64,000 nucleotides of DNA from Deltaproteobacteria bacterium (GCA_040218735.1 JAVJQW010000023.1:192001-256000), one strand, 5' to 3'. Positions 1 through 64,000 are shown, numbered from the stretch's first letter. Program-made: numbers and translations. Notes: a model not told the origin generated them from the sequence alone.

Positions 1-468
1 GAGGACGACGAGCCCGCCCGGTCCGAGGACGACCGGCATCTTCTCGGCGTCGAGCAGCCGGAGCGCACGACCGAGGTCCTTCTTCACGTCGTTCTCCGCG
101 AGCGCCTTCAACAGCTTCGGCACCTTCTCCCGCGCGCGCGTGAACGACAGCTGCGTCTGCCCGGGTCGCACGGCGAGGAACGGGACGCGGAGGGTGCTGC
201 CCGGCTTCGCCTGGTGCAGGCGTTTGGCGAGCGCGTCGAGATCCACGAGGCCGGACTCGCCGGACGCGACGAGGGTGACGAGCTCGGGCGTGGTCATCGC
301 GCCGAGGCGTGCGGTGAGCGCAGCGATCGACGGGTCGCCGCCGACGTCGGTGAGCGCGAGCGGCGGCGCGTCAGGCGCGAGGCGCGGCGCGGCGAGCGGC
401 GCACGGCCCTGGATCCCGGCGGGTACGGGGATCGCCCCGCGCACCGGTCTGTCGAGGCTCGCCCGCAC
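1..468 (-). CDS. Putative ParB-like nuclease-domain protein (partial, runs off window start)
   Basis: Manually translated open frame, not in the ORF track, from a possible GTG at 468: ...LAVRPGQTQLSFTRAREK...KMPVVLGPGGLVVL. This resembles the N-terminal motifs of ParB-like (ParBc_2-type) domains; the expected DxHH motif would lie just outside the window. Confidence 0.45.
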   Translation of the reverse strand, partial: MRASLDRPVRGAIPVPAGIQGRAPLAAPRLAPDAPPLALTDVGGDPSIAALTARLGAMTTPELVTLVASGESGLVDLDALAKRLHQAKPGSTLRVPFLAVRPGQTQLSFTRAREKVPKLLKALAENDVKKDLGRALRLLDAEKMPVVLGPGGLVVL

Positions 469-515
469 GGTAGGACGTCATCGGCGATCGGGTGCCGCGC
501 GTCCGTGACGTGGAG

Positions 516-536
516 GTGACAGCGGGACATTGTCAC
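516..536. promoter_or_regulatory. Palindromic operator/enhancer GTGACA-N9-TGTCAC
   Basis: Perfect 6-bp inverted repeat about 80 bp upstream of a sigma54-like promoter; the same motif and spacing recur at 9231-9251. Confidence 0.5.
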
Positions 537-618
537 ATTGCCCCACCCGCGCATTCGGGAGAGACCCGACCGAGACGACCTGCCTCAGCTTGGAGCCCTC
601 GCCGCGCGGCGCGAGCGC

Positions 619-634
619 TGGCACGCGCCCTGCG
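619..634 (+). promoter_or_regulatory. sigma54 (-24/-12) promoter of the OmpA-family gene
   Basis: TGGCACGCGCCCTGCG matches TGGCACG-N4-TTGC with correct GG/GC spacing, followed by RBS GGAGG and ATG at 647. Confidence 0.55.
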
Positions 635-646
635 TAACGCGGAGGC

Positions 647-1261
647 ATGAACACGAAACACATCCTCCTGTCCCTGTGCGTCCCGGCGACGATGATCGCC
701 TGCTCCAGCAGCGCGACCCGCTCCGGCCCGAGCGCCACGCCGGTCCCGACCGAGCGCGCGGGCGACGGCCCCTCGCCGGTCGCCGACGGCTCGGGGACCC
801 ACGTGGGCGTCAAGAGCAACCGAACCGGCGACGCGGACGGCATCGAGAAGTGGACCAACATCAACTACTCCAAGAAGACGCCGATGACGGCGAGCCTCGT
901 GCGCGTCGACGCCGAGACCGCGAAGGCGTGCAACCTCGGCGAGCAGGAGATCTACTTCGCGTACGACTCCGCAAACGTCGAAGGGTTCGCCGCGGACAAA
1001 CTCTCCGCGATCGCGGACTGCCTGAAGAAAGACGACGGCATGATCGAGGTCATCGGCTACACCGACCCGCGCGGCAGTGACACGTACAACGAGGAGCTCG
1101 GCATGAGCCGCGCGCAGAGCGTCGCGAACGTCCTCGAGGCGAACGGCGTCCCTTCGAAGCGCCTCACGACGGACAGCAAGGGTGAGTCGGGCACGCTCGA
1201 GAACCCGGCCGGCTGGCCGATCGCTCGTCGCGTCGAGATCCGCGCGAACGGCGAAGCGTGA
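647..1261 (+). CDS. OmpA-family peptidoglycan-binding lipoprotein
   Basis: Lipobox (MIAC); OmpA C-terminal motifs IYFAYDS, IEVIGYTDPRGSDTYNEELGMSRAQSV and RRVEI. Confidence 0.9.
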   Translation: MNTKHILLSLCVPATMIACSSSATRSGPSATPVPTERAGDGPSPVADGSGTHVGVKSNRTGDADGIEKWTNINYSKKTPMTASLVRVDAETAKACNLGEQEIYFAYDSANVEGFAADKLSAIADCLKKDDGMIEVIGYTDPRGSDTYNEELGMSRAQSVANVLEANGVPSKRLTTDSKGESGTLENPAGWPIARRVEIRANGEA

Positions 1262-1486
1262 TCACCGCGCGACGACGCTCACGATCTGATTTGTGTCTGC
1301 GCGCCAGGCCACGTTGACGGTTCGTTTCTCGTCGACCGCGTTCGCGACGCGGTCGACGAGCTCGATCGCGCCCGCGTCGATCCACAGCACGAGCGGCTCG
1401 CGACCGAACCGAACCTCGACGCGCCCGGCGTCGACGTCGGCGCGCATGCCGACGGCGCGGTCCTCGAAGTAGGACAGGTCGCTCAT
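1262..1486 (-). CDS. Small (74 aa) hypothetical protein, translationally coupled to the upstream glutaminase-domain gene
   Basis: ATG at 1486 overlaps the TGA of the upstream gene (ATGA); protein MSDLSYFEDRAVG...QIVSVVAR. Confidence 0.6.
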   Translation of the reverse strand: MSDLSYFEDRAVGMRADVDAGRVEVRFGREPLVLWIDAGAIELVDRVANAVDEKRTVNVAWRADTNQIVSVVAR

Positions 1487-3570
1487 AACGATCGCTTCCC
1501 CGTCGCCAGGTCGGCGAGCGCCGCCAGCCCGATCCAACTCTCCGCGACGCTGTCCGCGTACGTCGAGTCGGACATCGCGAGCTCGTAACGGCGCGCCGGC
1601 TCCAGGAAGAACGTCGCGTACTGGTTGCGGTGGGAGAGGAACTGGTGCCCCCACTCCTCGAGGGTCATCGACGCGTCGGAGAACGTCGGGTCGACGATGC
1701 GGATCTGCACCTCGTCGCCCTCGCGCACGAACGCGACGGAAGCGACGTGGTACGTCCAGCTCTCCTCACTCCCCTTGGGCGTGAGGTACTCGCTGCCCAT
1801 CAGCATCCCCTCTTGCGGATACACGAACATCTTCGCCGTCGCGACACCTTGCTCCCGCAACCGCTCGCAGATGTTCTGCGCGCGCGCGTAACACCCGGTC
1901 TTCAGATACGACCGGTGCAGCCGGCGATCGGCGTGCGCCGCCTTCGCGACGGCGTCGACCTCCGCGCGGGTCGCGATGCGCCCGTTCGGCTCCGTGGAGA
2001 TCTCCTCGGCGCACCGCGTGAAGAGCAGGAGCCCGGGCACGATCGACTTCCCCGCCAACGGTGGCTCGCGATAGGCGCGGTCGATCGCTGCGAGCGAACC
2101 CTCGACGACCCACTTCGCCTCCTCATTCGATGAGAAGGGTGGTTCGAAGCTCTTCGGCGCCCCCGGCGCGGCGGGCAGCTCCGCGAGGCTCGCCGCGATG
2201 TTGTTCAGTCCAGCGATCATCGCCTGCGATCGACGCCGCAGCTCGGCGCGCGTGATCTTCGGGTGCGTCGGCTCCTCTTGGTGCCACAGCGCACCGCTGA
2301 GCTGCCGAGCGTCGGCGAGCACACGTCCGGTCTGCGCGTACAGGTCGTCGCGCGCCGCGTCGGGCGGTGCGTGGAGTTGGGCTTCGATCGTCTGGGTGAA
2401 CTGTTGATTCGTCGCCTCGAACACCGCGCCGATCTGCGCCTGGACGGCGCGGACCTCGCTGACCGATGCGGAACGATCGTCGTGTGCGAAGAGCGCGAGC
2501 GGCGACGTGTGAACACCGTCGCCGAGCAGCGCCTGACGGTTGTGTTCGAGGAGCACCTCGACGCCGACGTTCATCGTCGCGCCGTCGTCGTGCCGCATCA
2601 GCACTCCGCCGTCCGCGGGGTGGCCTTCGACGCGCCAGCCCCCCTCGACGATCCCGTCGTCGGGGTTCGGCGCGTACAGCTCGACCCCCACCGGGATCAG
2701 CGCGGGGTTCGCGGCGAGCAGCACCTCGGTCGTCGCCGAGCGCACGCTGTCGCCCTTCGCGAGGAGCACCACCCCGCTGCGTTCGACGAAGCCCTCGATG
2801 CGATGACCGGGCACGCCGCCGTGCGCGACGCTCTGCCCGGCGGAGAAGATCTGGGAGGCGATGCTCTCGGCGAGCGGCGGTGCGCGCAGATCGAGTGGGG
2901 TCTGCGTCTCGATGACGTGGGCCTTCAGCGGCTCCGTCATCAGCTCGCCGTTGTAGTGCGCGAGGAGACCGGCTTCGTCGTCCCGCAACGAGCCGTCGTG
3001 CATTCGAACGCGCACCTGACCATCCGGGGTCAGCGCATGAATCGTGCCCTCCCCCGCGCCCGTCCGGACCCGCGCGCCGAACCGGAAGAACTGCGCGTAG
3101 TGCGAAGGCGGCGATGGCACGTGCGTTTTGACGGTCTCCCCGAGTACGGATCCGTCGAGGATCGCGAGGAGGTTCGCGACGGACGGCGCGCCCGACACCG
3201 CGGGGTGTTTCGCGAACCGCGCGAGCTCGGGGTGCGGCGGCCGAGTGACGAGCGCCTCGCGGAGCGCTTGGCGCTGCCCGTTCGTGAGCGTCGCGAGCTG
3301 GCGCTCGATCGTGTCGCGCTCGAGCGGACGAAGCCCGGGGCGCCCGCCGCGGAACGCTTCGATGCGTGGGCCGTAGCCGTGCGCGTCGACGAACGCGTGC
3401 ACGAGCGCGGGGAGCCCCCGCATCGCGGCGCGGGCGCGCACGTGATCGTCACCGGTGGAGGGCGGCGCGTCCGGCGCGGCCGACACCGGTTTGGACTTCG
3501 CGACGGACGGCTCGGGAGGCGGTGGAACCGATCGCACCTTCGGCGCGCCCCACGGTTTCCACCACGGCAT
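1483..3570 (-). CDS. Multidomain protein with C-terminal protein-glutaminase (Gln deamidase, papain-like) domain
   Basis: Motifs GCYARAQ (Cys), AKMFV, WTYHVA (His) and IVDP (Asp) match the protein-glutaminase catalytic triad pattern. Confidence 0.75.
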   Translation of the reverse strand: MPWWKPWGAPKVRSVPPPPEPSVAKSKPVSAAPDAPPSTGDDHVRARAAMRGLPALVHAFVDAHGYGPRIEAFRGGRPGLRPLERDTIERQLATLTNGQRQALREALVTRPPHPELARFAKHPAVSGAPSVANLLAILDGSVLGETVKTHVPSPPSHYAQFFRFGARVRTGAGEGTIHALTPDGQVRVRMHDGSLRDDEAGLLAHYNGELMTEPLKAHVIETQTPLDLRAPPLAESIASQIFSAGQSVAHGGVPGHRIEGFVERSGVVLLAKGDSVRSATTEVLLAANPALIPVGVELYAPNPDDGIVEGGWRVEGHPADGGVLMRHDDGATMNVGVEVLLEHNRQALLGDGVHTSPLALFAHDDRSASVSEVRAVQAQIGAVFEATNQQFTQTIEAQLHAPPDAARDDLYAQTGRVLADARQLSGALWHQEEPTHPKITRAELRRRSQAMIAGLNNIAASLAELPAAPGAPKSFEPPFSSNEEAKWVVEGSLAAIDRAYREPPLAGKSIVPGLLLFTRCAEEISTEPNGRIATRAEVDAVAKAAHADRRLHRSYLKTGCYARAQNICERLREQGVATAKMFVYPQEGMLMGSEYLTPKGSEESWTYHVASVAFVREGDEVQIRIVDPTFSDASMTLEEWGHQFLSHRNQYATFFLEPARRYELAMSDSTYADSVAESWIGLAALADLATGKRSL

Positions 3571-3620
3571 CTCGTTGGAGTGTGCCTATCGGCGCCGATG
3601 TGACACCTCCTGAAGCGCCG

Positions 3621-3661
3621 GGGAACCGAACGGTTCCCGCGCGGGGAACCCGACGGTTCCC
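3621..3661. promoter_or_regulatory. Tandem palindromes GGGAACC-N4-GGTTCCC (likely activator binding sites)
   Basis: Two copies at 3621-3638 and 3644-3661 (23-bp period), just upstream of a sigma54 promoter. Confidence 0.6.
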
Positions 3662-3690
3662 TGCGGCCCCGCGAGGCGTGTCGAGCCCCG

Positions 3691-3706
3691 TGGCACACCG
3701 GTTGCT
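3691..3706 (+). promoter_or_regulatory. sigma54 promoter
   Basis: TGGCACACCGGTTGCT is a near-perfect -24/-12 consensus, ending 14 bp before the ATG at 3720. Confidence 0.75.
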
Positions 3707-3719
3707 CTTCGGTCCGCGC

Positions 3720-4424
3720 ATGAACCCGAACCGACTCCTCTGCCTCGCCCCGATGTTGATCCTGACCGCCGCGTGCGGCGCCGAGCCCTCCCCCGTCGTG
3801 GTCGGCAACATCTCGACCCAGACCATGCGCCAAGCGCTGAGCGCCGCGTCCCACGACGACGACGAAGGCTTCGAAGGGGACGCCCGCTTCCAGCTCGACA
3901 TCGAGATCAACGGCGACCCACGCGCCGTCGCGCTCGACGTCGACGGCGCGTTCGCCGTCCAAGAGCTCCCGACCGGACAGCTTCACTTCGCGGTCGCGAT
4001 CGAAGGCATCCGCGGCACCCTCGAGCTCGACGACGTGCAGCCCGGCGAGGTGATCGAGATCGGCGTGAGCGCCGCGCCCGGCGCGCTCGAGCTTCGCGTG
4101 GTCCGACGTGACGCGCAGCTCGCACCCGAGGACGCCCCCGTCACGCAGACCGGCGACATCGAGATCCACGGCAAGGACATCGTGCATCACCTCCCGCACG
4201 GACGCATCGAAGGCGACATCATCATCCACGGCCACGACGTCACGGTGGTCGGCCCCGACTACTACGAATGCCGCGAAGGCGGACGCACCGTCGTCGACGG
4301 TCGCCTCATCGTGCACGGCAAGGACGTCCGGGTGATCAACGTCGAGTTCCTCCGCGGCACGCAGATCCACGGGCACGACGTGAAGGTGTACGAGCCCTGC
4401 CGCCGCCGCTACGGACGCGACTGA
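3720..4424 (+). CDS. Hypothetical lipoprotein with repeated IHGxDV beta-strand motifs
   Basis: MNPNRLLCLAPMLILTAAC lipobox; C-terminal repeats IHGKDI, IHGHDV, VHGKDV, IHGHDV suggest a beta-solenoid. Confidence 0.7.
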   Translation: MNPNRLLCLAPMLILTAACGAEPSPVVVGNISTQTMRQALSAASHDDDEGFEGDARFQLDIEINGDPRAVALDVDGAFAVQELPTGQLHFAVAIEGIRGTLELDDVQPGEVIEIGVSAAPGALELRVVRRDAQLAPEDAPVTQTGDIEIHGKDIVHHLPHGRIEGDIIIHGHDVTVVGPDYYECREGGRTVVDGRLIVHGKDVRVINVEFLRGTQIHGHDVKVYEPCRRRYGRD

Positions 4425-4449
4425 TCGGACGCGAGAGAGGAGCCACGCC

Positions 4450-5139
4450 GTGAAACGCATCGCCATCGTCGCCACGCTGCTCGCCGTCACCGGCGAAGCC
4501 GCCGCCCAGGAAGCCGTCGAGTACGGACCGCCCGCGCCCAAGCCGCGGACGCAGCGCAGCTGGGACGTCCTCGCCGGCGGCGTGCAGCGCGGTGACCTCG
4601 CGCACGCGACGTTCGGGTTCTCTCGCCTGCAGCTCGCTTACCACCGGGCCCTCACGGAGGACCTGACGGTCGGCGGCTCGGTCGCGTTCGACTACGCACA
4701 CTGGGCGCCGGCCGACTCGTTCGGCTCCGCGTTCACCGTCGGCGCCCCGGTGCGCTGGTCGGCGTATCAGCGCGATCGCCTGAGCATCGGCCTGTACGGC
4801 GAGCCCGCGCTCTACCTCGGCTTCTCGCAGCCGCGCTTCTCGCAGTTCATCGCCGGGCTCGGACTCCACGTCGGTGGCAACGCGGGTTGGCGCCTCTACG
4901 AGTGGCTACAGGTCGGCGCCGGGCTCGACGTCCCGCTGCTCTTCGGTCTGCCGACGAACGGCCGCGACGCATTCGTCGCGATGCCCGTGCTCATCGGCCC
5001 CACCGCCGAGCTCTACCTCGGCGACGACTGGGCGCTCACGGGCGAAGCGAAGATCGGCCCGCACGTGGTGAGCGACGACTTCTTCGGGACACGCTTCGGC
5101 CTGCGCCTCGTCGCGGGGATCGCGCGACGGTTCCCTTGA
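4450..5139 (+). CDS. Secreted, probable outer-membrane beta-barrel protein
   Basis: Signal peptide, alternating amphipathic strands rich in Gly and aromatic residues, C-terminal RF. Confidence 0.6.
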   Translation: MKRIAIVATLLAVTGEAAAQEAVEYGPPAPKPRTQRSWDVLAGGVQRGDLAHATFGFSRLQLAYHRALTEDLTVGGSVAFDYAHWAPADSFGSAFTVGAPVRWSAYQRDRLSIGLYGEPALYLGFSQPRFSQFIAGLGLHVGGNAGWRLYEWLQVGAGLDVPLLFGLPTNGRDAFVAMPVLIGPTAELYLGDDWALTGEAKIGPHVVSDDFFGTRFGLRLVAGIARRFP

Positions 5140-5151
5140 GCTCACGAGGCC

Positions 5152-6066
5152 TCACGGCAGGCAGATGTCGAATTGTGTCGACGCCGATTCGGGCGCGTAG
5201 CCGACGCCCTCCGCGACGATGACGTTTTCGATGGGCTGCCCCGTCCAGCGGAGCCCCTCGAAGGTCCCGACCGTGCACCGACCGCACGCTTCGGCCGACA
5301 CGGAGAGCGTGAGCACCGGCGTCGGCGCCGCGCTCGCGGCGAGGATGATCGGCTCGTGGAACGAGAGCTTCACGACGCTGATCGCCCCGTCCGCCACCGG
5401 CACCGAAGCGCTGTAACCCAGGTGACGAATCCCCGGCGGGTCGTCCCAGATCTCGGCGGCGATCGTGCCTTGGTTGGAGATCGCGTCGATCGTGCAGCCA
5501 TCCGCCGCGAAACCCACCGACCACCCCTGGATGTCCGTCGTGGGGTGCTCGATGGCGACCTGAATCGTCGCCCGCATCGTCCCCCGCTTCTGCGGCTCCA
5601 TCCACTTCCACGCGATCGGCGCGCAGGGTGCATTCTCCCAGTACTCGGAAACCGGATCACACGCACGGCTGTTGAAGCTTCCGCTCAACGGGTGCGCGCC
5701 CGTCGTCAGCCAGGACGTGATCGCGTGACTGTCGTCCGCCTCGACGCGCCCGTCACGATTGAAGTCCGCCGCGGGCTCACAGACCGGTGCGCGCCCCCCG
5801 CGATAGCGATGACTCTCGAGCGCGATCGCGTCGGCGACGTTGACGTGTCCGTCGCCGTTGATGTCACCGCGTTGAAGCTCTGCGTTGGGCGGAGCGCACG
5901 CTTGGGCGACCTCGATCGCGCCGGCGTCGCGCTCACCCGCCCCGCCGTCTCGTATCGAGCCGGCGTCGCGTTCTGCGCTCGGCGGCGAAGGTTCGTCGTC
6001 GGGGCAACCGGTCGTCGCGACAAAAACGATGATGGCGTAAGGTGCCAGTCGATGGGCGCGCATCAT
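5152..6066 (-). CDS. Lipoprotein with dockerin-like duplicated Ca-binding repeat and C-terminal beta-sandwich
   Basis: Lipobox (TTGC); GDINGDGHVNVADAI and ADFNRDGRVEADD repeats. Confidence 0.7.
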   Translation of the reverse strand: MMRAHRLAPYAIIVFVATTGCPDDEPSPPSAERDAGSIRDGGAGERDAGAIEVAQACAPPNAELQRGDINGDGHVNVADAIALESHRYRGGRAPVCEPAADFNRDGRVEADDSHAITSWLTTGAHPLSGSFNSRACDPVSEYWENAPCAPIAWKWMEPQKRGTMRATIQVAIEHPTTDIQGWSVGFAADGCTIDAISNQGTIAAEIWDDPPGIRHLGYSASVPVADGAISVVKLSFHEPIILAASAAPTPVLTLSVSAEACGRCTVGTFEGLRWTGQPIENVIVAEGVGYAPESASTQFDICLP

Positions 6067-6108
6067 CCTCGTCAAAAGGTCTACTCGACATTCCGGACCG
6101 TCGGCAAG

Positions 6109-7818
6109 GTGCTCCTCGTCGTGACTTGCTTCGGCTGTCAGCCGCAGCGCGCGCTGGAAGTATCACCGCCCGCCGCGCCACGAACCCAGACCGAACGACT
6201 CGCGCTCCGGCAGTTTGCGTCACCCAACATCGGCGGCCTGATGAGTTACGAAGTACATCGCGTCGAGCTGAAGTCACACCCAGATCGAGAATTCTTGAGA
6301 CAACCCATCCGTACACCGGGCAGGCGGGTGTGGAATCCGCCGTCGCCGGTGGGGGAGCTCACGTCGCCGATCGTCGGCGCACGTTTCGTTCAGGAAGGCG
6401 GCGAGGAGATTCAGGCGGCACTGGATGCGCTCCCTCCCGAGCGTCGCGCGCTCGGGCTCGCGGGCATCTCCGTCGAGCTGCTCCACTCCGGCGACGAAGC
6501 CACGCGGATCTGTCGGCCGGCGCACGTCGAATTCGAGCTGATGCACGGCGGCCAGATGTTCGAGGCCCGCTACGAAGCGAACTCCTACTTCCTGCACACG
6601 GAGCCGGTGGTGGAGCTCTACGCGCTGAGCTCGACCTGCACCGACGCGCTCCTCGCGACTTCGGGCGTGGTGGCTGACGCGATCGACAACGGCTGCGCCC
6701 ACGCGGACCAGGCGGCCCACTTCGCGGTGGGGAGCCGGTGCCGCACGTGTCTGGAGATCGACGGCGACCACGGGCGCTGCGTCACCGAAGGTCAGTGCAG
6801 GACCGAGATGGCGCGCTCGGTGCTGGCGGACGTAGACGGCACTACGCAGTGGGTCGACGTCGTCCGCGCGCCGGTGCTGGCGTGCGCGCCGAGTTACATG
6901 GGTGAGCTGATCTACCTGACGCGTGACCTCGGCGACGACAACGAACCACCGGGGCCGTTCGACCACTCACTGATCGAGCAGCTGTGTTTCGAAGCGTGGG
7001 ACGACAGGACGAACGCATTGGAGATGTTCTGCGTGAATCAGCCGCCGCAGTTCATGGGGATCATCAACTTCGCGATCGCGGATCTGTTGATCGGACGCGT
7101 CGAGTATATTCGTCGGCCCGGCGCGACGAACGAGCCGTATCATCACCGCCTCTACCTCTCCGGTCCGATGGAGATCGACGGCATGACCTTCGTCGGAACG
7201 CCGCTGTACCCCGGAGCGCTCGCGGAGGTCTCCCAGACGCCGGGGTGGGGGTACGAGCCCTATGGGTTCCGGCCCGACGGCGAGAGTCGCGCGCGTGACT
7301 ATCTGGCGGTCATCGCGCTCAAGACGGCGACGACGATCGACGGCGTACCGATCGGAACCTACAACCACAACGTCTGCACCGACGCCGAGTGGAGGGGGCC
7401 CGACGCCATGGGCCGCTATCACTGCAAGCTCGACCCCGGCCCCGAGGGCCCGCCGGACCAAGAGGGTTGGGACTACGACTGGGCGGCGCAGCTCTACTCG
7501 GAGAACCCGTTCCGCCTCGACATCTTCCCGCTCGTCACCCTCGGCGCCACCGGCTACTACGACCCGAACATCCCCGGCGGCCACGTGCCGCACGTCCTCG
7601 GGACGTCGGTGCTCGCCAACCCGCTGTGGGACGATTGCGCGTGGCCGGAGCAGTTCGTCCCGGACGAGATTTCGAATCAGGACGGTGTTGGCTTCGACCC
7701 GTACACGTTCACGGGTCAGACGTACCGCTTCGGCAAGGACCCGAACCTCGACCTACGCGTCGTCCTGTCGACGAACTGGCGGCGTGGGTTCTGCTTCGAG
7801 AGCATCGACGGCTTGTAA
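6109..7818 (+). CDS. Large Cys-rich hypothetical (lipo)protein
   Basis: Coding-like 3' part of ORF 5173-7818; start uncertain (GTG 6109 or ATG 6052); hydrophobic stretch ending FGC; no family recognised. Confidence 0.6.
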   Translation: MLLVVTCFGCQPQRALEVSPPAAPRTQTERLALRQFASPNIGGLMSYEVHRVELKSHPDREFLRQPIRTPGRRVWNPPSPVGELTSPIVGARFVQEGGEEIQAALDALPPERRALGLAGISVELLHSGDEATRICRPAHVEFELMHGGQMFEARYEANSYFLHTEPVVELYALSSTCTDALLATSGVVADAIDNGCAHADQAAHFAVGSRCRTCLEIDGDHGRCVTEGQCRTEMARSVLADVDGTTQWVDVVRAPVLACAPSYMGELIYLTRDLGDDNEPPGPFDHSLIEQLCFEAWDDRTNALEMFCVNQPPQFMGIINFAIADLLIGRVEYIRRPGATNEPYHHRLYLSGPMEIDGMTFVGTPLYPGALAEVSQTPGWGYEPYGFRPDGESRARDYLAVIALKTATTIDGVPIGTYNHNVCTDAEWRGPDAMGRYHCKLDPGPEGPPDQEGWDYDWAAQLYSENPFRLDIFPLVTLGATGYYDPNIPGGHVPHVLGTSVLANPLWDDCAWPEQFVPDEISNQDGVGFDPYTFTGQTYRFGKDPNLDLRVVLSTNWRRGFCFESIDGL

Positions 7819-7820
7819 CT

Positions 7821-9158
7821 TCAGTACTGTTCCACGCGGTCCGCACGTACGCCGTAGGCCTGCGCCCGCGACTCCTGCGGGAACGGGAGCGCGTCGAGGT
7901 CCAGCCCGAGGCGCGGCGCGAAGTCCTTGATCTCCACGCGGCCGCCGTCGACGTTCGCGCCGAACAGGCGACGCACGTCGTTCATCACGGTCTTCTTCGC
8001 CTTGATCGCGTGCGGGTCGACGACGCCCGGTTCGACGAGCGCGATCGGGACCTTGGGATCGAAGCTGACGTTGTCGGCGAGGTCCCACGAGAAGTCGTCT
8101 TCGATGTCCTCCGCCGAATAGGTTCCGTGCGTCGCGGCGCGGTTGAACTTACCGACCACCGCCGCGGTGTCGGTGGACTTCACGCCGAACAACACGCCGT
8201 TGCCGAAGAACAGGTTCTTGCGGATCGCGATCTTCGGTCCGACGTTGTCGTCGTACCCAGGCATGATCGCGCCGCCGACGTTGTGCGCGAAGAGGTTCTC
8301 TTCGATGACGACCTCGGCCGCCGTGTACTTGTTGCCGATCTCCAACGCCGCGGGCTGCGCGGTCGAGGGGTCGGGGTTGTACGGCCAGTTCATGATGAAG
8401 CTATTGCCGTGCACGTGGTAGCGCTTCGGCATGTTGCGGCCGTTCGCCGACTTCACGATCCAAGCGAGGGTGTTGTTCATGATGAAGTTGTTGCGCACGA
8501 CGACCTCCGCCGACGGCGACGCCGCGCGAATCAGCGGCTCGACGCCGCGCTGCGCAGCGTTCATGAACACGTTGTCCGCGACGACGAGGCGCTCCGTCTC
8601 CAGGTAACCGAACTTCAGAATCGGGAAGGTGCAGCTCGCCCCCCGCAACAGTGAGTTCGTCTTCGCGTCGTACTTGTTACCCGGCGCCACGTCGAACACG
8701 AACCCCGACAGGTACAGCTCGGCCAACGCGTGGTTGCGACCTTCGAAGCTGAGGAGGGGCGCGCTCCGCCCTTCGTTCGCGAGCAACACCGACGGCTGTG
8801 AGAAGGGCGCGCGATGCGAGAACTTGTCGTCGTATCCACCCAGGATGCGCAACTTGGCCTGCGGATTCTTCACCTCCGGGAACGACCACTGCCCGGTGCG
8901 CCCCTTCCCTTCGTACGTGCCCGCAGCGACCTTGATCTGCACGACACAAGCGCCGCACGCCCCGAGGTGCTCCACGGCGCGGCCGAACGCCTTGTGCAGC
9001 TTCCGCTCCGCCAGCACGGAGGTACCGTCCGCCATCGACTTCGCGGCGTCGTACGCCGCCGACCCCTTCGGCGCCACGAGGACCGTGAGATCCTTCGCCA
9101 ACGCGCTCGACGACACGAGCACCGCCGCCACCCCAACCGTCCACTGATGAATACGCAT
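7821..9158 (-). CDS. Secreted right-handed beta-helix protein
   Basis: Signal peptide (MRIHQWTVGVAAVLVSSSALA), IKVAAGTY motif and Asn-ladder repeats (NVFMN, NNFIMN, NLFAHN, NLFFGN). Confidence 0.7.
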   Translation of the reverse strand: MRIHQWTVGVAAVLVSSSALAKDLTVLVAPKGSAAYDAAKSMADGTSVLAERKLHKAFGRAVEHLGACGACVVQIKVAAGTYEGKGRTGQWSFPEVKNPQAKLRILGGYDDKFSHRAPFSQPSVLLANEGRSAPLLSFEGRNHALAELYLSGFVFDVAPGNKYDAKTNSLLRGASCTFPILKFGYLETERLVVADNVFMNAAQRGVEPLIRAASPSAEVVVRNNFIMNNTLAWIVKSANGRNMPKRYHVHGNSFIMNWPYNPDPSTAQPAALEIGNKYTAAEVVIEENLFAHNVGGAIMPGYDDNVGPKIAIRKNLFFGNGVLFGVKSTDTAAVVGKFNRAATHGTYSAEDIEDDFSWDLADNVSFDPKVPIALVEPGVVDPHAIKAKKTVMNDVRRLFGANVDGGRVEIKDFAPRLGLDLDALPFPQESRAQAYGVRADRVEQY

Positions 9159-9230
9159 TCGTACCTCCACCTCATGGGCATCGGCAGAATGCGCGTGAGC
9201 TTCAGCGCGCGCGTCACGGTGACACGACTC

Positions 9231-9251
9231 GTGACACACGCCGCGTGTCAT
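9231..9251. promoter_or_regulatory. Palindrome GTGACA-N9-TGTCAT
   Basis: Same motif and spacing as 516-536; an extra GTGACAC half-site lies immediately upstream. Confidence 0.5.
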
Positions 9252-9288
9252 CGAGGCCGCGGACATCACCGACGGACAGCGCACGCGC

Positions 9289-9305
9289 TTGGCACGCGCG
9301 GTGCT
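9289..9305 (+). promoter_or_regulatory. sigma54 promoter
   Basis: TTGGCACGCGCGGTGCT, ending 15 bp before the ATG at 9320. Confidence 0.6.
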
Positions 9306-9319
9306 CAGGGGCAGCCGCG

Positions 9320-11731
9320 ATGAGCAACTTGATTCCCCTCCTCGACCAGATCGTCAACGATGGCCGCGCCGCCGGCGTCGGGCACTTCACCCTCGAAGAC
9401 AGCAGCCTCGGCGGACGGACGCTGACACTCAACGGGCGCAACGCGCTCAACTTCGGTTCGTGCAGCTACCTCGGTCTGGAGACGAACGAAGCGCTCGTCG
9501 AGGGCACCATCGACGCCGTCCGTCGCTACGGCACCCAGTTCTCGTCGTCGCGCGCGTACGCGTCCGTCACCCTCTACGGCGAGCTCGAAGAACGCCTCAG
9601 CGCGATGTTCGGTCGCCCCACGCTCGTCACCGCCAGCACCACCCTCGGGCACCTCGCGACGCTCCCCGTCCTCGTCGGCGACAACGACGCCGTCATCCTC
9701 GACCACCAGGTCCACGCGAGCATCCAGATGACCGTGCAGCAGCTCAAGGCACGCGGCATCCCGGCGACGATCGTCCGCCACAACGACCTCGACCACCTCG
9801 AGAAGACCATCCGTCAGCTCAAGCCGAAGCACGAAAAGATCTGGTACTTCGCCGACGGCGTCTACTCGATGTACGGCGACTCCGCGCCCCTCGCCGAGAT
9901 CGAGCAGCTCCTCGATCGCCACGAGCAGCTCCACTTCTACGTCGACGACGCGCACGGCATGAGCTGGACGGGCACCCACGGCGTCGGCCACGTGCGCAGC
10001 CGCATGACGCATCACCCGCGCATGGTACAGGCGGTCTCGCTCAACAAGGCGTTCGCGGCCGGCGGCGGCGCGATCATCTTCCCCGACCAGGCCTCGGCGC
10101 AGCTCGTCCGCAACTGTGGCTCCACGCTCATCTTCTCCGGGCCCGTCCAACCGCCGATGCTCGGCGCCGCGATTGCGTCGGCGCGGCTGCACATGTCCGA
10201 CGGGATCGTCGAGCACCAGGAGAAGCTCGCGCTTCGCGTCGCGCACATGAACAAGCGGCTGAACGAGGCCGGGCTCCCTCAGTACGCCGAGAACGACACC
10301 CCGCTGTTCTTCGTCGCGGCGGGGCTGCCGCACCTCGATTACGAGCTCGTGCGGCGAATGCTCGACGACGGCTTCTACATGAACGCCGCGGTGTTCCCGG
10401 CGGTCCCGATGAAGCGCGGCGGCCTCCGGTTCACGGTGACGAACCACCTCGAGCTCAGCGACATCGACGCGATGGTCGACACCATGGCGCGGCACTACGT
10501 CGAGGCGCTCGACGACGCGGGGGTGACCTTCGACGACGTCGCGCGCACGTTCAAGATCCCGCGCTTCGAAGTGCGGGGGCGCAAGGCGGCTCAGGTGGCA
10601 GAGCCCGCCGCGACGCTTTGGTGTGAGCGTGCGACGAGCGTCGATGCGTTCGACCCGCGTGACTGGGACGGACACGCTCGCGGCCACGGCAACTTCACCC
10701 ACGCGGCGCTACGGCGAATCGAAGACGTCTTCGGCGGCAGCACACCCACGGCGGATCGCTGGCCGTTCCACTACCTCACCGTGCGCGACGAGGTCGGCAA
10801 CGTCGTGCTGCGAACGTTCTACACGGCGGCGCGGATCAAGGACGACATGTTCGAGCCCGCGGAGGTCTCCCAGCAGGTCGAGGCGCAGCGCGCGGCGGAC
10901 CCGAATCACCTCACTTCGATCGCCGTGATGTTGGGCTCGATGGCGACGAAGGGCGACCACCTGTACCTCGACCGCAAACACCCGGCGTGGCGCGACGCGA
11001 TCACGATGCTGGTCGAGGAGATGGAGGCGGCGTCGGCGCGCTACGGTGCGACGCAGATCATGATCCGCGACTTCGTGGGCGAACGCGACGTCGCGCTCGA
11101 GAACGCGATGTTGTCCCTCGGCCTCGCGGTGGCCCACCTCCCGGACAACCACTCGATCGAATCCCTCGATTGGGAGGACCACGAAGCCTACGTGCAGTCG
11201 CTCGGTCGCCGGTACCGCTCCGACCTGCGGCGAGAGATCTTGAAGAACGCGGAGGCTTTCGAAGTGCGCACCGGGAAGATGACCGACGCCGAGCTGGAGC
11301 ACGCCTTCGCGCTGTACCAGAGCGTTCACGCCCGAGCGTTCGAGCTCAACGTCTACGAGCTACCGTTCGAGCTCTTCCGCGCGATGCACGACGACGACGC
11401 GTACGACGTGCTCCGCCTGCACGTGAAGGGGGAGGACGAAGCTGTTGCGGTGATGTTCAGCCACTTCGAAGGCGACGACTACAACGCGATGTTCGTCGGC
11501 CTCGACGAGGACGCGATCGAACGCCTCGGCGCCTACAAACAGATCCTCTACCGCACCGTGATGCGCGCGAAGGAGCTCGGCGCCTCGCGCCTCGATCTCG
11601 CGTTCACCGCGAAGCTGGCGAAGCGCAAGGTAGGCGCGTCGCCGCAGCCGGCGCGTGCCTTCGTCCGGGTGGACGACCACTTCAACGCGGCGGTCATCGA
11701 CGCGCTCCCGCGCGGCGCACGGGCGGCGTGA
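9320..11731 (+). CDS. Fusion of PLP-dependent alpha-oxoamine synthase (BioF/SPT family) and GNAT/FemAB-like acyltransferase domain
   Basis: NFGSCSYLGL, HASI, DGVYSM, DDAH and SLNK (PLP Lys) in the N-terminal half; FemAB-like motifs (YVQSLGRRYRSDLRRE, YKQILYRTVMRA, KRKVGA) in the C-terminal half. Confidence 0.85.
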   Translation: MSNLIPLLDQIVNDGRAAGVGHFTLEDSSLGGRTLTLNGRNALNFGSCSYLGLETNEALVEGTIDAVRRYGTQFSSSRAYASVTLYGELEERLSAMFGRPTLVTASTTLGHLATLPVLVGDNDAVILDHQVHASIQMTVQQLKARGIPATIVRHNDLDHLEKTIRQLKPKHEKIWYFADGVYSMYGDSAPLAEIEQLLDRHEQLHFYVDDAHGMSWTGTHGVGHVRSRMTHHPRMVQAVSLNKAFAAGGGAIIFPDQASAQLVRNCGSTLIFSGPVQPPMLGAAIASARLHMSDGIVEHQEKLALRVAHMNKRLNEAGLPQYAENDTPLFFVAAGLPHLDYELVRRMLDDGFYMNAAVFPAVPMKRGGLRFTVTNHLELSDIDAMVDTMARHYVEALDDAGVTFDDVARTFKIPRFEVRGRKAAQVAEPAATLWCERATSVDAFDPRDWDGHARGHGNFTHAALRRIEDVFGGSTPTADRWPFHYLTVRDEVGNVVLRTFYTAARIKDDMFEPAEVSQQVEAQRAADPNHLTSIAVMLGSMATKGDHLYLDRKHPAWRDAITMLVEEMEAASARYGATQIMIRDFVGERDVALENAMLSLGLAVAHLPDNHSIESLDWEDHEAYVQSLGRRYRSDLRREILKNAEAFEVRTGKMTDAELEHAFALYQSVHARAFELNVYELPFELFRAMHDDDAYDVLRLHVKGEDEAVAVMFSHFEGDDYNAMFVGLDEDAIERLGAYKQILYRTVMRAKELGASRLDLAFTAKLAKRKVGASPQPARAFVRVDDHFNAAVIDALPRGARAA

Positions 11732-13708
11732 TTAGAGTTGGACGGCGACCGCGGCGGGGTCGCCGTGGTGGAGCGCGGCTTCGAGGGCGTCCTCTTTTGT
11801 TGCGAACGTGACGGTCCGAGCCCCGGCGGGGTCCAGCTCGACGACGGCGAAGTCGACGAGCGCTCGAATCGGCGTCGTGTAGAGCTGCACCACGGTCGTC
11901 CCGCGCCGCGCGCCGGTGTTCACGACGGTGACGTGAACCTCGGCGCCGTCGCGCTCCGCCGCCTGAACCACGAACGTCGTGAAGCCGAGGCCGTACCCGA
12001 ACGGATAGGCCGCTGCGCAACCGTCACGGTCGAGTCTCCGCTGCCCCCACCACCGGTCGTACCGAACGCGCCGGGCGGTGCGCTCGAACGGACCAAGATC
12101 TTCCTCACGCTCGGGGAACGCCACGGGCAGGCGGCCGGGTGAGCTCCGCCCGAGCAATACGTCGGCGATCGCGTGCCCGCCTTCCATGCCGGGGTACCAG
12201 GCGACGACGAGCGCGCGCGGCGTCTTGCGCCAGGGCATCACGACGGCGCCGCCGGTGATCACTACGACGACGGTGTTCGGGTTGGCCTTCGTGACACGCT
12301 CGATCAGCGCCTCTTGCTCCGCGGGGAGTCGGAGTGAGCGCCGGTCGCCGCCGCCGGGGTGCAGCCACCGGCCGACGGTGCGCACGACGCGACTCACGAC
12401 GCGGCGCCCTAGCGCGGTGCGAATCGGGAGGCCAAGGTGGCCGATCATGTCAGGGTCGGTCTCGATGAACGCCTCGCCCTCTTCCTTCGCCGTGTAACCG
12501 ACGACCACCACCGCGACGTCGTGATTCGCGGCGCCAGCGGCGTCGGTGAGACGAACCCTCGCGCCGGGGAGGGCCGCCTTCAGACCGTCGAGCACCGAGG
12601 CCGTCGACGGCGGACGCACGCGCGACGAGCCGATGTCTCCGGTGTTCGCGGTCTGGGCGAGGGGCCCGACGACCGCGATGGACTCCGCCGTAAGCGGGAG
12701 CAGCCCGTCGTTCTCGAGCAGGACACAACCCCGCGCCGCCGCGCGTCGCGCGAGCGCACGGTGCTCGGGGCCGGCGATCTCGACGGTCGGTGTGGGGCCG
12801 ATCTTCGCTGCGTGTTGCAGCTGCGTCGCGAGGATTCGGCGCGCCGACCGCGCGATGTCTTCCGCAGGCAGCTTCGCCCGCGCGCGTTGCTGACGGAACG
12901 GCATCTCCACGTCGAGGCCCGCGGCGAGTGAACGCACCGGATCGCGAAGGCCCCACACGAAGTCGGAGATCACGACCCCCTCGAAGCCCCACCGCTCGCG
13001 CAGCACTTCGGTGAGGAGCCCGCGGTGCTCGCCGCACCACGTCCCGTTGACGCGGTTGTACGCGCTCATCACCGCGTCCGCGCCGGCTTCGATCACTCGC
13101 CGGAAGTGCGGAAGGTACACGTCGTGGAGCACGTCATCGTCGACCTCGACGTCCACGTAGAAACGCGCGTCCTCCATCGAGTTCAGCGCGAAGTGTTTCA
13201 CACACGCCATCACGTTCTCGCGCACGCCGCGCGTGAGCGCAGCGCCCATCGCGCCGAGCAGCACCGGGTCCTCGCCGTAGCTCTCCTGCGCCCTCCCCCA
13301 CGCCGGGTGCCGCGTCAGGTTCACACACACGCCGCCAAAGAAGTTCGCGCCCTGCGCCCGCGCCTCCGCGCCGATCGCTCGACCGACCTCCTCCTCCAGC
13401 GTCACGTCGAACGTCGCCGCGCGTGCGATCGGCACCGGGAAACACGTCGACGCCCCCATCACGACTCCGCGCGGTCCGTCGGTGAATCGAATCCCCGGGA
13501 TGCCGAGCCGCTCCACCGCGCCCGCGACGATGGGTTCGACGTTGTACTGCTTCACCATCGACAGCAGCCCCGGCCAGACCGGGGTGTCGCCGTCGAGGAG
13601 CCACCTGCGTTCGCGCTCGGTGAGTTGTTCGAAGAGCTCGTCCGCGGCTTCGTCCGCAGACTTGTCGCCAGCCCGAACCGCCGCGAGCGCCGCGGCGAAC
13701 GCGCTCAC
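11732..13708 (-). CDS. Glycoside hydrolase family 3 (beta-glucosidase-like)
   Basis: RLGIP, DGPRG, GRAQESYGEDP, CVKHFA, VMSAYN, ISDF and WYPGMEGG motifs; GTG start at 13708 overlaps the stop of the RND gene. Confidence 0.9.
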   Translation of the reverse strand: MSAFAAALAAVRAGDKSADEAADELFEQLTERERRWLLDGDTPVWPGLLSMVKQYNVEPIVAGAVERLGIPGIRFTDGPRGVVMGASTCFPVPIARAATFDVTLEEEVGRAIGAEARAQGANFFGGVCVNLTRHPAWGRAQESYGEDPVLLGAMGAALTRGVRENVMACVKHFALNSMEDARFYVDVEVDDDVLHDVYLPHFRRVIEAGADAVMSAYNRVNGTWCGEHRGLLTEVLRERWGFEGVVISDFVWGLRDPVRSLAAGLDVEMPFRQQRARAKLPAEDIARSARRILATQLQHAAKIGPTPTVEIAGPEHRALARRAAARGCVLLENDGLLPLTAESIAVVGPLAQTANTGDIGSSRVRPPSTASVLDGLKAALPGARVRLTDAAGAANHDVAVVVVGYTAKEEGEAFIETDPDMIGHLGLPIRTALGRRVVSRVVRTVGRWLHPGGGDRRSLRLPAEQEALIERVTKANPNTVVVVITGGAVVMPWRKTPRALVVAWYPGMEGGHAIADVLLGRSSPGRLPVAFPEREEDLGPFERTARRVRYDRWWGQRRLDRDGCAAAYPFGYGLGFTTFVVQAAERDGAEVHVTVVNTGARRGTTVVQLYTTPIRALVDFAVVELDPAGARTVTFATKEDALEAALHHGDPAAVAVQL

Positions 13709-16700
13709 GCCTCGGACTCGCGGCGCCGCGCGAAGGAGATCGTCCACTTCCCGAAGCGCACGATCGCGCCGTAGACATCCTCGACCAGGCAGATCGTGGT
13801 CGGGAGCAGAACGGTGGTGAGGAACGTCGAGACCACGAGCCCACCCATCAGCACCACCGCGATCGAGTAGTAGTAGACGCCGCCCAGCGCGGGCTTCTGG
13901 ATGACCATCGGAAGGAGCCCGAGCAGCGTCGTCGCGGCGGTCATGAGGATCGGCCGGAGGCGCTCGCGGCCTCCGCGCAACATGGCTTGCATGCGCTCCA
14001 TGCCTTCGCGTCGGTACGTATTGATGTGCTCGACCATCACGATGCCGTTGTTCACGACGATGCCGATCAGGAGCAGCAGCCCGATCGCGGCCGGTTGGTC
14101 GAAGTCGGTGTCGTAGAGATACAGCGCCCAGATCGCGCCGCTCAACGCGAACGGCAGCGCAATCATCAATCCGATCGCCTGCAGCACGGACTCGAACAGC
14201 CCGGCCATCAACCCGAAGATCAACAGCAGCGCAAGGAGGAGGTTCACGAGGAACTCTTCGGACTTCTCCTTGCGCTCGGTTTGCCAGCGCCCGAACGTCC
14301 ACGAGTACCCGTACGGGAACTTCATCGTGGACATCGCCTCCTTCACGCGCTCGGTGTGCTCCTCCTTCGTGCCCTCCTCGTAGCGCGCGCCGACCCACAC
14401 ACTCGTCATCCGCGCGTCGCGCTGGATGCGCTTCGGACCTTTGACGAGTGCGACCTTCGACACGGACGCGAGCGGCACGGCCTCGCCGTCTTCGCTGAGG
14501 AGGTTCAGGTTCTCGAGCTGCGCGACCGACTCCCGCTTCTGCTCGCCGAGGGCCAAACGCATCTCGCGCTCTTCGCCGTACGCGCGGTACCGCGGGAGGC
14601 GACGTCCCCGGAAGGTGAGCCCCACGACCTGCCCGGGCTGGCCGGGCGGCACGTCGTAGCGCGACATCAACGCGCGATCGAGCTGCACGTGGATTTCGTG
14701 CCCGCCCTCCTCGATCGAGGAGAACGAATCGACGAGCCCTTCGACCCCTTCCACCCTGGACCGCGCCTCGCGCGCGAGCTCCGCGAGCACCTCGGTGTCC
14801 TCGCCCACGAGCTGGAACGCGACGCGCTTCCCGCGGTCCGGTCGCCAGAAGTCGCGCTCCGCGGTGACCTCGAGCTTCACGCCCGCGATCTCCGGGAGGA
14901 GCTCACGCAGTCGTTCGCGGACGAGCTTGAGGCTGTCCTCGTTCGCCTCGCCCTCCTTCAGGTACACACGTGTCAGCGCGATGTCCGGAGCCCAGAAGCT
15001 GTAGACCGACCGTGCGAGTAGCTCGTCGTAGTGCGGCTCGAGCGCGGCCTCGACCTGGTCCACGACCTTCTCCTTGAGCTCCAAACTCAGCGGCTCGGAG
15101 ATCTGGTAGTGAATCTGCGCGAACATGTCGGTCTGGCCCGCGTCGAAGTTCATGTCGACCTGCGTCCACGGCCAATACCCAGAGCCAAAGACCGCGAGCC
15201 CGATGATCGGCGTGAGCCACCAGTGTTTCAGGTTCGCCTCGAGGATGCGCTGGTATCGCGCCTCCAACCACAACATCAGCTTCCCGCGCGGGCGCGGCGC
15301 ACGGCGGATGAAGTTCGACGACGCCATCGGGATGAGCGTCTGACTGATGAACAGCGAGGCGAGGAGCGTCACCGAAATCGTGACGGCGAGCTCCTGAAGG
15401 ATGAGATTGAGTTGACTGGGTTTACTGAAAATCAGCGGGAGGAACACGATGACCGAAGTCATCGTCGCGGCGATCACCGCGACCGCGACCTGCTTCGTAC
15501 CCACGAGGGAGGCTGTCTTGCGGTCTTCACCCATCTCCGCGTGGCGGAAGATGTTCTCCATGACCACCACGGCGTTGTCGACGAGCATGCCGACGCCGAC
15601 GATCAACCCGAGCAACGTGAGCGTGTTGAGGCTCTTCCCCTGCACCCAGACCATCCCGCAGGTGACGAGCAGCGAGAACGGCACACACAACACCGCGACC
15701 ATCGTGCTGCTCCACCGTCTCAGGAAGCCGAACAGGATCGCGGTCGCGAGGAGCGCGCCGATGATGCCGGTCCACGCGAGGTCGGCGAGGGTGTTCTTGA
15801 TCTCCTTGGCCTGACTGAACCACACCAGGAACGTCACCCCCTCGAGCTCGGGGTCCGCCTTCATCTCCTCGATGCGCGCTTCGAGGGCCTCACCGACCTC
15901 GACGATGTTCGCCTGCGCCTCCGCGCTGACGCTGATGCCGACCGCGAAGTTGCCGTCGAGGTGGCGCCCGTACTCGAGCTCCGGCTCCTCGAACGTGACG
16001 TCCGCGATGTCCGAGAGCCGCAGCCCCTCTTCGCGGATCGGAAGCGCGGCGATCTGTTCGATGGACTGGAACGTCGCGACGGTGCGCACCGCGAGGCGAC
16101 GGTCGCCCGTGGTGATCTTGCCGAGTGACTCGTCGAAGTTGGAACGCTGGAGGATCCGCTCGACGTCACGGACGTCGACCCCGTGGTGCGCGAGATCCGC
16201 CACGCGCAGATTCACACGCACCTCCTTCGGCTGCACGCCGTCGAGCCGTACCTGCGCGACCCCGGGCACGCGCTGGAGCGGGCGCACAATGCGGCGCTCC
16301 AGGAGGTCGTAGCTCTCGCTCAGGTTGAGCGGCGACGAGAGGCGGCCTTCGAGGATCGGCGTCTCGACCTCGCGCGCGTTCCAGTTGGGGCTGACGGTGA
16401 TGTCACCGATGTCGTCGGGCAGCTCGCTCCGCGCGCGGTCCATGCGCTCCCAGACCTCGACGCGTGCGTGGCGCATGTCGACGGTCCAGTCGAAGTTGAG
16501 CCCGACCATGCCGCCTTCGCGGTCGGCGAAGGCCCACATGTGTTTGATGCCACGGACGGTCCCGAGCGCCTCTTCGACGGGGCGCAGAATCATGCGTTCG
16601 ATCTGCTCCGGCGACGCGCTCGGGTAAGGGACACGCACGAAGATCTGCGGCTCCCGGATGTCGGGCATGAACGCGAGCGGGAGGCGGTACAAGGCCACCG

Positions 16701-16779
16701 CGCCGAGCACCGTCATGCTCAGGAGGAGCATCAACGTCGTGACGGGGCGTTTGACCGCCAGATCCGCGAGCGACCTCAA
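13705..16779 (-). CDS. RND efflux transporter permease (AcrB/AcrD/AcrF family)
   Basis: 1024 aa; GMLVDNAVVVMENI, GIVVNNGI and RLRPILMT motifs. Confidence 0.95.
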   Translation of the reverse strand: MRSLADLAVKRPVTTLMLLLSMTVLGAVALYRLPLAFMPDIREPQIFVRVPYPSASPEQIERMILRPVEEALGTVRGIKHMWAFADREGGMVGLNFDWTVDMRHARVEVWERMDRARSELPDDIGDITVSPNWNAREVETPILEGRLSSPLNLSESYDLLERRIVRPLQRVPGVAQVRLDGVQPKEVRVNLRVADLAHHGVDVRDVERILQRSNFDESLGKITTGDRRLAVRTVATFQSIEQIAALPIREEGLRLSDIADVTFEEPELEYGRHLDGNFAVGISVSAEAQANIVEVGEALEARIEEMKADPELEGVTFLVWFSQAKEIKNTLADLAWTGIIGALLATAILFGFLRRWSSTMVAVLCVPFSLLVTCGMVWVQGKSLNTLTLLGLIVGVGMLVDNAVVVMENIFRHAEMGEDRKTASLVGTKQVAVAVIAATMTSVIVFLPLIFSKPSQLNLILQELAVTISVTLLASLFISQTLIPMASSNFIRRAPRPRGKLMLWLEARYQRILEANLKHWWLTPIIGLAVFGSGYWPWTQVDMNFDAGQTDMFAQIHYQISEPLSLELKEKVVDQVEAALEPHYDELLARSVYSFWAPDIALTRVYLKEGEANEDSLKLVRERLRELLPEIAGVKLEVTAERDFWRPDRGKRVAFQLVGEDTEVLAELAREARSRVEGVEGLVDSFSSIEEGGHEIHVQLDRALMSRYDVPPGQPGQVVGLTFRGRRLPRYRAYGEEREMRLALGEQKRESVAQLENLNLLSEDGEAVPLASVSKVALVKGPKRIQRDARMTSVWVGARYEEGTKEEHTERVKEAMSTMKFPYGYSWTFGRWQTERKEKSEEFLVNLLLALLLIFGLMAGLFESVLQAIGLMIALPFALSGAIWALYLYDTDFDQPAAIGLLLLIGIVVNNGIVMVEHINTYRREGMERMQAMLRGGRERLRPILMTAATTLLGLLPMVIQKPALGGVYYYSIAVVLMGGLVVSTFLTTVLLPTTICLVEDVYGAIVRFGKWTISFARRRESEA

Positions 16780-19700
16780 ACGTCCTCCTCCACGCTCGAC
16801 GGCACGAGCATGTACGTCGCCGGGATGACGACCAACGTGAGCAGCGTTCCGGCGAGCAACCCACCCGCGACGGTGATCGCGAGCGGCGCGCGCAGCTCGG
16901 CGCCTTCACCCCAACCCACCGCCATCGGGATGAGCGCGAGGATGGTGGTCATCGTGGTCATGAGGATCGGGCGCAGCCGAACGTGCCCGGCGCGCACGAC
17001 CGCTTCGAGCTTGGTCAGACCTTCACGGCGGTAGCGGTTGATCGCGTCGATCAAGACGATCGCGTTGTTCACCACGATACCCACCAACATGATCGCGCCT
17101 ATCAACACGATCACCGTGACCGTGGTGTTGGTAACGAGGAGGGTCGCCACCACGCCGATCAGCGCGAGCGGGATCGTGAACAGGACGATGAACGGGTGGA
17201 TGAGTGACTCGAACGTCGAAGCCATCACCAGGTAGACGAGGAAAATCGCGAGCGCGACCGCGAACCGAAGGCTATTGAAACTCACCTCCATCTCGCGGTT
17301 CTGGCCGCCGATCTCCGAGGTCAGGCCGCGGTCTCCCATCGTCTCGAGTGTGTCCTCCACGGCGCGGACGGCGGCGCCGAGGCTGCGGCCTTCGAGGTTC
17401 GCGGTGATGAGCGCCGCGCGCTGCTGCTGGAGCCGGTGGATCTCGGCGGGACCACGCGCGGCGGAGACGGTCGCGATCGAGAGCAAGCGGATCTGCGCAC
17501 CGTCCGGCCCCGGGAGCACCAGGCGTCGGACGTCCTCGACGGACTGACGGGTGGTCTCGTGGTTGAGGAGGCGAATGTCGATCTGCCGGTCGGCCTCCTT
17601 GAAGCGCGTCGGTACCGCGCCCTGTACGCGGCTCTTGAGTGTGTTCGACATCGTCGCGAGGTCGAGCCCCATCGCCGCGACGCGACGGCGGTCGAACACG
17701 ACCTGGAGCTCGGGGTTGCCGGCTTCGAGCGAGGAGCGAACGTCGACGAACCCATCGAGCTCGGAGAGTCGCTCCGCGAGCTCGAGTGAGTACGCGCGGA
17801 GCGCTTCGAGGTTGTCACCGAACACCACGATCTCGATCGGCACTTGGAGCGAGAAGTAGGTCGGGTAACCGTGGCGAATCTCGGCGTCGGGGATGGTCGA
17901 GAAGCCCTTGCGCAACCTCGACGCGATCGCGTCCTCCGCGACGGTGTCACTTCGGTCCTTCACGACGATGTCGAGCTGCGCGAGGTTCTCGGCCTGGCTG
18001 TTCACGGAGACACCGCCCGAGACCTGCCGACTGCCGACGATCAGGAACTGTTTCTCGACGCCCTCTTCTTTGGCGACGAGCGCCTCCATCTGTTTGACGA
18101 CGCGGTCCGTCGCGGCGAGCGAGGTGCCCTCCGGCATCTCGACGTCGTAGAAGAACTCACCGGAGGAGAGGCGCGGGATGAGCTCGGACTCCAGGTTGAC
18201 CGCGGCGTAGAGCGAACCGGCGAAGAGCCCAGCGGCGACCAGGAGCACCACGATGCGCGCGCGTATCGCGCCGCGCAGGAGTTTGTCGTACGCGCGTGAA
18301 GCGCGCCCGAGCGTGGCGGCCGCTTCTTCGGGATCCGCCGAGAGCTTCGGCGGTTTGTTGGCGCCGCCACGCGCGCTGAGCATGGGGATGACGGTGATCG
18401 CGACGACGAGCGCCGCGATGAGGCTGATGGTGACCGTGACCGCCTGGTCTTCGAAGAGCTGCCCTGCGATGCCCTCGACGAAGACGATCGGGAGGAACAC
18501 CGCGATCGTCGTGAGGGTGGAAGCGACGACCGCCGGGCCGACTTCGGTGGCGCCTTCTATCGCGGCCTCGCGCGCGGTCGCGCCCTCTTGGCGTCGTCGG
18601 TGGATCGACTCGAGCACCACGATCGCGCTGTCGACGAGCATGCCGACGCCGAGCGTCAGACCTCCGAGCGACATGATGTTGAGGCTGACGTCCATGCGGT
18701 ACATCGCCATGAACGTCGCGACGACCGACAGCGGGATCGCGGTCGCGATGACGATGGTGCTCTTGATGTCGCGCAGGAAGAGGAGCAGCACGAGGATCGC
18801 CAGCGCACCGCCGATCAGCGTGGCGTCGCGAACCTCCTCGACGGCCTGCTCGATGTAGCGCGACTGATCGAACAGGACGGTGATTTCGTAACCCTCGGGG
18901 AGCTTCGTTCTCCACGTGTCGAGGCGCTCCTCGAGCGCACGCGCCGCGAACACGGTGTTGGCGTCGCCCTCCTTGAAGATGGCGACTTCGACGGACTCCT
19001 TCCCGTTGAAGCGCGTGATCTCCTCGCGCTCGCGCGCACCGCGGTAGACCTTGGCGACGTCGTTCAGTCGGACGATGCGTCCGTCGGTGTCGGAGATGAT
19101 GAGCTCGGCGATCTCTTCGATGGAGTCGAGCTCGTTGACGGTGCGGATGAGAAACTCGCGGTCGGCGCCGCGGAGCGCGCCGCCCGGTACGTTCACGTTG
19201 GAAGCGCCGATCCTCTGCTCGACGGTCGCGAGCGGGATCTTCAACGCGGCGAGCTTTTCTTGGTCGATCTCGACGCGGATCTCTTCTTCGAGGCCGCCGC
19301 GAAGCTCGGCGGCGGCGATGCCCACGACGGTCTCGAGGTCGGGCTCGATGCGGCGCTCGGCGAAGTGGCGTATCTCGCGGAGGTCGGCGTTGCCGGTGAT
19401 CGCGAGGCGGACGATGGGATCGAGCGACGGGTCGTAGCGCAGGACGATCGGATCGTCGGTGCCCTCCGGGAGGATGATGCGGTCGAGCTTCTCGCGGACG
19501 TCCATCGCGAGGCTGCTCATGTCGGAGCCCCACGCGAACTCCATGCTCACCTCCGAGACGCCGGGGCGCGAGACGGAGTGCATGCGTTCGAGCCCGCGCA
19601 GCACGCCGGCGGCCTCTTCGACCGGCCGCGTAACCATCGTCTCGACCTCCTGCGGCGCGGCGTCCTCGAACTCGGTGCGGATGGTGAGCGTGGGGTACGC

Positions 19701-19823
19701 GATGTCCGGGAACAGCTCGACGGAGAGGCGTTGGTAGCCGACGATGCCGAACGCCGTCACGGCGATGGCGAACATCGTCACGCTGACGCGACGACGGACG
19801 GCGAGCTCGATGAGTCCGCGCAC
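16776..19823 (-). CDS. RND efflux transporter permease (AcrB/AcrD/AcrF family)
   Basis: 1015 aa; GMLVDSAIVVLESI, GIVVNNAI and RLRPILMT motifs. Confidence 0.95.
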   Translation of the reverse strand: MRGLIELAVRRRVSVTMFAIAVTAFGIVGYQRLSVELFPDIAYPTLTIRTEFEDAAPQEVETMVTRPVEEAAGVLRGLERMHSVSRPGVSEVSMEFAWGSDMSSLAMDVREKLDRIILPEGTDDPIVLRYDPSLDPIVRLAITGNADLREIRHFAERRIEPDLETVVGIAAAELRGGLEEEIRVEIDQEKLAALKIPLATVEQRIGASNVNVPGGALRGADREFLIRTVNELDSIEEIAELIISDTDGRIVRLNDVAKVYRGAREREEITRFNGKESVEVAIFKEGDANTVFAARALEERLDTWRTKLPEGYEITVLFDQSRYIEQAVEEVRDATLIGGALAILVLLLFLRDIKSTIVIATAIPLSVVATFMAMYRMDVSLNIMSLGGLTLGVGMLVDSAIVVLESIHRRRQEGATAREAAIEGATEVGPAVVASTLTTIAVFLPIVFVEGIAGQLFEDQAVTVTISLIAALVVAITVIPMLSARGGANKPPKLSADPEEAAATLGRASRAYDKLLRGAIRARIVVLLVAAGLFAGSLYAAVNLESELIPRLSSGEFFYDVEMPEGTSLAATDRVVKQMEALVAKEEGVEKQFLIVGSRQVSGGVSVNSQAENLAQLDIVVKDRSDTVAEDAIASRLRKGFSTIPDAEIRHGYPTYFSLQVPIEIVVFGDNLEALRAYSLELAERLSELDGFVDVRSSLEAGNPELQVVFDRRRVAAMGLDLATMSNTLKSRVQGAVPTRFKEADRQIDIRLLNHETTRQSVEDVRRLVLPGPDGAQIRLLSIATVSAARGPAEIHRLQQQRAALITANLEGRSLGAAVRAVEDTLETMGDRGLTSEIGGQNREMEVSFNSLRFAVALAIFLVYLVMASTFESLIHPFIVLFTIPLALIGVVATLLVTNTTVTVIVLIGAIMLVGIVVNNAIVLIDAINRYRREGLTKLEAVVRAGHVRLRPILMTTMTTILALIPMAVGWGEGAELRAPLAITVAGGLLAGTLLTLVVIPATYMLVPSSVEEDV

Positions 19824-19829
19824 GAGTTG

Positions 19830-20861
19830 TCAGCCTTCGAGGACTTTGATCGGCGCGCCGTCTTCGAGGGAGTGTTGGCCCTTCACGACGACCTTCTCCC
19901 CGGCGGCGACGCCCTTCTTCGCTTCGATGACGTCGTCTTCTTCGAAGCCGATCTCCAGCACGCGACGTTCGACGGCGTCGCCCTTCGCGACGTAGACGAC
20001 GCGGTCCTGGCGTTCCTCGACGATGGCGATGCGCGGCACGAGCGTGGCGGTGTCGCGGCGTTCGGTGACGATGCGAACTTCGGCGAAGTCACCGGCGCGG
20101 GTCCCTTCGGGATATTCGGGGATCTCGATGGAGACCTTCACGGTGCCACTCGTGGGATCGATGACGGGGCTGACGAGGAAGATCTTTCCGATGAGCTCGG
20201 TCTTGTCGCTGTCGACGACGAGCTTCACGGCTTGGCCTTGTTTCAACCGCTTGAGCTCCTTCGCGGGGACGTAGACACGCGCGATGAGCGGCGTGAGATC
20301 GACGATGTCGAACAGCGGCGTTCCGTTGCTGACGGTGCGCCCGACGTCGACGGCGCGTGAGGTGAGTCGTCCGGCGAACGGGGCGCGCACGGTGGTGCGG
20401 GAGAGCTCGAGCCGCGCGATGTCTTCGGCGGCTTTGGCGGCGGCGAGTTGTTGTTTCGTGGTCGCGAGCTCCTCGGCGGGGGCGAGGTCCTTGGCGACGA
20501 GTTTCTGCAGGAGTTTGACTTGGTCGGCGAGGCGTTGGGTCTCGGCTTCGGCTTGCGCGACCTTCAGCCGGTACTCGTCGTTGTCGATGCGGAGGAGGAC
20601 GGCGTTCTCTTTCACGAGGTCGCCTTCTTCGTGCTGGATGCGCTCCACGAGTCCGGCGACGCGCGCGAGCACACTCGCGGTCTTCTGCGGCTCGAGCGTC
20701 GCGGTCGCGACGTAGTACGCGGATATCGGCCCGGTCTTCACTTCGGAGAGCGCGACGGGCGCGGGGGGCCGCTTGGGTTTGTCGCCCTTCGGGGCGTCCT
20801 TGGCGGACACGGAGTCACACGCGAGCACCGCGAACGCGGCGATGAGGAGGAGGGGGCGCAT
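19830..20861 (-). CDS. RND periplasmic adaptor (membrane fusion protein), lipoprotein
   Basis: Start MRPLLLIAAFAVLAC; lipoyl half-motifs, coiled coil, VRAPFAG, SPVIDPTSGT and GEKVVVKG. Confidence 0.92.
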   Translation of the reverse strand: MRPLLLIAAFAVLACDSVSAKDAPKGDKPKRPPAPVALSEVKTGPISAYYVATATLEPQKTASVLARVAGLVERIQHEEGDLVKENAVLLRIDNDEYRLKVAQAEAETQRLADQVKLLQKLVAKDLAPAEELATTKQQLAAAKAAEDIARLELSRTTVRAPFAGRLTSRAVDVGRTVSNGTPLFDIVDLTPLIARVYVPAKELKRLKQGQAVKLVVDSDKTELIGKIFLVSPVIDPTSGTVKVSIEIPEYPEGTRAGDFAEVRIVTERRDTATLVPRIAIVEERQDRVVYVAKGDAVERRVLEIGFEEDDVIEAKKGVAAGEKVVVKGQHSLEDGAPIKVLEG

Positions 20862-21188
20862 GGGCGGGGGCATGATGCCCGATCGGCGCGAGGGTGCCCA
20901 TGCATTCGTGGGGCGACAAAGTGCAGTGGATTCGCTGCGGTACATGGGTTCGGAGCGTGAAACGCGGCGTGCGGGCGAGATGTTCCGGTGGGCGTCGATG
21001 ACGCAATGCGTACCGCGCGGTCTCGGTCCGGGGCGGGGGCTCGCGCGGGGAGCCCGTCGGCGGGTCGTTGGTCGCGGAGACGCGCGCCGCGCGCAGCGCG
21101 TCTTTCGCGGCGACGTGAGATCGGTCGCCACGACCACATAGTCACTCGCGCTCGCGCTCGCGACAGCGCCGGCGAAAGGACGATCCTC

Positions 21189-22442
21189 ATGCAACGACTC
21201 CTTCGCGCGATCCTCGCGTTCATGATCCTCGGCGCGTCGGCGCGGGTGTACGCGTACGATCTCTACAACGAGGCCAACTGCAACCCGGGGCGAAAGTGGG
21301 GGACCGTCAACACCGTGAAGGTGCGGTTCCTCCAGGACAGCTTCACCGACTACATGTCGGACCGCGGCGTCTCGATCTCCTCGGCGGAGTACTGGGCGGC
21401 GTACTGGCCGATGATGGACGACATCTACGCGGTCATCGACGAGTACAACGCGATCACCGGCATCTCGTTGGAGTTGGAGTACGCGGGGTTGATCACGGGC
21501 GACGACAACCTCGATCCGTTCTCGACAGACGACTTCCAGAACCACTCGATCATCATCGGCTTCAGCGACGGCCCGAACACGAGCAACCTCGCGTGGTCGG
21601 TGCCGCATCCGGACGACGTCTGCACGAACACCGAGGCGCACGTTGCGTTCAAGAAGACATACACCTGGGTCTTCGGGCCGCCGGCGACGACGGACGTCGA
21701 TGGGAAGTACTTCGACGGGGGCTACTCGTTCCGGAGCGTCCTGCTGCACGAGGTCGGGCACGCGGTGGGTTTGGCGCACCCACCGGATGAGTACGCGGTC
21801 ATGGCGAACGGCACGAAGGCGTGGACGCGTGGCCCGGGTGAAGGGCCTCAGGTCGAGCTGCTGCCGGATGACTTGCGCGGCCTCGTCGCGTTGTACGGCA
21901 ACGGCGGTGCGCGCAACTTCGACGTCTCCGTCACGAACACGTGGTTCCTCCCGCTCGGGCACCCGGACAACAACGCGAACGACGCGCTGCAGATCCAGAA
22001 CTGCAAGGTCTCGGCACGCGCGAGCGCGTACGCGCCGCATGAAGACGAAGAGGTCTCCTGCGGCGTGGGGGCGACGAACGACGTCTGCCCAGGTGCGTAC
22101 GTGCAGCTTCGCTACACGATCAACAATAAGTCGACGGAGACGCTCGACATGGTGGAGCAGGTCTGGTTCTCGCTCGACGACGACCTGGAGGTGAACGGCG
22201 CCGCGATGGACGCGAAGTCACCGGACGAGCGCAACTCCACGGTCAACGCAGAGTCGAGCGCCACCATGGGCCGAGTCTTCCGCGTCCCCGCGGGCACGCC
22301 GAACGGTCAGTACCGCGTGTTCGCGCGGGTAGTTCCGTACAGCACGACGGGCGTGAGCCGATGGCCCGACGACGAGGACAAGTGGAACAACAGCATCCTG
22401 GTGCGGAGCTTCATCGACGTGGACACCAACGCATGCCCGTAG
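21189..22442 (+). CDS. Secreted metzincin (matrixin-like) metalloprotease with C-terminal Ig/CARDB-like domain
   Basis: Signal peptide; HEVGHAVGLAH zinc motif and Met-turn (AVMA). Confidence 0.85.
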   Translation: MQRLLRAILAFMILGASARVYAYDLYNEANCNPGRKWGTVNTVKVRFLQDSFTDYMSDRGVSISSAEYWAAYWPMMDDIYAVIDEYNAITGISLELEYAGLITGDDNLDPFSTDDFQNHSIIIGFSDGPNTSNLAWSVPHPDDVCTNTEAHVAFKKTYTWVFGPPATTDVDGKYFDGGYSFRSVLLHEVGHAVGLAHPPDEYAVMANGTKAWTRGPGEGPQVELLPDDLRGLVALYGNGGARNFDVSVTNTWFLPLGHPDNNANDALQIQNCKVSARASAYAPHEDEEVSCGVGATNDVCPGAYVQLRYTINNKSTETLDMVEQVWFSLDDDLEVNGAAMDAKSPDERNSTVNAESSATMGRVFRVPAGTPNGQYRVFARVVPYSTTGVSRWPDDEDKWNNSILVRSFIDVDTNACP

Positions 22443-22463
22443 GGTTCGCGGGCTTCAGCCGCC

Positions 22464-22560
22464 TCAAGTTGCTTGGGACCCGTAGTAGCGCCGAATCGCG
22501 TCTTCGACGTCCTGCTTCGATGCGATGAGGACTTCGATGTTGTAGCCGGTGTGGCTCCGA
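22464..22560 (-). pseudogene. Fragment resembling the end of a GspE/PilB N-terminal (T2SSE_N) domain
   Basis: HTGYNIEVLIASKQDVEDAIRRYYG resembles the PilB-type TGYNIEPVVAS...AIxRYY segment; the upstream part is missing. Confidence 0.45.
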
Positions 22561-22572
22561 AGCGAATTCTGT

Positions 22573-23028
22573 CTAGCGAACGCTGGATGGTTGGAGTGCG
22601 TCGTCGAGCACCTCCAGGGCGGCGGGCCAGTTGTCCTCGTGTGCTTTGCACGCGGCCTCCGTGCTGAAACCCGAGTGGTGGAGTCTGAGGAGCGTGCCGT
22701 CCCCTCGGGGCTCGAGCTCGACCTCGATGACCGTCTCGTCGCCATAGGTTCCAGGTGCACCCGTCAGCCAAGTCATCTTGACGCGGCGGTCCTTCTCGAG
22801 CTCGAGGAAGCGTCCGTAGTGGGCGTGCCGCCCCCAGTCGTGTCGATTGTAGAAGAAGAACAGGCTCCCTACTTCGGGGGTCATGATCAACTCACCGGGT
22901 TGGGCGAACCACTTATCGAATCTACGGGTCCATGCGTCGTAAATGAGTGTGGCGGCGGTCTTCATCTCGCGCTCTACGGTCATGGAGAAGGGACGTGATG
23001 AGAGATCGGGGACGAAGGGTTCGAACAT
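22573..23028 (-). CDS. SRPBCC/AHSA1-domain protein
   Basis: MTVEREM...IYDAWT, GRFLELEKDRRVKMTW, GTLLRLHHSGF and HEDNW motifs. Confidence 0.85.
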   Translation of the reverse strand: MFEPFVPDLSSRPFSMTVEREMKTAATLIYDAWTRRFDKWFAQPGELIMTPEVGSLFFFYNRHDWGRHAHYGRFLELEKDRRVKMTWLTGAPGTYGDETVIEVELEPRGDGTLLRLHHSGFSTEAACKAHEDNWPAALEVLDDALQPSSVR

Positions 23029-23047
23029 ACTCACCTCGGATTCTTGG

Positions 23048-23578
23048 CTAGCTCCCGATTCGGAGATAGACCGCGGCCGCGCGGCTGCCGGCGATGACCC
23101 GCTCTCCGGCGTTGTCGTACTCACTCCGCGCTCCGCAGTAGACGTAGATCTTGGAGTCCGCGATGTAGGCCGAAGAGGGGCGACAGACCGAGCTGTTGAT
23201 CGGTCCCAAGCACGTGGCGCCCGCGGGGCATTCGCCGCCTGCCGGGAGCGTATTGTCCGGGTCCCCGATTCCGCCGCAGATGAAGGTCGACAGCACCGGC
23301 GCGTCGGACGGCTGAAGCCCGGGCACGTTGAACTCAGCGTAGCGCTGGATGGAGACCTGGTTCGTCGCTGCGTATCGGGTCGACTGCTCGACCGAGCAAT
23401 CTCCCAGCATGGCGCCCGAGCCCGACTGCGCCCCTGCGTCGTTGGCACCCGCGTCCGCGAGGAACGCGCCGGCGTCCATGAGCGCCTCGCCGATCGATCG
23501 GGAGCCGCACCCAGCTCCGACCGAGAGGCCCAGGGAGGACAACAGGACGGCGAGGATCTGCAGAGGCTTGCGAGGCAT
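23048..23578 (-). CDS. Hypothetical Cys-containing lipoprotein
   Basis: Lipobox GAGC, DAG repeats. Confidence 0.6.
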   Translation of the reverse strand: MPRKPLQILAVLLSSLGLSVGAGCGSRSIGEALMDAGAFLADAGANDAGAQSGSGAMLGDCSVEQSTRYAATNQVSIQRYAEFNVPGLQPSDAPVLSTFICGGIGDPDNTLPAGGECPAGATCLGPINSSVCRPSSAYIADSKIYVYCGARSEYDNAGERVIAGSRAAAVYLRIGS

Positions 23579-23633
23579 GGCGAGGATTCAACCACGGAAC
23601 GATCGCCGCCGGTAAGCGAGTCGCTCCGCGCGC

Positions 23634-24140
23634 TCATGCGCAGACGCTTCGAATCTCGTGCTCGATGGCCCGAGCGGCCTCCTTCGCGTCGGTGTCGTTG
23701 GAAACGAAGCGCCCGAAGTCCTTCGTGCGCTGCTCCGCGAGCTCTTTCCATGCGCGTCGAACGTCGTCCGAGGAGGTCTGTCGGCCTCTCTGCTTCGCGC
23801 GCTCTATTGCGACGTCCAGCGGCGTCCAGACGACGAACACCGACAGCTCTGTTTCCGCGTGTATTTGGGAAGTGAATCGCGCGATGTCCGTGGGGTTGCG
23901 GAACACGTAGTCGACGAGCACGAGCTCCGCGCCCATCTCTAGGTATGCGCGCGAGAGCGCTCCTGCAGCGCGATACGTAGATCCTCCTCCGAGGACGGCG
24001 CGGGCATCGGCCGGAGCGAAACGACGAACTGCGTCGCCATCGATGTACACGGCCTCGGGAAAGGCCTCCCGGAGTCGTTGGCAGATGGTGGTCTTCCCGG
24101 CGCCTGGCGGCCCGGTGATTATCGCAATCTTACCGACCAT
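23634..24140 (-). CDS. P-loop (AAA_33-like) small-molecule/nucleotide kinase
   Basis: Walker A GPPGAGKTT, YIDGD and lid motif RAKQRGR. Confidence 0.8.
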   Translation of the reverse strand: MVGKIAIITGPPGAGKTTICQRLREAFPEAVYIDGDAVRRFAPADARAVLGGGSTYRAAGALSRAYLEMGAELVLVDYVFRNPTDIARFTSQIHAETELSVFVVWTPLDVAIERAKQRGRQTSSDDVRRAWKELAEQRTKDFGRFVSNDTDAKEAARAIEHEIRSVCA

Positions 24141-24145
24141 GGCAC

Positions 24146-24216
24146 TCCAGACCCCAGCGAGCAGATCCTACCTCAGGCCGCGGTTCGGCCATCGGTTCTA
24201 CGTGGTGCTGTGGGAC
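24146..24216 (-). repeat. Highly degenerate attC remnant
   Basis: Minus strand GTCCCAC (one mismatch from the GTCCAAC expected for a cassette starting GTTGGAC) ... GTCTGGA. Confidence 0.3.
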
Positions 24217-24242
24217 AGGCGGCGTCGGCTCCATGGTCGCGG

Positions 24243-24830
24243 TTACGATCGCTGAAGCGCGCCGCATACGACGAAGTAGATGCGTCGCTCATCGTCGACG
24301 ATCCTCAGCGCGAGCGCCTTCGCGGTCATCTCGCAGCGCGTCGCGAGGTACGCGCGCTCGGTGTCGTTCGCGAGGCGGATGCTCTTTCCATCCCACCGCG
24401 CCGGGCACTCGACGTAGACGACGTCTTTGCAGAGCAGCTCGAACGTCGCGCCGGAGAAGAAGCCATCGTCGTCACCCTGGAGGACGAGGTCGGCATCTCG
24501 CCCCACCCACCGGAAGTCCATGGACTGTGGAAGCGTGTCGAGCATCGCGCGCGCGTCGTTCTCGAGCGCGGGGTCGAGCCCTGGCACGTTGGAATCCACC
24601 TCCCCGCGGGGAACGAAGCGCGGATCGTCGGGCCACACCCGTACAACGGCATAAGCGTCCGCCTCACGAGCGAGCTCCACCTCAACCAGCTCCCCCACTC
24701 TGAAGTCGTCGACCAAGGCGGCAGCCGCGTCGAAACGAAGGCTCGTCGCGCGCGGCGATGAGATCGTCCCGACCCCAAGTTCTCGATCCCACGACTCAAT
24801 GACCCAACCCACAATTGCTCCTTGTGACAT
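24243..24830 (-). CDS. Cassette gene: hypothetical protein with N-terminal cold-shock/OB-fold-like domain
   Basis: VIESWDRELGVGTI...FRVGELVEVEL resembles a CSD/OB fold; lies directly after an attC R' site. Confidence 0.6.
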   Translation of the reverse strand: MSQGAIVGWVIESWDRELGVGTISSPRATSLRFDAAAALVDDFRVGELVEVELAREADAYAVVRVWPDDPRFVPRGEVDSNVPGLDPALENDARAMLDTLPQSMDFRWVGRDADLVLQGDDDGFFSGATFELLCKDVVYVECPARWDGKSIRLANDTERAYLATRCEMTAKALALRIVDDERRIYFVVCGALQRS

Positions 24831-24853
24831 CGTGCAGCACCCTTCGCAGACAT

Positions 24854-24914
24854 GTCCAACACCCGACGTTCAGCGGGGAGGCGATGTATCCGCGACCTTG
24901 AAGAATCGTTGGGG
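24854..24914 (-). repeat. attC site
   Basis: Minus strand: CCCCAAC GATT CTTCAAG ... GCTGAAC GTCGGGT GTTGGAC. Confidence 0.6.
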
Positions 24915-24990
24915 TCCATCAATTCGAATGCGGCTTGGGCGTCACGGCGAGTTGTGCGTCGCGATCAGTGTCCCGCGCGTCTGGGAGCTA

Positions 24991-25098
24991 GCTCAACCGC
25001 CACGGCGGGAGATGGAGTCTTCGAGCTGCGGCCGTACCCGGTACCACGCCACCGCGGCCAACGCGGCCGCTTCGGAGATCCTGGGCGCGTCGTTGGGC
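24991..25098 (-). repeat. Degenerate attC-like element downstream of the AlkB cassette
   Basis: Minus strand GCCCAAC ... GCGGCCG/CGGCCGC stem, GCAGCT, ... GTTGAGC; L'-R' spacing is abnormal. Confidence 0.35.
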
Positions 25099-25130
25099 GG
25101 CCCGCGGCGGACTATGCCGGTCATGGCATC

Positions 25131-25664
25131 TCAGGCCGCTACCAGATGCCGAAACGTAAGGCTGATGCGGGCGCCTGTCCCGGGAGAGGGACGAATCCCA
25201 TGCTGCCAGTCGGTCTGCACGCTCGCCTTCATGGCGAGAAGGGAGCCGGGCGCGAGTTGAATCGGCCACTCCGTGCCTCGGTCAGAACTTCGTCGAAACA
25301 GAAGTGAACGCGGGGCTCCGAGAGAGACGATGCTTGTGCTGGTGCCGGGCACCACTCCTTCCGCCGAGTCGGAGTGAAAGCCCATGCTCGACTCGCCGTC
25401 GTCATAGAGATTCGCAAGGCAGTTGTTGATGGTATGGCCGACGACGCGCTCGATATCGCATATGACCGGCTGGAGCAGTTCTGGAACTTCCGTAGTGGGA
25501 TATGAGTTCCCTGAGTAGTTGTAGGCGCGTCCGAAGGACGCAGTCTTGCGCGCTCGCATGCGGTCGTTCCAGGCGAACGTCCGCATCGCTTCGGCAAAAA
25601 GGGCGGCCGGATCGGCGATGAACGCGGCCACGTACTCGACCTCGAGGTCCTCTGGGAGATTCAT
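25131..25664 (-). CDS. Cassette gene: AlkB-like 2OG-Fe(II) dioxygenase
   Basis: NNCLANLYDDG, MGFHSD (HxD), IVSLGAPR, WQHGI and RISLTFR motifs. Confidence 0.9.
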   Translation of the reverse strand: MNLPEDLEVEYVAAFIADPAALFAEAMRTFAWNDRMRARKTASFGRAYNYSGNSYPTTEVPELLQPVICDIERVVGHTINNCLANLYDDGESSMGFHSDSAEGVVPGTSTSIVSLGAPRSLLFRRSSDRGTEWPIQLAPGSLLAMKASVQTDWQHGIRPSPGTGARISLTFRHLVAA

Positions 25665-25691
25665 GCCGAGCTTCACCTGTGCACCCTGGTC

Positions 25692-25755
25692 CGCCAACGC
25701 TCACAATAAACTAAGGGAGCTAAGCCCCCCTCAGTCTTCATTTGTGCTCTTGGGT
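25692..25755 (-). repeat. attC site (diverged copy of the 61-bp family)
   Basis: Minus strand: ACCCAAG AGCAC AAATGAAGACTGAGGGGGGCTTAGCTCCCTTAGTTTATT GTGAGC GTTGGCG. Confidence 0.7.
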
Positions 25756-25772
25756 GTCCCGCACCAGCTCAG

Positions 25773-26042
25773 TCATGCGGCCAGGAGTGGCGCCAGGTCT
25801 GCCGACTCGACGGGCTTGGCCCCGAGTTTCTCAAGAAGAGTATTCAGTGGAGCGAGCTGCACAGCGGCCGGGTCGAGAATCTCGATACCAATCGGTGATC
25901 CATCCTCGGAGAAGTCGACAACAAGGGAGTCGTCGAAGCGCTCAACACGAGCGCTCCGCACGTCCCTTGCTCTTGGGAGATACAGATAGGCTGCGAATGC
26001 CTTGCCGCGTCGGAATGTAACTTCAAGATAGCAGCGCTTCAT
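25773..26042 (-). CDS. DUF2283-family putative antitoxin
   Basis: AAYLYL...LVVDFSEDGSPIGIEIL motif; directly downstream of the DUF4258 gene. Confidence 0.85.
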   Translation of the reverse strand: MKRCYLEVTFRRGKAFAAYLYLPRARDVRSARVERFDDSLVVDFSEDGSPIGIEILDPAAVQLAPLNTLLEKLGAKPVESADLAPLLAA

Positions 26043-26048
26043 GACTAA

Positions 26049-26321
26049 TCACTCATTGGGAAATGCGGTGACGATGACCAACAGCTCGACGTCCGGATCG
26101 GGTTCGACAATAACGGTCCAGAGTCGCTTGTCGTGGCGCGTGCCAACCGCCCAACGGCCAACGACCTTGTCTTCGTCCAGCTCGTTGGCATCGAACAGCA
26201 TCTTCCTCAGGTCGACCTCCCCGAAGCCGCGGTCCTCCATCCGGCGCTCGACGTGCGGCGTCAGCTCGAGGTCCCAGTCCCACCACCCCGGCCAGTGCTG
26301 CTGTGCCTTGGTCCGCGTCAC
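26049..26321 (-). CDS. DUF4258-family putative toxin (RelE-like)
   Basis: LTPHVERRMEDRGF...WTVIVEPD...VIVTAF motif. Confidence 0.85.
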   Translation of the reverse strand: MTRTKAQQHWPGWWDWDLELTPHVERRMEDRGFGEVDLRKMLFDANELDEDKVVGRWAVGTRHDKRLWTVIVEPDPDVELLVIVTAFPNE

Positions 26322-26443
26322 GCTCCATCACGTACCATACAGCTTGCATTCCCGCCGTCCCGGACGCCAGGGGTCTGTAAGACTCTGAAACCGCAAGCGA
26401 AACAGCGCGGCGCCTGGCCGGGCTCGCCTCTCGGCGCTGGTTC

Positions 26444-26579
26444 ACCCAACGCCCTGGTGTTCAGCTGCGAAGCGCTCGCGCCGGCGGCGTTCGCGCGGGG
26501 CACGGTGCTCGGTGCCAGACCCTCCGGCGTTCGAGCGTAGCACGCGAGTGCTTCGTCAGACTGCAACATCTTGTTGGAC
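26444..26579 (-). repeat. attC site (136 bp)
   Basis: Minus strand: GTCCAAC AAGAT GTTGCAGT CTGACGAAGCACTCGCG ... CGCGAGCGCTTCGC AGCTGAAC ACCAGGGC GTTGGGT. Confidence 0.88.
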
Positions 26580-26596
26580 GGCCACGCACACCTCGC

Positions 26597-28576
26597 TCAC
26601 TCCAAGGTCTGCTTCCGTATGTACTCCGACATCGCTGCCGACATCCCTTCTGGAAGCTCAGAGTCGTCCTCGCTTAGATCGTATTGCGAGCCCGTTACCT
26701 TCGCACGCCATTTACCCTCGCTGTCTACCCCCCAAAGGAACGCCTTCGCGCTCTCGTTGGGCGCCACACCAAGGGACACGCCATGAGTTTCTGACCAATA
26801 CTTCTGGGTACTCCGGCTTACAACCAGGCCTTGAGAGGAGAGCCTGTCTTCGATCAGTCTAGTTGTTTCGGCAATTTCTTGAGATACTTGCGAGAAAATA
26901 TCGGCGGTCGATAGAGTTTCAAGAGACGTCGCTGGCAAGTCCCATGTGAAGACAATGAACCCAGCATGTGTCTCAATCGCCGGCGCAACGTTGAGCACCA
27001 TCGCTGATTCGGCGTCGAGTTCATCAGACATGACTTCTTCGTCGCATGTCCATGCGGCGAGGATCTGAATCTCTCGCGAGGAAGGCCTAATTGGAGATGG
27101 AAGCGTGTCCGGGAAGTGCATTATCTCCGCGGTGGAGTGCGTGATTGCGTCCACTGATGGAAACACGTCATGGGACACAAGCCCCACCATGTGGCGCGCC
27201 TGAGTCGGGTCAACCACCCGAACGTCTTCGAGGGCCTGCAGTGCTTCGTGCACCCTTGCGAGTACTTTGCCTGTGTCGGGAATCAATTCTTCCATTGGAT
27301 TCACCCGAAACGAGCGCGGGATCCGTCCATCAGCCAGGAGCGAGCCATCGAACCATGCGCACAAGTAGGCACTCTCGAATGTCCATGGCCAGCTCCGGTC
27401 CGGGGCTGGCACATCAGAGAAATGCCAGTGTTCGGGGTCCTCCTTGACCAACGCAAAGAGGGACCTGTTCCAGCCGAGCGCGGTCGCCTCCGCTTCGGAT
27501 CGAAGCTGAGCCTGCAGTGTTAGACTCGGCCGTCCCACAATCTGGTAGCTTGCCAGAACATCCAGAGATGGCTCAAACAGGCGTATCGCGCCTCCTTCGC
27601 TAACTCGGGCGTCGCACGTGAAAGTCCAGTCGCCCGGGAGCTCAATGAAGAACTCGGCTTCGTCGACGGCAGGAGCGTTTGTAGACTTGACGAACGAGAC
27701 AGGAGCCTGGTCGATCTGCGTCATCGCGCCGGCGCGTTCTCCTTCAAGTGACGAAATGATTGGTCGGCCAACACGCACCGTTATTCTTGGATATTCGCTG
27801 GCGACCCACTCTGCGACGGACCTGGCCACGCAAGCCATTAGCGTCGGCAACTCGAAAAGGTCAACATCACCAAGAAGAGATAGCTCCGTGCCGAAGATCT
27901 CCGGACCCTCACCTTCCTCTGCTGCGAGCGGCTCTGGGTACCTATACGGCTCGAATCGAGTGGTCGCAAGTGCGCCCGGCGAGAACACAACCGAAAGGCT
28001 CGGGAAGACGGCCTTGATGTCGGCGATCACGCTATCCAGGCTTAACTTGGAGCGCAACATGTAGGGCACGATCGGTAAGTCAGACGTGTGTTCGCGAACT
28101 AGGATCGGGAGGTTGAGGGCATTGCCAACTCGATCAACCGAGACGCCGTCGAACCACACGGATCTAAGGAGGGGATTCTGAAGAACCTGCCGCGCCAATT
28201 GGTCTCCGTCAATGAACCGAAGTTCAAAGTCAGGATAGTCGTTGATGTACTCGCGCTTGGCCTGCGGGGATACTTTCGCGTTTGTCACGAACAGTCCTCG
28301 TGCATAGCCCATTTTCAATAGGGCTAGCGGGAGTTCACCAAGTTCGGCACTTGAACAGGTCGCAGACGCCTTCCTGTGGTGTTTGCACTGGGCCACAACA
28401 TCGCGACCATCGGGGGCGCTCGCGTGGACATCACGTCCACCGTCGCCAGGACCATCAGTGATCGTCACGCGCCTATGGCCGGATATCCAGAGCAAGTCGG
28501 CCGTGAGTCGAACGAGCTTGCTCGGGTCAAGGCTGTAGGTGAATCGCGTGAGATCCGTTTCGCCGGCAAGAGACAT
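26597..28576 (-). CDS. Cassette gene: N-terminal Mrr-like PD-(D/E)xK restriction endonuclease domain plus large unknown C-terminal region
   Basis: TDGPGDGGRDV...VVAQCKH, GLFVTNA and FIDGDQL motifs. Confidence 0.8.
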   Translation of the reverse strand: MSLAGETDLTRFTYSLDPSKLVRLTADLLWISGHRRVTITDGPGDGGRDVHASAPDGRDVVAQCKHHRKASATCSSAELGELPLALLKMGYARGLFVTNAKVSPQAKREYINDYPDFELRFIDGDQLARQVLQNPLLRSVWFDGVSVDRVGNALNLPILVREHTSDLPIVPYMLRSKLSLDSVIADIKAVFPSLSVVFSPGALATTRFEPYRYPEPLAAEEGEGPEIFGTELSLLGDVDLFELPTLMACVARSVAEWVASEYPRITVRVGRPIISSLEGERAGAMTQIDQAPVSFVKSTNAPAVDEAEFFIELPGDWTFTCDARVSEGGAIRLFEPSLDVLASYQIVGRPSLTLQAQLRSEAEATALGWNRSLFALVKEDPEHWHFSDVPAPDRSWPWTFESAYLCAWFDGSLLADGRIPRSFRVNPMEELIPDTGKVLARVHEALQALEDVRVVDPTQARHMVGLVSHDVFPSVDAITHSTAEIMHFPDTLPSPIRPSSREIQILAAWTCDEEVMSDELDAESAMVLNVAPAIETHAGFIVFTWDLPATSLETLSTADIFSQVSQEIAETTRLIEDRLSSQGLVVSRSTQKYWSETHGVSLGVAPNESAKAFLWGVDSEGKWRAKVTGSQYDLSEDDSELPEGMSAAMSEYIRKQTLE

Positions 28577-28650
28577 ACCTTTGCGTCCTCATCAGAGCGC
28601 CGAAGTATCGGGGAGTGTAGCACTCGTTGGCTAAGGCGGCCACCTGGTCC

Positions 28651-28712
28651 GTCCAACGCTCACGTTCAGCTGCGGGGCGAAGCCCCGTCAGACTTGAGTG
28701 TGTTGTTTGGGC
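28651..28712 (-). repeat. attC site
   Basis: Minus strand: GCCCAAAC AACAC ACTCAAGT CTGACGGGGCTTCGCCCCGC AGCTGAAC GTGAGC GTTGGAC. Confidence 0.9.
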
Positions 28713-28724
28713 CGCCTTCCTGGG

Positions 28725-29459
28725 CTACGGCGGAGGCAGGCGAAAGTCTATTGCAAGCGCTTCGCAGACCTCGTTCAGCGCTTCCTCGGCGGGCTTCCAT
28801 CCGCCGCAGCAGTCCGGACTCATTGCGATCGTCAGTGCGATGCATCGCGTAGAATCGACGAGGCGACGAAGTTGTTCTGCGAGAGTCTCGACGGCCTTCC
28901 TGTGCCAGAAGCGGGGATTGGAGTCGGCGGAATCCTGAAAGAAGAAGAGGTCGAGATCGAGGTTCACGATGAAGTCGCCGTGCTGAAGAACGCAGTAGCC
29001 CATCAGGTCGGGTACTTTCCATAGATCGATTTCGACGACGTCTACCTCAGGGAGGTCTTCCTTTCGGATGCTCCCGCACTTCTGCGTCACAAAGACGAGA
29101 TTCTCCACGGTGTCTTCGTACTCATGGAGGTAGAGCGGCAGGTAGTTGTCCCAGCGTAGCACGCGACCGGAGCGTGGGTCCTCATTAGGAATGACCGAGT
29201 CGAGGAAGAACTGAATATCGCCAGTCCAGCGCCCCTTCAAGGCTGGCGACCACTCCGCGATTCGCGAACTGAGCATGTCGTAGTGCGCATCAAGGTGGAG
29301 AATGGAATGTGAGCCTCGCGTGTGTCGGGCCCAGCACCATGCAGCGGCCTGATGGTTGTCCATGATGTAGCGATTGCCATCGCTCCATAAGAAGCACTGC
29401 TTGTTCACGCCTGATTCACCCCGACCAAGAAAGGGGATATGCCACGTCGGTTGAGCCAT
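28725..29459 (-). CDS. Cassette gene: UPF0489-family protein (arginase/deacetylase-like metal-binding fold)
   Basis: YIMDNH, ILHLDAHYD, DNYL, LDLDLF and TIAMSP motifs; the track's GTG start at 29510 lies inside attC, so ATG 29459 is preferred. Confidence 0.75.
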   Translation of the reverse strand: MAQPTWHIPFLGRGESGVNKQCFLWSDGNRYIMDNHQAAAWCWARHTRGSHSILHLDAHYDMLSSRIAEWSPALKGRWTGDIQFFLDSVIPNEDPRSGRVLRWDNYLPLYLHEYEDTVENLVFVTQKCGSIRKEDLPEVDVVEIDLWKVPDLMGYCVLQHGDFIVNLDLDLFFFQDSADSNPRFWHRKAVETLAEQLRRLVDSTRCIALTIAMSPDCCGGWKPAEEALNEVCEALAIDFRLPPP

Positions 29460-29497
29460 CTCGCTTGCTTTGAAGAGGATAGCACGGGCTTCGGTCG

Positions 29498-29558
29498 GCC
29501 CAACGCTCACGCTAAGCTGCGGGGCGAAGCCCCGTCAGTCTTGAGCGTGTTGTTGGGC
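29498..29558 (-). repeat. attC site (61 bp, canonical)
   Basis: Minus strand: GCCCAAC AACAC GCTCAAGA CTGACGGGGCTTCGCCCCGCA GCTTAGC GTGAGC GTTGGGC. Confidence 0.93.
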
Positions 29559-29603
29559 GGCACGGCGCATCGTTCATACGGGAAGTCGCTCGTTGGTTCG
29601 GAG

Positions 29604-30338
29604 CTAGTCGTCATCCGGAAAGATCCGCATTGCTGGCCCGCCATCGAGCCAGGTTCGTTCCAGTCGACAGAGGCGACCGACTGCGGCTTGGCGCCGAAGG
29701 AGGTGCTCTGCTTCCTTCCCGGAGAGGTCGGACCAGTCGTGTCTCACAAGTTTTCCGCTAACATTCTCGTCAAGCCATCGACGGAGTTCGAGCACCAGCG
29801 GTTCTGGGGCAACCCGGGTCGGTTGGCCACGCTCCAGGACGAACTCGATAAGCCAACGGCTCGGCGGGGGGACCCGTGTCTCACCATCGTGGTTTCGGAG
29901 GTCGCCTAGATTGGCATCACCGACTCGGACGGTGGCACTCTCAAGTGAGTCTGAGGCGTGCGCCAACTCGAACACGAATTGGGCAGGAACCCGCCACATG
30001 CGTCTCTCGTCAGCGCACCAAATCGCTCCCGTCGCGAGAACACTTCGGTCGCCGACTAACTCGAAGTGTTCGATCTCGAGTCCATCCTGCCAGTAGCCAG
30101 TAGTCTCTTCGTGGTCACGCCAATGGAGCCAGAGTAGTCGCAAGATCTCCGGCCTAAGCAGCGACGTGTCGGCCGGACTAACGTCGTTTCGGAACTGCCG
30201 CCAAACGGCTACGACCTGCGCTTCAAGTTGCGCAAAGTACTCTGGGTCGGCGTAGATCATCGCTGTACTTGTCCGCCCAACGCTACATGTTCGGCCTTGG
30301 AGATCCTCAGGCGTACCCGAGATATCACCGTCGGACAT
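29604..30338 (-). CDS. Cassette gene: hypothetical protein
   Basis: 244-aa ORF with lower GC, followed by the canonical attC. Confidence 0.6.
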   Translation of the reverse strand: MSDGDISGTPEDLQGRTCSVGRTSTAMIYADPEYFAQLEAQVVAVWRQFRNDVSPADTSLLRPEILRLLWLHWRDHEETTGYWQDGLEIEHFELVGDRSVLATGAIWCADERRMWRVPAQFVFELAHASDSLESATVRVGDANLGDLRNHDGETRVPPPSRWLIEFVLERGQPTRVAPEPLVLELRRWLDENVSGKLVRHDWSDLSGKEAEHLLRRQAAVGRLCRLERTWLDGGPAMRIFPDDD

Positions 30339-30399
30339 AACGCGTTCTGCGCCCGCGCCACCACCCCACGCGCATCACCACCAACCTCACGCCACCGAC

Positions 30400-31374
30400 T
30401 CAGCAGCACCCGCCCCCACCATAGAAATAAGTACTCCCAGTCACGAACAGATCCCCCCGCCCCAGCGCCTCCAGCGCCCCGGCGGTCTTGTCACACACGT
30501 TCAGCGGCATGTCGCGCACCAGCGTATGCCCCTTCCCGTCGTCGAAGACCTCATCCTTCCCGAAGTAAGTCGCCGTCCGCCCCGTGAAAATACAAGCCCC
30601 GTCCTCCGGTACCGGGTCCTTGATCGCGCAAACCTCGATGCTCTCCAGCAACAAGTGCGCGTCCAACCCATACCGCTCCTTGTCCAGCAAGCGATAAGGC
30701 ACCTTCGACCGGAGCTCGATCGTTCCGAACCCAGCCTTCACCATCGTCGCCAGGTACTCATCCAGGGTCACCGCGCCCGAGATGCACTCCGCGCGGAGGC
30801 GGTCGTCGGCTGCGAGGTGGTCCGGCATCGGGCGCGTCGCGACCGGGTCCGACATGATGAGTCGGCCGTGCGGCTTCAGGACGCGGTGCATCTCCGTGAG
30901 CGCCTTCAGGAGGTGCTCGCGCGTGAAGATGTTGAAGAGGCAGTTCTGCGCCGCCGTGTCGACCGAGCCCGACTCGATCGGCAGGTCCAGCGCGTTGCCG
31001 CGGCGAATGTCGACGAACTCAGGTGAGAACCAATCGTTCTCCAGCGCCGCCACCTCCAAGTTCGCACGCGCCTTGTCCATCATCTCGTCCACGGTATCCA
31101 CCGCGATGACACTCGACGGGCGACGCGTGAAGTACGCGAACTGAAGCGCCTCCATCCCGCCGCCGACGCCGACGTACAGGACCGTCTGCTCCGGACCCAG
31201 GTCCTTCGCGTTCACCGTGGTGCCGCAGCCGTAGTTCATCTCGAGCATCTGCGTCGGGATGTTCAGGCCCGGCATGCGCCAGACCGGGGAGGTCGTGCAG
31301 CACAGCTTGGACATCGGCGCCTCGGCGGCCTCGCGGTAGAGGTCGTCGACAGCCGACAGATAATTTTCGTTCAT
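30400..31374 (-). CDS. arsM: Arsenite methyltransferase (type associated with arsenosugar biosynthesis)
   Basis: N-terminal LCC, NYGCG, SAM motif LYVGVGGG, QNCLFN, ECISGA and C-terminal GGGCC. Confidence 0.8.
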   Translation of the reverse strand: MNENYLSAVDDLYREAAEAPMSKLCCTTSPVWRMPGLNIPTQMLEMNYGCGTTVNAKDLGPEQTVLYVGVGGGMEALQFAYFTRRPSSVIAVDTVDEMMDKARANLEVAALENDWFSPEFVDIRRGNALDLPIESGSVDTAAQNCLFNIFTREHLLKALTEMHRVLKPHGRLIMSDPVATRPMPDHLAADDRLRAECISGAVTLDEYLATMVKAGFGTIELRSKVPYRLLDKERYGLDAHLLLESIEVCAIKDPVPEDGACIFTGRTATYFGKDEVFDDGKGHTLVRDMPLNVCDKTAGALEALGRGDLFVTGSTYFYGGGGCC

Positions 31375-31383
31375 GAGATCTCC

Positions 31384-32085
31384 TCAGTTGTCGGAACCGC
31401 CGCCGCCCGCGACTTCTCCGGCAAACTTTCGGGACAACAGGATCTCGCGGCCACGCATTTCCACGAAACCACGCTTCTGGAACTCGGACAGGACTCGACT
31501 CACCGTCTCACGGCTCGTCCCGATCATCGAAGCGATGTCCTGCTGCGTCGGACGCTCGCGGATGAGGATGCCCTCCTCCACCTCTTCGCCGTCCTTCTTC
31601 GCCAGGTCGATCATGATGTGCGCCACGCGCCCATACACGTCCAACGTCGCCAGGTTCCCGATGATCTCGTCCGCGCGACGCAGACGCCGCGACAGCTCGG
31701 CCATCACGTTCAACGCCGTCGCCGGACTCACCTTGATGTGCGCCGCGAACTGCTCACGCTTCAGGATGAGGACCGTCGAGTCCTCCAGCGCAATCACGTT
31801 CGCCGAACGCGGCAGGTCGTCCAACAACGACATCTCGCCGAAGAACTCACCCGCCTTCAACAGACCCAGGATCACCTCCCGACCGTTGTCGCCGTAGATC
31901 GAGACCTTCACCCGGCCCTTCGCGATGATGAACAGCGCGTCACCCGGCTCGTCCTGCGTGACGATGTGCGCGTCCTTCGTGACGTCGCGCGTCGACAAGA
32001 TGCCGGCGATCCGGCTCAGCTCTTCGGCCTCGACCTCGTGGAAGAGGGACACCTTTTGCAGCAACTCGGTGTGATCGTTGGACAT
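31384..32085 (-). CDS. Crp/Fnr family transcriptional regulator
   Basis: cNMP domain (FFGEMSLL, PRSA) and HTH (TQQDIASMIGTSRETVSR). Confidence 0.95.
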   Translation of the reverse strand: MSNDHTELLQKVSLFHEVEAEELSRIAGILSTRDVTKDAHIVTQDEPGDALFIIAKGRVKVSIYGDNGREVILGLLKAGEFFGEMSLLDDLPRSANVIALEDSTVLILKREQFAAHIKVSPATALNVMAELSRRLRRADEIIGNLATLDVYGRVAHIMIDLAKKDGEEVEEGILIRERPTQQDIASMIGTSRETVSRVLSEFQKRGFVEMRGREILLSRKFAGEVAGGGGSDN

Positions 32086-32120
32086 GTCAGCGCGGGTTAT
32101 CCCAAGAGCCGACGGCCCCG

Positions 32121-33284
32121 TCAACGCCGGTGGGCGTAGTAGCGCTTCATCGTGTGGCGGAAGTCGCGCAAGGCCCCGGTGTCCTCGTGCGCCTCCTCCA
32201 AATCCGCGAACTCCTCCAACAACGCCCGCATCCGATCCGTCATCGCCTCCGGCGTCTGGACGACCAACCGAACCCGCTGATCCCCCGCCCCTCGACCGTC
32301 CGGACGCGGCAACCCCTTGCCCTGCAACCGAAACACCCGACCGTTCTGCGACCCCTCGGGCACCCGCATCCGCATCGGACCGTCCAACGTCGGGATCTCG
32401 ATCGGACCCCCGAGCGCCGCCGTCGTCATCGACACCGGCACCTCCACCAACAGGTCCGCCCCATCACGCTCGAAGAACGGGTGCGGCCGCACCGTCACCA
32501 CCACGATCAGATCACCCGTCGATCCGCCGCCACCACCGGAGCGCCCCATCCCCCGGAGCCGCAACCGCGTCCCCGTCGTAACGCCCGCCGGCACGTCGAC
32601 CGTCACCGGCCGATCCACCTCCTCGACACCCGACCCCTCACACACGTCACACGCGTGCGCCGCGAGCTTGCCCGCACCATCGCAGTCGGGACACCGCCGC
32701 GTCGTGTCGAAGAAACCTTGCTGCTCGCGCACCGCCCCTCGACCACCGCACCGCTGACACAACACCGGCGCGCTCCCCGGCGCCGCACCGGTTCCACGAC
32801 ACGTCCGACACGACGCCTCACCCGGCACGTACACCACGTGCTCCGTGCCCTGCACCGCCTCCTCGAAGTCGATCTCGAGGTCGTACTTGAGATCGTCACC
32901 ACGCTCCCGCGGCTCCGACCGCGGACGCGGCTGCACCCGCTCGCGCCGCTGACGCTGCTGATTCTTCTCCTTCCGCTGCTTCGCGCGCGACGTGCCGAAC
33001 AACTCATCGAGCACGTCACCCGTCGCCTCCGTCTTCGCCTGCGGAATGCCGTGACCGCCGCCGCCGACCTCAGCCTGCCGATACGCGTCGTACTGCGCGC
33101 GCAGGTCCACGTCGCCCAAGACGCGGTAGGCCTCGGCGGCGTCCTTGAACTTGTCGGTCGCCGTCTCGTCGCCGGGGTTGCGGTCGGGGTGGTACTTCCG
33201 GGCGAGCCCGCGGTACGCCTGTTTGATCTCGGCGGGGCTCGCGTCGGTGCCGACGCCGAGGATCGCGTAGAAGTCGTCGCTCAT
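32121..33284 (-). CDS. dnaJ: DnaJ chaperone
   Basis: J domain with HPD, four CxxCxGxG zinc-finger repeats, C-terminal substrate-binding domain. Confidence 0.93.
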   Translation of the reverse strand: MSDDFYAILGVGTDASPAEIKQAYRGLARKYHPDRNPGDETATDKFKDAAEAYRVLGDVDLRAQYDAYRQAEVGGGGHGIPQAKTEATGDVLDELFGTSRAKQRKEKNQQRQRRERVQPRPRSEPRERGDDLKYDLEIDFEEAVQGTEHVVYVPGEASCRTCRGTGAAPGSAPVLCQRCGGRGAVREQQGFFDTTRRCPDCDGAGKLAAHACDVCEGSGVEEVDRPVTVDVPAGVTTGTRLRLRGMGRSGGGGGSTGDLIVVVTVRPHPFFERDGADLLVEVPVSMTTAALGGPIEIPTLDGPMRMRVPEGSQNGRVFRLQGKGLPRPDGRGAGDQRVRLVVQTPEAMTDRMRALLEEFADLEEAHEDTGALRDFRHTMKRYYAHRR

Positions 33285-33301
33285 CGACAGGAGCCGAAAG
33301 G

Positions 33302-34051
33302 CTACACCTCTTCCGTCGCGAATCGTACCGGCTCCGCCGACATCGCGGGGAGCTCCACGCCCGCCCGCTCCAACAGCTGCGGCGCCGCCCGCACGGAGAG
33401 TGTGTACCAGGTCGCCCGCAGGCGCGCCGTGTCTTCGGGGTCGAGCGTCGACAACGTCCCCGCCCGGCGCTTGCGCGCGACGAGGTCGTACGTGCAGATC
33501 GCCGCCGCCACCGAGATGTTGAGGCTCTCCACGAACCCCGTCATCGGGATCTTGAAGAGCCCGTCCGCCGCCTCCGCCGCCTCCCGCGTCAGCCCCGCGT
33601 GTTCGTTGCCGAAGACCAGCGCCACCTTGCGGTCGGTCGGGATCTCTTCGAGCGGCACCGTGTCGCCGTGGATGTCCGAAGCCCACACGGAGAACCCACG
33701 ATCGCGGAGCGAACCGTACGCGACGGTCGGCGACGGGTGACGCTTCAGGTCGATCCACTTGTGCGACCCGATGCTCACCTTCCGCGACAACTTGAACTCC
33801 GACTCGCGCGGGACGACGTGCACCTCGAGCACACCGAACGCCTCCGCGGTGCGCAGGACCGCCGAAGCGTTGTGCTCACTCGCGACGTCCTCCAACACGA
33901 GCGCCACGTCGCGCGTCCGCGAAGCGAGCGCCTCCTCGATGCGCTCCTTGCGCGTCGCCGTGAGGTAACCGTCGAGCGTGGAGACGATTTGATCCGCCTC
34001 CTCGATCGTGAGGTCGGCGTACGTCTTCACGAGCTGCTTCGGCGTGGCCAT
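33302..34051 (-). CDS. trmH: SPOUT RNA methyltransferase, TrmH family
   Basis: HNASAVLRTAEAFG, VFGNEHAG and IPMTGFVESLNISVA motifs. Confidence 0.85.
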   Translation of the reverse strand: MATPKQLVKTYADLTIEEADQIVSTLDGYLTATRKERIEEALASRTRDVALVLEDVASEHNASAVLRTAEAFGVLEVHVVPRESEFKLSRKVSIGSHKWIDLKRHPSPTVAYGSLRDRGFSVWASDIHGDTVPLEEIPTDRKVALVFGNEHAGLTREAAEAADGLFKIPMTGFVESLNISVAAAICTYDLVARKRRAGTLSTLDPEDTARLRATWYTLSVRAAPQLLERAGVELPAMSAEPVRFATEEV

Positions 34052-34506
34052 CAGGCGAACAACACGTACCGGAAGATCACGAGGAACAGGACCGTGGCGT
34101 ACAGACCGAGGTTCACGACGTCGAGCGTTCGCGCCTTCTTCCGCAGGGCATCGTCCGGCTCACGCCCGAGACGAATCAGGTTGAACATCCTGAGGTGCGC
34201 GACGACCAGCGCGCCGACGACGAACAACAGCTTGATGTGCAGCCAAGGACCGGCGCCGCTCGCCGCCGGGTCGAGCACGTGCGGCAACATCACGATCAAC
34301 GCGATGCCCCCGAGGAGCGCGAGGAACGCGGCGGGCAGCTCGACCGCCGTGACGATCGCCGCCGCGGCCCGGTCGACGCCGGCCCGGTGCGCGGCCTCCT
34401 CGACCGACTGTCGCATCACGACCAGACCGGCGACACACGCGCCGATGGCCACCGTGAACCCGACGAAGTGCACGAGGCGCGCGAGAACGAATCCCCAGGA
34501 CGTCAT
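34051..34506 (-). CDS. Four-TM membrane protein (DUF2269/CopD/HemJ-like)
   Basis: Four hydrophobic helices, RLVH and WLHIKL motifs. Confidence 0.65.
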   Translation of the reverse strand: MTSWGFVLARLVHFVGFTVAIGACVAGLVVMRQSVEEAAHRAGVDRAAAAIVTAVELPAAFLALLGGIALIVMLPHVLDPAASGAGPWLHIKLLFVVGALVVAHLRMFNLIRLGREPDDALRKKARTLDVVNLGLYATVLFLVIFRYVLFA

Positions 34507-34638
34507 GGTTGGGCGGAGGTATGCCCGTTGTGGGGGTCCGAGGCCAGCCCTTGTCGGGGGATGTAGGGGTGTGACGCTCGCCCCCCATCGACATCGGGAG
34601 GACGAAACGCCCGCCTCACATCCCGCAGAGTAGAGATC

Positions 34639-35244
34639 GTGGCTGGTTCCATCTTCTCGACCCTTCATCGCCTCGCGCTGGGCCTCGGCCTCCTCGCGGG
34701 CCTCGGGCTCGTGGCCCCGGAGATCGCCTTCGCGGACCGCCCGACGGCGGGGCAGTGCAAGCGCAAGAAGCAGAAGAAGCGCAGGAAGGCGCGCCGAGCC
34801 CGCCGCGCACGCGCGCGCCGCGCGAAGGCGTTCAACGCCCGCACCATCAAGAAGCTCCAGCGCAAGGGCTACACCAACGACGAAATCGTCGAGAAGGCGC
34901 GCGCGGCGAACTACGTCGTGACGAAGAAGCAGAAGCGCCGCCTGAAGAAGATGCGCGTGCGCCGCTCGCTCATCGCCGCCCTCGCGACCCCCGCGCCCGC
35001 GAAGGCCGTCGCGCCTGCGAAGCCGCAGCCGATCGACCTCGACCGGACGATCGATCCGAACGAGATCGACTTCGACAGCGTCCCGCCGCCGGACGGCATG
35101 CCGACCGGCTACGCGGTGAAGCCGAAGCCCGCCGAGAAGAAGAAGCTCGACACTTCGCTGCGCCCGTCGGCGCCCTTCGTTCCGAAGAAGGCGGCGACGC
35201 AGGAGAAGAAACCCATCCGCAAGGTCCTCACGGCGTCGAACTGA
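34639..35244 (+). CDS. Hypothetical secreted, extremely Lys/Arg-rich protein
   Basis: Signal peptide followed by a polybasic tract; good GC3 codon pattern. Confidence 0.6.
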   Translation: MAGSIFSTLHRLALGLGLLAGLGLVAPEIAFADRPTAGQCKRKKQKKRRKARRARRARARRAKAFNARTIKKLQRKGYTNDEIVEKARAANYVVTKKQKRRLKKMRVRRSLIAALATPAPAKAVAPAKPQPIDLDRTIDPNEIDFDSVPPPDGMPTGYAVKPKPAEKKKLDTSLRPSAPFVPKKAATQEKKPIRKVLTASN

Positions 35245-35321
35245 CCGCGTCGAACTGAGCAGGGACGGGTCACGACCGCGGCGGAACCCACCGCGGCCGT
35301 CGAGCCCATCGATCGCGCAGA

Positions 35322-35948
35322 TCAGCCCCGCGCTTTCTCCGCCGCCTTGCGAACGCCGGGCGGGAGCTTCCGCTTCGGCATCTTCGAGGGCGTCCCGCAC
35401 GGCTCCAACGAGACGTGCGCCGCCACGCGCAGCCGCTCGCCTCCGTCGGCTTCGACGATCTCCATGCTCACGACGTCGACCGCGCCGACGAGGAGCGTCA
35501 CGTCGTCGGGGCACGTGTTCGCGCGCGTGATGAGCTCCATGAGCGCTGCGGTGCGCGCGCGGTTGTAGGGCTTCGGTCCGCGCGGGACGGACGCCTCCGC
35601 GATCTCGGGTGCGCCGAGCGCGCGACGCCGTTCGTCGACGGCGGCGGGGACGACTTGGTCGAGCTCCGCCCGGTACACCCGGTCCGAGACCTGCGTGATG
35701 CGAAGGTCCTCGCCCTCCGCGGCGGGTGGGCGCATGTCGATCGCCCGCCGTTCACCCTCGGTCTCGAGCTCGAAATCGACGGTGCTCGTGAGGAAACCCG
35801 CCGCGACGCGCGCTTCGAGCTCGGCCTGTTTGCTCCCCATCAACGAGCCGACGCCATAGCCGTGGGCGGTCACGACGCGACCCTCGGTCGCACAGCCCAC
35901 CGCCGCGAAGGCGAACGTCGAGAGGAGCATGAACGGTGTTGTCTTCAT
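35322..35948 (-). CDS. Hypothetical lipoprotein
   Basis: Lipobox AVGC. Confidence 0.65.
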   Translation of the reverse strand: MKTTPFMLLSTFAFAAVGCATEGRVVTAHGYGVGSLMGSKQAELEARVAAGFLTSTVDFELETEGERRAIDMRPPAAEGEDLRITQVSDRVYRAELDQVVPAAVDERRRALGAPEIAEASVPRGPKPYNRARTAALMELITRANTCPDDVTLLVGAVDVVSMEIVEADGGERLRVAAHVSLEPCGTPSKMPKRKLPPGVRKAAEKARG

Positions 35949-36124
35949 GCACGTTCGTACTGACCTGGATTCGAGCGTGGCGATCGGTGGTCGCCCCCAC
36001 GATCTGAGCGCTCCTTAACGCCCACTGGGGCTGTCCCACCTATCGGCACACAGCCTGGCCGCGGTCGACGACCACAGGATTCGCGCTTGATCGCAGCGGC
36101 GAGTTCGACGACACCTCATGCGCG

Positions 36125-36478
36125 ATGACGACGCAGCCCTCGCGGACCCTCGACACCTTCGACAACCCGACGCCCGGGCGCGACTACGAGATCGCCTTCG
36201 ACTGCCCGGAGTTCACGTGTGTCTGCCCGATGACCGGGCAACCCGACTTCGCGCGGATCCGCATCCACTACACCCCTGACCAGCGGTGCGTGGAGCTCAA
36301 GTCGCTCAAGCTCTACCTGTGGTCGTTCCGGGAGGAGGGTCACTTTCACGAGGCCGTGACGAACCAGATCCTCGACGACCTCGTCGCCGTGCTCTCGCCG
36401 CGCAAGATGACGGTCGTCGGGGAGTTCAACGTCCGCGGCGGCATCGCGACGACGGTCACCGCGACGCACGAGGCCTGA
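36125..36478 (+). CDS. queF: NADPH-dependent 7-cyano-7-deazaguanine (preQ0) reductase
   Basis: [26 protein letters not shown] and FHE motifs. Confidence 0.95.
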
Positions 36479-36573
36479 CCGCGCCTGTATTCGTCGGGTC
36501 TACCTCCATACCCGACCTCCCACTCCCGGCCGCTTCCGAACCGCCTGGTTCTTGCTAACGTGGAGGACGGAGC

Positions 36574-39285
36574 GTGGGGGAGCTGCACGCCATCGCCCGG
36601 CCCGCCGGGTTGCCGAAGAAGATCGGCCGCTACCGGGTGCTCTGTGAGCTCGGCACGGGCTCGATGGCGTCGCTCTACCTCGGACGCGCCGGGGGCCTCG
36701 GCGGATTCGAACGACTGTTCGCGCTGAAGGTCGTGCACCCGCACCTGTGCCGCAAGCCAGCTTTCATCGACATGTTCCTCAACGAGGCGCGCATCGCCGC
36801 CTCCGTCCACCACCCGAACGTCGTGCCGGTCTACGAGATCGACGTCGACGACGGGCAGTACTTCCTCGCGATGGACTACGTGAGCGGCGAGACACTCGCG
36901 CTCCTGTTGCGCTCGACGTGGCACGCGCAGCGCGACCTCCCGATGCGCTTCGCCGCGCACATCGTCGCGTCCGCCGCCGAGGGCCTGCACGCCGCGCACG
37001 AGCTGACCGACGCGGAGGGTGCTTCGCGTAACGTCGTGCACCGCGACGTCGCGCCGCAGAACATCATGATCGGTTACGACGGGATCGTCCGCGTGACCGA
37101 CTTCGGAATCGCGAAGGCGATGGACAGCGTCTCACAGACGAAACCCGGCGTGCTGAAGGGCACCGTCGCGTACATGTCGCCGGAGCAGGTTCGCGGACAG
37201 GAGCTCGACCGTCGTGTCGATGTGTTCGCGCTCGGCGTGCTGCTGTGGGAGGCGACGCTCGGGCTGCGGTTGTTCAAGGACAAGACGGAGCTGCGCACGG
37301 CGGGCCGCATCCTCCGCATGGCGCCGCCGCCGCCGACGTCGATGCACGACGACTACCCGGAGGCGCTCGAGCACATCGTCATGAAGGCGCTCGCGAAGGA
37401 TCGCGACGAACGCTACCCGACGGCGCGCGCCCTCAGCGAGGACCTGTTCACGTACCTCGCCACCGAGGAGCGTGTGACGGCCTCCGAGATGGAGAAGTTC
37501 CTCGGTGAGGTCTTCTCGAAGCGCCTCGAGCAGCGCCGCGCGCTCGAACGCGACGCCGCCGAATCCGAGCCGCCCGAGAACCTCGGCGACCACCTCTCCG
37601 ACGCGTCGCAGACGCTCGGCCTCGAACACTTCACGGCGCAGCAGGCGTTCGACGAGTTCGATCCCGACGAGCTGGAAGCCGAAGGCCTCAACGAGCTGGG
37701 CGCGGCGCTGCGTGAGAAGGCGGCGATCAGCGAGGAGCCCGAGAAGGCGTCGACGCTGCCGCGCAACATCGTGGAGAAGAACCACGCGACGACCTCGAAG
37801 ATGCCGCTCCCGGCCTTCGACTCCGGGCCGAAGAAGGTGCTCACACCGAAGAGCATCCTCCCGTCCGGGCGCGTGAACGTGGAGGTCGCGCCGAAGGCCG
37901 AGGCCAAGAAGTCGATCCTGCCACGGAAGAAGAAGGACGACGATCCGTCCGAGGAGGCGCTCGGGAGCGCGATCGAGAAGGCGTTGGAGGTCGCGCCGAT
38001 CGACGTCGCCGCCGACGCGCCGACGCTCGACGAGGAGCCCGTCGATGGCGCCGCGGAGCTCGACGCCAAAGCGTTCGTCGCGGTCGCCGAGGAGCTCCCG
38101 CTGGCGTCCGAGTCCGACGTCGTGCAGGCGGTCGTTCCGGCGGAGGGTGCCTTCGACGAGGACGCACCGGAAGCGATCCGCCTGAAGAGCGAGATCGACG
38201 CGCCCGCTGCCGAAGGTGACGACGTCGAGAACGCGCCGAGCGACGACCCCGCCGAAGCCGAGACGGAGACCGTCGCCGAGGCGGACCCGGAGGCGACGCC
38301 CGAAGAGGAAGCCGAGTCGACGGACGAGGAAACGACGAAGGAGGGCGCGGCGGAGGACACGCTGCCCTTCGCCGAGGCCACGCCCGCCGAGCTGGTGTTC
38401 CCGCCCGCGGCGGAGAAGTCCGGACCGGTACCGAAGTTCTCGCAGCGTGACGTGCAGACGGCGCTGATCCGCGACACCGGCCCCATTCCGCTGGCCCCCG
38501 TCGGCGTGTTCGACGAGCCGCCGGAGGACACGAAGCGGACCTCGACGCCGCTGCCCCCCGCGGAAGAGGACGACCCCGATCCTCCGCTGGTCAAGGCCGT
38601 CGAGCTCGACGCCGAGCCCGAGCTGGCCGAGCCCGACGATGCGTTCCAGTCGATCGCGGAGGAGGAGCGAAACGCCCGGCGCACGCGCGTCGTCGCGCTG
38701 GCGGTCGGCGCGGTGCTCTTGCTCGTGACGGTGTTTGCGTTGTGGCCCTCGGGGTCGGAGCCGGAGCCGGTGGTCGCTGCGTCCGAAGCCGCGCCGGCCG
38801 ACGTGGAGCCCGAAGCGACGGCCAACCACGCCGAAGTCGAAGCGACGGCCGACAACGCCGAAGTCGAGGCGGCCGCCGAGCCGGAGGAGGACGACATCGC
38901 TCCCACGCCGGAGCCCGAGCTCGTCGCGCCACGACCGCTCGCGGCGTCGGCACCGCCCGCGCCTGCGGTCGTGTCGATTCGGGTCGAAGCGACGCCGCCG
39001 GGCGCCGAGGTCCTCTTCGACGGGCGGCCGTACACCGGCCCAGTCGAGCTGGACCGCTCTGAAGGTGAGCACGTGGTGCGCGTACAGGCGCCCGGTCACC
39101 GACCGCAGATGGTGATCGTGAACGCCGAAGAGGACCGCGTCGTACGTGTCGCGCTGGAGTCCGACGCACCCGAGCCGGTCGTGGAACGAAAGAAGAAGCG
39201 CCGACGTCGGCGCCGCACGACCACGACCAAAAAGAAGACGCGCAAGAAGACCGGGGCCATCCTCTTCGACGGAGACGACCTGTGA
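36574..39285 (+). CDS. Membrane Ser/Thr protein kinase with acidic linker and PEGA domain
   Basis: HRDVAPQN, DFGIA, YMSPE; TM segment; C-terminal PEGA (ATPPGAEVLFDG). Confidence 0.92.
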   Translation: MGELHAIARPAGLPKKIGRYRVLCELGTGSMASLYLGRAGGLGGFERLFALKVVHPHLCRKPAFIDMFLNEARIAASVHHPNVVPVYEIDVDDGQYFLAMDYVSGETLALLLRSTWHAQRDLPMRFAAHIVASAAEGLHAAHELTDAEGASRNVVHRDVAPQNIMIGYDGIVRVTDFGIAKAMDSVSQTKPGVLKGTVAYMSPEQVRGQELDRRVDVFALGVLLWEATLGLRLFKDKTELRTAGRILRMAPPPPTSMHDDYPEALEHIVMKALAKDRDERYPTARALSEDLFTYLATEERVTASEMEKFLGEVFSKRLEQRRALERDAAESEPPENLGDHLSDASQTLGLEHFTAQQAFDEFDPDELEAEGLNELGAALREKAAISEEPEKASTLPRNIVEKNHATTSKMPLPAFDSGPKKVLTPKSILPSGRVNVEVAPKAEAKKSILPRKKKDDDPSEEALGSAIEKALEVAPIDVAADAPTLDEEPVDGAAELDAKAFVAVAEELPLASESDVVQAVVPAEGAFDEDAPEAIRLKSEIDAPAAEGDDVENAPSDDPAEAETETVAEADPEATPEEEAESTDEETTKEGAAEDTLPFAEATPAELVFPPAAEKSGPVPKFSQRDVQTALIRDTGPIPLAPVGVFDEPPEDTKRTSTPLPPAEEDDPDPPLVKAVELDAEPELAEPDDAFQSIAEEERNARRTRVVALAVGAVLLLVTVFALWPSGSEPEPVVAASEAAPADVEPEATANHAEVEATADNAEVEAAAEPEEDDIAPTPEPELVAPRPLAASAPPAPAVVSIRVEATPPGAEVLFDGRPYTGPVELDRSEGEHVVRVQAPGHRPQMVIVNAEEDRVVRVALESDAPEPVVERKKKRRRRRRTTTTKKKTRKKTGAILFDGDDL
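38812..38865 (+). repeat. 27-bp tandem duplication within the kinase gene
   Basis: GAAGCGACGGCC(A/G)AC(C/A)ACGCCGAAGTC twice (EATANHAEV / EATADNAEV). Confidence 0.7.
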
Positions 39286-40079
39286 AGCACCTACTGTTCG
39301 CGCTCGTCGCGGCGGCGCTGTCCGCGGCTGCGCCCGCGTACGCCGAGGGCGACGAAGCGGCCGACCGCGAGCGCGCCCGCAAGCTGCTCGACGAAGGCAA
39401 CAAACGCCTCGAGAGCGGCGACGCGGACGGCGCGATCGAGAAGTTCCAAGAGGCGCTGCGCGCGTACCGTAGCCCGAAGATCCACGTGAACCTCGCGGAG
39501 GCGCACCGCATCGCGGGCCGCCCCGCACAGGCGGTGCGACACTACGAGGTCTTCATGGCGCGCGGAACGTCGAAGCCCGGCGTCCTCCGCAAGATCGAAA
39601 AGCGCGCGCGCGAGCTCGAGTCTTCGATCGGACGCATCGAGCTCGCCGGCGAGCTCGACGGCGCGACCGTGAACGTCGGCGGCTGGCGTGCGCCGTGGCG
39701 CGCGGGTTGGCGCATCCCGGTCGACCCGGGCCGCCACCTCGTCGTGGTCTCGAAGGAAGGCCGCGCCGACTTCGAAACCCACGCGGAGGTCGCGGCGGGG
39801 CAGCTGAAGAAGCTCGACGTCGCGTTGTTGGCGAAGGAAGAGACGCCGCCGATCGACCTCGCGGCGCGGCCAACACCGCCGCCTTCGTCCGCAACCACCG
39901 CGACCATGAGCCCGGGCGACGACAAACCGCTCACCAAACAGTGGTGGTTCTGGGCCGGGGTCGGCGGCGCGATCGTCGCGGTCGTCGCGATCGGCCTCGT
40001 CGCCGGGAACACCGGCGGCGACGACCGACTCCCGATGGGTGACCTGAGCTCCAACACGTCCGACTGGGGGCGCCTGTGA
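39282..40079 (+). CDS. Secreted TPR/PEGA-domain protein
   Basis: Signal peptide, TPR helices, PEGA-like region, KQWWFWAGVG C-terminal membrane segment. Confidence 0.8.
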   Translation: MKHLLFALVAAALSAAAPAYAEGDEAADRERARKLLDEGNKRLESGDADGAIEKFQEALRAYRSPKIHVNLAEAHRIAGRPAQAVRHYEVFMARGTSKPGVLRKIEKRARELESSIGRIELAGELDGATVNVGGWRAPWRAGWRIPVDPGRHLVVVSKEGRADFETHAEVAAGQLKKLDVALLAKEETPPIDLAARPTPPPSSATTATMSPGDDKPLTKQWWFWAGVGGAIVAVVAIGLVAGNTGGDDRLPMGDLSSNTSDWGRL

Positions 40080-41413
40080 GACGCTGCATTCCGTTCATCA
40101 CGCTCGCGCTCGCCGGGTGCGCGGGGGACCTGTGTGAGTCCGAACCGACGGCCGTCGAAATGCAGGTCCGCACGAACGACGATCGCGTGCAGTCTCTCGT
40201 CGTGACGCTCGGCTACGGCGGCGCGCGGTACAGGCAGACGTTCGACGTCGCCCAGTTCATCGACGACGGCACCGTCACCCTCGCCATCAACCTCTCCGGC
40301 GCACCGTCGGAGGCCTTCGAGCTGACGGCGGACGTCACGGGCCACACGGCTTCCGGCGGCGGCGGCACGCAGGTCGTCGAGGCCAGCGAGACGATGACCG
40401 CGAGCGCCGACGCCTGCAACATCATCATCGTCGCGCTCGGCGACGGCAGCGTTCGCGACGGCGGCGGCGTCGAAGAGGACGCCGGGGTCGTCGATGGCGG
40501 GGACCGCGACGGCGGGTTCCGCGATGCGGGACCGGCGCGCGACGGCGGACCGCGTGACGCAGGACCGGACGGCGGACCGCGCGACGGTGGGCCCGAGCCC
40601 GACGCGGGCGACCGCGACGGCGGGGATCGCGATGGCGGCTTCGACCGCGACGGCGGAGAGCGCGACGGCGGGTTCGAACGCGACGGCGGTGAACGCGACG
40701 GCGGCGTGCCGCAGCCGCTCTGCCCGATGGTCGCCGACGCCGACACCGTGGCGCTGTACACCTTCGACGGTGACGCGGACGACGTCACCGGCAACCACGA
40801 CGGCAACGCCGTGAGCATGAGCTACGCGGGGAGCATCGTCGGGTGCGGCCAGGCGCTCGACTTCGGCAACAGCGGCGGCGTCAACAGCTACGTCGTCATC
40901 GACGACGACCCCGCTTTCGACCTGAGCGAAGGCTCGATCGAAGCGTTGATCCGTCTGAACAGCGTCACGTCAAACCGTCCGCGGTTCTTCTTCTCGCGGA
41001 GCTCCGAGGGCAACGACGCCGGAGAGATCCGCATCGGCGTGGCCTGCGACGGAACCGTCGTCCTCGAGCGTGAGACCGGCTTCTCGACCGTGCGCCGCTG
41101 CTCGGCGAACCCGGTCCCGGCGAACCAGTTCGTGCACATCGGCGTGAACTTCGGGCCGGGCGGCCTCGAGCTGTACGTCGACGGTGACTCTTCGCTTCAG
41201 TTCGGGTTCGTCGGGTACCGCGGGTCCAACTGCAACGACAACGTCAACTGCGGCGGCATCACCAACGGCGGGATGGCCGGCAACAACGACCCCCTCGTCA
41301 TCGGCGCGACCAGCGAGGACTCCTCGGCCGGCACCACGGACGACCTCGACGACCCGTTCCGCGGCGGACGCCTCGACGCGCTGCGCATCAGCTCCGCCCG
41401 CCGGAATTTCTGA
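40076..41413 (+). CDS. Lipoprotein with RDGG-repeat linker and LamG/concanavalin-like domain
   Basis: Lipobox LAGC; repeated RDGG/DAG; ALYTFDG...LYVDG...LDALRIS. Confidence 0.8.
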   Translation: MRRCIPFITLALAGCAGDLCESEPTAVEMQVRTNDDRVQSLVVTLGYGGARYRQTFDVAQFIDDGTVTLAINLSGAPSEAFELTADVTGHTASGGGGTQVVEASETMTASADACNIIIVALGDGSVRDGGGVEEDAGVVDGGDRDGGFRDAGPARDGGPRDAGPDGGPRDGGPEPDAGDRDGGDRDGGFDRDGGERDGGFERDGGERDGGVPQPLCPMVADADTVALYTFDGDADDVTGNHDGNAVSMSYAGSIVGCGQALDFGNSGGVNSYVVIDDDPAFDLSEGSIEALIRLNSVTSNRPRFFFSRSSEGNDAGEIRIGVACDGTVVLERETGFSTVRRCSANPVPANQFVHIGVNFGPGGLELYVDGDSSLQFGFVGYRGSNCNDNVNCGGITNGGMAGNNDPLVIGATSEDSSAGTTDDLDDPFRGGRLDALRISSARRNF

Positions 41414-41467
41414 CGACGCGCTCGCGCGACTCGTGTTATGAATACGGCCCTCAGGAGGTCCGATTCC

Positions 41468-41620
41468 ATGAACGACCAGAAGAACACCGTCGAAAACGAC
41501 GCCACGCCGCAGCCGCTCGACGAGCGCCTCGCGGACGTCCTCGCGACCATCGACCAGGACGCCAACACGGACGCCGAGCGCTACCTGCGCCAGACCGAGG
41601 TCCCCGCCGGCGGCGAGTGA
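41468..41620 (+). CDS. pup: Pup-like (prokaryotic ubiquitin-like) modifier, 50 aa, C-terminal GGE
   Basis: RBS AGGAGG at 41453-41458; LADVLATIDQDANTDAERYLRQTEVPAGGE follows the Pup pattern DDLLDEIDDVLEENAEDFVRAYVQKGG(Q/E); the stop overlaps the start of the PafA-like gene. Confidence 0.8.
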   Translation: MNDQKNTVENDATPQPLDERLADVLATIDQDANTDAERYLRQTEVPAGGE

Positions 41621-43368
41621 GCCGCGACGACCCCCTCCCGCCGAAGCGCCTCGCGGGGCTCGAAACCGAGTACGCGATTCGCTTCACCCCGGCGCACGAA
41701 GGCGCCGAGCTCCCCAGCAACGCGCTCATCTACACCGTGCTCATGCGCGCGGTGAACGTGCGCGTGAAGATGGTCGGCAAGAAACCCCTGAAGGAGGTCG
41801 TCGAAGGGACGTCCGACGGGCGGGTCTTCGTCGAAAACGGCGGTGCCTTCAACTACGAGGTGCTCTCCAAGGCCCCGGGCGGCGGGTTGTTGGAGGGCGC
41901 CACCCCCGAGTGCCGCACCGCCGGGCAGCTCGTCCTGTACCAGGCCGCGCAAGACCGCTTGCTCGAAGAGGCGCTGCCGCGCGCCGAACAGATGCTCGCG
42001 TTCCGGGGCTACGAGGGCAGCATCGGGCTGCTCAAGAACTGCCGCGACGGTTTCGACCACCTCTACGGAGCGCAAGAGAACTACGAGGTCGACGTCGCGA
42101 CCGGGTGGCGCTTCCTGCTCTTCCGCGTCGCGTTTGTGCTGCTCGTCCCGTGGATCGTCGTCTGGGGCATCGGCGCGTGGCTGCTCCTCGTCGCCTGGCT
42201 GCTCGTCTTCTTCCTGATCGCGATCCCGACGCTGCTCGTCGTCGCTCTGCTCCTGTCCTGGACGGGGCGCCTCGAAACGACGGCGCCGTGGATCGCCGAG
42301 CTGTTCTCCGGCACCGCGCCGTTCGTTCGCGGTCGTGAATCGAAGCGCTGGCACCGCGTGCTGTACCTCGTCGAGGTCGGCGTTACGGAGGCCGCCGTCT
42401 TGCCGCTCGGCTGGCTGGCGCACGCGCTCTTCTTCGCGCCGCTTCGCCGCCGGGCGCTCGCGTTCTTCGCGTCCCGCGCGGTGTTCACGGGGGCCGGCTC
42501 CGTGCGACCCGACGGCACATTCCACCTGTCGGAGAAGGCGCTCGGCGTGTCTCGGATCGTGCGACGCTCGGTGTGGCCCGACGCGCGCGGCATCTTCGAG
42601 GCGAGCGCGCTCCTCAAGTCGCCCGGCAAACTCATCCGCTTCGACCTTCGTGGGTTCACGCGTGCGTTTCGAAAGCGCCAACGCGTGCAAGTGGGGTTGT
42701 CGGACTCGAACCTCGCGCAGACCGCCGAGCTGTTGAAAGTCGGCACCGCGCGCGTCGTGCTCGACCTCCTCGACGCGGGTGCGCTCGACGATGCACCTCG
42801 CCTCGCCGATCCGATTGCGGCGATGCACGCCATCACCTCCGACCCGACGCTGAAGACCGCCGTGCGCCTGAAGAACGGCGACACGATGACCGCGCTCGAG
42901 ATCCAGCGCTTCTACCTGGCGCGCGCGGAGGAACACGCCGCGGCCTCGTCCGTCGCCGACCTCGAGACGAACGAGATCCTGCGCCTGTGGGGCGAAGCGC
43001 TCGACGCGCTCGAGACACACCCGGGCACCCTCGTCGGCCGCGTCGACTGGGTCACGAAGCGGTTCCTGTTGGAGCGTCACGAAGACGCGACGGTCCGCAA
43101 GAAGGTCGACCTCAAGTACCACGAGCTGGTCGACGGCTACTTCCGCCGGCTGGAAGCCGAAGGCGTCGCGCCGCGCGTGACCGCACCGGACGACGTCGAG
43201 CGCGCGATGCGGAACCCGCCCGACGATACGCCGGCCTTCGTGCGCTCGCGGTGGATTCGGCGGCTCAGCGACGCGACAGCTCCGGTGGAGGTCGACTGGG
43301 ATTCGATTCGCATCGGCGGACGTGTGCGCGGTCGCGTCGTCCGCCTCGTCGATCCGCCGGAGGAGTGA
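41617..43368 (+). CDS. PafA/Dop-family (Pup ligase-like) enzyme with transmembrane insertion
   Basis: RLAGLETEY, ENGG, EGATPEC, KN...YGAQENY, LSEKA, DSNL...LLKVGT, ALEIQ, DWVTK, DLKYH, PPDDT and VDW motifs; long hydrophobic insert at about 42106-42444. Confidence 0.9.
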   Translation: MSRDDPLPPKRLAGLETEYAIRFTPAHEGAELPSNALIYTVLMRAVNVRVKMVGKKPLKEVVEGTSDGRVFVENGGAFNYEVLSKAPGGGLLEGATPECRTAGQLVLYQAAQDRLLEEALPRAEQMLAFRGYEGSIGLLKNCRDGFDHLYGAQENYEVDVATGWRFLLFRVAFVLLVPWIVVWGIGAWLLLVAWLLVFFLIAIPTLLVVALLLSWTGRLETTAPWIAELFSGTAPFVRGRESKRWHRVLYLVEVGVTEAAVLPLGWLAHALFFAPLRRRALAFFASRAVFTGAGSVRPDGTFHLSEKALGVSRIVRRSVWPDARGIFEASALLKSPGKLIRFDLRGFTRAFRKRQRVQVGLSDSNLAQTAELLKVGTARVVLDLLDAGALDDAPRLADPIAAMHAITSDPTLKTAVRLKNGDTMTALEIQRFYLARAEEHAAASSVADLETNEILRLWGEALDALETHPGTLVGRVDWVTKRFLLERHEDATVRKKVDLKYHELVDGYFRRLEAEGVAPRVTAPDDVERAMRNPPDDTPAFVRSRWIRRLSDATAPVEVDWDSIRIGGRVRGRVVRLVDPPEE

Positions 43369-43371
43369 GCG

Positions 43372-44166
43372 TCAGCCTTCGACCTGCGCGAGCACGACGA
43401 TACGTTCGCGTTTCGACACGACGACGCCGCCGGGCCGCTCCACGGTCACCGCGAACAACGTCGGCTCGAACACCGGGAGCTTCGCGTCGATGGGGACGAC
43501 GACGTCACCGTCGGCGCTGATGTCGAAGACCCCGCCGTCGACGGGGGTTGCGTCGCTGCGCGTCCCGTCGAAGATCCACAGCTGGTACTGATTCAACTTC
43601 GGGTCGTTCTTCGCGAGGCCCTTGAAGCGCATGTAGCCGGTCTGCGTCTTGGTGTTCCAGACGACGTCGCCCTCCGTCGACGGCGACAAGGCGTCCTTCG
43701 CCTTCGTCCACACCAGCTTCACGGCGTTGGGGTCCTTCATCATCTGCGCCCGAAGCTCGATCGCCGACGGCGCCGGCGGCTTGGGCCAGCCGATGATCAC
43801 CGCGAGCAGGATCAGCGCCGCCGCCGCGACGACCCACCCGATCGCCGCGAGCGGCCGCGCGCGACGCGGCGGGCGCGCGCTCGGTCGACGCCGGCTCTCC
43901 TTCGGACGCTCCGCGCGCACCTGAACGGTCGCGGTGGCGAGCACGTCCGTAGACAGCTCGTCCATGACGCGATCCTTGAGCGCCTCGGGCATCGCCTCTT
44001 CGCGCTCCAGCAGCGCGACGGCCGTCGCGGCGGCCGCGAGCTCGAAGTCGTCGGCAGACCACCCTGCTTCGTGAGCGACGAGGCGCTCGAGCTCGACGCG
44101 CTCGTTCGAGCTCAGCGGGCGCTCCGTCTGCTCGGCGAGCAGCTCCATGAGACGTTCGGTGCTCAT
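43372..44166 (-). CDS. Anti-sigma factor, RskA family
   Basis: Single TM segment; YQLWI and FAVTVERPGG motifs. Confidence 0.9.
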   Translation of the reverse strand: MSTERLMELLAEQTERPLSSNERVELERLVAHEAGWSADDFELAAAATAVALLEREEAMPEALKDRVMDELSTDVLATATVQVRAERPKESRRRPSARPPRRARPLAAIGWVVAAAALILLAVIIGWPKPPAPSAIELRAQMMKDPNAVKLVWTKAKDALSPSTEGDVVWNTKTQTGYMRFKGLAKNDPKLNQYQLWIFDGTRSDATPVDGGVFDISADGDVVVPIDAKLPVFEPTLFAVTVERPGGVVVSKRERIVVLAQVEG

Positions 44167-44732
44167 GTCCGCGTCTCCACCATGAGGAGGTCTTGGTCGC
44201 TGAGCAACGTGGCGCGGACGGCTTCGAGGCCGCGCTTCACGTGGGACTTCACGGTGCCGAGCGGGAGGTTTACGGCGTCGGCGATCTGTTGGTGCGAGAG
44301 GCCCTCCAGCATCGCGAGCCTCAGGACGCGCTGCCGGACCTCCGGTAGCTTCTCGATTGCACGCGCGGCGGCTTGCGCTTCGAGCGAGCGGTCCATCCGT
44401 TTGTGGTCGGAGGTGGCGCGGTCGGGGACGCGGTCGTCCGTCGCGAGGTCCTCCTTGCGACGCTCCGCGGCGCGGCGCCGGTCGATCAGGCGGCGACGCG
44501 CGATCATCGCGATGAACGTCGCTTCACTGGAGCGCGCGGGGTCATAGCGCTTCGCGGAGCCCATCAGATTCACGAAGATCTCCTGCACGGCGTCCTCGGC
44601 GTCGGCGCGCGAGGGCGACATCCGGAGCGCGAGCGACCACACCAGGCCGCCGTACAGATCCATGCAGATCCGTACGGCCGCGCGGTCTCCGTCCGCGATC
44701 CTGACGAGCAGTGGTGTCTCCACGGCGTGCAA
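44163..44732 (-). CDS. ECF RNA polymerase sigma factor (SigK-like)
   Basis: DAEDAVQEIF and LSHQQIA...PLGTVKSHVKRG; coupled to the anti-sigma gene. Confidence 0.93.
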   Translation of the reverse strand: MHAVETPLLVRIADGDRAAVRICMDLYGGLVWSLALRMSPSRADAEDAVQEIFVNLMGSAKRYDPARSSEATFIAMIARRRLIDRRRAAERRKEDLATDDRVPDRATSDHKRMDRSLEAQAAARAIEKLPEVRQRVLRLAMLEGLSHQQIADAVNLPLGTVKSHVKRGLEAVRATLLSDQDLLMVETRT

Positions 44733-44757
44733 CTCGGGCGCTTACCCCTTTGTGGTG

Positions 44758-44784
44758 TTCGACGCAAAGGCGGCTCCGGATGCA
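44758..44784 (-). promoter_or_regulatory. Putative ECF autoregulatory promoter TGCATCC-N16-CGAA
   Basis: Directly upstream of the sigma gene; identical boxes and spacing at 47421-47447. Confidence 0.65.
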
Positions 44785-44792
44785 GTACGTGT

Positions 44793-44842
44793 GAGATTTT
44801 TCTGCGGACCACATTTTTCTCCGGCGGGCCGCGAAAAATCTC
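44793..44842. promoter_or_regulatory. Inverted repeat GAGATTTTTC...GAAAAATCTC (likely activator site)
   Basis: 10-bp perfect inverted repeat with an internal ATTTTTCT copy, about 50 bp upstream of a sigma54 promoter. Confidence 0.5.
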
Positions 44843-44890
44843 GGTCACCGGGTCGTAACGCGGCACGCCAACGGCCCAGCGCTGAGGCCC

Positions 44891-44906
44891 CGGCACGCCG
44901 GTTGCG
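44891..44906 (+). promoter_or_regulatory. sigma54 promoter of the USP gene
   Basis: CGGCACGCCGGTTGCG, ending 13 bp before the ATG at 44919. Confidence 0.6.
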
Positions 44907-44918
44907 GTACCCTGGGGC

Positions 44919-45764
44919 ATGGAAACCGTCAGGACGATCGTCGTCGGCATCGACTTCTCGGAGCTGTCTCGCGTCGCGTTCGAGGCGGGCGTCGCGCTCG
45001 TGGAGAGGCTGGGCGCCGAGCGCCTGCACCTCGTCCACGTGCTCAACGAACACACCTCGGTCGCCTACGCCTTCCCGGACGCGGAGGCGGTCGAGACCAA
45101 TCAGGTCAAACGGCTGGAGGAGAAGCTCGCGGAGCTCCACGCCCCCGGCGTCGAGGTCACACGCGAGGTCCTCCGCGGCATCCCGGCGCGCGACATCGCC
45201 CGCGCGGCGAAGGCCGCCGGCGGCGACCTGATCATCGTCGCGAGCCAGGGCTACGGCGCGATTCGTCGGGCGTTGCTCGGTAGCGTCGCCGCCTCGCTCG
45301 TCCGTACGAGCGAGGTCCCGGTCCTGATCGTCGGCGCCGCGCGCAAACACGTGGCGTTCGAGGACGTGATGGCCGCGGTCGACCTTTCGCCGATCGGCGA
45401 TAGGATCGTCGCCGCCGCCAAGCGCTTCGCCGCAGACGGTCGCGTCCACATCGTCAGCGCGGTTGAGCCGCCGCCGTTTGTCTCCGAGGCGCTCCCCGGA
45501 CACTTCGGCGCCGTCGAGCAGGCCCGGTTGCGCACGGCGCAGCTGGAGCGGCTGCAGTCGCACGGCGACGTGGAGATCATCGACGGCCCGAGCCCGGCCG
45601 AAGCGATCCTCACCGCCGCCACCCAGGCGGGCGTCGACCTGCTGGTGATCGGCACGAGCGGCCACAGCGCGTGGCACCGTATGTTCGTCGGCTCGACCGC
45701 CACGCACGTCTTGGCCGACGCCACGTGCCCGGTGTTGGTGATCCCGTACGCCGGCGAAGCGTAG
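44919..45764 (+). CDS. Tandem-domain universal stress protein
   Basis: Two Usp domains (IVVGIDFS...LLGSVA...PVLIV; AAVDLS...FVGSTA...CPVLVI). Confidence 0.93.
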   Translation: METVRTIVVGIDFSELSRVAFEAGVALVERLGAERLHLVHVLNEHTSVAYAFPDAEAVETNQVKRLEEKLAELHAPGVEVTREVLRGIPARDIARAAKAAGGDLIIVASQGYGAIRRALLGSVAASLVRTSEVPVLIVGAARKHVAFEDVMAAVDLSPIGDRIVAAAKRFAADGRVHIVSAVEPPPFVSEALPGHFGAVEQARLRTAQLERLQSHGDVEIIDGPSPAEAILTAATQAGVDLLVIGTSGHSAWHRMFVGSTATHVLADATCPVLVIPYAGEA

Positions 45765-45849
45765 GCCCCCGGAGTCCGACCGAGCGCCCATCGCCCGACG
45801 CATCCCGGCTCGAATCCGCTATGGTCGTCAAACACGTGGGGACGCCGGG

Positions 45850-47313
45850 ATGAGTATCCGTCGGATCGGCGACGACCGAGGCGCGGGGCGGCCCGTCCCG
45901 ATTGCCATCGCCGTGCCCGGCGAAGCGTTGGTCGGGTGGACGGTACGCGAAGCGCTCCGAGAGCTCGGCCTCGGCGACCGGCTCGGCGACGACATCCACG
46001 TCGCACCCGACGGGACGGTGCGCCACCAAGACCTCGTCACGCGGTTGAGCTCGAACGAAGACGTCGTGGCGCTCTTCTCGGCCATTGACGAATCGATCGA
46101 TCCGGACTTCGCGATGCAGGTGCTTCGTGACATCGAGATCACGCGCCAGGACAGGTTCGCCAACGACTACTTCCTCAACGGCGATGTCCTCGACGGGACG
46201 GGCGCGACGCAACGTACGCAGCGCAACTCACTCCCGGCGCACTACCTCAAGGGTCGCGCGTTTCAGCTGGCAAGGGCGCCGGGTCCCCGGGTCGAGCCGA
46301 TCATCGCGGAGGGCCTCGCCGACGACGCCGAGGTCGCTGCGCTGCTCGCGAAGCTGAAGGGCGCGCTCCCCGGCCACCCGGCGGAGCACGCGCTCGAATC
46401 GCAGACGTTGATCTCGGTGCGTACGGCCAGCTCGGAGCGGAGCGTGCGCATCCCGGGGTCCGGCATGACGCTCAAGCTCCCGCTCCTGAAGAATCACACG
46501 GCGTACTGCGTTCGACCGATCCCGGAGGCACACCTGCAGGCGTGCCTCGACCAGAGCCAGGAGTTGGCGCGACGCTCCGAGACGCTGTCGAAGCACTTCG
46601 CGTTCCTCCCGGAGTTCGCGGGGCTGCCGGGCGACGAAGCGTCCGTGCTCGTCCGCTCCGAGCGCCCGTTCCCCCCGGCTCCCAAGGAGACGTGGGTCAT
46701 CCGAGGTTACTCACTCACGTCGGTCGACCTTCACCACCCGACGCAGCCCCCCGCGCTCATCCGCATGGCGAGGGCCGCGCAGCGCGCCGGCCACGATCCC
46801 ATCGCGTGGGCCCTGGAGCGGATCGTCCGTCCGCTGATCGAGGTCGGGCTCGACGTGCACGTCGACCTCCGCGCGCGCGGCTCGATCCACCGACAGAACC
46901 TCGGCATCGAGCTCGACGCCAACGGACCGACCGGCCGCTGGGTCGTCCAGGACCTGAGCGACCTCGAGCTGGATGCGAGCGTCGAGGCGAGCCGACACAG
47001 CTTCGGCGTCTTCGTCATCTCCCACCACCTCCGCACCTTCGACGCGGTGCTCCGCGAGTACTACCCGGACGAGACGGACCGGATCCTCGACGGCATCCAG
47101 CGCGAGCTCGCCGACGCCCTCGCCGCGCGCTCCGCGCAGCTCGACGCCGAGGACATGGGCCCCTTCCGGAAGATCCGCGACCTCGCCGCGCAGCGAAAGT
47201 ACAAGTGGATCCGAAACGACGAAGTCGACGCCGCGCGCACGAAGATGCGCGAGCGACAGCAGGCGAAGATCGAGCGCATCACGCGCCTGCTCGGCCCTCG
47301 ATCGAAGCGATGA
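45850..47313 (+). CDS. IucA/IucC (NIS synthetase)-like domain protein
   Basis: SVRT...LKLPL, FLPE, HRQNL and QDLSD resemble the NIS motifs SxRT, KL, HxQN and RD. Confidence 0.55.
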   Translation: MSIRRIGDDRGAGRPVPIAIAVPGEALVGWTVREALRELGLGDRLGDDIHVAPDGTVRHQDLVTRLSSNEDVVALFSAIDESIDPDFAMQVLRDIEITRQDRFANDYFLNGDVLDGTGATQRTQRNSLPAHYLKGRAFQLARAPGPRVEPIIAEGLADDAEVAALLAKLKGALPGHPAEHALESQTLISVRTASSERSVRIPGSGMTLKLPLLKNHTAYCVRPIPEAHLQACLDQSQELARRSETLSKHFAFLPEFAGLPGDEASVLVRSERPFPPAPKETWVIRGYSLTSVDLHHPTQPPALIRMARAAQRAGHDPIAWALERIVRPLIEVGLDVHVDLRARGSIHRQNLGIELDANGPTGRWVVQDLSDLELDASVEASRHSFGVFVISHHLRTFDAVLREYYPDETDRILDGIQRELADALAARSAQLDAEDMGPFRKIRDLAAQRKYKWIRNDEVDAARTKMRERQQAKIERITRLLGPRSKR

Positions 47314-47420
47314 TCCCCCGATCACAACGCCCCGAGAACGTGACGGGGATCAACGCTTCGACCGCCCGCGACCGCCGCGCGGCGTTCGGCGTCGCGAATT
47401 GATCTTTTTTTCGTCCCCGC

Positions 47421-47447
47421 TGCATCCAATCACCCGCGCCCCACGAA
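47421..47447 (+). promoter_or_regulatory. Putative ECF promoter TGCATCC-N16-CGAA
   Basis: Same boxes and spacing as upstream of the ECF sigma gene; immediately before the ATG at 47451/47457. Confidence 0.65.
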
Positions 47448-47450
47448 GGC

Positions 47451-49346
47451 ATGGGCATGACCACACGCATCATCGCCCCCCTCGCCCTCTCTCTACTCTT
47501 CGCCTGCTCCAGCTCGAACGTCACCGACGCCCCGCCGGACGCGCGCCGCACCTCCCTCGTCGCGCTCACGCACCTCGCGCCGAACATCGCGCCCGTCGAC
47601 GTGTTCCTCGTCGGTGACGACGCACCCGTCGCGCGCGGGCTCGCGTACGGCGCGCCGAGCGCCGTCGTGCCCGTCCCGCCCGGGCGCATCTCGTTCGACG
47701 TGGTCCAGTCCGGACAGCGCCTCCGCACGATCGACATGAACGTCGAGACCGCGCGCGCCTATACCGCCGTCGTGCTCGGCGACCGCAACGTCGTCCTCGA
47801 GGACGCCAGCACGAACGGCACCGGCCTCCGCCTCGTGCACGCCGCGCCGAGCGTCGGTGACATCGACGTCTGGGACCTCGACGCCGGCTCGATGATCGTC
47901 GAACGCCTCGCCTTTGGTACGGCGAGCCCGGCCACCGAGATCCCCGTTCGTTCGCGTCGCTTCGGAATCGACGTCGACGCCGACGCCGTCGCCGACCTCG
48001 TCTACGACCTCGCCGAGCTCCCCACCGGCCAGCTCGTCGACCTTTACGCCGTCGAAGAGGAAGGCACCGTCGTCCTCCGCTCGTACCTGTCGTCCGGCAG
48101 CCAGACGATGATGCCCGAGCCCGAGCCCGTCGCGAACGGTGAGATCCGCGTGCTGCACCTCTCGCCCGACGCGCCGAACGTCGACGTCTTCGCGAACGGC
48201 GCGCTCGGCGTCGAGAACCTCGAGTTCACCCGCGGCACCGCGTTCATCGAGCTGCCGCCCGACGACTACACCTTCGACGTCACCGCGACCGGTCAGACCG
48301 ACGCCGTCATCAGCGCCGAGCTCGCCCTCGCCTCCGACACCGCGTTCACCGCCGTCGCATTCGACAGCGTCGCCAACCTCCAGCTCCTCGTACTCCCCGA
48401 AGATCGCTCGCCCGTCACCAACGGCGCCCGCATCCGCGTCGTCCACGCCGCGGTCGGCGTCGGTGAAGTCGACGTCCTGAACGCGGACGACAACAGCATC
48501 CTCCTCGACGACGTCGGCTTCGGCGCCGCCACCGCGCAGTTCGAAGCGCCCGCCGGCGTGCACGCGTTCGGCCTCGACCTCGACGACGACGCCAACCCCG
48601 AGCTGATCTTCGACCTCCCCGAGCTGCCGAACGGCGCCTCCGCGAACATCTTCGCCGTGACCGACGAAGTCGGCGCGTTCCTCCTCGTGCAGCTCTCCGA
48701 CGGCACCACCATCCCGGTCCGCCCGCGCCACGTCGAGCCGACCGCCGTCGCGAACGCCCGCGCCATTCACCTGTCGCCCGACGCGCCCGCCGTGAACGTC
48801 TACGCAAACGGCGACGCCGTCACGACGCTCGAGTTCCAAGAGGGCACCGGCTACGTCGAGCTCCCCGCGGGTGACAACGACATCGCGGTCTCCACCGGCG
48901 CGCTCGCCGACGCGTTCCTCGGCCCGCTCACGCTCGACCTCGCCGAGGACGACAACTACACCGTCGCGGTGTTCGGCGCGGCCGCGATGCCCGACGCGCT
49001 CGTGCTCACCGACGACCTCTCCGAGCCCGCCGCCGGCAACATCCGCATCCGCGCGATCCACACCGCGGTCGGCGTGGGCGAGGTCAACATCATCACCGGC
49101 GGCGCGCCGCTGTACGAAGACGTCCCGTTCGGCGCCGCGGGCGATGCGCTCGAGGTCCCGGCCGGCGCGTACATCATCGGCCTCGACGTGAACGACGACC
49201 ACCACCCCGACGTGAGCTTCGCGCTCCCGAACCTCGCCGCCGGCACGATCGCCAACGTGTTCGCGACGAGCGACGGACACGGCACGGTGTTCCTCCTCGC
49301 GCAGCTCGCCGACGGCACTATCGTTCGCGTGGACGCCCAGCACTGA
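47451..49346 (+). CDS. Lipoprotein with three DUF4397-like repeats
   Basis: Lipobox LFAC; HLAPNIAPVDV, HLSPDAPNVDV and HLSPDAPAVNV units, each followed by an RxxHA half-repeat. Confidence 0.88.
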   Translation: MGMTTRIIAPLALSLLFACSSSNVTDAPPDARRTSLVALTHLAPNIAPVDVFLVGDDAPVARGLAYGAPSAVVPVPPGRISFDVVQSGQRLRTIDMNVETARAYTAVVLGDRNVVLEDASTNGTGLRLVHAAPSVGDIDVWDLDAGSMIVERLAFGTASPATEIPVRSRRFGIDVDADAVADLVYDLAELPTGQLVDLYAVEEEGTVVLRSYLSSGSQTMMPEPEPVANGEIRVLHLSPDAPNVDVFANGALGVENLEFTRGTAFIELPPDDYTFDVTATGQTDAVISAELALASDTAFTAVAFDSVANLQLLVLPEDRSPVTNGARIRVVHAAVGVGEVDVLNADDNSILLDDVGFGAATAQFEAPAGVHAFGLDLDDDANPELIFDLPELPNGASANIFAVTDEVGAFLLVQLSDGTTIPVRPRHVEPTAVANARAIHLSPDAPAVNVYANGDAVTTLEFQEGTGYVELPAGDNDIAVSTGALADAFLGPLTLDLAEDDNYTVAVFGAAAMPDALVLTDDLSEPAAGNIRIRAIHTAVGVGEVNIITGGAPLYEDVPFGAAGDALEVPAGAYIIGLDVNDDHHPDVSFALPNLAAGTIANVFATSDGHGTVFLLAQLADGTIVRVDAQH

Positions 49347-49369
49347 TTCGCGCTTAACTCGCGGGCGAA

Positions 49370-50023
49370 GTGGGCATCGCGTTCTTCGACTTCGACAAGA
49401 CGCTGATCCGGAAGAACTCCGGCGGCCTTTGGCTGGTCGACGAGCTTCGTCGCGGCGCCATCGGCTGGTTCGACTTCGCCCGCGCCGGCGTCTGGCTCGC
49501 CCGCTACAGCGTCGGCTTCGTGGACCTCGAAGCCGGCCTCCGCCTCGCCATCCGAAGCCTGGAAGGCACCCGCGAGGACGACCTCCGCCAACGCGTCGAG
49601 GACTTCTACGCCGCCCGCGTGAAGCACCTCTACCGCCCCGGCGGCACCGCGGCGCTGCAACGCCACCGCGAAAACGGCGACCGCATCGTCCTCCTCACCT
49701 CGGCGTCGAACTACCTCTCCCAGATCGTCCAACGCGAGCTGGCGCTCGACGGCTTCCTCGCCAACCGCTTCTCGGTCGGCGCCGACGGCGTCTTCACCGG
49801 CGAACCCGACGGCGAGCTCTGCTACGGCCCCGGCAAGCTCTGGCACGCGAACGCGTACGCCGAAGAACACGGCGTCGCCCTCGCCGACTGCGCCTTCTAC
49901 ACCGACTCGATGGCCGACCTCCCGGTCCTCGAAGCGGTCGGCGTCCCGGTCGCGGTGAACCCGGATCCTCGGCTGCGCCGCCACGCGCTGGGGCGCGGGT
50001 GGTCGGTAGAGGATTGGGGTTAG
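49370..50023 (+). CDS. HAD-superfamily subfamily IB hydrolase
   Basis: FFDFDKTL, LTSAS, GPGK and YTDSMADLP motifs. Confidence 0.9.
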   Translation: MGIAFFDFDKTLIRKNSGGLWLVDELRRGAIGWFDFARAGVWLARYSVGFVDLEAGLRLAIRSLEGTREDDLRQRVEDFYAARVKHLYRPGGTAALQRHRENGDRIVLLTSASNYLSQIVQRELALDGFLANRFSVGADGVFTGEPDGELCYGPGKLWHANAYAEEHGVALADCAFYTDSMADLPVLEAVGVPVAVNPDPRLRRHALGRGWSVEDWG

Positions 50024-50622
50024 TCGGGCTTCACCGGCGTGTACGGCTTCTCGAGGAGCGTCACGAAGGTGTCGCCCGTCCCCGAGGGGTGCTTCGCTTC
50101 TCCGCGATCCAGGCGCGCGCGGCGCTTCGCCCAGCCGGCTTGGTCGATTCGGTAGAACGTGTAGTCGTGGCCGTTTTCGGACCACGAATCGAACGGCTGG
50201 TAGCCGAGGCGGCGCACCACGGCGTCGGCGGCGCGGTTGTCGGAGCGCGTTCGCCAGCCGACGGCCTCCACGCGGAGGTGCTCGAAGACGTAGTGCGCCA
50301 TCGCGTCGGTGGCGTTGAGGGCGGAGAAGGCGTCGCGGTCCTCCGGGTCGGCGATGACGTAGCCGAACTCCCAGAAGTCGAACGTGCCCTTCGGCGGATA
50401 GAACACCGCGAAGCCGATCCGTTTGTCGTCGCTCACTCGCTTCAGTAGACCGACCACCAGGTTGCCCTCGCGGTACGAGCGCATGATGCGGAGACGACCG
50501 GGCCCCGGCAGGCCGAACATCTGCCAGACCTCCTCGCGATCGTAGAGCTCGAAGATCCACGTGAGATCGTCGCCCTCGGGCGGGATGCAGTAGATCGTCC
50601 GCCGCTGGATTCCGTACTCCAT
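50020..50622 (-). CDS. GNAT acetyltransferase (RimJ/RimL-like)
   Basis: WEFGY, YVFEHL and DNRAADAVVRRLGY motifs. Confidence 0.75.
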   Translation of the reverse strand: MEYGIQRRTIYCIPPEGDDLTWIFELYDREEVWQMFGLPGPGRLRIMRSYREGNLVVGLLKRVSDDKRIGFAVFYPPKGTFDFWEFGYVIADPEDRDAFSALNATDAMAHYVFEHLRVEAVGWRTRSDNRAADAVVRRLGYQPFDSWSENGHDYTFYRIDQAGWAKRRARLDRGEAKHPSGTGDTFVTLLEKPYTPVKPD

Positions 50623-50695
50623 GCGCGTGGACCGATCCTCGGGCTAGAGCCGACTCGATTCAAGCCGCGCCCCCGGGCGTGTATGCTCCGGTCTG

Positions 50696-52441
50696 ATGCG
50701 GGCATGTCCCGATTGCCTGGCGGTCTTCCTGGCCGATCCAGAGTTCTGCAGCTTCGACGGGACGAAGCTGCGATCCGGCGACGACGCCCTGAAGGGCAGC
50801 GAGCTGGCCGGGCACCGCATCGACGCCCTCCTCGGCCTCGGCGGCACCGGGTGTGTCTTCTCCGGCACCCGCATCGAAGACGGGCAACGCGTCGCGATCA
50901 AGGTGCTGTTCGGCGAGATGGCGTCGGACAAGAGCATCGCCCAACGCTTCGAGCGCGAAGCGAAGGCGATGAGCTCCATTTCCCACCGCAACGTCGTGGC
51001 GATCCACGACTTCGGCACGCTGAAGAACGGCCTCGTGTACCTCATCATGGAGCTACTCGACGGCATCACCCTGCGCGAACGCATCGAACAGAGCGCCCCC
51101 CTCACCAGCGACCACGCGGGACGCATCCTCGAAGAGCTCACGTCCGGCCTCGCCGAAGCCCACCGCCTCGGCTACGTGCACCGCGACCTCAAACCCGGCA
51201 ACGTGATCCTCACCGGGCCGTTCGGGAAGGAGCAGGTCAAGATCCTCGACTTCGGGATCGTCGCCAGCCTCCGCGAAGGCAAGGACAAGGAGCGCCTCAC
51301 CAAGACCGGCTACATCATCGGGACCCCGACCTACATGGCCCCGGAGCAGGTCGACCCCAGCGCCATCACCCCCCAGATCGACGTGTACGCGCTCGGTGTC
51401 ATCCTCTACGAGATGCTCACCGGAGATGCTCCATTCAATGGAACGCTCGAGCAAATCCTCGTCGCGAAGATGACCACCGAGCCGAAACCCATCCCGGACA
51501 GCGGCCTCCTCGGCGAGCTCGTCCTGCGGATGCTCGCGATGGAACCCGAGGACCGCCCGCCGAGCGCGCTGCACGTGAGCGCCGAGCTGTCCCGCCTCAG
51601 CCTCCTCACCGACGACCCCGCCACCGTCCGCGCCGACGCCCCGCAGCTCGGCCTGTGGACACCACCCGAGGAGGACGGCGGCGTCCGCATCATCGACCGG
51701 ACCGACGAAAACGACGTCGTCGTGGTGCCGGTCGATGAGGGCGAACGCCCGAGCGACCCGTGGGTGTCGGACACCCGCCGCGTCGACGTCGTCGACGCCA
51801 CGCTCCTGGAGTTCTCGGACGTCTCGACCCGCGAGAGCTTCGGTCAGCGGTCCGACACCGTGATCGAAGGCGTCGACCACAACGACACGTTCGAGGGGAT
51901 CCCGGGCGGCTCCCAGATCCCCGAGTCGCTGGAGGCGGACACCGGGGAAGACGACGCGCCGGAGAACATCCCGACGCGTATCACCGAGCGACCGGAGGAG
52001 CTCGTCTTCCCGTACAAGACCGACGAGAACGAGACCGAGGATACCCCCGGTCTGAACGAGGCGACGTTCGACGAGCAGCACCCACCCTTCACGCCGACCG
52101 ACGACGCCGGGGACGCCGACACCGCGCTCGACATGCGGATCGACCACCTCCTCGACGGCATCGCGCCGCGCGTCGAGGCGGTCGAAGAGCCGCGCAGCAA
52201 GACCGGCACGGCGCTCCTGGACGACATGCCGCCGATCGTCACGCCGGTCGCTTCGATCTCCTCGTCCGAGAAGGTGCCCCGGCAAATCACCGCACCGTTG
52301 GACCAGAGCACGCGGCGCTCGAGTCGCGTCTTCTGGGTGGGGATCGTGCTCGCCGTCCTGCTCGGCGTCGCGGCCGCGATGGTGATTATCATGGTGACGA
52401 ACGAGACGGTGTTGGTCGACGCGCGTCCGGACGACCCCTGA
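50696..52441 (+). CDS. Ser/Thr protein kinase with N-terminal Cys cluster and C-terminal TM
   Basis: CPDC...FC..DG; GLGGTG, HRDLKPGN, DFG, YMAPE. Confidence 0.93.
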   Translation: MRACPDCLAVFLADPEFCSFDGTKLRSGDDALKGSELAGHRIDALLGLGGTGCVFSGTRIEDGQRVAIKVLFGEMASDKSIAQRFEREAKAMSSISHRNVVAIHDFGTLKNGLVYLIMELLDGITLRERIEQSAPLTSDHAGRILEELTSGLAEAHRLGYVHRDLKPGNVILTGPFGKEQVKILDFGIVASLREGKDKERLTKTGYIIGTPTYMAPEQVDPSAITPQIDVYALGVILYEMLTGDAPFNGTLEQILVAKMTTEPKPIPDSGLLGELVLRMLAMEPEDRPPSALHVSAELSRLSLLTDDPATVRADAPQLGLWTPPEEDGGVRIIDRTDENDVVVVPVDEGERPSDPWVSDTRRVDVVDATLLEFSDVSTRESFGQRSDTVIEGVDHNDTFEGIPGGSQIPESLEADTGEDDAPENIPTRITERPEELVFPYKTDENETEDTPGLNEATFDEQHPPFTPTDDAGDADTALDMRIDHLLDGIAPRVEAVEEPRSKTGTALLDDMPPIVTPVASISSSEKVPRQITAPLDQSTRRSSRVFWVGIVLAVLLGVAAAMVIIMVTNETVLVDARPDDP

Positions 52442-52519
52442 TCCTTCGTCTCAGGCCGAGGCGGGCACGCAAGAGATCGCGCACGCAGGGCACCGAACGA
52501 GACAGGCGAACCCGGGCGC

Positions 52520-53230
52520 GTGCCTCGGTTGGGTGCGTTGCTCATGCTCCCGGAATCCGCGCCGATCGGAGGTTTCGTCAACGTGAAGAACGCAGCCTCA
52601 TCCCTGACCATCAGCGCCGTCATCGTCGTCGGCCCCCACCGCTTCCGCGGCGTCCTCAACGAGCTCGAACACCGGGGCTGTATCGTCGACCTGATCGACG
52701 ACATCACGATCGAGGTGCCCCTCGACACCCCCGTGTACATCGAGCTCCCGTCGATCGACGGCGCACGGATCACCGGGCGACTGCGCCGCCGCGTGGGCTC
52801 ACGCGTGACGATCGACGTCACGCGGAACAACAACGAACAACAGCGCTACTTCCCGCGCGTAACCGGCGGCATGTCGGTCGAATACCGGCTCGTTCCGAAC
52901 TCGATGACCGACGCACTCGGACGCTCGTGGCTCCGCGGGTTGTCGGTCGCGGACGACGGCGAGTGGTACGCCCCCTCCGGGGAGGTCGAGTTCAGCGCCT
53001 CCGGCCTCCGGTGTGAAGACGGCGTGGGCTGCGCCGTGGGTGACCTGGTGCTCCTCGCGCTCCACCCGAACAACAGGAACATCCCGATCCGCGCGACCGC
53101 GCGTGTCGTGCGCACGCTGCTCGACTCGGAACGCGCGATCGCCGTGGAGTTCGTCGACATCCGGACGCAGGACCTCGAGGTCCTCGCGCGACACACCTAC
53201 GACCAACAGGTCGCGACGCTGGACGACTGA
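52520..53230 (+). CDS. PilZ-domain protein
   Basis: QRYFPR (RxxxR-like), EFSASG, ARVVR and AVEF motifs. Confidence 0.7.
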   Translation: MPRLGALLMLPESAPIGGFVNVKNAASSLTISAVIVVGPHRFRGVLNELEHRGCIVDLIDDITIEVPLDTPVYIELPSIDGARITGRLRRRVGSRVTIDVTRNNNEQQRYFPRVTGGMSVEYRLVPNSMTDALGRSWLRGLSVADDGEWYAPSGEVEFSASGLRCEDGVGCAVGDLVLLALHPNNRNIPIRATARVVRTLLDSERAIAVEFVDIRTQDLEVLARHTYDQQVATLDD

Positions 53231-53231
53231 T

Positions 53232-53999
53232 TCATCGACAGACGCCTTCGCCGCCGTAACACAGCTCGCTCCGTTCGAACGTACCCGTCGCCACGAGCAC
53301 CCCGGCCGTCGCGCCGGCCGCGACGACCCCGACCCCCGCCCAGAACCACCACCGCGCGAAGATCGGCGGCGTCTTCTCCAACGCCACGGTGACTTCGCGC
53401 CGCGCGCCCGCGGTGAGATCGAGCTGCGCCTCGTAAGGCTCGTAGCCGTCGGCGTCGATCCGCAGCACGTGTGAGCCGACCGCTACGCCCCGCGCCGCGT
53501 CCGTCGCGGCGCTCGCCCCCAGGCGGATGGTCGCGTGGCGTGGCGTCACGTCGAAGAACACGTCCGCCCCGAGGGTGTGTCCCGCGGTCGACAGCCCCTC
53601 CTGAACCAACGTCCGCAGGACGGCGAGCAGGTCCTCCCCCTCCGCGTACTTCGACGCGCGCACCGTCGACGCCTCCGTGTCGAACACCTCCGCGGTGACG
53701 AGCGGCGGCGTGGTCGCGCGATTCACGATCGCAAACACGACGCGCGCGATCCCCGTCCCGCGGAGACGATCCGAGAGGCACTCGACCTTCGGTCCGCATG
53801 CACGCAGCGCCGAGTCGGGCGCGGAGACCGTCGAGCGCGCGCGCACTTGGAGATCCGAGAACTGGCGCGCCGCGTCCTCCGCGGCGCGGGCGACGTCGGT
53901 GCGCGACGGACCCTCCGGCGTATCCGGGCCAGCGGTTCGCGTGATCACCAACGTGTCGACCGGCGCAACCGCAGCGGTAATCACGAGGGCCCACCACAC
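53232..53999 (-). CDS. PEGA-domain membrane protein
   Basis: Signal peptide, GSHVLRIDADGYEPY, RWWFWAGVG segment. Confidence 0.75.
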   Translation of the reverse strand: MWWALVITAAVAPVDTLVITRTAGPDTPEGPSRTDVARAAEDAARQFSDLQVRARSTVSAPDSALRACGPKVECLSDRLRGTGIARVVFAIVNRATTPPLVTAEVFDTEASTVRASKYAEGEDLLAVLRTLVQEGLSTAGHTLGADVFFDVTPRHATIRLGASAATDAARGVAVGSHVLRIDADGYEPYEAQLDLTAGARREVTVALEKTPPIFARWWFWAGVGVVAAGATAGVLVATGTFERSELCYGGEGVCR

Positions 54000-54032
54000 G
54001 ACGGGGGATCATACCTGCTAGAGTCGCGCACA

Positions 54033-55589
54033 GTGACCCCGATTCAGTTCGGCGCCTACATGCTCCTGGAGCGCCTTGGGGCGGGCACGCAGGGAGACGT
54101 CTTCCTCGCGCGGCGCGCCGACCGGGACGGTCCGGTGGTGGTCATCAAGCGCATCGCGGTGGTCGGAATCCAGGACGACATGCTGGAGCGACGCTTCCGT
54201 CACGAGGCGGCGATGGCGACCGCGATCGAATCCCCGCACGTCGTCCGGGTCCTCGACTGCGGACGGGTCGGCGATCGGCTCTACACCGTCATGGAGTACG
54301 TGGCGGGGACGCCGCTATCGAACGTAGTCAAGGAGCTGAAGCGCATCGGCGAGTACGCGTCACTCGAATCCGTCGTCGACGTCGTCTGCGACGTGCTCGC
54401 CGGGCTGCACGCGCTCCACACCGCGACCGACATGGAGGGCACCCCGCTCGGCTTCGTGCACCGTGACATCGCGCCGAAGAACCTCGTCCTCGGCGAAGAC
54501 GGTCGAACGAAGGTCCTCGACCTGGGCCTCGGCCGTTCGGGGATGCGCGACTGGCGCACCGCGCAGGGCATCATCCTCGGCTCGCCGGGGTACATGGCGC
54601 CCGAGCAGGCGGTCGCGGACCCCGTCGATGCGCGCGCGGATCTGTTCTCCGTGGGTGCCTTGCTGTTCGAGCTCCTCACGCTGCGTCGGTACATCACCGG
54701 CGACAAACTCATCGACCTGGTCCTCGGCGCGACGCAGGACCGCTACGTCGCGCCGTCGTCGCTGCGCGCGAACATCCCGCCCGAGCTCGACGCGATCGTG
54801 GAGAAGGCGGTGCGGCTGGAGCGCGACGAACGTTTCCCCTCCGCGGCGGACTTTCGCGCGGCGCTCCGCGGTGTGTTCCCGGCGCGGGAAGCCAACCACG
54901 CCAAGTCCCTCGTCGCGCAGATGGCGTGGCGCGACGTCCTCGACAGCCGCGCGCGTGCGGACGCGCTCGCCCACGGCGCGTCGATCGCGGAGTACAGCGA
55001 GCAAGAAGCGGGACGGCAGGCGATCTACGCGTCGCGGACCGGCGAGCCTCCGGTGCAGACTCCAACCCCGACACGGCGCTCCTCGGTGCGCCTCCCGTGG
55101 GCCACGATCGCGGTGGGGTTGGTGACGTTCGTGCTGGGGTGGTTCGGGCGCGGGTTCTTGTGGTCGATGACGCCACCACCGGAGCGCCCCGTGGCGGCGA
55201 CGCCCACTCCGGCGGCCTCGCCGAGCGCGACGCCTCGGGCCACGCCGACGCCGAACGTCACCAACACGGCACGCGAGCCGGACCGGGCCGCGCCTCGGAA
55301 GATCGCGCGCAAGACGACGCGGCGCGCACCTCCGCCCGAAGTCGAAGCCCCCATCCCCGCGCCGCCGCCCAAGGCCGCACGTTCGTCGTCACCGCCCTCG
55401 GCTGCGCAGCTGCTCGCTCGCGCGAAGGCCGCCGCGGACGCGGCGAAGGGCCGCCCGCAACACGACGACGCGAAGCGACTCGTCATTCGCGCGCAGGGCC
55501 TCGCGCTCGCGAACGGAGGCGACGCGGCCGAGCGCACCGAGATCGCGAAGCAACTCGAATCACTGGAGCGCGCGCTGGCTACTCGATGA
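54033..55589 (+). CDS. Membrane Ser/Thr protein kinase
   Basis: GAGTQG, HRDIAPKN, DLG, YMAPE; TM segment and Pro-rich tail; likely GTG start at 54033. Confidence 0.9.
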   Translation: MTPIQFGAYMLLERLGAGTQGDVFLARRADRDGPVVVIKRIAVVGIQDDMLERRFRHEAAMATAIESPHVVRVLDCGRVGDRLYTVMEYVAGTPLSNVVKELKRIGEYASLESVVDVVCDVLAGLHALHTATDMEGTPLGFVHRDIAPKNLVLGEDGRTKVLDLGLGRSGMRDWRTAQGIILGSPGYMAPEQAVADPVDARADLFSVGALLFELLTLRRYITGDKLIDLVLGATQDRYVAPSSLRANIPPELDAIVEKAVRLERDERFPSAADFRAALRGVFPAREANHAKSLVAQMAWRDVLDSRARADALAHGASIAEYSEQEAGRQAIYASRTGEPPVQTPTPTRRSSVRLPWATIAVGLVTFVLGWFGRGFLWSMTPPPERPVAATPTPAASPSATPRATPTPNVTNTAREPDRAAPRKIARKTTRRAPPPEVEAPIPAPPPKAARSSSPPSAAQLLARAKAAADAAKGRPQHDDAKRLVIRAQGLALANGGDAAERTEIAKQLESLERALATR

Positions 55590-57705
55590 TCTGAATCGTC
55601 TCGTCCGTGAGGTACTCGACCTCAGCGAGGACATTGTCGGGCGGGAACGCGGCATTCTCGATCCGCACCCCGAGCGCACCTTCGTCGAACACCCCCTGCG
55701 ACAGTGAGCCCCGCGGACTTCGCAGCACCGCCCCGGTTCCGAATGGGTAGCCGATCCGAAAGCCCATGAGGAACAGCCCGCCGTGCGCGACCGTCTCCAC
55801 GGCGCCGCCGGACTCACACGATTCGACGCGCGAGGGACGTCGTCGCACGGTCACGTCACCGACGTCGAGCGTCGTCACCCGCGTGCCCGACGGGTCCACG
55901 ACGAGCCCCGGACATCCGGTGACGTCGACCGAGAGGACGGTGGCGGTGAGCTGTCCGTCGCGCACGAGCAGGCCGCCGCAGAAGTCGTCGCAGGCGGTGC
56001 TCGTGCCGGTCTCGAGGTGCGCGTTGCTCAACGTGACGGTGTTGCCATGCGAGACGAACGCGCGGAGGCCCCCGAACACGGTGACACGATCGAAGTTCGT
56101 GCGACCGTCTCCGGATACGTCGATCCCGTCCTGTCCAGCGGCCGGATCCTGGACGAAGAGCTCCTGCACGGTGAGGTCGCCGCGGTTTCGGAACGTCACC
56201 GCCCCGGTCGGCCGCAGGAAGGCCGCGCTCATGACGACGAACTGCGCGTGAACGTCCGCGTCGACGAAGACCGCACGCGAGCCATCGACGGCCTCCGACT
56301 CGACACTCACGTAGTCGCCGAGCGTCGCCGTCCCCTCACCGAACAGCGTCGGACCGCGGCCACGAACACGCCACACACCTTGCGCCCCCAGGTTTGCGCC
56401 TCCGCGCAAGACGAACAGATCATCGACACCGATCACCGCGAGGCGCGTGGCCTGGACGTCGGCCTCGTCGATCGAGACCGACGCGTTGGGCCCGTAGGAG
56501 GCGGACTCGTTGATCCTCACCATGCTCCCCGCGCCGGCCGCCAGCGAAGCGTCGACGAACAAGGCCGAGCTCAACGTGACCTCGGCACCGAAGGCACCCA
56601 ACGCTCGGGTCCCCGGTGATCGAACGGTGAGGTGGTCGGCGATCAACTCCGCGCCGGCCGTCAGGTGAACGGCGCGCGCGCCGGTGGTCGCGATCGAGAC
56701 CTCGTGCAGCAGGAGCCGACCCGCGACGGTGAGGGCCTCCTCCGCGCCGCGGAGGAACGCGGAGCGAACCTCGGCGGCGACCCCGGTCGGCACGACGACT
56801 TCGCGCTCCACGGTCAGACGCGTTAGGAGCGTGTCGTCCGCCAAGCGCAACGGCGCACGAACGATGGAGCGCTCGGGGCACGCACCGACGATCGCCACCG
56901 AGGGCGGCGGCACGAGCTCGGCGGTGCTCGTGAAGACGCCGTCGGACAGCGCGACGGTGCCGCCCGGCGCCACACGTTGGAGCGCGGTCCGCAGGTCGAC
57001 GGGGTCGTCCTGAGCGCCGCTGCCCGATGCGTTGCCCCCGTCCACGCGGACGTAGATCGTGTTCGCGGGGAGGCCGTCCGCCCACGGGCCGGAGGGACAC
57101 GGTGGACCGAGCGGGTGACACGCCGAGTCGCCGACGAAGACCTCGCGATGTTCGGCGCACGCGGGGACGTCGCCTGCGAACGGAACGCACCACTCGAGCG
57201 CCTCCCAGTCGTCCGGGCACGAGGGCTGCGGAACTCTGAGGTGCACGGGGATCTTGACCGCTGGAGTCAGGCAGGGGCCGCACTGGCCCGTGTTCCAACA
57301 CCGCCCGGAGTCGACGCACGCCAACGGACCACCGAAGTCTGCGCGCACCAAGTCGGCCCAGCTCGCGGGCGCTCGCCACCGCTCATCGCCGTCGAGATCG
57401 TAGTGAACGCCCGAGATGACGCCGAGCGCCGGCTCGCCGGCCATCGTGACCGGCCCGAGCTCCCAGCCGTAAGCCTCCGGGGGCCGATCGAGGAAGACGA
57501 CCTCGACCCGGCTGATGTCGCGCGCCGAGATCGCGGGGAACGTGGTCTCGGCCTGGGCGTCCGCGACGTAGACGAGGTTCGGCGCGACGCGGCCCTCTAC
57601 GCCGAACATGACGACCTCGGTCAGGGCGTTGTCGGGCACCGCGGGTCGCGGGACCTCCAAGGGCCCGCACGCGCAGACGAGCCCGAGCAACACGACGCGG
57701 CGCAC
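55579..57705 (-). CDS. Large Cys-rich lipoprotein with beta-helix region
   Basis: RRVVLLGLVCAC lipobox; IYVRVDG...GSGAQDDP...ALQRV...VALSDG pectin-lyase-like cap. Confidence 0.65.
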   Translation of the reverse strand: MRRVVLLGLVCACGPLEVPRPAVPDNALTEVVMFGVEGRVAPNLVYVADAQAETTFPAISARDISRVEVVFLDRPPEAYGWELGPVTMAGEPALGVISGVHYDLDGDERWRAPASWADLVRADFGGPLACVDSGRCWNTGQCGPCLTPAVKIPVHLRVPQPSCPDDWEALEWCVPFAGDVPACAEHREVFVGDSACHPLGPPCPSGPWADGLPANTIYVRVDGGNASGSGAQDDPVDLRTALQRVAPGGTVALSDGVFTSTAELVPPPSVAIVGACPERSIVRAPLRLADDTLLTRLTVEREVVVPTGVAAEVRSAFLRGAEEALTVAGRLLLHEVSIATTGARAVHLTAGAELIADHLTVRSPGTRALGAFGAEVTLSSALFVDASLAAGAGSMVRINESASYGPNASVSIDEADVQATRLAVIGVDDLFVLRGGANLGAQGVWRVRGRGPTLFGEGTATLGDYVSVESEAVDGSRAVFVDADVHAQFVVMSAAFLRPTGAVTFRNRGDLTVQELFVQDPAAGQDGIDVSGDGRTNFDRVTVFGGLRAFVSHGNTVTLSNAHLETGTSTACDDFCGGLLVRDGQLTATVLSVDVTGCPGLVVDPSGTRVTTLDVGDVTVRRRPSRVESCESGGAVETVAHGGLFLMGFRIGYPFGTGAVLRSPRGSLSQGVFDEGALGVRIENAAFPPDNVLAEVEYLTDETIQIIE

Positions 57706-57772
57706 GGGTCGAATGTACACAAAACGCAGGCCGAGTTGACGTCGGATCCTGCGTGGCGTCCGATGGTCGCGC

Positions 57773-59148
57773 ATGGAACGCGAACCGAACTGGTACGAGC
57801 GGTACGACGCGACGCACATCATCAAGGTCCGGCTGCGGCTGGTCGATGTCCCCGGGACGTTCGGCCGGGCGCTGGAGGCCATCGGCGCGCTCGGCGCGAA
57901 GATCGGTGACATCTCGTTCGTGGGGGTCGACGGCCCCCACAAGCTCCGCGACGTTCAGCTGTTCTTCGTCGACGAGGCGCACGAGAAGGAGTGCATCGAA
58001 GCGCTCGCGATCGACGGCGTCGAGGTCGTCTCCGTCGTGGACGAAGTGATGGAGATGCACCGGGGCGGCACCATCGAGACCCGCTCGCGCGTCCGCCTCG
58101 ACACGTTGATGGATCTCCGCATGGCCTACACGCCGGGCGTCGCGCGGGTGTGTGAGCGCATCGCCAAGGACCCCGAAGCCGCGAAGGAGTTCACGACCGT
58201 CCAGAACAAGATCGCGATCGTCACCAACGGCACCGCAGTCCTCGGCCTCGGCGACATCGGCGCCCTCGCGGGGCTCCCGGTGATGGAGGGCAAGGCGGCG
58301 ATCCTGTCGCGCTTCGTGAACGTGTGGGCGGAGCCGATCCTCGTCGACGCGAAGGACCCCGCGACGATCGTCGAGACGGTCGCGAACATCGCGTCGGGGT
58401 ACGGGGCGATCCAGCTCGAGGACATCGCGGCGCCCGCGTGTTTCGAGGTGGAGCGCGAGCTCCAGAAGCGCGTCGACAAGCCGGTGTTCCACGACGACCA
58501 ACACGGCACCGCGACGGTCTGCGTCGCGGGGTTGCTCGGCGCGCTGAAGAAGACGAAGCGCGAGATCGAAGGTGTGAAGGCGGTCGTGCTCGGCGCGGGC
58601 GCGGCCGGCGCCGCGATCGCGCGGTTCCTCGTGCAGCTCGGCGTGGAGGACGTGGTGCTCTGCGACTCGACCGGCGCGCTCTACGACGGGCGCACGGAGC
58701 GCATGAACGAAGAGAAGGAGCGGCTCGCGAAGGAGACCAACGCGAAGGGCGTGCGTGGCTCGTTGGAGGAGGTGATGGCGGGGCGCGACCTCTTCATCGG
58801 CGTGTCGAAGCCGAAGCTCGTGACCAAAGAGATGGTGCGCTCGATGGCGAAGGACCCGATCGTCTTCGCCCTCGCGAACCCGGTGAGTGAGATCAGCGTG
58901 CACGACGCGCTCGACGCCGGCGCAGCGGTCGCGCTCGACGGCCGAGGCATGAACAACGCTCTCGCCTACCCGGGGCTCTTCCGCGGCGCGCTCGACGCCC
59001 GCGCGAAGAGGATCACGCCGCGGATGATGAGGGCCGCCGCCGAAGCCCTCGCCGAGCGCGCGGACGACTCGCTGCTCCCCGACATGCTCGACGACGGCGT
59101 GCACCGCGCGGTGGCCGACGCGGTGCGGGACGCGTGGGATCAGCCCGC

Positions 59149-59152
<4 letters not shown>
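57773..59152 (+). CDS. NAD(P)-dependent malic enzyme with N-terminal ACT domain
   Basis: AYTPGVA, TNGTAVLGLGDIG, PVMEGK, QLEDI, FHDDQHGT, GAGAAG and NNALAYPG motifs. Confidence 0.93.
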
Positions 59153-61449
<2,297 letters not shown>

Positions 61450-61479
61450 CGAAGGGTGGCCTTACCAACGGCACCCCCC

Positions 61480-61521
61480 AAAAGAAAAGGGCCGCGACCC
61501 CACCACGGTGTCGCGACCCCT
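61480..61521 (-). terminator. Rho-independent terminator
   Basis: Minus strand GGGTCGCGAC-loop-GTCGCGGCCC followed by TTTTCTTTT, downstream of 61560-62303. Confidence 0.8.
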
Positions 61522-61559
61522 CTCGGTGTTCACTCGCCCGGAGGCGAAAATCGAATGGC

Positions 61560-62303
61560 TCAGGCGGAGAGCATGCGGCCCACGTGGTACGCCGTGGCGT
61601 ACATCGGGGGCATCGCGTTCAGCTCGGCGTTGTCGAGGCCCGCGGCGCCGCTGTCACGACGACGGATGTTCGCGCTGTGGATCGCGACCGCGCGGTCGAT
61701 GTCGCCGCCGCCGATGTGGCCGCCGGCCTTCTCGGTGCCCTTCGCGGTGGCGTAGAGCGCACGCGCGAGGAACGCGACGTTCGCGTCCGCACCCTGCAGC
61801 GCCGAAGCGACCTCGGCCGGAGCGAGGCGGCCGTTGCCCATCGCGCCCTTGAGGACGTCGGCGGCGGCGTTCAGGCCGGCGAAGAGGATGTCCTTCGACT
61901 TGCGGCCGGGCTGCGGCGTCGCGAGGACCTTGTCCATCTTCGCGGACTGCACGAGCTGGTCGACGATCGGCCCGAGGAGCGCGAGCTCGGCCTTCGACAG
62001 GCCGTTGTTGAGGCCGTCCTTGCGGGCGGCGCCGTCGGCGATGTCGAGCATCGTCGCGAGGAACTCACGGCCGGCCTTCACGTCCGCGGACGTGACGGTC
62101 CCGCCCATGCCCTCGGCGGCCTTCAGCTCGCCGAAGACGGAGCCGATGAGCTGAGCCTCGTCCTGACGGCCGGCCTTGTAGGCGGCTTCCTGCGCGGCCT
62201 TGGCGTCGGCGCCCGAGAAGCGCTTGTCGCCGGACTGGTTCGAGATCTGCGAGGCGATCTTGTCGTAAGCGCCGAGGACGGTCTGGTGACTGATGCGTGC
62301 CAT
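61560..62303 (-). CDS. Ala/Gly-rich protein with internal duplication and degenerate EF-hand-like loops
   Basis: Strong RBS, own terminator, strongly biased codons; six G.(I/L/V)S..(D/E)-like motifs. Confidence 0.75.
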   Translation of the reverse strand: MARISHQTVLGAYDKIASQISNQSGDKRFSGADAKAAQEAAYKAGRQDEAQLIGSVFGELKAAEGMGGTVTSADVKAGREFLATMLDIADGAARKDGLNNGLSKAELALLGPIVDQLVQSAKMDKVLATPQPGRKSKDILFAGLNAAADVLKGAMGNGRLAPAEVASALQGADANVAFLARALYATAKGTEKAGGHIGGGDIDRAVAIHSANIRRRDSGAAGLDNAELNAMPPMYATAYHVGRMLSA

Positions 62304-62358
62304 GGTTTGGTTCTCCCTTTGGTTTCCTTGGTGTTGGTCGTGATTGGTTTTTGCGGCT

Positions 62359-62781
62359 CTACATGTTGGCGGCGCGTAGCGCGAGCATGCCCTGGGGCCT
62401 GTCGAGCAGACGGCCCAAGCGTTCCAGCAGGGTCACGTCACCTTCGAAGTAGTAGCCACTGTCGACGTCCTGCCCGGCGAGGAACCGCGCGAACGCCTCT
62501 TTCTTGAAGCCCGCCACGAGGTCGGCGCCGAAGTCGTTCTCCGCCTTCACCGCCTCCGCGACGTCGTCCTGTCCGAAGTGGATCGTCCACGAGCCCACCT
62601 CGAACACCCAGAAGCAGATCGTCCCGCGGTGCCGCTGGTACGCCAGGCGGTTCTTCGCGAGCATCTCGGGTACGACCCGCTCGAAGAAGTCGGGTGCGGT
62701 GAACTGATCCTCGGGAGCGACGGTGCGACGCGGCTTCGTCCTGCGGCGACTGGCGTCGGCCTTTCTGAAACTCGACCTCAT
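62359..62781 (-). CDS. SCP2 sterol/lipid-binding domain protein
   Basis: GSWTIHF, ADLV and EGDVTLLERL pattern. Confidence 0.6.
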   Translation of the reverse strand: MRSSFRKADASRRRTKPRRTVAPEDQFTAPDFFERVVPEMLAKNRLAYQRHRGTICFWVFEVGSWTIHFGQDDVAEAVKAENDFGADLVAGFKKEAFARFLAGQDVDSGYYFEGDVTLLERLGRLLDRPQGMLALRAANM

Positions 62782-62906
62782 CGTCGTCCCCCCTCCTCGT
62801 ATCCCCGCCAAGTGACCCTTTTGGGTCATTCGCGGGTAGTGAAGGTGTTATCGGGGAGACTTCGCAGAAGTTGTGCGTTTCTGCCTACACCTGAACACCT
62901 GGTGCT

Positions 62907-64000
62907 TCAGTGCCAGACGCCAAGTGACAACAGGATGTTGGTGTAGCGGGGCGCGAGGTCGATCGCCCAGGTCGCGCGCCAGGGGATCACGAAATCGAAC
63001 AGGTGTACGTCCATGCCGGCCGTGACGTGGTGGCGGCCGTCCGTCTCCTGGAAGCGCGACGGCTCGTAGTAGTACCCGATCCGACCACGCATCCGGTCTT
63101 GCCAGAACTCGCTGTCGGCCCCGACGCGGAAGCTGACCGAGAGGTCTTCGCCGGCGGCCTGGAGGGTGTCGGTCGCCCAGGCTTCGAAGCCGGTCGCCTT
63201 GTCGCTCGCGCCGGTGAAGACGAGGTCGGCGGAGAGGGTCACGTAGCGCCGCGCGCGGTTCACGGCGGCGCGCCCCTGCACCCCGCCGAAGCTGCGGTTG
63301 TAGTTCTTCCAGCGCGGCCCGATCGTCCCGGAGGCGCCGAGCGTGACCTGCCACGGGACCTCCAGACCGCGCACCAGCGTCACGCCGGCCGGCGTCTGTT
63401 CCACGAGCACTTCGCGCTGGCCGTAGATCAGGCCGGTCGCGAACGAAGCACCGACTCGGAACGGCAGCCCCTCCGGTCTGTAGATCGCGCCGCCGGTGAA
63501 GCCGATTCCACTCAAACGAAGGAGGTCGACGTTCTCTTCGAGCGTCGCCAGCGCGAACTGCACGCCGCCGCCCACGACGAGCTGCCCGTTGAGGAAGTTG
63601 TAACCCGCCGTCGGGGCGATCTGATACGCGGTGTACGAACGCCCCTCGTCGAGGAAGCTGTAGCTCACCGCCGAAGCCGTGAAGCCGACGCCGAGCCGAC
63701 CGAAGTTCAGCGCGAGCGCGGTCGAGATCTCGGCGATGTCGTCACCGCCGCCGTCGTCGGTCGACAGGCCGTTGTTCTCGAGGTCGATCCGGAACGGGAC
63801 GACCTGCGTGAAGAAGCCATCGATCTCGAAGTCCCAGTCGAAGTACGTGTCCGGGTTGTACTCGTAGCGGTTCGCCACCGCCGCCGGGTTGAACTGCTGC
63901 GCGCCGGCCCCCGCCGCCATACTCGTGATGGCCCCCGCCATACCGACGATCTGCGCGGGCCCCGTGACCGGGCCGCGCGTCAGCTCGACCGCGTAGGACT
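62907..64000 (-). CDS. Outer-membrane beta-barrel protein, FadL-like (partial, 5' end outside window)
   Basis: GMAGA...NPAA N-terminal motif, RGRIGYYYEPS and C-terminal LSLGVW. Confidence 0.7.
   Translation of the reverse strand, partial: SYAVELTRGPVTGPAQIVGMAGAITSMAAGAGAQQFNPAAVANRYEYNPDTYFDWDFEIDGFFTQVVPFRIDLENNGLSTDDGGGDDIAEISTALALNFGRLGVGFTASAVSYSFLDEGRSYTAYQIAPTAGYNFLNGQLVVGGGVQFALATLEENVDLLRLSGIGFTGGAIYRPEGLPFRVGASFATGLIYGQREVLVEQTPAGVTLVRGLEVPWQVTLGASGTIGPRWKNYNRSFGGVQGRAAVNRARRYVTLSADLVFTGASDKATGFEAWATDTLQAAGEDLSVSFRVGADSEFWQDRMRGRIGYYYEPSRFQETDGRHHVTAGMDVHLFDFVIPWRATWAIDLAPRYTNILLSLGVWH

Follow-up and report, generated by a model that had tools for sequence, protein, structure and literature searches.

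Clusters made up of attC sites with no integrase gene nearby (CALINs), as described by Cury et al. (2016, NAR, PMC4889954), carry five attC on average, and half of them lie in genomes that encode IntI elsewhere. Most have no intI pseudogene close by according to the same work, where the origins offered are integrase loss, rearrangement and insertion at a secondary site. Loot et al. (bioRxiv 10.1101/2022.09.11.507474) propose IntI-driven insertion at many genomic sites as the origin of small CALINs; the attG sites that they describe share a GWT consensus only, and are unlike attI in sequence and structure. The attI search of IntegronFinder, as presented in PMC4889954, is an exact match to class 1-3 sequences only, and therefore attI-like heads of CALINs are not normally assessed. 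Among titles and abstracts we found no integrase-less chromosomal array keeping an attI related to a resident one, a result that leaves its absence from print unproven.

Region 24146..30338 of the window (the whole 64-kb stretch of DNA analysed here, part of contig C9 of a 70-contig draft genome with an estimated contamination of 4.65%) is a real integron cassette array without an adjoining integrase gene. The preliminary description had called it a CALIN, and this is borne out: attC sites are recognised by covariance model (CM) and HMM, and the window holds no intI. Ordinary in kind, the element is caught in an informative state: judging from its sequence, we are probably dealing with an orphan attI platform that is served in trans. 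Two CMs were used, R1 trained on 15 attC, all from contig C28, and R2 on 28 attC of the genome with the window excluded. The features are listed below in the direction of the array.

30400..31374, minus strand: arsM, arsenosugar-type arsenite methyltransferase gene (NF038099, 516 bits against a cut-off of 400)
30273..30305, minus strand: attI-like head, 24 nt (30305..30282) starting GATCTCCAAGGCCG, then crossover box GTTGGGCGG (30281..30273)
29504..30280, minus strand: cassette 1, 777 nt; ORF 29604-30260, 218 aa from an internal ATG
29496-29560, minus strand: attC a1; R1 71.5 bits (E 2.5e-17), R2 74 bits (E 1e-19)
28657..29503, minus strand: cassette 2, 847 nt; UPF0489 protein, ORF 28725-29510 (PF12640, E 2.3e-8)
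28649-28714, minus strand: attC a2; R1 40.1 bits, R2 44.6 bits; 89% identity to a1
26450..28656, minus strand: cassette 3, 2207 nt; 659-aa protein, ORF 26597-28576
26442-26581, minus strand: attC a3, long form of 140 nt; both half-site HMM arms, neither CM
25698..26449, minus strand: cassette 4, 752 nt; DUF4258 (26049-26321) and DUF2283 (25773-26042), by Pfam
25691-25756, minus strand: attC a4; R1 19.4 bits (E 0.01), R2 22.2 bits (E 7e-4)
25131..25697, minus strand: cassette 5 ORF; 2OG-Fe(II) oxygenase (PF13532, E 2.7e-21)
24991-25098, no strand: r1, attC-like but unconfirmed palindrome, downstream of cassette 5, with core-like boxes at both ends
24852-24916, minus strand: a5, decayed attC; 3' arm only (24876-24854, HMM E 4.6e-5)
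24243..24830, minus strand: ORF6, 195 aa, family-less
24146-24216, no strand: r2, unsupported as attC, without any model match
23634..24140, minus strand: P-loop kinase (AAA_33/zeta-toxin-like, 168 aa, by Pfam), just past the array

All significant attC matches of the window lie inside 24854-29560 and on one strand; all cassettes of the array run on the minus strand, as do their ORFs. Both CMs come from attC of the same genome and neither is the general IntegronFinder model; within that scope a4 is marginal, the best unrelated CM match in the window reaching 17.6 bits (E 0.017), and a3 required a half-site test. In a1 and a2 the R2 score falls from 74 to 20.6 bits and from 44.6 to 18.7 bits, respectively, when the plus strand is read instead of the minus; since plus-strand CM scores of the two sites span only 18.7-22.4 bits, the orientation is settled. 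The sites have the architecture of attC: inverted RYYYAAC ... GTTRRRY cores, a stem with imperfect pairing, and bases left extrahelical on one strand; in the folds of a1 and a2, three bases bulge from the minus strand's 5' arm. The two are spaced by 847 nt, matching the length of cassette 2. Site a4 reads CCCAAG in its R'' where ..AAC is expected, and its homologue in G007, a genome of a different genus, scores 27.1 bits.

Sites a3, a5, r1 and r2 are missed by both CMs. For a3, the half-site HMMs recognise a left arm spanning 26581-26555 (E 8e-7), which no other left-arm match of the window surpasses, and a right arm spanning 26469-26444 (E 5.6e-3); between these conserved arms lie some 85 additional nt. 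These arms align to the attC at C67:343374 and C28:74, and a contig from metagenome source X10 has a3-type arms enclosing a centre of 19 nt. The left arm of a5 was not found by the same test, and r1 and r2 gave zero matches at all thresholds used (CM E of at most 2 or 10; nhmmer E of at most 50). The R''-like box of r2 matches the ORF6 leader at 8/10, with an estimated chance probability of about 0.04. Altogether, the sequence-and-structure CMs support three attC of the array; a fourth has both of its arms matched by the HMMs, and a fifth only one. Of the five sites placed by the preliminary description, a1, a2, a4 and a3 thus stand and a5 keeps its 3' arm only; the weaker remnants that it added at 24991-25098 and 24146-24216 find no model support. 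A regex-plus-fold palindrome scan of the whole genome was dropped as insensitive and unspecific, many of its 32 loci being plainly unrelated.

In the integron on C28, the only complete one of the genome, the leader of each cassette pairs with its own R'' at 9/9 positions in 15/15 cassettes, against an average of 7.3/9 for non-own pairs. The window follows the same rule: cassette 1 (leader GTTGGGCGG with R'' CCGCCCAAC) and cassette 3 (GTTGGACGG with CCGTCCAAC) pair at 9/9; in cassette 2 the 9/9 pairing includes a 1-nt indel, and cassette 4 reaches 7/9. The complementarity noticed beforehand is thereby upheld, and the motifs then quoted for it are all present as written. G007 holds cassette 4 in its own integron, about 5.7 kb downstream of intI, at 83% identity; the homology with the window is confined to this cassette, starting at the leading GTTGG and stopping at ...GAGC|GTT. 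Leader and R'' differ there in a compensatory manner, G007 having GTTGGATGG with CCATCCAAC and the window GTTGGGTGA with CACCCAAG. The leader/R'' rule, the G007 homology and the joints in metagenomes described below all show the cassettes as discrete units ending at a G|TT crossover.

The cassette 3 protein carries an N-terminal Mrr-type restriction-endonuclease domain (PF04471, E 8e-15), and the two ORFs of cassette 4 form a putative toxin-antitoxin pair. The listed TTG start of the cassette 5 oxygenase falls inside the R' box, for which reason translation probably begins a few codons inward. Neither the cassette 1 ORF nor ORF6 matched any family in Pfam, NCBIfam or PADLOC, and the ESM Atlas gave nothing usable for them. 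ORF6, found in 0/30 relatives searched, is either an old fixed cassette or else the first gene beyond the array. The kinase that follows has weak matches only (30-31% identity), in 2/30 relatives. PADLOC returned weak matches only, the oxygenase matching CARF_2OG and the kinase mad8. Such contents (Mrr-like nuclease, toxin-antitoxin-like pair, oxygenase, ORFans) are typical for integron cassettes. GC content is 55-62% over cassettes 1-4, compared with 68.8% for the genome, in keeping with an accessory region.

The window has neither an intI gene, as had been claimed, nor a remnant or pseudogene of one: tblastn with the C28 IntI gives a best E of 0.19. The place next to the array that intI holds on C28 is taken by arsM, upstream and co-oriented, so that integrase, attI and array do not stand together as in a complete integron. 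arsM starts 9 nt past the Crp stop codon with its own Shine-Dalgarno sequence. On this ground, and because no attC separates Crp from arsM or arsM from the head, we rejected arsM as a cassette. A search for intI elsewhere, suggested in the preliminary description, is answered by one gene: the genome's sole TIGR02249 match above cut-off lies on C28 (455.5 bits, cut-off 265), all matches to this model being on contigs other than the window's. IntI, at C28:134263-135204, has an open frame of 428 aa with zero internal stops. An integrase able to act in trans therefore exists, and it adjoins at least 15 attC of the very sequence-and-structure family to which those of the window belong. The tetranucleotide correlation between C9 and C28 is 0.998.

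At the start of the array, the crossover sits in a GTTRRRY box outside any attC. The first cassette boundary is the G|TT at 30281|30280, 119 bp past the arsM stop codon (30400-30402); the earlier figure of about 60 bp was counted from where a 244-aa ORF starts, and this ORF runs through the junction. Contrary to the earlier statement that no attI is recognisable, the 30273-30305 site, with its motif GATCTCCAAG, matches the C28 attI in register: 16/24 positions are identical, and a 14-mer agrees at 13/14 with an equal 24-nt spacing to the crossover. By its 16/24 match the head ranks with the top 6 of 19,536 genomic GTTGG sites, significantly above the background of the genome; the match is short, and two apparently unrelated genomic sites reach 17/24. 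With both strands counted, 23 Mb of sequence contain the 14-mer 7 times, and the combined motif is limited to C28 and the window.

A second integrase-less attI-like head was found at C24:499, with 21/24 identity to the C28 attI in register. C24 is joined to C39 through an exact overlap of 141 nt and 3 attC follow the head, whose leader GTTGGGCTG is complementary to the first R'' at 9/9 positions; the head sits downstream of pseudopilin genes. At C24 there are three 23-nt direct repeats that the window head does not have. The distance from the 14-mer to the crossover is exactly equal at C28, C24 and the window, the motif GATC-N-CCAAG-N-CCG, 24 nt before the crossover, being common to the three heads. 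It is absent downstream of the family-genome intI loci L022, L023, L025 and L026 and from 80 foreign intI loci, with one unrelated partial match (L078); its role therefore rests on three sites of one genome. The exact head 24-mer has zero matches in the metagenome-contig and genome-contig collections. A degenerate pattern of the head matches at least 119 stretches in each; IntI or attC occur in 0/238 loci among the matches listed, which are therefore taken as chance matches.

The resemblance to the C28 attI might be coincidental: a cassette would have entered at an ordinary GTT without special affinity for IntI, the others being added later by attC x attC recombination. IntI-driven insertion at many GWT sites is what Loot et al. 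(bioRxiv 10.1101/2022.09.11.507474) describe, the two control sites at 17/24 warn of chance likeness, and the flank upstream of the 24 nt has no similarity to C28. The site is not reduced to a GWT consensus, however, since a longer motif is common to the window, C28 and C24, and an infrequent 14-mer recurring in all three at an identical crossover distance speaks against coincidence, as does the use of the junction in other strains (below). We regard such an entry as quite improbable.

The same boundary bears on a rearrangement, in which an inversion or translocation would have split the array from the C28 integron as a detached inner piece with no head of its own. Rearrangement is among the CALIN origins given by Cury et al. 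(2016, PMC4889954), the attC family is that of C28, and a multicopy repeat is present at many contig ends of the genome. The upstream boundary, however, is not an attC: only the R' box matches there, the left arm being absent and the right arm at E 5.3. Furthermore, no paralogues of the cassette genes were found elsewhere in the genome, and no insertion sequence (IS) or repeat was found flanking the array. These observations make a rearrangement very hard to believe.

In the closest genome searched, G001 of the same genus, 1.2 kb with one unrelated gene stand in place of 10.4 kb. Closer comparisons come from metagenomes, as Logan contigs of at least 90% likeness. A 44.9-kb contig from source X2 differs from 30275-31400 at 7 of 1126 nt; after the head, 1052 other letters replace cassette 1, followed by an a1-like attC. 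A contig from source X3 matches 30282-30644 and then continues into a different leader. Both diverge exactly at the head junction. The short Logan contigs (363-379 nt, depth about 5) may come from other organisms or contain errors, one of them reading CTTGG and not GTTGG at the junction. The first slot is thus occupied by three different cassettes in three sources, and near-identical strains differ in two metagenome studies. Repeated use of the site is therefore indicated by X2 and X3, which weighs against a chance entry.

Further along the array, X3 has the start of cassette 4 joined to an a1-like attC at a 6-nt common core, and X2 has cassette 4 alone on a 741-nt contig. Another X3 contig (record 17) is unbroken over 24984-26146, from the cassette 5 ORF through a4 into cassette 4. 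At r1, homology with X2 covers 24989-25089 only and breaks at both core-like boxes. Site a5 lies inside a stretch of 147 nt where X2 has 585 other letters; the 99 nt at 24148-24246, in the r2 region, are missing from the X2 contig, in which ORF6, 94% conserved, is joined to the kinase gene. ORF6 and kinase are 94-95% identical in X2 against 99.4% for arsM, and the X2 pieces may therefore derive from more than one strain.

The worn distal end invites another account, namely that a complete integron lost its intI, for example through replacement by the arsM segment, and has been inert since, decaying from its distal end, with the head as its leftover attI. Here belong the reduction of a5 to one arm, r1 and r2 being unrecognisable, and the co-oriented arsM in the place of intI on C28; an attI kept without intI is the expected residue of integrase loss, which figures among the CALIN origins of Cury et al. 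(2016, PMC4889954). We consider this account unlikely. The window has no intI pseudogene, and the genome does encode an IntI whose attC family matches. The proximal attC are preserved like those beside IntI, a1 scoring 71.5 bits against 55.9-93.6 bits for genuine non-training sites (R1). Three different first-slot cassettes next to an arsM that is 99.4% identical require recombination after the strains diverged. The proximal part is not a fossil and decay is limited to the distal part: the suggestion of a fossilising array holds for the distal third (a5, r1 and r2), and not for the proximal cassettes, with intact attC and a first slot variable between strains. Altogether, the preliminary description is partly confirmed in its observation and partly supported in its interpretation.

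We now propose, as the reading that we find reasonably probable on sequence grounds, an integrase-less platform on the minus strand, with an attI-like head, five attC-bounded cassettes and a decayed tail, on which the IntI of C28 would act in trans. A candidate double-stranded attI-like site heads the array 119 bp downstream of arsM; it would be functional because GATC-N-CCAAG-N-CCG stands 24 nt before GTTGG as in the C28 attI. Behind it lie the five cassettes, coding for a protein of no known family, UPF0489, an Mrr-like nuclease, DUF4258/DUF2283 and a 2OG-Fe(II) oxygenase, and then the tail. Cassettes would be excised when attC sites of the folded bottom (plus) strand recombine with each other (attC x attC), and the resulting circles would be inserted at the attI-like site. 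Read-through from Crp-arsM, which is co-oriented, may provide the transcription of the promoterless cassettes. A promoter and terminator scan gave counts equal to those in shuffled sequence.

More tentatively, and with rather more doubt than conviction, one may imagine a distributed integron, in which the single C28 integrase would serve at least three attI platforms (C28, C24/C39 and the one downstream of arsM), each with a co-oriented host operon ahead. If so, each platform would place the expression of the cassettes that it captures under a different host regulatory input, and many CALINs would not be debris but actively used satellite platforms. The locus bears on the origin and activity of CALINs as a concrete, testable case with four assets: an integrase-less array with a head recognisably related to the resident attI, a second locus of this kind in the genome, a fitting integrase encoded elsewhere, and natural differences in the head among near-identical strains. 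With it one could measure whether an integron integrase serves satellite platforms in trans, and it would help define an attI motif for a poorly studied integron clade whose intI is co-oriented with the cassettes.

Like the CALINs described in PMC4889954, the array has at least two attC within 4 kb, no intI nearby, a small size and an IntI elsewhere in the genome; it differs in having a recognisable head that resembles the resident attI, and a second such head exists in the genome. With attG sites and SALINs (Loot et al.) it shares cassettes outside a complete integron, a GTT crossover and the requirement for an integrase in trans, but its site has a longer motif in common with the resident attI and was apparently used repeatedly. 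A further comparison is with the sedentary chromosomal integron, as represented by the one on C28: the attC family, the 9-bp leader/R'' rule, an upstream gene co-oriented with the cassettes and the head motif 24 nt before the crossover are the same, and cassette functions are mostly unknown in both, a toxin-antitoxin-like pair and a nuclease being among them. In contrast to that integron, the window array has arsM in the place of intI, only about five cassettes and a decayed tail.

The window is positions 192001-256000 of contig C9. From 23.6 to 31.4 kb of the window, every gene is carried by the minus strand. GC content falls to 55-62% over 25.2-30.2 kb, against 68.8% for the whole draft genome (11.6 Mb, 70 contigs, 96.5% complete, 4.65% contamination), in which no paralogues of the cassette genes were found.

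Genes of the array region, in order.
31384-32124, minus strand, Crp-family regulator
30400-31374, minus strand, arsM (NF038099, 516 bits against a cut-off of 400)
after arsM, minus strand, ORF of unknown family (cassette 1)
after the cassette-1 ORF, minus strand, UPF0489 protein
after UPF0489, minus strand, 659-aa protein with an Mrr-type nuclease domain
after the Mrr-type protein, minus strand, DUF4258/DUF2283 pair
after DUF4258/DUF2283, minus strand, 2OG-Fe(II) oxygenase
after the oxygenase, minus strand, ORF6 (195 aa, unknown family)
after ORF6, minus strand, small P-loop kinase (last)

The arsM product matches the arsenosugar-type ArsM model; the gene, preceded by a Shine-Dalgarno sequence of its own, starts 9 nt past the Crp stop codon.

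The flanks of the region are 82-84% identical in G001, a genome of the same genus: a membrane-fusion/efflux gene up to 20947 and the Crp gene from 31406. As G001 has just 1.2 kb with one unrelated gene between them, the corresponding 10.4 kb of the window are accessory; they hold an M10 peptidase, an AHSA1-domain gene, a lipoprotein, the kinase, ORF6, the array and arsM. The arsM-protease interval, which the preliminary description had singled out for comparison, lies within these 10.4 kb and is absent from G001. Homology to G001 stops 22 nt inside the 3′ end of the Crp gene, so the insertion has remodelled the Crp C-terminus. The G001 gene (locus L020, C1434, 1944-2888; 314 aa, unknown family) separates Crp from the efflux operon. 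Searches of 30 relatives gave no match for ORF6 and only weak matches for the kinase, in two of the 30.

A TIGR02249 search of the genome, looking for an integrase elsewhere, returned a single match above the cut-off of 265 bits: C28:134263-135204, at 455.5 bits, an intact-looking intI with an open frame of 428 aa and no stops. No intI fragment was detectable in the 64-kb window, in line with the preliminary description of the array. Directly downstream of the C28 intI, and co-oriented with it, 15 near-identical palindromic sites of 65-68 nt reach the contig end. This complete integron (C28:134263-143933, L009) has attC sites about 90% identical to one another, and its array continues past the contig end onto the 2.3-kb contig C15; the intI points the same way as the cassettes, while the usual layout is divergent.

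Since Rfam has no general attC model, sites of the same genome outside the window served as reference. We built covariance models from the 15 C28 sites (R1) and from 28 non-window sites (R2), together with one HMM for each half, left and right, of the 28-site alignment.

attC sites of the array, numbered from its head.
29496-29560, minus strand, a1: R1 71.5 bits (E 2.5e-17), R2 74 bits
28649-28714, minus strand, a2: R1 40.1 bits, R2 44.6 bits
26442-26581, minus strand, a3: left arm E 8e-7 (top left-arm match in the window), right arm E 5.6e-3
25691-25756, minus strand, a4: R1 19.4 bits (E ~0.01), R2 22.2 bits (E 7e-4); the top unrelated R2 match in the window has 17.6 bits
24852-24916, minus strand, a5: right arm only significant (E 4.6e-5)

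At 140 nt, a3 probably exceeds the scan window of the covariance models; its arms align with attC sites at C67:343374 and C28:74. They enclose an insert of about 85 nt, GC-rich and self-pairing, between otherwise conserved arms, and in a contig of the public metagenome run X10 the same arms surround a 19-nt centre. All significant attC matches in the window are confined to 24854-29560 and to a single strand. The window sites are of the same attC family as those of C28. In the predicted folds of a1 and a2 the bulged bases are located on the minus-strand 5′ arm, and both sites score only about 19-22 bits when the plus strand is scanned; the minus strand is thus the top strand, which fits the minus-strand ORFs. 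The attC sites originally proposed were largely right: four are solid (a1-a4, by covariance model or by both arm HMMs), one is half-decayed (a5), and two weaker remnants, r1 (24991-25098) and r2 (24146-24216), are unsupported, with no match to either covariance model or to the half-site HMMs. The array qualifies as a CALIN, a cluster of attC sites without an integrase.

When a circular cassette is opened at the G/TT of its own attC, it begins with the TTRRRY half of that attC's R′ box, and its leading box should therefore pair with its own R″. Across the C28 integron the pairing holds at 9/9 positions in 15 of 15 cassettes, against a mean of 7.3 for non-own pairs. In the window, cassettes 1 and 3 pair at 9/9, cassette 2 at 9/9 with a one-base indel, and cassette 4 at 7/9; the boundary motifs quoted in the preliminary description are correct in the sequence. 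The same rule places the array head at the G/TT of 30281/30280, 119 bp past arsM rather than about 60 bp as first estimated. As this junction falls within the 244-aa ORF used for that estimate, the true start of the cassette-1 ORF is probably the ATG at 30260.

The array had also been described as lacking a recognisable attI. Its head carries the motif GATCTCCAAG and meets the first cassette at ...GATCTCCAAGGCCGAACATGTAGC/GTTGGGCGG; on C28, the integrase side meets the first cassette at ...GATCTCCAAGACCGCCGACTTGGT/GTTGGACGG. The starting 14-mer agrees at 13 of 14 positions, and the crossover is 24 nt away in both. Counting both strands, the genome has seven copies of the 14-mer (with R at the variable position); only at C28 and in the window does it stand together with the crossover box. 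As a control, the 24 nt preceding each of 19,536 GTTGG occurrences were scored against the C28 attI: the window head, at 16/24, is among the six best (background mean 7.3, sd 2.4), in a set where two apparently unrelated sites reach 17/24. Past these 24 nt, the upstream flank shows no similarity to C28.

The second-best site of the control, C24:499, scores 21/24, and 30/40 over a longer span. Here (C24:1-600, L112) the motif stands in three tandem copies of 23-24 nt (GATCGCCAAGAC...), downstream of co-oriented pseudopilin-like genes and without intI. The cassette that follows extends off the contig. The starts of C24 and C39 (C39:1-1100, L028) overlap by 141 exact bases; C39 bears three attC sites, the first R″ of which (CAGCCCAAC) pairs with the C24 leader (GTTGGGCTG) at 9/9. 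From the three-way alignment of C28, C24 and the window, the genome therefore has two or more arrays that lack an integrase and begin with a head resembling the attI of its only intI. Array tails outnumber the known heads, given a lone, SALIN-like attC in mid-contig (C59:123647-123710) and two tails at contig ends with two attC each (C67:342721-343443 and C28:74-1935). Dozens of contig ends have a repeat of some 400 nt or longer in or close to them, 77-100% identical (for example C39 end, C67 start, C9:780769-781042); it is probably a multicopy insertion sequence, which would account for the fragmented assembly.

In a DNA search of 30 relatives, cassette 4 (25696-26450) has an 83%-identical counterpart in G007, a genome of a different genus, about 5.7 kb downstream of a co-oriented intI (267 bits, truncated match). 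In pairwise alignment the homology runs from the leading GTTGG to ...GAGC/GTT, and both flanks are unrelated. Leader and R″ differ in a compensatory manner: GTTGGATGG with CCATCCAAC in G007, GTTGGGTGA with CACCCAAG in the window. The G007 integrase (C14:91442-92128, L026) covers only model positions 2-230 of 315, in an open frame of 283 aa; it may be truncated, and its array nevertheless bears the cassette-4 homologue.

We compared 23600-31400 with metagenome contigs (not reads) from four studies, at 90% likeness or more, giving less weight to short low-depth contigs. A 44.9-kb contig of run X2 agrees with 30275-31400 (7 differences in 1126 nt); past the head, cassette 1 (716 nt skipped) is replaced by 1052 other letters, after which comes an a1-like attC. 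The head varies between strains. In run X3, a 379-nt contig matches 30282-30644 and then turns into a different cassette leader; in a 363-nt contig the start of cassette 4 abuts an a1-like attC, the two meeting in a common 6-nt core; and a 1164-nt contig spans r1, cassette 5, a4 and cassette 4 without a break at ~98% identity. A 741-nt X2 contig is cassette 4 alone. Many different flanks abut a1-type attC, with loose ends at 29494-29504 and 29556-29567 in four of four runs.

At the distal end, the kinase and ORF6 are 94-95% identical in a 42.7-kb X2 contig, in which 585 other letters replace 24842-24988, the stretch that includes a5. Of r1 it retains just 24989-25089, diverging at both core boxes. 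We read this as the exchanging portion of the array stopping near a5, with ORF6 and the kinase representing either cassettes fixed long ago or the sequence that originally followed the head. The breakpoints fall on the boxes of r1, yet it lacks model support and is at most an attC-like candidate. We rejected r2 as an attC: it has no model match, and the X2 contig lacks the 99 nt that contain it (24148-24246).

In the account of Cury et al. (2016, PMC4889954), the folded bottom strand of a cassette is excised by attC × attC recombination, and insertion takes place at the head by attI × attC. By analogy, the C28 IntI would work on the window array in trans, and the window head would serve as its attI. 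Promoterless cassettes might be transcribed by read-through from Crp-arsM; a promoter/terminator scan of the region gave no discriminating signal. The preliminary description had proposed a detached or fossilising array, or secondary-site insertion by an integrase acting in trans: the CALIN and the availability of an integrase in trans stand, but the array has its own head, and fossilisation applies to the tail only.

A limited literature search found no integrase-less arrays with a resident-type attI. Integrase loss, rearrangement and secondary-site insertion are the competing explanations for the origin of CALINs (PMC4889954; bioRxiv 10.1101/2022.09.11.507474). As Loot et al. describe them (bioRxiv 10.1101/2022.09.11.507474), attG sites have GWT alone in common and are unlike attI, a profile that fits the window head poorly. 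Half of CALINs occur in IntI-encoding genomes, according to Cury et al. (2016, PMC4889954). Three features of the window array are less ordinary for a CALIN: its head can be recognised and is related to the resident attI, the genome contains a sister locus, and cassettes turn over naturally at the head.
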